A stretch of DNA of 33,566 nt from Candidatus Jordarchaeia archaeon. GTDB taxonomy: Archaea; Asgardarchaeota; Jordiarchaeia; Jordiarchaeales; Jordiarchaeaceae. The stretch spans positions 1 to 33,566 of the forward strand of contig JAHQXB010000088.1 in the NCBI GenBank assembly GCA_029856435.1. The letters run 5' to 3'. Position 1 is the stretch's first letter. Every line of letters begins with the position of its first letter. A program made the translations under genes and the position numbers. Below, piece by piece: positions 1 through 33,566 of the stretch. The notes beneath the pieces were generated by a model that did not search any database, was not told the origin of the DNA, and saw only the letters and a list, made by a program, of their open reading frames with translations.

Positions 1-63
1 GTTCTTCCAGAGTTCACGCAACAACTTCACATCAACATCACGGGTAACTTTCACTATAATCAT
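1..63 (-). CDS. Hypothetical protein, N-terminal fragment (runs off the window)
   Basis: ATG at 63 opens MIIVKVTRDVDVKLLRELWKN to the window edge; TATA-like AAACTTTTATAA on the minus strand about 35 nt upstream. Confidence 0.4.
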   Translation of the reverse strand, partial: MIIVKVTRDVDVKLLRELWKN

Positions 64-127
64 CACAAACACCACAATAACATAGATCACTACTGTTATA
101 AAAGTTTACTGAAGTACTATATAGTAT

Positions 128-293
128 GGAGGAGCACCTCCTGCTTGTGCGTCGGCTCCACGCGGCGCACATCCATACGCTCTCACCCTCAAGGGTGGAG
201 CACTTTGGTAGCCGCTCAAAGGGTACAGGCCCCAGCAACAAACTCAAACTCGTAGGGGTCGTGTTTTTTCGGACCAGCCGATGCACATCCTCC
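128..293 (-). ncRNA. Candidate structured non-coding RNA of unknown family
   Basis: GC-rich island in an AT-rich intergenic region; ends pair (GGAGGA/TCCTCC) and enclose several hairpins (GCTC-CACCC-ttga-GGGTG-a-GAGC; GTGCG..CGCAC; CTTTG..CAAAG; TCGG..CCGA). BRE/TATA-like GAAAAACCTTTTTTT at 325-311 on the minus strand. Strand inferred from this promoter only. Confidence 0.3.
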
Positions 294-479
294 CCCCACT
301 CACCAAGCTCAAAAAAAGGTTTTTCATACCGCCACAAAAATTGGGAGGGTTTCCTCCTCCGGGTTCTCATTACTTACAATTCCAAATACTTACCGTCAAA
401 TTTAATTCTACCCTGATAGGAATCTATTTAAATGTATTCGGCTTAGAGATAAGACAGCCACGAAAGAGGAAGGAAACTA

Positions 480-1130
480 ATGACTATTGACCTAAATAAA
501 AACAAGGAGAGAATAGTCCTAGAGATAATCCAGGACCACATAAGAAAAATATTATTTGCAGTAAAAGAGCTGGCACCCTTCCTAGAAGCATGGTTTGAGG
601 GAAACGAAGCCGAAATGGAAAAAATAATATTAAAAATATCGCAAGCCGAAAACGAAGCCGAAGAAATAAAACTAGCCCTACTAGACGAGTTAAGCGTCGC
701 CGCAACATTAATACAGCGAGAAGACCTGATGCGCCTAGTACTTACAACTGATGAAATCGCCGATTACGCTGAAGGGACTGCCTTTAGACTAAAGGGACTC
801 AAAAACTGGAAACCCAAAGAAGCCCTAAAAGAAGACCTAAGAAACCTAGTAAACACCACCATAAACTCCGTTGAAACACTCCGAGACTCCATATTCACCA
901 TAGTGGAAGACGCAGAGAGAGCCAAAAAGGCTGCCGAGGAAGTAGACAAAGTTGAAAGATTTATGGACCAAATACACCGAGCCATTGAACAAACCCTATT
1001 TGAACTAGATATAGACAACCGCACCCTAATACGCCTATTGAGCGTAGTGAGCAATTTGGAGGATGCTGTAGACACTGCTGGAAAAGCGGCTGATGCAGTG
1101 CGCATAATCGCCGTAGCAAGACTAGGATAA
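480..1130 (+). CDS. DUF47 / TIGR00153 family PhoU-like helical protein (putative phosphate transport regulator)
   Basis: 216 aa, all helical; E..A.EI..., REDL..L....DEIADYAE and LED..D...KAAD.V motifs typical of DUF47. Confidence 0.88.
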   Translation: MTIDLNKNKERIVLEIIQDHIRKILFAVKELAPFLEAWFEGNEAEMEKIILKISQAENEAEEIKLALLDELSVAATLIQREDLMRLVLTTDEIADYAEGTAFRLKGLKNWKPKEALKEDLRNLVNTTINSVETLRDSIFTIVEDAERAKKAAEEVDKVERFMDQIHRAIEQTLFELDIDNRTLIRLLSVVSNLEDAVDTAGKAADAVRIIAVARLG

Positions 1131-1177
1131 ATAGAACAGGAAAAAAGGCACCAAAAATCGAAAAGGAGGCAAAACAA

Positions 1178-1756
1178 GTGGAGGCCACCGAAAAAACAGC
1201 ACCAACCAAAAAAAGAGCGGAACTAATTTCTGGAAATAGAGTAATAGTATGGAATCCTGAGGAAGGCTCCCAACTTTACGCCGAAGGCTTCTACGGACAA
1301 CCCCTAGGAATAAGAAAACCAAAATCACCCCAATTCACACGCCCCCTTGAACTCTCCCTACTAGAAGCCTTATACTTACTCCAAAAAGAAAAAATCACAC
1401 TCACCGACGCCCAAGACAACCACGCTATAACCCCCGAAGAACTACTGGAAAAAGCAGAACAAACCTACATAGACTTTAAAACCAAATATGCGGTCTACAA
1501 AGACCTTAGAGAAAAAGGGTACGTAGTCAGACCCGGGCTTAAATTTGGAGCAGACTTCTCCGTCTACGAGCACGGACCCGGCATAGATCACGCTCCCCTC
1601 ATAGTATCAGTCGTCCCAAAAGGAACACAGCTCAGCCCCATAGAAACGGTAAGGGCGGGACGTCTCGCAACCAGCGTCCGGAAAAAATTCGTGGTAGCAA
1701 CAGTATCTCCCACAGGGGAACCAAAATACTACATGTTCACGTGGCACAAACCCTAA
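1178..1756 (+). CDS. endA: tRNA splicing endonuclease (tRNA-intron lyase), catalytic subunit
   Basis: LELSLLEALYL, VYKDLREKGYVVRPGLKFGADFSVY (catalytic Tyr), GIDHAP (His), TSVRKK (Lys); GFYGQPLGIRKPKS loop resembles the crenarchaea-specific loop. GTG start. Confidence 0.95.
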   Translation: MEATEKTAPTKKRAELISGNRVIVWNPEEGSQLYAEGFYGQPLGIRKPKSPQFTRPLELSLLEALYLLQKEKITLTDAQDNHAITPEELLEKAEQTYIDFKTKYAVYKDLREKGYVVRPGLKFGADFSVYEHGPGIDHAPLIVSVVPKGTQLSPIETVRAGRLATSVRKKFVVATVSPTGEPKYYMFTWHKP

Positions 1757-1863
1757 ACCCAAAAATCGAAAAACAAAATCACAAACTCAGATTCCCTATT
1801 TTTCCACTAATTATAAAAATAAAACAATTTCCTCCTCACAGTTCAAAAATCGAAATGACAAAT

Positions 1864-1880
1864 CCGAAAAAATTTTATAT
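1864..1880 (+). promoter_or_regulatory. BRE + TATA box of the tRNA-His gene
   Basis: CCGAAAAAA-TTTTATAT about 35 nt upstream of the tRNA G-1. Confidence 0.55.
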
Positions 1881-1914
1881 TCGCACGTGTGATATCAAGC
1901 TTAGCACAAGAAGA

Positions 1915-2108
1915 GGCCCAAGTGGGGTAGAGCAGTGTGGCTACACGCTGAGCCCATTGGTTTATCCTCGGGGACTGTGGCTTTCTTGGGTGTGTCTCCA
2001 AGATAATAGACATCCCCTGACCCGGGTTCCGTAGCCAGTTTGGCTGGTTCGGGATTTCAATTTGAGGATTAGCCTTTGGCTGTTCTCATGAATATCCCGG
2101 CTTGGGCC
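1915..2108 (+). tRNA. trnH: tRNA-His(GUG) with four introns; G-1 encoded, C73 discriminator, CCA not encoded
   Basis: Exons 1915-1930, 1958-1980, 2012-2026, 2056-2061 and 2095-2108 join to GGCCCAAGTGGGGTAGTGGTTTATCCTCGGGGACTGTGGATCCCCTGACCCGGGTTCAATTCCCGGCTTGGGCC (74 nt). This folds as a full cloverleaf: acceptor GCCCAAG/CTTGGGC plus G-1:C73, D-loop AGUGGUUUA, anticodon stem GGGGA/TCCCC with loop CU-GUG-GA, T arm CCGGG-TTCAATT-CCCGG. Introns 1931-1957, 1981-2011, 2027-2055 and 2062-2094 each have a 4-bp BHB central helix. Confidence 0.92.
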
Positions 2109-2175
2109 CTCAATCACCTTTACTTGTCTTTGTGATAATCCTGATAACTTATACCTTAATGGTTTTTGTTAAGTA

Positions 2176-2490
2176 TTGTATGGAGGGTCTACTTTGGTTG
2201 TGTTTTTGACTGCGGATTTGTTGGATAGTTTGAGTGACACTCCTTTTCCTGTTGAGCGGCGGACTGATTTTATTAAGTCTTCTAAGGATGATGTTTTGAG
2301 GGAGTTGGGTAGGGTGGAGTTTGATGAAATTATTGTGCGTGAAGATTATCTTGAGGCTTATAAGAAGAAGCGACATGTGGTTTCGATTGTTAAGTCTGGG
2401 AAATTCTTTTATGTTAGAAACGAGATGAAGGAAAGGAAGATTGGTACTTTGACAGCCTTGGCTTTGACTCTAACTGCTGGTATCCGATGA
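2176..2490 (+). CDS. Small hypothetical protein
   Basis: 104-aa ORF with protein-like composition and codon bias matching its neighbours; TTG start uncertain; no family recognised. Confidence 0.55.
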   Translation: MYGGSTLVVFLTADLLDSLSDTPFPVERRTDFIKSSKDDVLRELGRVEFDEIIVREDYLEAYKKKRHVVSIVKSGKFFYVRNEMKERKIGTLTALALTLTAGIR

Positions 2491-2799
2491 TACCTACAGT
2501 ATTCACATTTATAGTACGAGTATGAGGCTTCATAGTAATCGGGCAATTGTACAAATTATGTTTTCAATCACTGAGTGTCTAGCTTTAATAGTTCTAGAAA
2601 ACACGGTACTGATGTGGGCGTTGAAAATAGTCGTCTTCCTAATGGGAGGGCGTAATAGAGGTTAAAGGCATTCCCCTTTGTTTGAAAGGCTGTTTTACAG
2701 TTCGAGTCACAATGGAACTATGTCTTTCAAAGGATGGAACATATCAAATGTTATTTATACTATGTGTCTCGATTTACGAATTGGTTAGGAGGATTTGTC

Positions 2800-3564
2800 T
2801 TGCCGTTTCTGATTATTAGGGGTATAAAGATTTTTTATGAGTCTGTTGGTCAGGGTTTACCGGTTGTTTTTATTCATGGTTCTATGGGTAGTCACATTTC
2901 TTGGGATTCGCAGAGGGCACTATCCAATAATTATAATTTGATTTTTTTAGACTTGCCGGGTCATGGTATGTCGGACCCAATTGAAGATGAGATTTCAGTG
3001 AAGCTTTTTGCTGATTATGCGGCGGAGTTTGTGAGGGGCTTAGGCATTGAGAGTATGGTTGCGGTGGGGCATTCTTTGGGTGGTGCGATCTGCATACAGT
3101 TAGCTCTAGATTATCCAGAGCTTTTGAGGGGCTTGGTCCTAGTGGGAACAGGAGCCAAGTTGGGTGTGCTTCCCACCATACTTGAGGCTCTAAGGACCAA
3201 TTTCAGGGAGAGCATTAACTTAGCTATTGGCAGTATGGCTTTTGCGGAGAACGCGGATCCAAAGATTGTGGAACAGGTAAAGGAGGAGTGTTTAAAATGC
3301 AATCCAAAGGCGGCATATTTAGATTTTGCGGCATGTAACAAGTTTGATGCGCGAGACAGAATTTCCGAGGTTAGCGTACCAACCCTAATTATTGTTGGTT
3401 CAGAAGATAAATTGACCCCAGTAAAGTGGTCTCGTTACCTGAATGAGAAGATTTCGAAGTCCACTCTGAAAATAGTTGAAAACGCAGGCCACATGGTAAT
3501 GATTGAGCAACCAGAAGAATTCAACCAAGCCATTCTAAATTTCTTAAACGCTTTACAAAATTAA
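2800..3564 (+). CDS. Alpha/beta-fold hydrolase
   Basis: HG oxyanion motif (FIHGSMG), DLPGHG, nucleophile GHSLGG, Asp in GSED, His in NAGHMV. TTG start at 2800 follows GGAGGA (ORF track start 2734 is probably too far upstream). Confidence 0.92.
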   Translation: MPFLIIRGIKIFYESVGQGLPVVFIHGSMGSHISWDSQRALSNNYNLIFLDLPGHGMSDPIEDEISVKLFADYAAEFVRGLGIESMVAVGHSLGGAICIQLALDYPELLRGLVLVGTGAKLGVLPTILEALRTNFRESINLAIGSMAFAENADPKIVEQVKEECLKCNPKAAYLDFAACNKFDARDRISEVSVPTLIIVGSEDKLTPVKWSRYLNEKISKSTLKIVENAGHMVMIEQPEEFNQAILNFLNALQN

Positions 3565-3667
3565 TTACAATTACCAAAAGATGTCTGCACTCTTCAGATG
3601 CTTAATAAGTATGGTTTTAACAGTGAATTTCTAGTTAATTTTAGAAGGGGCGGCTGCTTACTGTTAT

Positions 3668-4258
3668 TTGAAAACTTTAAAGGTGGTTTTAATTTTGGAT
3701 CTGAGAACCTGCTATAAAAGGGCGGTCAGTGACTTATTCAAGGTTATAAAGGCTGAAGATTTAAGCAGGGAGTTCCTCGACTTTTTTGAGGAAACCGAAA
3801 AAGGCATACACATATTGATTAGCTCTGCTCCTGATACTAACGTTCTCGACGAAATTTTGCAAGACGCTTACACCTTGGCTGAAAAAGTAGCAATGGTGAA
3901 GCCATCTTCTTTAAAAACGTTGAGACGCCTCAAAGACGAACACCAGCTGCAAATAAGTAGCTTTATGAATAAGTCACTAATACTTAGCGAAGAACTAAAG
4001 CTAGATGGAAAAATCGCAAATGAGGACTTAACCTGCCCGGGGTGCAGTAAGCTTCTATTCAAAGACTCGGATTTCTGTCCTTATTGTGGAACAGAGTTAC
4101 CCAAGTGTGCGGTTTGCGGCGAAGTTATAGGAGAAAATCACAGAATCGTAGTGTGCCCCAAATGTGGGGAAAGTACACATTCCAAATGTATATTTAAGAT
4201 AAACAAAAAATGCTCCAGATGTGGGTCTAACCTAACTGTAAAAAACAGTTCATCATAA
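3668..4258 (+). CDS. Protein with C-terminal zinc ribbon plus C4HC3 RING/PHD-like finger (Prok-RING_1-like)
   Basis: CPGC..CPYC ribbon followed by C-x2-C-x12-C-x2-C-x4-H-x2-C-x7-C-x2-C (CAVC..IVVCPKCGESTHSKC..CSRC). Start codon uncertain. Confidence 0.75.
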   Translation: MKTLKVVLILDLRTCYKRAVSDLFKVIKAEDLSREFLDFFEETEKGIHILISSAPDTNVLDEILQDAYTLAEKVAMVKPSSLKTLRRLKDEHQLQISSFMNKSLILSEELKLDGKIANEDLTCPGCSKLLFKDSDFCPYCGTELPKCAVCGEVIGENHRIVVCPKCGESTHSKCIFKINKKCSRCGSNLTVKNSSS

Positions 4259-4295
4259 ACAAGTTCTAGATTTTTCCTCTCCTCAAATCTCTTAT

Positions 4296-4523
4296 CTAAA
4301 AGAGCATAAAAAGTTTTTAGTGCACTTTGGGATTTAGGCCTTTTTTTGAGGGGCAATTCCCCCAGAGAAAAGAGATTCCCGTTCCCTGTAGAAATAAGCC
4401 TCATTAAGGCCCCTTTCTGGAAAAAGAAGGAACAACAAAGGAAAGAGAAACACAAAGGAAACCGGGCTCCAAAAAAACCAACCAGCAGGCAACTTACAAT
4501 AAAAACTTTTTACGCCCTTCTAA
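4296..4523. repeat. Imperfect inverted repeat pair (20/24) with an internal hairpin region
   Basis: Reverse complement of 4296-4319 (TAAAAACTTTTTATGCTCTTTTAG) vs 4500-4523 (TAAAAACTTTTTACGCCCTTCTAA); inner stems GGCCTT/AAGGCC (4337/4406) and TGAGG/CCTCA. Confidence 0.5.
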
Positions 4524-4599
4524 AATAACTTTTTTAAACTCCATTTCACTATCATATTGACAACTTAAAATATCTGTTAGCATTAGGGACGTTATATTT

Positions 4600-4749
4600 A
4601 TGGTGAATTATGTTAAGCTTAACTGTTGTGACGAATGCTTCATGATTGAAATATGCGATAATCGCGAGATATGCTGCACCCTTTGTGAATTTTACGAAAA
4701 CGGGATATGCGCACTAGAGGAAGAAATTCTGTGGATAGAAGTTGAGTAA
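4600..4749 (+). CDS. 49-aa Cys-rich small protein (not in ORF track)
   Basis: MVNYVKLNCCDECFMIEICDNREICCTLCEFYENGICALEEEILWIEVE*; 8 Cys with two CCxxC motifs; TTAAAATA TATA-like box about 30 nt upstream. Confidence 0.65.
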   Translation: MVNYVKLNCCDECFMIEICDNREICCTLCEFYENGICALEEEILWIEVE

Positions 4750-4896
4750 AAAACGAGAATCAATTTGTTCTAAAACCTGCAAACTATCTGTGGACTAATC
4801 ATTACTGACTTTTTTCTTTGAATTATAGGGGGCTATGACGCTGAATCAATTGTGAGGCTATATGGTAAGGAGAAATTTTTAGCTTTTAATACCCTT

Positions 4897-5592
4897 TTAA
4901 ATTCTTTCACCCTCGGCTTTCTTTGCCTCAAGTTTAGAACTCGGTATTTTGACCATATCCTCTAATCCTAGGGCTCTAAGCGCCTCAAAAATAGCTCCCT
5001 TTTCGTCACTTGACAGTTCGTCTGCGTTTGTCTGAGCTACTGCTACTTGGGGTGTTGGGACTTGTGGTATTGGAGCCCGAGGTGGGGTTGGTGCACTTAT
5101 TTGGGGCGGTCTTAGGGGTTTGACTGTAGAGGTTGCGATAACTGGTTTGGGTGTTGGTGGTGTAGGCATAGTTGTTGCTGCGGGTATTTTGGGTGAGGGG
5201 AGTATTTCCGGTGCAACTCCAATCATTTCTGAAATCGATTTAGCGTATCTTCGCATAACCCCTAGATTAAGGCCTAGTTGTGAGGTGTCTTTGCTTGCTG
5301 CCACTAACATGTGGTTGGGTCCAGCTCTGGTGAGTAGAATGTGCCCGTTGTCGCCTCTGATTATTATGTCTGATAGGTTTCCGTAGTTTAGTTGCATGGA
5401 GGCCATTTCGCCTGTGCTAATCATGGCTGCCGAGGCTGCAGAAAGCATGTCAGCATCAACGGAAGCGGAAGCTGAACTGGCAATTCTTACTCCATCTCTC
5501 GTTATTACTGCCAGCCCTTCAAGCTTTGTAGTATCCTCTATCTTTTGCAGTAATGCTTTGATTTTTTCCGAAGTTTGTTCACTTATGGCCAT
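4897..5592 (-). CDS. Roadblock/LC7 (MglB-like) domain protein with Pro/Thr-rich linker and short C-terminal helical domain
   Basis: N-terminal ~125 aa with LEGLAVITRDGVRIAS..DMLSAASAAM..L..IIIRGDNGHILL..AG..L pattern of Roadblock/LC7, then PTPPTPKP/PPRAPIPQVPTP low-complexity segment. Confidence 0.88.
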   Translation of the reverse strand: MAISEQTSEKIKALLQKIEDTTKLEGLAVITRDGVRIASSASASVDADMLSAASAAMISTGEMASMQLNYGNLSDIIIRGDNGHILLTRAGPNHMLVAASKDTSQLGLNLGVMRRYAKSISEMIGVAPEILPSPKIPAATTMPTPPTPKPVIATSTVKPLRPPQISAPTPPRAPIPQVPTPQVAVAQTNADELSSDEKGAIFEALRALGLEDMVKIPSSKLEAKKAEGERI

Positions 5593-5915
5593 CTTGCTAC
5601 ACCATCATTTGTGGTGTTACTATAAATACTTAAACTGAGAGGTACTAAATATTTTTTGTCACGGTCAAACAACTATAAGTTTCATTTATTACTAATTTAT
5701 ATTAAAACTAAATTTACCTAATTTACTTCTAACACTATTTCCAGACTTTGGGCAAACTTTTTCTGATTAATACACCTCTACTTAGTCTATATACTGAGAT
5801 AAAACTCGCTTTTCATAATAGTACTTTCGGTCAAGTGTCTCCCCCCTACTTTCATATTTTTAAAAGTATTTTCTGTGGGGTTTAAATACTAAACAAAAAA
5901 TAGAAATATAAAGGG

Positions 5916-7037
5916 TTGAGGCTTATAGAAATGATTCCTCAAAGGGTAGCTGCGATATACGATCCCCTTTATATTCCTCCAAAAATTTGCCATAGAGAAA
6001 AAGAGCTTCAGGAACTCCAGAAAATACTATCCGATAATAATAACAATAATCTTTTGATTTACGGGCCTTCTGGGATAGGGAAAACGGTGCTTTCCAGATA
6101 TGCTGTAGCTGCACTCAATAAAAGTGAATCTGATTTCACTCCCGTTTTTGTTAATTTCTGTTATAAGCGTTTTAGAGAAATAATGTATCAAATTAACTCC
6201 TCCATATGTGACTCTGCACACCTAGGCCTGATACCCACGGGTGCTACGCTACCCGAACTATGGAATATTTTTCGTCGGTTGAGAAGGTCTATAAATAATA
6301 AATTGGTAATTATACTGGATGATGTTGACGAAAACAATCAGCAAATTCATAGAAAAATCCTTCAAGAATCTAAAGAACTCGACATAACTACTATAGCAAC
6401 TGCAAAGGTAGGCTACGCTAGAAAAATCAGGAGAGAATATGGAACAAGTTTACAACCCGATTTCACCCTTTTCCTAGATTTATACTCCAATACTGAGTTG
6501 ATGGACATAACACATCAGAGGGTAAACCTAGCTTTCCCCTCGCCTGTCCGCCCCTCTATAATTCGATTTTTAACTGACATCGTTTTGGAGTTTGATATTG
6601 GGCGGCCGAGCACAATTATTGAAATATTAAAGAGAATATATCCTATTTCCCTCCGTGGCGTAGACATACTACCCCTCCACATTCAAGAAGCAAGTTCAGA
6701 CATTTTCACCGTGCATGATGAGATTTCCATGATAGACTCATTAGCACAAATCAGCTTGATGACCCATCTACTCTTACAAAAAATTGCAAGAGTGTTTCAA
6801 AAATACCTCTATGAACCTTACATGTCTCTCAACGAAATAAAAAAGGAGTACGACTTACTTTACGAAGAATTAAAGGTACAAACAGACTCAAGAGAGTTGC
6901 ACGAATCGCTGAAAGATCTGCTCAGAACGGGATTACTTTATCAGTCTCACTTCGAACCGGACATGTTCTACATTGTAGTCACCCCTCAAAAAATACTCGA
7001 AATACTAGATTTAACCTTTGACGAAAAGTTTGAATAA
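5916..7037 (+). CDS. cdc6: Divergent Cdc6/Orc1-family AAA+ ATPase with C-terminal winged helix
   Basis: YIPPKICHREKEL, Walker A GPSGIGKT, Walker B IILDDVD, LYSNTELMDITHQRVNLAF; sensor-2 region degenerate. Start may be ATG 5931. Confidence 0.8.
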   Translation: MRLIEMIPQRVAAIYDPLYIPPKICHREKELQELQKILSDNNNNNLLIYGPSGIGKTVLSRYAVAALNKSESDFTPVFVNFCYKRFREIMYQINSSICDSAHLGLIPTGATLPELWNIFRRLRRSINNKLVIILDDVDENNQQIHRKILQESKELDITTIATAKVGYARKIRREYGTSLQPDFTLFLDLYSNTELMDITHQRVNLAFPSPVRPSIIRFLTDIVLEFDIGRPSTIIEILKRIYPISLRGVDILPLHIQEASSDIFTVHDEISMIDSLAQISLMTHLLLQKIARVFQKYLYEPYMSLNEIKKEYDLLYEELKVQTDSRELHESLKDLLRTGLLYQSHFEPDMFYIVVTPQKILEILDLTFDEKFE

Positions 7038-7105
7038 GCTATCGTTGCAGAAGGGAAACCATTCCCTATTCTATTCAAAAGTGTAAAAACCTTTTTGACC
7101 CATTT

Positions 7106-7265
7106 TTCGCGGATTTGGGAATCCTTTGGTGGGTTGTGGAGCTTCTCATCACAACACTTCCCCCTTTTGGGAGAATGTGGATGCCGGGCCGGTATAAACG
7201 CCGAAGCATCTCCAAACCATTTTGAGAAAAGCAAATCGCCAAAATAACTTCCCAGAATCTGCGAA
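7106..7265 (+). ncRNA. Candidate structured RNA/element with a long terminal stem
   Basis: TTCGCGGATT-TGGGAA (7106-7121) pairs with TTCCCA-g-AATCTGCGAA (7249-7265); TTTGGTG/CGCCAAA next; inner hairpins GTTGTG/CACAAC and GATGC/GCATC; promoter-like TAAAAACCTTTTTGA at 7084-7098. Confidence 0.35.
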
Positions 7266-7274
7266 ATATCGGTT

Positions 7275-8261
7275 TTAAAGGATCACTTGGTACCTTTTGT
7301 CTTTCTTTTCGAGTAAGCCGTTATCCACCAGCAAGTCTAGGCTTCTTTGAGTAACATCGTTTAGCGAATTAGCTGTTCCCCCTCGAAGATATTTCACAAT
7401 ATCAAAAAGAGTGAAATTTTTGATATCCTTTTCTCTTGCCATATCTATTATTAACTCATAAAGCTGAAGAGACTGGCTATCGAGAACCGCCAAATCTAAA
7501 GGTAGGTTCTCAAATTCCTTAGGGGCTTCATTACCCTTTATGGAAATGATGGGAATGATATTATAAGCTTTAATCTCTTTCAGTATCTCCTTAAATCCTT
7601 CCAATCTGGCGGGATCATAAATTGAATTTAGATCTATATAGTACTCCAAAAATATCATACTAATCTGAGTATTTGTAAAAAGGTCAATGACCTGACCAAA
7701 ATATTTTTTCCATTCCCTTATAAGAATATTTAACCGTTTTTCTGGTTTCAGATTGAGAATTTCTTTACCAAATACCATTTGAAGTTTCTTTAAATTCAGA
7801 ATAGATTCATCCAACTCGTTAAAATTGAAAACCTCATTTAAAAGAACAGCTGAAGAGATAGTTTTCAAATCTCCCAAAAATTCACGTAGAGATGTGTAGG
7901 AGCGAATTTTTTCAAAATCCTGTCTACTGCTCTCCTGTGCTAAATTATAGATGAAAGGCATTAACGAAACTATTACCTCGGTAAACCCCCTGTAGAGCAT
8001 ACGTTTGTCGTCAAAGCGATTAAAATTATCGATCCGAATCCGCATCTTCCTGCCAGTTATATTTACGTCCCATGAAAACTTGAATGGTATTAGCTTAATT
8101 CTGCCGCTTTTCTGTGTTGAAGCACAAACCTTGACTTCGGTTTCATTCTTCAAGGTGGTGCGCGTACAGATTAGGGCAACTCCATCTGGCAAATAGACCC
8201 TCCAATGGAAAGGTACTATTTCAACAAAAATGGAAACAACTATATAAAACTTAAGCACCAC
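7275..8261 (-). CDS. Hypothetical protein, probable C-terminal winged-helix domain
   Basis: 328-aa ORF; C-terminus FTLFDIVKYL..SLDLLVDNGLLEKKDKRYQV resembles wHTH helix plus wing; start uncertain. Confidence 0.65.
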   Translation of the reverse strand: MVLKFYIVVSIFVEIVPFHWRVYLPDGVALICTRTTLKNETEVKVCASTQKSGRIKLIPFKFSWDVNITGRKMRIRIDNFNRFDDKRMLYRGFTEVIVSLMPFIYNLAQESSRQDFEKIRSYTSLREFLGDLKTISSAVLLNEVFNFNELDESILNLKKLQMVFGKEILNLKPEKRLNILIREWKKYFGQVIDLFTNTQISMIFLEYYIDLNSIYDPARLEGFKEILKEIKAYNIIPIISIKGNEAPKEFENLPLDLAVLDSQSLQLYELIIDMAREKDIKNFTLFDIVKYLRGGTANSLNDVTQRSLDLLVDNGLLEKKDKRYQVIL

Positions 8262-8407
8262 CCTTTTAATAATATTAAATTATAATTAAAATAAATAATA
8301 AATTGTTAAATATAAAAAATAAACCTACAAAAACTCGAAAAAGGATTAATAGGCACTAAATAAAATATTACACAAACCTTCTTCGAAAAGAGGGAGTGCT
8401 ATTAGGG

Positions 8408-9046
8408 ATGTCACTAACCGAGAGCCAAAAGAAAGTGTTGGAACGACTAAACAATCAGGTTCAAGACCTAAGCGACCAAATAAAAAAGAAAGATGAAGAA
8501 CTAGAGAAAAAGGAACAAAAAATAGGTGAACTTCAAAAAAAGATAGTCGAGGAAAACAAAGCGAAAGAAGAGCTAAAGACAAAAATAGAGCAGGTAAGTC
8601 GCACCCTAGACGAAAAAATTAAGGAAATAAACAACTTAGAAAACAAAATCCAGGAATTAGAACAAAAAAACAAAGATCTACAAAACAAAATCAAAACACT
8701 AGAAGGAATAAATGAAAAACAAGCACAAGAAATAAGAGCAAAAGAAGCCCTACTCCAAAAAGCCCAAGAAACAATATCTGACAAAGAAGTAAAAATAAAA
8801 GAACTACAAACCCAGCTAATCCATTTCGAGGAGAGAGAAAGAAGGACAAGAAACATCTTCGAAAAAGACCTCAAATACAAAATCTTCTACATACTACGGG
8901 ACTCAGGCAGCAGAAGCTTCGAAGAACTCAGCAAAACACTAGGAATAACCCTAATCCAACTGAAAACATATATTTCAGAACTAAAATCCCACGGACTAAT
9001 CGAAATAAGAGAAGAAAACATAGAGGTAGCCAGAGACTACAAGTAA
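8408..9046 (+). CDS. Long coiled-coil protein with C-terminal winged HTH
   Basis: About 140 aa of K/E/Q-rich heptads, then KYKIFYILRDSGSRSFEELSKTLGIT..LKTYISELKSHGLIEIRE (wHTH). ATG at 8408. Confidence 0.8.
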   Translation: MSLTESQKKVLERLNNQVQDLSDQIKKKDEELEKKEQKIGELQKKIVEENKAKEELKTKIEQVSRTLDEKIKEINNLENKIQELEQKNKDLQNKIKTLEGINEKQAQEIRAKEALLQKAQETISDKEVKIKELQTQLIHFEERERRTRNIFEKDLKYKIFYILRDSGSRSFEELSKTLGITLIQLKTYISELKSHGLIEIREENIEVARDYK

Positions 9047-9204
9047 AAATAAAAATCCAAAAGCCGACCAAAATCACGTTCCCCCCCCCAACACACTATT
9101 TTTTACCCAGACCTCTAGGCAAACAAACCATATCCCTATAGAGAACAAATAGTTCATAAAAAATATTTTAGAACAGTATTCCGAAAGAAAAGGGGAATGA
9201 GAAA

Positions 9205-10038
9205 TTATGTGTAGTATGAATCTATCTGATCTTGACCTGCACGAGTCTCTACAATGCCTTCAGGTTCAGGGGGTAACCTCATCCTCAGCTTCTCAATTTC
9301 CTTTTCCAACTTTTCGCTATAAACATCCAAAGCCCCTGTATCAATATTCAAATCATAATGTGCATTCAAAACCTCAATCAATGCCTTGGAAGAGCGTGGA
9401 TTAAAACTAATACGGGACAGTCCCTCAGCAAGAAGGGAAACTCCCAGCATATCATAGCTAGAGGCCAGTAAGGGCATTACGCCATTTAAACCAGATATTC
9501 TTCCATCCCTTAAAGCAACCACGTTTGGAATACTCTCAAATTTATTTAGTGCCTTCTTACTCGTAGCGGACACATATACCTTAGGATTCCTAACATAATT
9601 GTTGGTTCCAAAACAACCCAGAGAAACTAAATCTTCCACACCCATATCGCTGAATTTTCTCAAAAGCACGTGGGCAATAATATTGCTGCCCAAGGGAGTC
9701 AAAGGTTGAGTATATGAACAAGAGAAGAGAACATCCCTTCCTTTTGGCCTCCTCCACAAATACACCATAACCGAAAAAATATTACCCCAATCTGTAAACA
9801 AGCCATTTTCCACAAAAGCCACCGAAGGCATATCTAAATTCATAACCTCAAACAAAGGCCGCGCTCTTGCTTCAGTCAACATGTGGCGAACAGCAATAAG
9901 TCCTACATTTCCAATGCCTGAAAATCCCTGGATAATTAGTGGTTCTTTGAGGTCTAATTTTTTTAGATCCAAGCCTTTTTTGTATAATTTTACCTTTATT
10001 ATATCTCCTATTTCCCAGTTTATTTCATAATCTTTCAA
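9205..10038 (-). CDS. PAC2 family proteasome assembly chaperone (PbaA/PbaB-like)
   Basis: IIQGFSGIGNVGLIAVRHML, SQPL-like YTQPL, G..LVSLG, GRISGLNGV, PRSSKALIEVL..LNIDT..L motifs. Confidence 0.88.
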   Translation of the reverse strand: MKDYEINWEIGDIIKVKLYKKGLDLKKLDLKEPLIIQGFSGIGNVGLIAVRHMLTEARARPLFEVMNLDMPSVAFVENGLFTDWGNIFSVMVYLWRRPKGRDVLFSCSYTQPLTPLGSNIIAHVLLRKFSDMGVEDLVSLGCFGTNNYVRNPKVYVSATSKKALNKFESIPNVVALRDGRISGLNGVMPLLASSYDMLGVSLLAEGLSRISFNPRSSKALIEVLNAHYDLNIDTGALDVYSEKLEKEIEKLRMRLPPEPEGIVETRAGQDQIDSYYT

Positions 10039-10523
10039 AAGTATACACCATTATTGATTCGCTTTTAGTAAACATTAGACGCAGAGGAAATTTCAATCTT
10101 TCCCTTCCGTCATTCGCTGTAGTGAAGAACCTTTCCATACATTTGTTCTTTCCACTGTTTTTGACAATTAAGGTTGAAGTATGATCTCCGAGAATTCAAG
10201 TATCTCTGCCAATTTTTTGGGGTGAACATCATTAGACGCTTCAATATAGAAGCTTTTCAAATTTATGTGAGTTAAACTAGGCAAGCAGAACTGGGCAGGT
10301 TCCATGGATAAATACCGTGTTCCTTAGTACAATCTCAATTACTTTGCCACCGAATAAAAGTTCTAATAAATAGAACCTGAACAATATCCTATACTATTTG
10401 TAAAATTATATAAAGTGAAGAGAGTGCCGTAGCTGAATAGATTAAATCCATTTTGATCCTCAATTATATGTGTGTAGTTTTGATTTCACATCCTACCTTG
10501 AAAATGTTAATTTGGGATGTTTT

Positions 10524-10590
10524 TCCTTTTCGGCTCCAATGGGCATATTGGGAAAACCATTTCCCCGATGCAAAGAGTGCCGAAAAAGGA
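10524..10590. other. Long imperfect hairpin downstream of cofE
   Basis: TCCTTTTCGGC/GCCGAAAAAGGA outer stem; GCAT/ATGC and GGGAAA-acca-TTTCCC inner stems; may be a 3' UTR or terminator element. Confidence 0.35.
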
Positions 10591-10637
10591 GAAAAGTAAT
10601 AGAATAGATTAAAATTCAATACATGAAAATTAACTAT

Positions 10638-11453
10638 TTAACTGCGGAGTCTTATTCTCTTATCAATATTTACTTTGTTGGGGAAAAGTGTTCCGAAATA
10701 CATGCATTCTTCCTTCGGGATAATCATTTGGGATTCTTCAATGTACTCTTCTGTCATTTCTACTGGTGCGCCCTTTATTATTACGATAGGGTTTTGCTCG
10801 TTTCCCTCGCCCATCAGTATTTCGGCGGCGCATGCTAGATTGTCTGCCACTGCTCTTCTGGTGATCTTTAGGATCTTCCCATAGAGGTCCTTTTTTCCCC
10901 TCTCATCTATCACCGGTTTGAATCCTGCTACACCTATTGCTAGTCCCATATTTCCAAGTCTTAGTGGTTGGGTTCTGCTGTCTGCAATTATTATTCCCAC
11001 CTTGTGCCCTGTTTTTTCTTGTATTTGTCTTTTGATGGTGTGTGCACTCTTTGTGGGATCTTCGGGGAGGAGTATTGCGTACCCGTCGGGGATGTTTGAG
11101 CTGTCTATTCCTGCATTGGCTTGGAGAATGTTGTCTTTTAAGGTGAGTAGCGCTCTGTAAACCCCTCCGAAGACAATTTCGGACTCTCTAAGTACGAGTT
11201 CTACGAATTCTGGTTCCAGTTGCACTTCTTTAGCTATTCTATAGGCTTCCTGCGAGGGTTTAACCTCGCTGAGCTTCACCATTCTTCCCTCTAGACGGGC
11301 AACCACTTTAGATGAGATAACTATTATGTCTCCGGTTTCCAAGGGGATGTTCTGTTTTTCCGCTCCTTCTATAATCTCGGTGGCGAGGTCGTCACCCTGA
11401 ACTAAAATTTTTGTATGCAGGGGGTAGAGCAACATTACCATCCTTTTTTCCAA
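10638..11453 (-). CDS. cofE: Coenzyme F420-0:L-glutamate ligase (CofE / COG1478 family)
   Basis: GDIIVISSKVVARLEG, ANAGIDSSN, IIADSRTQPLRLG..GLAIG, DLYG..L.IT..AVAD.LA.AA..LMGEG.E..P. True start probably one of the ATGs slightly downstream of 11453. Confidence 0.9.
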   Translation of the reverse strand: MEKRMVMLLYPLHTKILVQGDDLATEIIEGAEKQNIPLETGDIIVISSKVVARLEGRMVKLSEVKPSQEAYRIAKEVQLEPEFVELVLRESEIVFGGVYRALLTLKDNILQANAGIDSSNIPDGYAILLPEDPTKSAHTIKRQIQEKTGHKVGIIIADSRTQPLRLGNMGLAIGVAGFKPVIDERGKKDLYGKILKITRRAVADNLACAAEILMGEGNEQNPIVIIKGAPVEMTEEYIEESQMIIPKEECMYFGTLFPNKVNIDKRIRLRS

Positions 11454-11529
11454 CTCCTTTTTTAAAAGGATAAAAATATGGGTGAGTATTAACGTTGTTT
11501 GTTTTCAAATATACTTGGAGGAACTATTT

Positions 11530-12729
11530 ATGGAGGTTGCAAGTTTAGGGAGCCTTAAAATCGGCGAAGGGTTTCCCGTCAGAATTTTCGCAGTTTTAAA
11601 TGTGGGACCAGAGTCCTTTTATAAGGGGTCAATTCGTACTTCACCCAAGGAAATTAAAGATTACGCTGTCAAGTTAATCGAAGAGGGTGCCGACTATATT
11701 GATATAGGGGCAGCGTCAACAGCGCCTCCAGAAATTTATGGCACTCGGCCAGTCTCACAAGAGGAGGAGTTAAGAAGGGTGGTCGAGGCAGTAAAAGCGG
11801 TGCGAGAAGTTACAGATTTTCCTATCTCAATCGACACTCAAAGAGCGAAAGTGGCAGAAGCGGCTCTGAGCAATGGTGCTAATGCCATAAATGATGTCAG
11901 TGGGTTTAAAAGTGATCCTCTTCTCCCCAAGATAGCTGCTGAGTACGATGCCCCAGTAATACTTATGGCAGCCAAGAAAAAACCAGGTGATGCCCAGACC
12001 ATCGACGAGGTCAGAGAATCCCTCAAGAACAGTATCCAAATATCAAAAGAGGCAGGAATAGACCAAAAGAAAATCATCATCGATCCCGGAATTGGTTTTG
12101 GTAAACCCTTCGAATCTGATCTCGCTTTGATAAGAGATTTAACTAGGCTAAAAACTCTCCTGAAACCGATTATGGTGGCTGTTTCTCGAAAATACTTCAT
12201 CGGACGAGTATTAGGTTTGAAGAACCCTGAGGATAGATTAAATGGTTCTCTGGCGGCCACAGCCATAGCGGTTTTTAATGGAGCAAACGCAATTCGAACC
12301 CATGACGTTAAGCAAACCAGAGAAGCAGTTAAAGTAGCCGAAGCAATAGCTAAAACAAATAAAAACTCGGAGACATCCAATTATAAGGCGCTTGAATTAA
12401 ACTTTATCAAAGAACCTAAAGACGGAGAGGAAATAATGGATTCTTTAAATGTAAGTAAGCAGGGAATTCAGCTTATGAAAGAAAAAACAGTTAACCACAA
12501 CATACTTCTGAGTGGCATCACCGCTCCCGCAGCTCTCTCACTCAAACAACATATGTTATCTGTTGGTGGAGATGTGGCTATTCCCAAAGGAGTAATTGAC
12601 TTCGAAGTAAAAAGATGCAATGTTCTACTTATGGGCACAACAAAACAAATTAAAAGAATTATCCCAAAAATAAAAAAGAACTATTTCGGTCTTCCCGAGA
12701 TCGCAGAACTCTTGCTAAATTTGCTATAA
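11530..12729 (+). CDS. folP: Dihydropteroate synthase with a C-terminal accessory domain
   Basis: LNVGPESFY, IDIGAAST, ISIDT, INDVSG, IIDPGIGFGK, SRKYFIG, IRTHDV; extra ~120 aa after the barrel. ATG at 11530. Confidence 0.92.
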   Translation: MEVASLGSLKIGEGFPVRIFAVLNVGPESFYKGSIRTSPKEIKDYAVKLIEEGADYIDIGAASTAPPEIYGTRPVSQEEELRRVVEAVKAVREVTDFPISIDTQRAKVAEAALSNGANAINDVSGFKSDPLLPKIAAEYDAPVILMAAKKKPGDAQTIDEVRESLKNSIQISKEAGIDQKKIIIDPGIGFGKPFESDLALIRDLTRLKTLLKPIMVAVSRKYFIGRVLGLKNPEDRLNGSLAATAIAVFNGANAIRTHDVKQTREAVKVAEAIAKTNKNSETSNYKALELNFIKEPKDGEEIMDSLNVSKQGIQLMKEKTVNHNILLSGITAPAALSLKQHMLSVGGDVAIPKGVIDFEVKRCNVLLMGTTKQIKRIIPKIKKNYFGLPEIAELLLNLL

Positions 12730-12992
12730 ACTGATTCTGGCTCTTTTGTTTTACACGCCAGTTTCTCCAGTTTTTGTGGGAAGACTATTTAACTTTTATT
12801 CCGCCCTGTGGCGCCTTCCGGCCATTTTTTTCAGTAAAGGTTGTATTCCCAATAACCTCTCAAAAGAGAGTAGGAAACGACCCAAATACTGGTAAAACAT
12901 CATTCGGAACATAAAACTACTAATTATTAACTTTTCCAGCTTGCAACCGTTGGCGGGGAAGCCCTCAAGCGCCAGTAAAAGTTGACTATTTT

Positions 12993-13217
12993 TCAACAGC
13001 TTCTCCCAAACAACGTAATCCAGTCTTTATTTAAATTGTTAATTAAACTGTTAAAATCTGGAAAATCGAGTTCCAATGTGGATACTGTGGCAATTTTCTT
13101 TTTAAAATCATCAAATAACTTCTTAACATCTGAGAAGTCCAAAAGGATTAGTTCTCCAGAATTCCCGACAATCTTATCTAATGTGGTGAATAACTCGTTG
13201 ATGCCCTTTTTATTCAT
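12993..13217 (-). pseudogene. Short ORF, possibly a remnant of an FtsZ/tubulin-superfamily gene
   Basis: KGINELFT..GELILLDFSDVKKLF resembles FtsZ KGITELIT.PGLVNLDFADV; EAVEK occurs in another frame just downstream; no GTP-binding N-terminal half is present. Confidence 0.3.
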
Positions 13218-13300
13218 ATTAGGAGTCCCATATTAACATACCTTTTAATAAATTCCTCTCTTATTATGAGAAATACAAAGAACAAAAAATAAACATTTTG

Positions 13301-14650
13301 TCAGAATGTAACTTTTTCTTCGGTCCATAACTCCACCATAGATTTCGGCCATCCAATACTCAAAAGTTTTTTACCCGTATCCTTAGAAACAGCACCCTTC
13401 TCCATTCTCTCATGAACAGTCTCAATTGGAACCAGAAAAGGTCTCTTATCATTCCAATCCCACCCAATAAATAGTTCATCCTCATCGTCGATATAAAGGC
13501 ATGTTGCGCGAAGCTTCTGCCTATGCTTCTCCGTATAATCCTTAACCCAGGCCGGAATATTTAAAGCAGTGAGACTCACCTCACCACCCTTACCCTTAAA
13601 CGTTCCCAGTTCATCGGGCAAAATCACATCAGTAAGATGAGTATGACCATAAACTATTCTCAAATTCTTAGTATCAACAACCTTATTCTTGGAAAACCTT
13701 CTCCACCAGCCGCGGAGACCACTAATAGAAGCCTTACGATTATACCTAGTACCAACAAGCCTATTCCAAACTTTCCTTCCATAAAGATAGAGAACACGCG
13801 GCCCACCCAAAATAGCCCACAGAAAAATAAGAACCCCATTACCCAACACACCAAAAATTGGAAGCAACGTATTCCAAAAACTTGCACTCAAACCTAAAAA
13901 ACTGAGAGGAAGAAACTGCAAAACAGGAAACGCCAGATTCAACAAACCCTGACTCAAGCCAACAGAGCCAAGAGGAAAATACTGCAGAACAACATAATTT
14001 AAAAGAGCCATCGCTATGCCCAGAAAAAGTAAGCCCACAAAAAGGTCACCATACTTACCAAACGCCAGAGCCCCAGAACGAATACCAGGCAAAAGCTTCC
14101 AAGGTTGAAACCTAAAAATCTTATCAAACTGGTAACCATGAACAAACAAGTAACCCCTATCACCCTTCCTAAGAGTCACAACTCTCTTAACCTTACCCCC
14201 CTCCTTCTCCTCCCCTCCTTCTTCATTTTGCACTGGATAACAACCCTCAATAATACTCATAGTATACTCACCCGAAGGATAAACCCCCAAAAGCGGTCTC
14301 AAATCATAGTCATGGTTGCCCAAAAGATAAATTTTCTCACAGTCCAGCTTTTGGAGTAAATCAAAAATCGGCCTACTACAATATTCAATAGCACGATCCG
14401 AAGCATCCCAAAGCTCCAAAATATCCCCAATCAAAAGCACCTTCTCAGGAGGCTTCAAAACCTTCTCCCCCCGATTACCACCCCAAGGCCCCAATTTAAC
14501 ACTACACTTCTCCCCATTCTTCAAACGAATAAGCCAACTCAAAAACTGACCCAACTTCTCAGGCTCACAAACAATACCCTTCTCCTTCCCACCACCAGCA
14601 ACCAAGCCTAAATGACAATCCGAAACAACAATAATACTACCATCACCCAT
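13301..14650 (-). CDS. Calcineurin-like metallophosphoesterase (LpxH-like) with inserted transmembrane segments
   Basis: SDCHLG, GDILELW, GNHD, VHG, YGHTH motifs; hydrophobic block FVGLLFLGIAMALL..LIFLWAILGG between motifs IV and V. Confidence 0.88.
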   Translation of the reverse strand: MGDGSIIVVSDCHLGLVAGGGKEKGIVCEPEKLGQFLSWLIRLKNGEKCSVKLGPWGGNRGEKVLKPPEKVLLIGDILELWDASDRAIEYCSRPIFDLLQKLDCEKIYLLGNHDYDLRPLLGVYPSGEYTMSIIEGCYPVQNEEGGEEKEGGKVKRVVTLRKGDRGYLFVHGYQFDKIFRFQPWKLLPGIRSGALAFGKYGDLFVGLLFLGIAMALLNYVVLQYFPLGSVGLSQGLLNLAFPVLQFLPLSFLGLSASFWNTLLPIFGVLGNGVLIFLWAILGGPRVLYLYGRKVWNRLVGTRYNRKASISGLRGWWRRFSKNKVVDTKNLRIVYGHTHLTDVILPDELGTFKGKGGEVSLTALNIPAWVKDYTEKHRQKLRATCLYIDDEDELFIGWDWNDKRPFLVPIETVHERMEKGAVSKDTGKKLLSIGWPKSMVELWTEEKVTF

Positions 14651-14782
14651 TCACAACACCTCCAACAAAAACAACAAACGAAACTTAACAATAAAACCCA
14701 CAAAACACCATTTAAACTTTCCCAACCCCACAACAACAAGACCAACAAACAAAAATTTCCTAAAAAGGTACAATTAATTCGT

Positions 14783-14927
14783 TGTCGCCTGCTGCGTGTC
14801 ATTTGTTTTTCGGCTTTCATCACCCCTAAGGCGCCCTTTTCTACGTTTTTACCCTGCAGAATAACTCCTAATGGACCTCAATATGGGGACGCAGGACACG
14901 ACCCAAATATACACCCAAAAGGCGACA
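14783..14927. other. Intergenic element with paired ends (possible structured RNA or regulatory element)
   Basis: TGTCGCCT (14783-14790)/AGGCGACA (14920-14927); alternative inner pairings CTGCGT/ACGCAG and CGTGTC/GACACG. Confidence 0.25.
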
Positions 14928-15009
14928 CCTCAGTTAACTGTGCCTCTAAAAAGCCAAAACCTTTTTTACCCAAACCGCAAAAAGTCTATCTACAAAAGGA
15001 GGAAAACAA

Positions 15010-16026
15010 ATGACCATAAAAACACCACTATGCGACATGTTAGGAATAAAACACCCCATAATACAAGCTGCAATGGGGCCCTTCTACACCACAAAACTAT
15101 GCTGCGCCGTAGTAAACGCAGGAGCATTCGGAATAATCTCCCACACCAACCTATTAGGAGTAGACCCAGTAAAAGAAATGGAAAAAAACATAAGATACGT
15201 AATGGAAAACTGCAAAGGAAACTTCGGAGTAAACATCAGAGTCGCAAGAATACAAATCGACGCCCCCGCCCTAATGGAACTAATAGTCAAACTAAGAAAA
15301 GAAGATCCAGAAATAAAAGATAGACTAAAAATGGTAGTAACCTCAGCAGGAAATCCCAAACCCCCTGCACAATTCTTCAAAGAAAAAGACAAAGACCTAC
15401 TGCTCTTCCACGTAGCCCCCACACTATACCACGCCATGAAAGTCGACGGACTCTGCGACGGAATAATATGCACAGGATACGAAGGAGGTGGACACCAAAG
15501 CTACGAAAGAGTAAACACCACCGTACTAGTCACAGAAGCAGCCAGACACTGCAAAAAACCGATAGTTGCATGTGGCGGTTTCTCGGATGGCCGTGGTATT
15601 GCTGCTGCGCTTGCTATGGGTGCTGTGGGTGTTCAGATGGGTACGCGTTTTATTGCTACTAAGGAGTGTGAGTTTCACCAGAACTATAAAGATTTCATTG
15701 TTCGTTCAAGGGATTCTGATACGATGGTTTGCCAGGGTGCTTTTGGTCCGATTCGTCTTTTGAAGAATAAGTATGCTGAGGAGCATGGTGAGATTCTGTC
15801 TAGGGATGAGAAGATGGCTTTGGAGGCGCAGCTTGACCTTGAAGCTATCAGGGAGGACAACAGGAAGTATGCTTTGGTTTACGAGGGTGATATCGATAAT
15901 GGTCCTGTTCTTTGTGGTCAGTCCTGTGGTAACATTGATGATATTCCGACGGTTAAGGAGCTCATTGAACGGATGGTGAAGGAGGCTGAGGCGGAAATCA
16001 GGAAGCTGAACTCCTATTTGAAGTAG
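15010..16026 (+). CDS. Nitronate monooxygenase / FabK-like FMN-dependent oxidoreductase
   Basis: HPIIQAAMG, TSAGNP, EGGGH, ACGGFSDGRGIAAALAMGAVGVQMGTRF, CGQSCGNI.DIPTVKELIE. Confidence 0.92.
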   Translation: MTIKTPLCDMLGIKHPIIQAAMGPFYTTKLCCAVVNAGAFGIISHTNLLGVDPVKEMEKNIRYVMENCKGNFGVNIRVARIQIDAPALMELIVKLRKEDPEIKDRLKMVVTSAGNPKPPAQFFKEKDKDLLLFHVAPTLYHAMKVDGLCDGIICTGYEGGGHQSYERVNTTVLVTEAARHCKKPIVACGGFSDGRGIAAALAMGAVGVQMGTRFIATKECEFHQNYKDFIVRSRDSDTMVCQGAFGPIRLLKNKYAEEHGEILSRDEKMALEAQLDLEAIREDNRKYALVYEGDIDNGPVLCGQSCGNIDDIPTVKELIERMVKEAEAEIRKLNSYLK

Positions 16027-16568
16027 TTTGGACTTCTTGTTAACGTTAGTATTGTTCATTTCTAGTTAGTTTTGTTTCGCTTTCTGCGTCCTTTTTTTAT
16101 TTTTGCGACTTGAATTAGTGTGTTTTGTTTTTAGGGTTTGGGGTTTAGTGTCTACCTCTATTTGGGAATTCATTTGAGAAACTTTTATTGTTCTATGAGT
16201 TGAAGGGGATGCTTTCTTGAATTAGTGGTCTAAACTGTGGATACTAATTTATTGTGTTATGTTGGTTCGTTTTGGTCGGTTCTGGTTTAAAATGTTAGGG
16301 TGAAATGTTGGGAAGGGTGCTTTTGTGAGGGGGGATGGATGGGTAGATAAAAATTGTGGGTCGGTCTATGGTTCTATTGGGAGGTGCTGGTTTAGATATT
16401 GTTTTTGGGGATGCTTTTCTTGGATTGGTCAATGTTGGGGGGCTAGTGTTATGTTGGGTCTTTTGTTCCACTATTTTTAAATAATAGTTGTTTTAATTGT
16501 ATTATTTGTGTGTGAATGTTTTACAATAGTTAAGAATTTTTGCAGTGAAGAGGTTAGTGGTGTTTTGT

Positions 16569-16937
16569 TTGAAGTCCCCTTGTGAGTTGGTTATTTGGTA
16601 TTTGCTTCCCAGTGTCAGGTCGGAGTTAGCTAAGGAGTTGGTTAAGCTTGGCTTTTCTCAGAAGGAGGTAGCGAAGAGACTAGGGATATCTGAGGCTGCA
16701 GTATCCCACTACGTGAAGGAGAAACGGGGCAAAAAGATTGATTTGGATAAGGAGGCCAGGAATGAGATTAAAAGACTTGCAAACGATATGGCTTCCTCCG
16801 ATGATGCCACAAATTTGATTCCGAGGACTTGCGAGATTTGTATCTTGGTGAGAAAAAGCGATGTTCTTTGTAAACTTCATAGAAGTTTAGACTCTGTTCC
16901 CGCTAATTGTAAGGTTTGTTCAGAACTTTTTAAATAA
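16569..16937 (+). CDS. Archaeal XRE-type HTH transcriptional regulator with Cys-rich C-terminus
   Basis: PCE....YLLPSVRSELAKEL..LGFSQKEVAKRLGISEAAVSHYVKEKRG; C-terminal CEIC..LC.LH..C..C. TTG start at 16569. Confidence 0.85.
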   Translation: MKSPCELVIWYLLPSVRSELAKELVKLGFSQKEVAKRLGISEAAVSHYVKEKRGKKIDLDKEARNEIKRLANDMASSDDATNLIPRTCEICILVRKSDVLCKLHRSLDSVPANCKVCSELFK

Positions 16938-17237
16938 GTCGTTTTAGATTATTTTCAACACTATGTTTTTGTTTTTCCTAGCGACAGGTTAGGGCTTCTT
17001 AATTCTATCTAGATTTATATTTCTTTTTTTAACTATGATTTTCTCATTAATTTTTTTTCTAAACCTCTCCTTGACCGGGGTTATTTAAGGCTTCTTTCCC
17101 CGAGAAAGCGGAAAAAACTACATTTCTAGAAGGCGAAAAGGAAAAAATTAACTGGAAAGTCTATAGTTCTGCCTTTTTTAATTTTTAGTGGAATAATGTG
17201 ATAGTTGTAGTTTTTGTATGTTTTGTGTTTGTGGGAT

Positions 17238-20200
17238 CTAACTTGGGAAGGCTAAGAAGTCTTTTGTTAGATCTTCTATCTTCCACTCTATTGTGGATGG
17301 TGTTCCTTCTCCGAGTGTTTCTGAAATCAAACCTTTTTTGTATGTCTTGAAGCTGTTTGAAGTTAATCTTGCACGTTCTTCGGATTCTCCACTTTGTGCC
17401 CAGTAGAATAATGCAAATTCTGTTACCTCTGCAAAAATTTCTTCGATTTCTGAGAATTTTGCTTCTCTTAGAAATCTTGACCTTTCTTTGCTTAACCTTT
17501 GATTCTCAATTTGGTTAATTAGGCTGGGATCTTCCATCAATTTCTTGGGTGAAACTCCAAAAACTCTGGTGACAGCTCCCAGAGCTTTCGAGGCTGCGTT
17601 GCGAATCTTCACGTCGCTCTGCAGTTTAATGAGGGTTCTGATAGTTTTTCCATCTACAAGGCCTTCTTCAGCATATCGCGTGATGGCAATCGCTGAACAC
17701 AAAGAAATATCCTTATTTTCACTTCCTAATAAATTAATCAATTTATCCAGAGCCCTTTCATCAATCTTGCCTTTTTCCGCGTAAAACGTAAGTGCAAGAA
17801 TCGCGTTTATCTGTATTAAGGTCTCCTTCTCCTCAAGCAATTCGATTAATTTACTCATGGCTTCGTCATTGATAATACCTTTTTCAGCATATCTGGCCAG
17901 GGCAAGTGCGGCGCTTGAACGTGTATAGCCATATTCCGTTTTAAGCAGAGATGTTAATCTATCTACTGCCCTTTTGTCCACTAGGCCGTTTTCAGCATAT
18001 CTAGCCAACGCTAAGGAGGCATTTGCCTTTATGGTGTTATTTTCGTCGCCCAACAGCATTATTAGTGGTTCTATGCTTTCTGGATCAGTAATCTTGTTTT
18101 CAGCGTACCAAGCGATTGCCAGTGAGGAGTTAATTCGGGTTACAAAGCTGGGGTCTCCGAGCAATTTGACTAGAGCGCCTAAACTCATCTTATTCAAAAT
18201 TCCCTTTCTAGCGTAATTTGCAATGGTGTATGAAGCATTCATTCTCACAATAATGTCCTCATCTCCGAGTATAGCAATTAGATGCTCTAAAGCTCTGGGA
18301 TCTATTATACCCTTCTTTTCGGCGAAACTTGCAATAGAATATATAGCGTTTTCTTTTGTAAGAACCTCTTTACTCGTAAGAAGTTTTATAAGCTTGTCCA
18401 AAATTTTGGGATCTAACAACCCATTCATAGCGTATCTTCCAATGACAAAGGTGGCGTTTTGGACAATCTCCAAGTTTGCGTTATCCAGCAAACTTGACAA
18501 TGTTTTTAAAATGGCCTCATTCACTAACCTATTCTCCGCGTAAGCCCCAATGGCAATTAATGCATGTTTCTTAACATCAACATTTTCGTCTTCGATTAGA
18601 GTAATTAGGGGTTTTAGAGCATTCTCAGTAATCAAATTGTTATCTGCGTAAAATCCTAAAGCCATTGTTGCATGAATTTTGACACGTGCTTCTTGGTCGC
18701 CCAAGAGTTTCGTTAAACTTTCTAAGGCTGTTTTATCTATCAGCTTCTTTTCTCCATAGATGGCTATTGCTAGTGCGGCGTTCATTCTGGTTGTTGGGCT
18801 CTCGTCTTCTAGTAGCTTCACTAGTGGCTTCAAAGCATCCTTATCAGTTAGACCCTTCTCTGCAGCGTAGGCTATTGCTAGTGCGGCGTTCATTCTGGTT
18901 GTTGGGCTCTCGTCTTCTAGTAGCTTCACTAGTGGTTTCAAAGCATCTTCTGAAAAGATTCCTCTTTTAATATATCTGGCTATTGCTAGTGCGGCGTTCC
19001 CTCGAGCCTTACTGTCTTCGTCTTCTAGCAGCTTCACAAGGGATTCCAAGGCTTTGGGGTTTATCAGTCCCTTCTCTGCGTAAATTGCCATAATTGCCGA
19101 AGCCAAGATTCTAGAATCAGCAGTTTTATCGGTAAGCAGAACAGTCAAAGGCTGGAGGGCGTCCTCAATTATCAAACCTTTCCTAAGATAGGATTCGGCT
19201 GCGTGTAGAACATTTAAGCGAACCTGACTATCTTGGTCAGCGAGGAGCGCTTTAAACCGCTTTAACACGTTTTCAGAAGTTAAGCCCTTATCCGCATATC
19301 TAGCCAAAGTGGCTGAGATTGCAACACGAACGCCAGTATCCGCGTCCTCACATAGAGACGAAAGTGGTTCCAAAGCGGATTCATCGGTTAGACCATTTTC
19401 TGCGTAGAATCCTAGGGCAATCGACGCTTTGGTGCGAATGATGCTATTACTATCCTTGAGGAGAGAAATTAATGGGGTCAGAGCCCTCACATCAGTAATA
19501 CGCCTTTGTGCATATAGACCAATTACTGCGGTAGTCTTTAGCCGAATTTCCTCATTCTCATCATGAAGTAGCTCAATTAGGGGCTCTAATGCATTTGGCG
19601 CCACTAGGTCCTTCTCTAGGTAATATGCTAAAGCCACTAAAGCTACTTTGCGGATATCTGCATTTTCGTCTCTAAGCAATTTTACTAGCGCCACCAATGC
19701 ATGCTCATCCATAAGCCCATTCATAGCATAATTTGCGATAGCGTGTACGGCGTTCTCTCGAATCTGGCTATCCTCGTCACTTAACAGGTTTATTAGGGGC
19801 ATTATAGCCTTTGAATCCACTAAGTTGTTAGCAGCATACCATCTGGTAGCAATAGTAGCATTTTTTCTTATTGCATAGTTATCGCTACCAAGTAATTCGA
19901 TTAAAGGAGGTATTGCCTCGCTAGAGACAATACCCTTCACAGCGTGTCTTCCAATAGCGAAGGTTGCCGCCCATAAAAGATCAGTGTTTTCCTCCTTAAG
20001 CATCCTAACTAGAGATTCCAACGCCCCTTCGCCGATTAATCCTTTCTCTGCATAGAATCCTACCGCGGCGGCGGCCCTCATTTTAATATCCGATCTTTCT
20101 TCGTTGAGTAATTTTACTAAATTTTCTAAAGCAGCCTCATCAACCAAGCCTATCTCTGAATAACGGGCAATAGCATCCACTGCTCTCATTCTGACATCAT

Positions 20201-23200
20201 CATTTTCATCGATAAGCAATTTATTGAGGGGGTCTAAGGCCTTCCTGTTTAGAAGTGCATTATCAGCATATCTGGCTATTGCCGCAGCCGCGTTTCCACG
20301 AGTGTACAAGTTTTCATCTGACAGTAATTTAATTAGTGGTTCAATTGCCTTGATATCAACAATTTTCTTCTCGGCATAGTTAGAAATTGCATTCACCGCG
20401 TTTCCTCGAACAAAGCTGTCATTATCACTAAGCAAAGTGATTAATGGATTTAAAGCCTTGGCGTTAAGGATGCCCTTTTTAGCATATATTGATATAACTA
20501 TTGCGGAATTGTCCCTGATCTCTGTACTAGGGTCGGTAAGAAGCTTAATCACCTTCTCTAAAGCCCTCTCGTCAATTAAATTGTTATCCGCATATTTTAA
20601 CAAGGTTATTACTGCGTTTCTTCTGATTGTCGCGTCTTTATCTTCTAGCAGAGCGATGAGGGGGTTGAGAGCTTTAGGATCAACTAGGCGGTTTTCTGCG
20701 TACATCCATAAGGCGGTTGTGGAATTGATGCGAGTATTATTATCTTTGTCGTCTAGTAGAGATATTAAGGGTTCTATAGCTTCTTTGTAAAAAAGTTTGT
20801 TTTCCGCGTATTTTACTACCGCATAAACTGAGTTTGCCCGTATCTCCCCATTTTCATTGTTTAGTAGTTTTGATAGGGATTTCAATGCTTTTTCTGAATA
20901 CATCTGTTTCTCAGCATAGTATATTATGGTCTTGATCGCAATGTTACATAGAGAAATATCTTGATCTTCTAGAAGGGGTACTATTGACTCCAAAATTTGC
21001 TCGTTTAAAATTTCATTTTTTGCATATTCGTTTACCGCTTGGGCGGCGTTATAACGTATCTCAACTATTTCATCACTAAGTAAGTTTGATAAGAGCTTTA
21101 GAGCTTTTTCGTATAGTAAACCCTTTTTTGAGTATTTGGTAATAGTCGCTGAAGAAACTCTTCTTATTTCGGGGTCTTCATCTTTGAGTAGTTCTGTCAA
21201 AGGTTCAAGAGAATCTGTTATAAATAAATCCCCGTCCGCATAGATGTTTAAGGCAGCTGCTGCGTTGTAACGATTCTTGGGGTTTTTGTCGGATAGCAGA
21301 TTCACCAAGGGTTTTAGAGCGGCTGAGTTAAATTTTTCTCTCTCGGCATAGTGTATAATCGCTTCTGAGGCTTTTGTAGAAAGTTTATCGTCTCCTTTTC
21401 CCAGCAATTTTATTAAACACTCTAAAGCCTCCTCTTGAATTAATCCTCTTTCAGCATATTGTGAAATGGTAGAGGAGGCATTAATGAGAATATCCAAGTT
21501 CTCCTCCTCAAGGAGCTTCACTAGTGGCGTCAGCGCCTTCTTATTAACAATTTTATTCTCTGCGTAAAGTGATAGAGCTTGTGCGGAAATTGCGCGTATA
21601 TCGTCGTATTCGTCGCTGAGTAGATTTATAATTGGATCGATTACATTTTCACTAAAAATATGTTTTTCAGCGTATCTTAAGATGGTAGTTGCAGAATTTA
21701 ATCTAACGTCTTTGTCAGCGTCTCTAAGATTTCTTGATAATTGCTCTAGAGCTTTCTCATCAATAATTCCGTTGATTGCGTATAGCCCTATAATAGCTGC
21801 AGCATTTGCACGTACACTGCTATCCCTATTTCCTAATAAATCTATAAGGCGCTTTAGTGCCTCTTCATAAACCAGATTATTTTCAGCATAGGTCATAAAT
21901 ACTTTTAAAACCCTTGACAAGAGATTAGAATCTTCTACCTCAAGCAGGGCTATTAATAGCTCAAGTAACCTATCATCGAACAGCTTGTTCTCCGCATATA
22001 ATTTAATTACATCAACTACCCTGCTACGAAGAACTAGATTTTCATCGCGGAGGAGATTAGTCAAATATAGAAATATCCTATCATCAAAGAGCTCTTTCTC
22101 AGCGTAGGTACCTATCGCATCTAAAGATTTGATGCGTATATCCAAACTTTTGTCATCGAGAAGAATTATAAGTGGTTCTAACGCTTCTTTTTTAAGGTAA
22201 TTCTTCTGAGCGTACAATCCTAATGCGAGTACGGAGTTTGCGCGTACATTTTCATTGTAATCCATCAGCCCCTTGATCAATGGATCCAATGCAGATTCTT
22301 CGAGGAGTCCCCCCTCCGCATATCTAACAATTATGCTAGAGGCTCTAAATCGAATTTCTGGATTTTCATTACTAATAAGTTGTGGTAAAAACTTCAAAGC
22401 TTCTTCGCTAAATAACCCCTTTTCTGAGTAGCGATCTAGTGCGGTAACAGCTCTCAACTTTGTATCAACATCCTCGTCGCTGAGGAGTTTTGTAAGTGGT
22501 TTCAAGGCGTCTTTATAGTATAGCCCATTAACAGTGTACAAAATAATAGCGGTTAACACGTTTCTCCTTATACTAATATTCTCCTCAAAAAGTATTTTGG
22601 AGAGGGGTTCTAACGCCTTATTGGAAACCAGACCTTTCTCTGCATACCTGATAATTCCAATAACCGCCCTAGTCCTAACATCTATATTCTCATCGCTGAG
22701 CAGTTTTGTGAGAGGATTAACTGCCGTTTCGTTTAACAATCCTTTCTCCGCGTAAATTCCAATGGCAAGAGCTCCGTTTGCTCTAACATTGGCATCCTCA
22801 TCACCCAATATTTTAACTAGAGCCGGTAGAGCAGAACTGTGAACTAATCCGTTTATTGCATATAAAACTAGGGAGATCGCCGCGGTTGTGCGGGTCGCTT
22901 TATTCTCGTCCGAGAGCAGTTTGATTAAATATTCGGTGGCATCTTCATGGACTAGGTTTTTCTCTGCGTAGAGTCCTATTGCTGCTACAGCCCTCATTCT
23001 CACATCACTGGACTTGTCAGAAAGCAGTTTGACCAGCGGTTTTAAGGCCCCCTCACTTACTAGGTTTTTCCCCGCGTATTGGGCTATTATACCAGCGGCT
23101 CCAGCACGTATAGCGTAGTTTTGATCTTCTAGGAGTGCAATCAGAGACTTTAGGGCTCTTATGTCTACATAATTTTTTACTGCATACAATCCCACTGCTG

Positions 23201-25823
23201 CTATGGCGCTCATTCTAATAGAATTGTCAGGGTCGTTAAGCAAACTAATTAATGGTTCTAGTCCCCTTTCATCAATAATTCCCCTTTCCAAGTATTGGCC
23301 TAGAGCATCAATAGCTCCCTGTCTTATGTCTGTATTCTTGTCTTGTAAAAGCCTTACAATGTGTGCTGTAGCGGAATTATCTGTAACGTTGTTTGCCGCA
23401 TAATGACTAACAGCTTGCACAGCATTTTTTCGTACATCATCGTCTTCATCATTTAGAAGTTCGATTAATTTTGGAAGGGCGCTTTTAATCACTAATCCTC
23501 TTTTAGCGTACAAACTTATTGCAAGAGCGGCGTTTGCACGGACATGTACATTCTCATCGCTAATAATTCTATCTAAATATCCTAATACCTCTTCCTTAAT
23601 TATCTCTTTTTCAGCATACTTGGCAATTGTGAACACAGCATTTGTACGTGTAACGCTGTCCTCGTCCTCTAACAAACTTATCAAGGACTGGATTAGGCCT
23701 TCATCGGCAATATCTCTGCTCGCAAATTCCCCTATAGTAATGGCGGCATTTCTACGAATATTAACATTATCATCACTAGTAAGTTTAGTTACGGAACTCA
23801 GAGCCTTTTCTCCTATCACTCCCTTTTCAACATATCGAGCTATTGCTGCCGAGACTGCTTCACGGACATCATCATTTTTATCCTCAATTAATTTGAGTAG
23901 TGGTTCAACAGCCATTTCACTGGTAATTTCATTTTCTGCATACCTGGCAACGGCAAGTGAGGCTCTGGCTCTAACATTTCCATCTTCATCTGTCAAAAGT
24001 TTCACAATTTGGTCTAAAGCATTCTTATGTACCAATTTATTTTCCGCGTAGCGCACCAGTGCTGATAATGAATTTATAACAATCCTTTTGTCATCATCAG
24101 ATAAAAGTTTGATTAGAGGAACAAGCGCTCCTTCATCAACCACAGCTTTCTCAGAATACAACGCTACCGCTACTACTGAGTTAATCCGGGTTGCATTATC
24201 ATCATCACTAAGAAGAGATATCAGGGGTTTTAGCGCGCTATCCTCCATCATTTCCCCTTCAGCATAGTACGCCAATGTGGCTGAGGCTGCTCTACGAATA
24301 TCAACATCAGGGTCTTCAAGCAAACTAATAGTAAACTTCAAAGCCTTTCCATTTAATAGCTTGTTTTTTGCGTACAATCCGATGGCTATCAATGCATTCA
24401 AACGGATATTTTTTTCTTTGCTTTGCAAGAGGTTGACCAAGGGGTCTATTGCCCCATCATTCACCATTCCCTGCTGAGCGTATAGCCCGATTGTAATTGC
24501 TGCAGTGGCCTGAATATTCTGATTGGGGTTACTAAGGAGTAGTACTAATTGGTCCACTGCGGAGGGATCAAAAATATTATTCCTTGCATAATGTAACATA
24601 ACCTCTGAAGCGTTAAGATAAATTTCTTCGTCTCCCTCAAATAATAATTTAATAATGGGATTAAGAGCGGCCTCATTTACCAATCCCAATTTTGCATATT
24701 TAGTAATAGCCTCTAAAGCTCCCCTTCTTATTTCGGCATTACTATCTGCAAGAAGATGTGAAAGAGGCTCTAGGGCACTTTCTTCAATTAGCCCCTTGTC
24801 CAAATATCTGGCCACTGTCTTAGTGGCGTTTAACCGAATTTTTTCATTCTCATCACTTAGAAGTGAGGTCAGGGGTTTCAGAGCTTCTGCTTTGACTAGA
24901 CCCATTTCAGCGTAGCTTGCTACAATGTGAGAGGCTATTAGGCGGGTTTCATTGTCTTCATCTTGAAGAAGTCGAATAAGGGGTTCGAGTGCATCGCTAG
25001 AGAAAATGCCGTTTTCTAAATAATTATCAATTCCTTCAGCGGCAATACGCCTAATTTCAACTTGATTTTCATTTAATAGGTTTATAATAAAATTCAAAGC
25101 ATCAGCCTCTACAATTTTTTTCGAGGCGTATTTAGTAACAACATAAACCGCGTTTCTGCGAATTTCACTATTTTCAGAAGCCATTAAACTAACCATAGGC
25201 TTTAAGATTCTCTCATCCACTATACCCAGTTCTAAATATTCAACAATAGCTTTTATCGCATGTATTTTTACTTCAATATCTTGATCTTCAAGAAGTTTGA
25301 TCAAAGGATCTATAGCATTTCTGTCCACCAAGTTTTTCTCAGCATACCGTAATATTGCTAGTGTGGCGTTCCTTCTAACATTAGTTTCGCCGTCCGATAG
25401 AAGTTTAATTAGAGACTTTACAGCTCTTAAATCTGTCATACCCACCTCAGCATAGTAAGCAACTGCCAAAGCCGCAAATAATTTAATTTCTCCCTCTTCA
25501 TCCAATAATGAAATGAGGGGTTCAACAGCCCTACCTTCAAACTTCCCTCTCCCCGCGTAACTTGCTATAGTAGAGGCGGCGTTCCTTTTCACCGTGTAAT
25601 CTGAATCGTAAAGGAGTTTGACTAGCGTCTCCAAAACTTTCGACTCGTATACTCCTTCCTCAGCCATTTTGCCTAGAAATTGGACAGCGCTGGCCCTGAC
25701 TGTACTATTCTTGTCTACCAGTAAACGCTCGAGCTTTTCCACTGCCTTTTTGATTTTCCCTTCCCTATACGCTTTCACTGCTTCTTCTACTGGCTTAGGG
25801 TACCCGCTGGATGTGTTACTCAT
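17238..25823 (-). CDS. Giant alpha-solenoid (HEAT/ARM-like) repeat protein, ~2,860 aa
   Basis: Uninterrupted 8.6-kb ORF; 36-aa repeat with consensus xALEPLIKLLxDEDxxVRxNAAxAIAxYAEKGLVDE, about 75 copies; ~110-aa non-repeat tail; no signal peptide or TM segment seen. ATG at 25823 preferred over 25850. Confidence 0.92.
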   Translation of the reverse strand: MSNTSSGYPKPVEEAVKAYREGKIKKAVEKLERLLVDKNSTVRASAVQFLGKMAEEGVYESKVLETLVKLLYDSDYTVKRNAASTIASYAGRGKFEGRAVEPLISLLDEEGEIKLFAALAVAYYAEVGMTDLRAVKSLIKLLSDGETNVRRNATLAILRYAEKNLVDRNAIDPLIKLLEDQDIEVKIHAIKAIVEYLELGIVDERILKPMVSLMASENSEIRRNAVYVVTKYASKKIVEADALNFIINLLNENQVEIRRIAAEGIDNYLENGIFSSDALEPLIRLLQDEDNETRLIASHIVASYAEMGLVKAEALKPLTSLLSDENEKIRLNATKTVARYLDKGLIEESALEPLSHLLADSNAEIRRGALEAITKYAKLGLVNEAALNPIIKLLFEGDEEIYLNASEVMLHYARNNIFDPSAVDQLVLLLSNPNQNIQATAAITIGLYAQQGMVNDGAIDPLVNLLQSKEKNIRLNALIAIGLYAKNKLLNGKALKFTISLLEDPDVDIRRAASATLAYYAEGEMMEDSALKPLISLLSDDDNATRINSVVAVALYSEKAVVDEGALVPLIKLLSDDDKRIVINSLSALVRYAENKLVHKNALDQIVKLLTDEDGNVRARASLAVARYAENEITSEMAVEPLLKLIEDKNDDVREAVSAAIARYVEKGVIGEKALSSVTKLTSDDNVNIRRNAAITIGEFASRDIADEGLIQSLISLLEDEDSVTRTNAVFTIAKYAEKEIIKEEVLGYLDRIISDENVHVRANAALAISLYAKRGLVIKSALPKLIELLNDEDDDVRKNAVQAVSHYAANNVTDNSATAHIVRLLQDKNTDIRQGAIDALGQYLERGIIDERGLEPLISLLNDPDNSIRMSAIAAVGLYAVKNYVDIRALKSLIALLEDQNYAIRAGAAGIIAQYAGKNLVSEGALKPLVKLLSDKSSDVRMRAVAAIGLYAEKNLVHEDATEYLIKLLSDENKATRTTAAISLVLYAINGLVHSSALPALVKILGDEDANVRANGALAIGIYAEKGLLNETAVNPLTKLLSDENIDVRTRAVIGIIRYAEKGLVSNKALEPLSKILFEENISIRRNVLTAIILYTVNGLYYKDALKPLTKLLSDEDVDTKLRAVTALDRYSEKGLFSEEALKFLPQLISNENPEIRFRASSIIVRYAEGGLLEESALDPLIKGLMDYNENVRANSVLALGLYAQKNYLKKEALEPLIILLDDKSLDIRIKSLDAIGTYAEKELFDDRIFLYLTNLLRDENLVLRSRVVDVIKLYAENKLFDDRLLELLIALLEVEDSNLLSRVLKVFMTYAENNLVYEEALKRLIDLLGNRDSSVRANAAAIIGLYAINGIIDEKALEQLSRNLRDADKDVRLNSATTILRYAEKHIFSENVIDPIINLLSDEYDDIRAISAQALSLYAENKIVNKKALTPLVKLLEEENLDILINASSTISQYAERGLIQEEALECLIKLLGKGDDKLSTKASEAIIHYAEREKFNSAALKPLVNLLSDKNPKNRYNAAAALNIYADGDLFITDSLEPLTELLKDEDPEIRRVSSATITKYSKKGLLYEKALKLLSNLLSDEIVEIRYNAAQAVNEYAKNEILNEQILESIVPLLEDQDISLCNIAIKTIIYYAEKQMYSEKALKSLSKLLNNENGEIRANSVYAVVKYAENKLFYKEAIEPLISLLDDKDNNTRINSTTALWMYAENRLVDPKALNPLIALLEDKDATIRRNAVITLLKYADNNLIDERALEKVIKLLTDPSTEIRDNSAIVISIYAKKGILNAKALNPLITLLSDNDSFVRGNAVNAISNYAEKKIVDIKAIEPLIKLLSDENLYTRGNAAAAIARYADNALLNRKALDPLNKLLIDENDDVRMRAVDAIARYSEIGLVDEAALENLVKLLNEERSDIKMRAAAAVGFYAEKGLIGEGALESLVRMLKEENTDLLWAATFAIGRHAVKGIVSSEAIPPLIELLGSDNYAIRKNATIATRWYAANNLVDSKAIMPLINLLSDEDSQIRENAVHAIANYAMNGLMDEHALVALVKLLRDENADIRKVALVALAYYLEKDLVAPNALEPLIELLHDENEEIRLKTTAVIGLYAQRRITDVRALTPLISLLKDSNSIIRTKASIALGFYAENGLTDESALEPLSSLCEDADTGVRVAISATLARYADKGLTSENVLKRFKALLADQDSQVRLNVLHAAESYLRKGLIIEDALQPLTVLLTDKTADSRILASAIMAIYAEKGLINPKALESLVKLLEDEDSKARGNAALAIARYIKRGIFSEDALKPLVKLLEDESPTTRMNAALAIAYAAEKGLTDKDALKPLVKLLEDESPTTRMNAALAIAIYGEKKLIDKTALESLTKLLGDQEARVKIHATMALGFYADNNLITENALKPLITLIEDENVDVKKHALIAIGAYAENRLVNEAILKTLSSLLDNANLEIVQNATFVIGRYAMNGLLDPKILDKLIKLLTSKEVLTKENAIYSIASFAEKKGIIDPRALEHLIAILGDEDIIVRMNASYTIANYARKGILNKMSLGALVKLLGDPSFVTRINSSLAIAWYAENKITDPESIEPLIMLLGDENNTIKANASLALARYAENGLVDKRAVDRLTSLLKTEYGYTRSSAALALARYAEKGIINDEAMSKLIELLEEKETLIQINAILALTFYAEKGKIDERALDKLINLLGSENKDISLCSAIAITRYAEEGLVDGKTIRTLIKLQSDVKIRNAASKALGAVTRVFGVSPKKLMEDPSLINQIENQRLSKERSRFLREAKFSEIEEIFAEVTEFALFYWAQSGESEERARLTSNSFKTYKKGLISETLGEGTPSTIEWKIEDLTKDFLAFPS
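18762..18999. repeat. 108-bp-period near-identical tandem duplication within the solenoid gene
   Basis: 18762-18839 and 18870-18947 match at 77 of 78 nt; a third copy at 18978 shares the first 22 nt. Confidence 0.95.
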
Positions 25824-25951
25824 TAAAACCCCTTCATATAAATGAATCATTAATTAAAGTGAACCCTCTCTTTCCAAAGAAAATACTATCTCCACACAGT
25901 AATAATTTTAACGGTTTGCAATGTGATAGACCCCCCAAAAATTTTAGGAAT

Positions 25952-27157
25952 TCAGCAGACGGAAATGCGACCATAGGCTAAATCTTCCACAAATTTATGT
26001 AAATTATCAAATTCTGACCTAACCACCTCCTCAATATCCTTGGAAACAGCACTTAAACTCAACCCTGGTTCAAGAATGACTTGAACTGAGGCAATCATAG
26101 GCTCATTAATAGGTTTCCCTATCTGGCTAAGAAGCCATACATAGACTTCCTTTAATCCTAAAACCTTTTTATGAATCTCACTCGCTATTCTGTAACTCAA
26201 CAAATTGTATATTTTACCAACATGACTTACAGGATTTTTCCCCGCGGCAGCCTCTGAAGAAGTAGGCCTATTTAGCGGAATAACACCATTAACCCTATTT
26301 CCTCTACCCACTTGACCGCAATCTGCACCATCAGCCGAAGTCCCTAAAACCGTCAAGTACACCCCATTAACCCCCCTGCCTCTTACATCAAGAGCATTTA
26401 TAACTATATCAACATCATACATGTCTACCTTAGAGTTAACAAACTGCTTAATTTCTTCCAGAACTTCTCCCTTCTTTCTAAAATAATCTTCCTCAGAATC
26501 AATGAATCGATCTACAAAGGCCATCGCCACAATAATTTTAAGATTACTATCCTTCCTAAGTCCCATAATTTTAATATCCTCACCAGTCTCGGGAAAGGAC
26601 TTTTTAAACTCCTTAGAGTTGAGAAATCTCTCAGTTTCATATACTATCTTTTCAGTAGTACTCATCGGTGCAAACCCAACCGCAGCTGACGTGTCATTAG
26701 CACCAAGATACTTCCCTTTTCTCTCAAATATGTCAACTAGCGCCTGCGACCCCCTCTTAAGCTCAATCTGGTATTTTAAATGTTTTTCAGGGTCCACGAA
26801 CCTCATATTCTCTTTAAACCATTTCTTAGCAGAGTTAATTGTAATCTCCCTAACAGGAATCTCAACACCCCCCACTTCAAATGTAGCTCTGTCTCCAAAC
26901 ACCATAAGCATGGGTTTCTTAATTCTTCCCCCACCAAATTTGGTTTCCGTTTCACCCGCAGCAAGTAAACTCTTGTCCACGTTATGATGCATAATAGCAC
27001 CAAATTTCTCCATGTAAACCTTGGAAAGAGCTATGGAAACCTCATTCATAACAGAGTCACAAATAGTATCCGGATGGCCTACACCCTTACGCTCACATAT
27101 TTCCATCCTCTGCTCAAAAAGAGGTACCTGTTTCAACTCATCTACTATAATATTCAT
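25952..27157 (-). CDS. mat: Archaeal-type S-adenosylmethionine synthetase
   Basis: ERKGVGHPDTICD, HHNVDK, GANDTS, DIKIMGLR, GQVGRGNRVNG, EAAAGKNPVSHVGKIYN. ATG at 27157. Confidence 0.96.
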   Translation of the reverse strand: MNIIVDELKQVPLFEQRMEICERKGVGHPDTICDSVMNEVSIALSKVYMEKFGAIMHHNVDKSLLAAGETETKFGGGRIKKPMLMVFGDRATFEVGGVEIPVREITINSAKKWFKENMRFVDPEKHLKYQIELKRGSQALVDIFERKGKYLGANDTSAAVGFAPMSTTEKIVYETERFLNSKEFKKSFPETGEDIKIMGLRKDSNLKIIVAMAFVDRFIDSEEDYFRKKGEVLEEIKQFVNSKVDMYDVDIVINALDVRGRGVNGVYLTVLGTSADGADCGQVGRGNRVNGVIPLNRPTSSEAAAGKNPVSHVGKIYNLLSYRIASEIHKKVLGLKEVYVWLLSQIGKPINEPMIASVQVILEPGLSLSAVSKDIEEVVRSEFDNLHKFVEDLAYGRISVC

Positions 27158-27757
27158 AAACTTCCGCCTCCAAGGCTCTCTGAGAAAAATAGTCAACAAC
27201 ACCTAGAATAAATAAAATAAGGTTGGTATTTATGAACGTTTTTAACATATTCCTATGTTTCTTAATTAGGAAACACTCCTTATGAGGATCCATAATTCCT
27301 TGTATGACTTTTTTTGGCAATTCTGTTACTCATTCGCTTGAAGCGTTTTTGCGCTTTTTCACTAGGTGGGGTGCAGAATCTATCCATAAAAAAAGGGTTA
27401 ACTACATCTTTCTTCGATGAAACTAACATAAGTTAATGCGAAAAATTTAATGAATCGGAGAATGACAGGAATATTAGCAAGTTTTTTATGCCAAAATGCT
27501 TTTTTAAAAATAATCATTACTTTATTACTAGAAAAATTTATAATTTAAAATTTTAGAAAAATATAAAAATATTTTTAAAAAATTTTTAATTACTTTTACA
27601 AAAATACTTGTACTCAAAACACATTATCCCCAATCTCAATTACAAAACCAGGATAAGCCAACTCCCCTCCCTTATATCCTAAAACATGATAATTATAAAA
27701 CCATCGGCGAAAAAGCCCCCGACTTCTAGTCGCAGAGAGTGTCAATGTTTTTTCATA

Positions 27758-28807
27758 CTAAAGAAAATACAGCCTATAGTGTATAAGATCTCTTGCATAG
27801 TCAAAACAGTAATTCGCTATTTCTTCGAATCTAAAACATATATTCTCTAACAGAACAAGTAATCGCTTATCTATATCCTGTTCAATTATTTTTTGTGTGA
27901 ACTCATTTTTCAGTTTCGAAAATGTCCTAATCTCCTCCACTGTTACCAGCTTTTCCTCGGCGTCCTTTTCGAAGTAAGACAGGAATATCCTTTCAGAAAT
28001 TTTAGCAACCCTCTCTCCAACCTTCAAGAATGATGGAAGAATCTCCTCAGGGATTTCGGTTTCGCTTGAAAAAATTGTCTTTAATGTTTCAGATATCTTT
28101 ACCACATGATCCGCGATACTTTCAATTTTTTTAAAAATGACACTCCAAGTGACGCAGAGGGCATTATCCTCAATACCAATTTTCTTTGCAGCAACAACGT
28201 TTCTACTGCCAATTATAAGAAGTCTTCTCATCAATAAATACAAGCTATCAATTTCTTCATCCTGAGCAATTATGTCAGAAAGAGCTTCAAGATTTTTTTC
28301 TTTCAAAGCTTGAACCAAATCTTTTAGCATAAGAGAAATAAGTAGGCCAAGCCTTCTGGCAACCTCCTTCACATTAAAGCTGGATTGCTCAAAAAGATTT
28401 TTTATCTCCACTACTTTAGGAGACTCCGAAACTATCTGTAAACCGGATAAAGCATTCAGCGTATTCGTTATCACCTTTCTTTGAGTAGAATCAATATAGT
28501 CTCTTCTAGTAATTAATTTAAAATTATCATAACCCATGAGATAGTTTCCAATGATAACAGCTTCCAACTCATCCTTACTTAAATCATCAATCACTATTTC
28601 TGTAACTTCGGGAATAACGCCCATAAGGGAAGCCTTCTGATTCACGTATGATATCTCGAGAGTGCCCTCAGGGCTTTTATAAACAGCTAGTTTATCCCCT
28701 CTTTTTATTTTATTCTTGTCAACCCAATCCTTGGGTAACGAGATAACATATGATGATTTTCCCAAGGTTTGTATTTTGCGGAACTCTAAATTTTCATCCT
28801 TTTGCAT
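27758..28807 (-). CDS. Phosphate uptake regulator (N-terminal AbrB/SpoVT domain plus PhoU domains)
   Basis: RKIQTLGKSSYVISLPKDWV..GD.L; IIGNYLMGYD; DEEIDSLY..R; IESIADH; RFEEIANY. Confidence 0.9.
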   Translation of the reverse strand: MQKDENLEFRKIQTLGKSSYVISLPKDWVDKNKIKRGDKLAVYKSPEGTLEISYVNQKASLMGVIPEVTEIVIDDLSKDELEAVIIGNYLMGYDNFKLITRRDYIDSTQRKVITNTLNALSGLQIVSESPKVVEIKNLFEQSSFNVKEVARRLGLLISLMLKDLVQALKEKNLEALSDIIAQDEEIDSLYLLMRRLLIIGSRNVVAAKKIGIEDNALCVTWSVIFKKIESIADHVVKISETLKTIFSSETEIPEEILPSFLKVGERVAKISERIFLSYFEKDAEEKLVTVEEIRTFSKLKNEFTQKIIEQDIDKRLLVLLENICFRFEEIANYCFDYARDLIHYRLYFL

Positions 28808-29055
28808 AACACTACTATCCTTAATTATTGTGTGTTAACTGCTACACGCTCATACATATTAATGTAACTTGCTGTAATTTTTCGCTGAGATAGTATTTAT
28901 ATACTTATGCATATAAAATCGAAATAAATATATATTTGTGTATATATAAAATGGGAACAATATTTAGGTGAAAAGCCTTGCAGGTTGAATCCCTTTCCAC
29001 AAATACCATAGGAAGCATTCACGAAAAAAACTCCTATATCACTCATCTCCCCACG

Positions 29056-30051
29056 ATGGAAAGAATAACGATAAGGAGAATTAGAGTAGACCCTAAGAAA
29101 GTGAAGCCATTTGTGCTGGCAATAGGGAAAAACGGAAACGAGGTATATGGCACACCTAGGCATAAGTATGACTGGACAAAGAGTCAAGGTCCAAATTCTG
29201 GATGGGCAAATGTGGAGGAGTTAGCTCAGAGCATTAGCAGAGACGGTTTAATTCACATCCCTCTAGTCTGTTCCTTCCACAAGTTTGGGTATGGGGAAGA
29301 TCTTGTAGCGGTTCAGGGATGGAGGAGAATAAGAGCTTCTATTATGAATAAATATGATTATATTGAGGTTGATTACACGGATGATCTGTCTCCAGAAGAG
29401 GCGGAGATTCTAAGCTTTAAAGAGAATTACAACCGAGAGCAATTGTCAGACTCTGAAATTTCAGAGTTCCTGAATCGAGTTAGGAAGAGGCATCCCGACT
29501 GGACTTATGAAAAGATAGGGGAAGTTTATGGTCTGGGCGGTAAAAACCCAGGCAATAGGAGAAAAGTGGTTGAAAGCTACTTGTCACATTTTGACTTCTT
29601 AGAGCGGCACAGAAAAGATGTCCAACGGTTGGACATAAGCTTGAAAAAGTTATCCCGAAAAGCCATCATGCAAATACGCTCTGCGGCCAGGGAAATTGTG
29701 GGAGAAGCAGCGATGGAAGATTATGAAACACAGATCCTCGAAGCGTTTTCAAAAACTGAAGGCAAAATCTCAATAGGGCTACTTTGTAATACTCTACGCT
29801 CCCAGTTTAGGCGAGGATGCCCCATCAACCCAACTGAAGCAGTAGAACTAATACGGGAAAGCGGTGTACTATTGGGTGAGGGAAAAAATGCAAACAAATG
29901 CTACCTCAATCTTTTTATCCCCCCAGAAATAGCAAGTGCCTTAAAAAAATACGAATCAGCTAATTATCCTGATACCAAAAAGAAGGCAGCCCTAGCTTCA
30001 ATAATACTGGATATAATACAGAATTTCCTGAAACGAGAGGGCTACATTTAG
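29056..30051 (+). CDS. ParB/Srx-like N-terminal domain protein with HTH and possible C-terminal ribbon-helix-helix
   Basis: EELAQSI..DGLIHIPLV, QGWRRIRA (GxRRxxA box), ENYNREQLSDSE, HTH WTYEKIGEVYG; C-terminal YLNLFIPPEIASALKKY..LASIILDIIQNFL. ATG at 29056. Confidence 0.78.
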   Translation: MERITIRRIRVDPKKVKPFVLAIGKNGNEVYGTPRHKYDWTKSQGPNSGWANVEELAQSISRDGLIHIPLVCSFHKFGYGEDLVAVQGWRRIRASIMNKYDYIEVDYTDDLSPEEAEILSFKENYNREQLSDSEISEFLNRVRKRHPDWTYEKIGEVYGLGGKNPGNRRKVVESYLSHFDFLERHRKDVQRLDISLKKLSRKAIMQIRSAAREIVGEAAMEDYETQILEAFSKTEGKISIGLLCNTLRSQFRRGCPINPTEAVELIRESGVLLGEGKNANKCYLNLFIPPEIASALKKYESANYPDTKKKAALASIILDIIQNFLKREGYI

Positions 30052-30178
30052 AAACATTTCTGCAAACATCCTTTGTTTTTTGGAAAATGAAAAGTGTGAA
30101 AATCCCATGATTTTTTTTAAATAAACTTAATATTAGGATTGGAGCAAGAAGTTTGAAAAAAGTGGAGGCAAAATAAAT

Positions 30179-30868
30179 ATGTCAGAAAAACTAGTTATTG
30201 TTGAAAAGGAAGGCAACATTGCAATATTGACCTTAAACCGAGAAAAGAAAAGAAACGCTCTCTCTATAGAACTCAGGAAGCAATTAACAGAAATACTTGC
30301 TCAGTTGGCGAAGGATGATGAGGTGAAGGTAGTTATACTGACGGGGAAGGGTCCCGTTTTTTCTGCGGGTTTTGATACATCTGAATTTATGAGTCTAACT
30401 CCCGAAAATATGCAAGCATTCTTTGAGGCATCATGGCAGTATCACGTTGACGTAATGACTTTTCCCAAACCTCTAATAGCAGCACTTAATGGGCCGGCAC
30501 TAGCAGGAGGACTAGACTTAGCTCTAATGTGTGACTTTAGAATCTCCTCACAAAACGCATTTTTCCAACATCCAGAAATAAAATTCGGAGCCACACCACT
30601 TTATACACTCCTAAAACCAGTGGTAGGCGACGGGTTAGCTAGAGACCTATGCTTCACTGGAAGAAGAATCGATGCAGAAGAGGCACTGAGAATTGGACTG
30701 GTTAACAAATTGGTTCCACCAGACAAAGTTCTCCAAGAAGCCAAAGCCTACGCCCAACAGATATGTGAATCAAAACTGGAAACACTAATGGCGGTAAAGA
30801 AAATGTGCATCGCAGCCACAAACATGGAGGAATTCTCAAAAATATCAAAAGCCGCTTTAGGCGGTTAA
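30179..30868 (+). CDS. Enoyl-CoA hydratase/isomerase (crotonase) family protein
   Basis: LNREKKRNAL, FSAGFD, KPLIAALNGPALAGGLDLALMCDFRI, PEIKFG, GRRIDAEEALRIGLVN. Confidence 0.93.
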   Translation: MSEKLVIVEKEGNIAILTLNREKKRNALSIELRKQLTEILAQLAKDDEVKVVILTGKGPVFSAGFDTSEFMSLTPENMQAFFEASWQYHVDVMTFPKPLIAALNGPALAGGLDLALMCDFRISSQNAFFQHPEIKFGATPLYTLLKPVVGDGLARDLCFTGRRIDAEEALRIGLVNKLVPPDKVLQEAKAYAQQICESKLETLMAVKKMCIAATNMEEFSKISKAALGG

Positions 30869-31044
30869 AGGTATAAATCAAGCTGAAAGCAATCCAAATA
30901 TACAACTGTACCAGAAAAATCTGAACTTCAAATATAGAGTCGGCTTCTGCCAGTTCAGAGTTGTAACTAAAATCCACGGATAGGAAAAACATTTATACAT
31001 ATGAGTCACAAACAGCACACCACTTGCAATCAAGGAGGAAGTAA

Positions 31045-32091
31045 ATGATAAAGACTAAATTAACCGAAATGCTTGGAATAAAACATCCCATAATCCAGGC
31101 AGGTATGGGCCCTTACAACACAATGAAATTATCAGCAGCTGTTGCAAACGCCGGTGGATTAGGAATCATATCCAGCATAGGTATGGGAGTTGTGGCTCTC
31201 GGGTTTAAACCTCTTTTCGGTTTTGAAAATCTCACTCCCCGAGAGCAAATGCTCTCCTCAATAGAGAAGGTTAAAGAGCTAACTAAGACCTCGCAGGGAA
31301 TTTTTGGAATCAATGTGCCAGTAGCTGCGGAGTTCCAATCAGTAGCCGGCGAACTTATTAACGCAGCCCTAGAAGCTAGAGAGACAGATTCGGAGGTTGC
31401 AAAGAGGCTTAAAGTAATTATCACATCTGCGGGTAACCCTGAGCCCTATGTAGAGAGTATAAAAGAATCGGGAGCTTACCACTTCCACGTGGTACCATCT
31501 CCCTACCATGCTAAAAAGGTTGAAAAGATGGGTACAGATCTCGTTATCGCCTCAGGACATGAGGGAGGTGGACACGTAGCCTACGATCCAGTTCACACCA
31601 TGGTTTTGCTGCCTGAGGTTGTTCGTTCTGTTAAGATTCCAGTTGTGGGTGCTGGTGGTTTTTGTGACGGAGCCACTCTGGCTGCAGCTTTGGCTTTAGG
31701 CGCGGTGGGAATACAAATGGGCACAAGATTCATTGCAACTAAAGAAAGTGACTTTTTACCGAATTACAAGAATTTTGTAAGGGATATCAATGATGTCAGG
31801 AATACTGTGGTTGCTAAAGGTCTATTTGGGAATCTCAGGTATCTCAAAAACCCTGCAGTTTTGAAAATGCTAGAGTTAGCCAAGTCCGGTGCTCCGGAGG
31901 AAGAGCAAATTAAATTTGAGATTGAATCATTAGAGGCTATAGAAGCTGGTGATATTGAGAATTCCGCAATGCCAGGAGGCGAAGTTGCCGGCAGAATAAA
32001 GGATATTCCTTCAGTGAAGGAATTAATCGAGACGATTGTGAAAGAGGCGGAAGAAATTATAAGGGTCAAATTACCAAAATTGGCCGTATAA
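31045..32091 (+). CDS. Nitronate monooxygenase / FabK-like FMN-dependent oxidoreductase (second paralogue)
   Basis: HPIIQAGMG, TSAGNP, EGGGH, GAGGFCDG..LAAALALGAVGIQMGTRF, GEVAGRIKDIPSVKELIE. Confidence 0.92.
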   Translation: MIKTKLTEMLGIKHPIIQAGMGPYNTMKLSAAVANAGGLGIISSIGMGVVALGFKPLFGFENLTPREQMLSSIEKVKELTKTSQGIFGINVPVAAEFQSVAGELINAALEARETDSEVAKRLKVIITSAGNPEPYVESIKESGAYHFHVVPSPYHAKKVEKMGTDLVIASGHEGGGHVAYDPVHTMVLLPEVVRSVKIPVVGAGGFCDGATLAAALALGAVGIQMGTRFIATKESDFLPNYKNFVRDINDVRNTVVAKGLFGNLRYLKNPAVLKMLELAKSGAPEEEQIKFEIESLEAIEAGDIENSAMPGGEVAGRIKDIPSVKELIETIVKEAEEIIRVKLPKLAV

Positions 32092-32161
32092 AAACTTTTC
32101 ACCTTTTTTTGGGAATATTTTGATTCAAATACTTGCTGAGAGTTTCAGAAAAGAGGGTGTG

Positions 32162-32944
32162 ATGGGTATTAGTTTCAAATATATTCTTTTGGAGAAAGAT
32201 GACGGAACAGCAATAATTAGAATGAATAAGCCTGAAAAGTTGAACGCCATGCGAATAGAGATGCAGGAAGAAATCGTACAAGCTCTAAACAGCCTAACTT
32301 TAGATGAGTCCATAAAGGTGGTGATAATTACGGGTGTAGGCAAAGCCTTCAGTTCTGGAGGAGACATGGGGGATATGGAAACGGCGCACCAAATGCCCCC
32401 CTTCGAACTCAGAAAAACTTTGAATCAAAACTTGGCAGAAATAGTTAGAATTATTTGGAATATGGAAAAGCCCGTGATAGCTGCGGTTAACGGTGTAGCC
32501 ACTGGTGGAGCATGCAACTTAGCTATGGCCTGCGATATTGTGATAGCTTCAGATAAGGCACGTTTCGGGCAGATATTTCTCTCCATAGGCCTTATTCCCG
32601 ATGGCGGGGGAAGTTGGCTCCTACCCCGGCTTGTTGGTTTTCATAGAGCGGTTGAACTCATTTTCTCTGGAAGGTTAGTAGACGCCAAAGAGGCAGAGCA
32701 GCTGGGTTTGGTTAACAGAGTTGTACCAGCCGAAGAACTGGATAAGACAGTAAAGGAGTACGCTAATCTTCTTAAAATGTTTCCTTTAAGGGCGCTGGGA
32801 GCCACAAAAAAGGCAATACATAAAGGATTTAATATGACCCTTGAAGAAGCATTAGACTATGAGATGACCATGCAAACCTTATGCTTCCAAACAGAGGAAC
32901 ATAAAAAACGTGTTAAAGCATTCTCGGAGAGGAAAAAACAGTAG
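32162..32944 (+). CDS. Enoyl-CoA hydratase/isomerase (crotonase, PaaG-like) family protein
   Basis: NKPEKLNAM, FSSGGD, KPVIAAVNGVATGGACNLAMACD, IGLIPDGGGSWLLPRLVG. ATG at 32162. Confidence 0.93.
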   Translation: MGISFKYILLEKDDGTAIIRMNKPEKLNAMRIEMQEEIVQALNSLTLDESIKVVIITGVGKAFSSGGDMGDMETAHQMPPFELRKTLNQNLAEIVRIIWNMEKPVIAAVNGVATGGACNLAMACDIVIASDKARFGQIFLSIGLIPDGGGSWLLPRLVGFHRAVELIFSGRLVDAKEAEQLGLVNRVVPAEELDKTVKEYANLLKMFPLRALGATKKAIHKGFNMTLEEALDYEMTMQTLCFQTEEHKKRVKAFSERKKQ

Positions 32945-33047
32945 AATCACCATATTGAGGATATTCAGATAAAAAATATTTCAATAAAGGTTATATATTC
33001 GACCTCCAATCACGAAGGGACACATGGTTTGAGGAGTGTGAGATGTT

Positions 33048-33566
33048 ATGAACAAAATAGGTGCAATAGATTGCTGGGCAGGTGTTTTACCTCCAGAGCA
33101 AACAAAAAATTGGCCCCCTCAGTTTTTACACATTTTCCAAAGATATAAAACTCCCGAAAAAATGTACAAAGGATTCACACCCGAAGAAATGATTCAGGAA
33201 ATGGATGAAGCCGGAGTAGAGAAGGTAATACTATCCGCATTCGTATACAAAGAAATGAGAGTAGATAACGATTACATAGCGAAAGTCTGCGATAAGTTTC
33301 CAGACAGATTCATCGGCTGTGGAACAGTAGATCCACGTGACGGTATGAAGGCTGTGAGAGAAGTGGAAAGAATAGTAAACGACCTACATTTTAAAGCCAT
33401 CAAACTTGAACCCTACGCTTACGGCGATGAAATCGTGGGTCTTCCTCCCAACCACAAATATTACTATCCCATATATGCAAAATGTGTTGAGCTTGACATA
33501 CCCGTCACCATCCAAATAGGCCACACGGGTCCACTTTTGCCATCAGAATGCGCCAGGCCAATCTAC
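33048..33566 (+). CDS. Amidohydrolase_2 family protein, truncated by the window end (not in ORF track)
   Basis: Manual translation MNKIGAIDCWAG..EMDEAGVEKVILS..NDYIAKVCDKFPDRFIGCGTVDP..AVREVER..IKLEP..YYPIYAKCVELDIPVTIQIGHTGP; open to the end; GAGGAG RBS upstream. Confidence 0.88.
   Translation, partial: MNKIGAIDCWAGVLPPEQTKNWPPQFLHIFQRYKTPEKMYKGFTPEEMIQEMDEAGVEKVILSAFVYKEMRVDNDYIAKVCDKFPDRFIGCGTVDPRDGMKAVREVERIVNDLHFKAIKLEPYAYGDEIVGLPPNHKYYYPIYAKCVELDIPVTIQIGHTGPLLPSECARPIY

Follow-up and report, generated by a model that had tools for sequence, protein, structure and literature searches.

Positions 1915–2108 of the window (the whole 33,566-nt stretch of DNA analyzed here, contig C104 of the host assembly) very probably contain a functional tRNA-His(GUG) gene, and probably the only one of its genome, that is interrupted by four bulge-helix-bulge introns and would be spliced by the endonuclease EndA and the ligase RtcB. 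This reading draws on the anatomy of the locus, the register of its splicing motifs, their covariation across the genus, and the enzyme genes that the genome contains, all of which are directly observed. The host is an Asgard archaeon (Freyarchaeia), and its assembly is a 3.54-Mb draft of 181 contigs with 42% G+C, an estimated completeness of 97.8%, and 5.7% contamination.

The 194-nt locus lies on the forward strand and divides into 74 nt of exon and 120 nt of intron, with exons of 16, 23, 15, 6, and 14 nt separated by introns of 27, 31, 29, and 33 nt. A preliminary description of this DNA had claimed that deleting 1931–1957, 1981–2011, 2027–2055, and 2062–2094 leaves a canonical 74-nt tRNA-His with a G-1:C73 pair; when those four deletions were applied, ARAGORN called the resulting 74-mer tRNA-His(gtg), and the intron share given there (120 of 194 nt) was likewise confirmed from the sequence. 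In the spliced product G-1 is genome-encoded and pairs with C73, and U8, A14, the D-loop GG, U33, a purine at position 37 (G37), G53-U54-U55-C56, A58, and C61 are all legible by direct reading. The anticodon loop formed by splicing is CUGUGGA, 7 nt with GUG, U33, and the purine at 37, and it is unchanged in all six genomes of the genus. Features of the locus and its surroundings are as follows.

1178–1756, forward strand: EndA catalytic (alpha-type) subunit gene, 192 aa, with PF02778 and PF01974, ending 158 nt upstream of tRNA-His
1863–1879, forward strand: putative archaeal promoter, a BRE/TATA-like block TCCGAAAAAATTTTATA, 36–52 nt upstream of G-1
1915–1930, forward strand: exon 1, with G-1, acceptor 5′ strand, U8, G9, D-stem 5′ strand, A14, and G15
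1931–1957, forward strand: intron 1, 27 nt, site 15/16, relaxed HBh′; G10-U13 paired with intron GCCC, and a 7-bp intron hairpin
1958–1980, forward strand: exon 2, with the 3′ part of the D-loop (GG), D-stem 3′ strand, anticodon stem 5′ strand, and C32 U33 G34 U35 G36 G37
1981–2011, forward strand: intron 2, 31 nt, canonical site 37/38, full hBHBh′; central helix CUGU/AUAG, and an intron hairpin
2012–2026, forward strand: exon 3, with A38, anticodon stem 3′ strand, a 4-nt variable loop, and T-stem 5′ strand to G53
2027–2055, forward strand: intron 3, 29 nt, site 53/54; C48-G51 paired with intron CGGG, and a hairpin behind an internal loop
2056–2061, forward strand: exon 4, a 6-nt micro-exon of the T-loop, U54 U55 C56 A57 A58 U59
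2062–2094, forward strand: intron 4, 33 nt, site 59/60; UUCA/UGAA, with a 7-bp intron helix and an apical hairpin
2095–2108, forward strand: exon 5, with U60, T-stem 3′ strand, acceptor 3′ strand, and discriminator C73
2109–2134, forward strand: 3′ trailer, CTCAAT and then a T-rich stretch; CTCAAT invariant in six of six genomes, T-run conserved

Each of the four introns has a fully paired (4/4) central helix in the register that places both cuts after the second nucleotide of the 3-nt bulges, and the helices proposed in the preliminary description (GGGU/GCCC, CUGU/AUAG, CCCG/CGGG, and UUCA/UGAA) proved correct in every position. The insertion sites named there, 15/16, 37/38, 53/54, and 59/60, are backed by the spliced product, by the register of the motifs, and by covariation across six genomes. 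As a control for chance, random boundaries in the host genome gave a 4/4 helix in 2.2% of cases, and in 0.3% when an outer helix was also required. By direct reading, only 1, 1, 4, and 2 boundary placements yield the identical mature sequence for introns 1–4, so that at the 2.2% rate a 4/4 helix in all four introns has a chance expectation of about 1e-6.

At least one outer helix (h or h′) is present for each intron, and the motifs of two of the four, introns 1 and 3, are relaxed forms. The outer helix of intron 2 is the 5-bp anticodon stem. Intron 1 is without an exon outer helix and forms its HBh′ motif on the D-stem 5′ strand. For intron 3 the exon outer helix is short (44–46:55–57, 3–4 bp, reduced to 2 bp in genome G002), with an internal loop beside the bulge, while intron 4 has an HBh′ motif before removal of intron 3 and, after that removal, a full hBHBh′ motif with the T stem as outer helix. 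Nucleotides 55–57 are needed by both the intron 3 outer helix and the intron 4 central helix, and the outer helix of each of these two introns competes with the central helix of the other. The predicted fold of the precursor is much more stable than those of shuffled sequences (z = −6.1). A single fold that holds all four central helices together with the acceptor stem has a free energy of −76.4 kcal/mol, compared to a minimum of −91.4 kcal/mol. We also considered an obligatory order of splicing; it is not needed, since one fold accommodates all four central helices. Stepwise intron removal is possible in these folding models but not required.

Introns 3 and 4 (2027–2094) also share a 16-nt core, TAGCC..TTTGGCT.GTTC, in the host and in genomes G003 and G004, with a score reached by 3 of 5000 shuffles; the core is absent from G005 and G002 and was not seen in other tRNA contexts. 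At best it hints weakly at intron copying inside the gene.

The locus recurs in each of the other five genomes of the genus, with identities of 71–92%, and a six-way alignment places the four introns at identical positions in all six, including the published complete Freyarchaeia genome (G005). A survey of related genomes for the same intron positions, as suggested in the preliminary description, thus returned a match in every other member of the genus. ARAGORN called all six spliced orthologs tRNA-His(gtg), and the G-1:C73 pair (alignment columns 1 and 200) is G-C throughout. Central helices are intact in 24 of 24 cases (four introns in six genomes); when the pairing partner was slid by 1–3 columns as a control, only 28–52% of cells were paired. 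For intron 1 the central helix is paired in all six genomes, with variation between G-C and G-U and between U-G and C-G. There is almost no variation in the exons, and the introns vary by substitutions and by indels of 1–2 nt with their hairpins kept; five pairs in the intron helices are altered on both sides, and the acceptor stem of G002 carries two compensatory pairs (A-U, A-U to G-C, U-G). Misassembly, which had been named as a possible refutation, is excluded because the locus occurs in six independent assemblies, one of them the closed published genome.

Conservation extends into the flanks. The 17-nt BRE/TATA-like block is identical across the six genomes, although the flank around it has diverged, and its position and consensus point to a promoter. 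The T-rich stretch of the trailer is a probable terminator. The tRNA-His gene does not encode CCA, unlike the Gly, Gln, Asp, Val, Ile2, and Arg genes examined, in which CCA is encoded.

We also carried out a search that was blind to the coordinates of the preliminary description. It required a 7-bp acceptor stem, G-1, U8, A14, C73, GUG, and cloverleaf pairing, and allowed up to five introns of 10–110 nt, each with a 4/4 central helix and an outer helix. Across the host genome (7,333 acceptor candidates), this search returned only the tRNA-His locus, and its top solution contained the same four introns. BLAST of the exons against the host genome gave no second tRNA-His, the matches being the locus itself and a tRNA-Asp that shares its acceptor stem; neither did an anticodon-arm scan or the position-agnostic search reveal another credible gene in the host genome. 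The intron-tolerant finder is specific rather than sensitive, with only 5 CCA-encoding class I tRNAs recovered genome-wide, and the absence of another tRNA-His is therefore a weak negative. The proposal that the genome has no other tRNA-His gene accordingly holds in that all three approaches found none, within this limited sensitivity. The closed genome G005 likewise contains only one match to the locus. The tRNA-Asp(GUC) gene (G000 contig C115:30640-30771, minus strand) is interrupted twice, by introns of 28 and 30 nt, and its acceptor stem is nearly that of tRNA-His; a version of the finder restricted to 37/38 introns failed to recover this known gene.

Standard tools do not detect the gene before splicing. 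On the unspliced window neither ARAGORN nor any Rfam model reports the locus, and whole-genome runs of both gave nothing at the locus and about six tRNAs in total, a number so low that interruption of tRNA genes must be genome-wide. The expectation that standard finders would probably miss this gene is thus borne out by the silence of ARAGORN and Rfam on the unspliced sequence and by a published tRNAscan-SE/R2DT table without tRNA-His. That such a genome could appear to lack tRNA-His, as had also been suggested, is exactly what this table for a complete genome of the same genus conveys: none of its 38 rows is a His, Phe, Glu, or Cys tRNA (PMC11291895, Supplementary Data 4). The ortholog is present in G005, at about G005:C1:1921594-1921790, despite the missing His row. 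The gene would therefore supply the histidine decoder that this table, drawn up for a complete Asgard genome, lacks, and it offers a concrete case that is missed by ARAGORN, by the Rfam tRNA model, and apparently by tRNAscan-SE. Cases of this kind bear on how the completeness of Asgard genomes and their coding capacity are judged, and on intron censuses that start from detected genes.

We considered three other readings of the locus. It might be a decaying tRNA-His pseudogene whose inserts are never spliced, with a working gene elsewhere, either split, permuted, or in unassembled DNA. Split tRNA-His genes do occur in Nanoarchaeum, the assembly is a draft, and the limited sensitivity of our search for a second gene leaves some room for this reading. 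It is nevertheless very unlikely given what the alignment preserves: nearly invariant exons, an acceptor stem whose pairing is maintained by compensatory changes, 24 of 24 intact central helices, and an invariant promoter block, all at locus identities from 92% down to 71%. The closed genome, moreover, has the same gene as its single match, and no other locus was found. A reading as protein-coding or random intergenic DNA, in which the tRNA-like product is an artifact of the chosen deletions, might appeal to the open reading frames of 51–97 aa that overlap the locus on both strands. The 97-aa frame has no Pfam match, though, and the 1- and 2-nt indels among the orthologs are incompatible with a reading frame; chance motif rates of 2% and 0.3%, together with an unbiased search of 7,333 candidates that gave only this locus with these introns, speak against an artifact. 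The six-genome alignment effectively refutes this reading, to which we assign a negligible probability.

The third alternative keeps the gene and changes the T-arm, with introns at 2030–2052 and 2056–2094 around a 3-nt exon GAU and a T-loop of UUCGAUU. It was the second valid solution of our own search of the host genome, but its first central helix, GGGU/GUUC, contains three G-U pairs by direct reading, and the UUC that it would retain as exon is missing from G005 and G002, where intron 3 starts with CTC and AAC, respectively. The original parse gives UUCAAU across the six genomes (UUCAAC in G002, the other five of the six positions being invariant), and the alternative is highly improbable.

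The genes needed to process such a transcript are present, one of them immediately upstream. The best PDB match of the 192-aa EndA is 3P1Z_B (3e-45), followed by 3AJV_B, 2CV8_A, and 2ZYZ_B, all of which we take to be catalytic subunits of crenarchaeal tRNA-splicing endonucleases, and the alignment spans the Y...H...SVRKK motifs of the catalytic domain. A second paralog is encoded on another contig of the host assembly.

G000 contig C64, L035:1195-1788, forward strand: second EndA paralog, 197 aa, with PF01974; best alignment to the M. jannaschii enzyme

In this protein a Ser occupies the position of the catalytic His of the M. jannaschii enzyme, which suggests a non-catalytic, structural beta subunit, and the pair of genes points to an EndA of alpha2-beta2 (heterotetramer-type) composition. 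This type is linked to relaxed motifs and to introns at non-canonical positions. The host genome also encodes RtcB ligase and one HisRS. Thg1 was not found in the host genome, and G-1 must therefore be encoded. The sole RtcB match (G000 contig C93:302-1636, minus strand) contains one in-frame TGA, which could represent selenocysteine, an error in sequencing, or an interruption of intron type.

From these sequences we infer how the tRNA would be made. Transcription from its own promoter would give a precursor of about 200 nt, in which each intron would fold with neighboring exon sequence into a bulge-helix-bulge. A heterotetramer-type EndA would cut each 3-nt bulge between its second and third nucleotides, and RtcB would join the five exons, one of them only 6 nt long. 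RNase P would leave the encoded G-1 in place and CCA would be added post-transcriptionally, after which the product could be charged as tRNA-His. The T-arm, with two introns around a 6-nt exon, would make a compact natural test substrate for the action of heterotetramer-type EndA on adjacent, competing motifs.

The EndA and tRNA-His genes also lie side by side in G001, G002, G004, and G005, four of the other five genomes of the genus; the fifth, G003, is uninformative, with a contig break between the two genes. The sister family does not share this arrangement, and its EndA gene has other genes downstream. One could read the two genes as a conserved functional unit, a gauge by which the capacity for translation is tied to that for splicing; we regard this as unlikely. 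The weaker part of the same proposal, and one unlikely jointly with it, is that the published His, Phe, Glu, and Cys gaps arise only from genes invisible to the finders. If the gauge were real, maturation of the sole tRNA-His would depend on eight cuts and four ligations, with two competing motifs around a 6-nt exon.

As for novelty, the implication of the preliminary description that four introns in one tRNA gene are new does not hold, since Valentin-Alvarado et al. (2024) list four-intron tRNAs of this genus and a 2026 preprint reports as many as five introns in one gene. The former describes four-intron tRNA-Ile2(CAU) and tRNA-Arg(UCU) genes in a complete Freyarchaeia genome, with introns in 92–95% of tRNA genes and several in more than half (Valentin-Alvarado et al., 2024, Nat Commun, PMC11291895, Supplementary Data 4). 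G005, a single contig of the same genus, reproduces the published SRVP_Freyarchaeota coordinates for spliced tRNA-Gln, Ile2(CAU), and Arg(UCU), and ARAGORN called the two four-intron genes, once re-spliced, tRNA(cat) and tRNA-Arg(tct). Both resemble the tRNA-His gene in having four short bulge-helix-bulge introns, non-canonical sites included, and in yielding a normal tRNA after splicing. They differ from it in being found by tRNAscan-SE and in encoding CCA; the tRNA-His gene is absent from the published table, encodes no CCA, and carries a 6-nt T-loop exon between two introns.

For Freyrarchaeaceae, Jordiarchaeaceae, and Atabeyarchaeaceae, the preprint reports ~2.2 intervening sequences per gene, with a maximum of five in a single gene; the introns sit at canonical motifs, and those of the D-arm often escape tRNAscan-SE (Goswami et al., 2026, bioRxiv 10.64898/2026.10.13.758758). 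Its census starts from genes detected by tRNAscan-SE and its main text makes no mention of tRNA-His, so that a wholly missed gene was presumably uncounted. This tRNA-His gene is apparently unreported as such, while the class of heavily interrupted Freyarchaeia tRNA genes has already been described; the general picture is unchanged, because four-intron tRNAs of the genus are on record.

The preliminary description had placed multi-intron tRNAs mainly in Thermoproteales. Before 2024 the stated maximum there was indeed three introns per tRNA gene (tRNAscan-SE 2.0 paper, PMC8450103), but the present host is an Asgard archaeon and lies outside that group. Multi-intron tRNAs of Thermoproteales likewise have bulge-helix-bulge introns at 37/38, 53/54, 59/60, and in the D-arm (Sugahara 2007/2008; PMC8450103), a motif may form only after a neighboring intron has been taken out, and their EndA is alpha2-beta2. 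They differ in belonging to the phylum Thermoproteota and in having no more than three introns per gene.

Closer to the host, the tRNA-His(GUG) of Atabeyarchaeia-2 (G031:C1:471150-471400, minus strand) shares the encoded G-1, C73, and the absence of an encoded CCA, and CTCAAT (2109–2114 in the window) directly follows that gene as well. This gene, published with one intron, is interrupted at 13/14 by 39 nt, and sites 15/16, 37/38, 53/54, and 59/60 are free of introns; the four introns of the host gene are therefore not shared with that class. In the sister family (G006–G010), the exact anticodon-arm pattern gave only non-tRNA matches and no tRNA lies downstream of the EndA catalytic gene; in two of these genomes (G006 and G009), examined with ARAGORN and our own His finder, no His was among the Rfam tRNA matches listed as loci. 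A further locus, L106 (G021:C1:366100-366400, minus strand), corresponds to a published “His GTG, possible pseudo” if G021 is Atabeyarchaeia-1. Read by eye, it has A at −1 and A73 followed by CCA, and on that same assumption its assignment as tRNA-His is doubtful.

Intron content appears to vary within the genus for at least one other tRNA: in a pairwise alignment, the tRNA-Arg(UCU) ortholog of the host (G000 contig C94, about 8590-8752, minus strand) seems to be without the fourth intron of the G005 gene. In contrast to tRNA-Arg(UCU), the four introns of tRNA-His are fixed within the genus.
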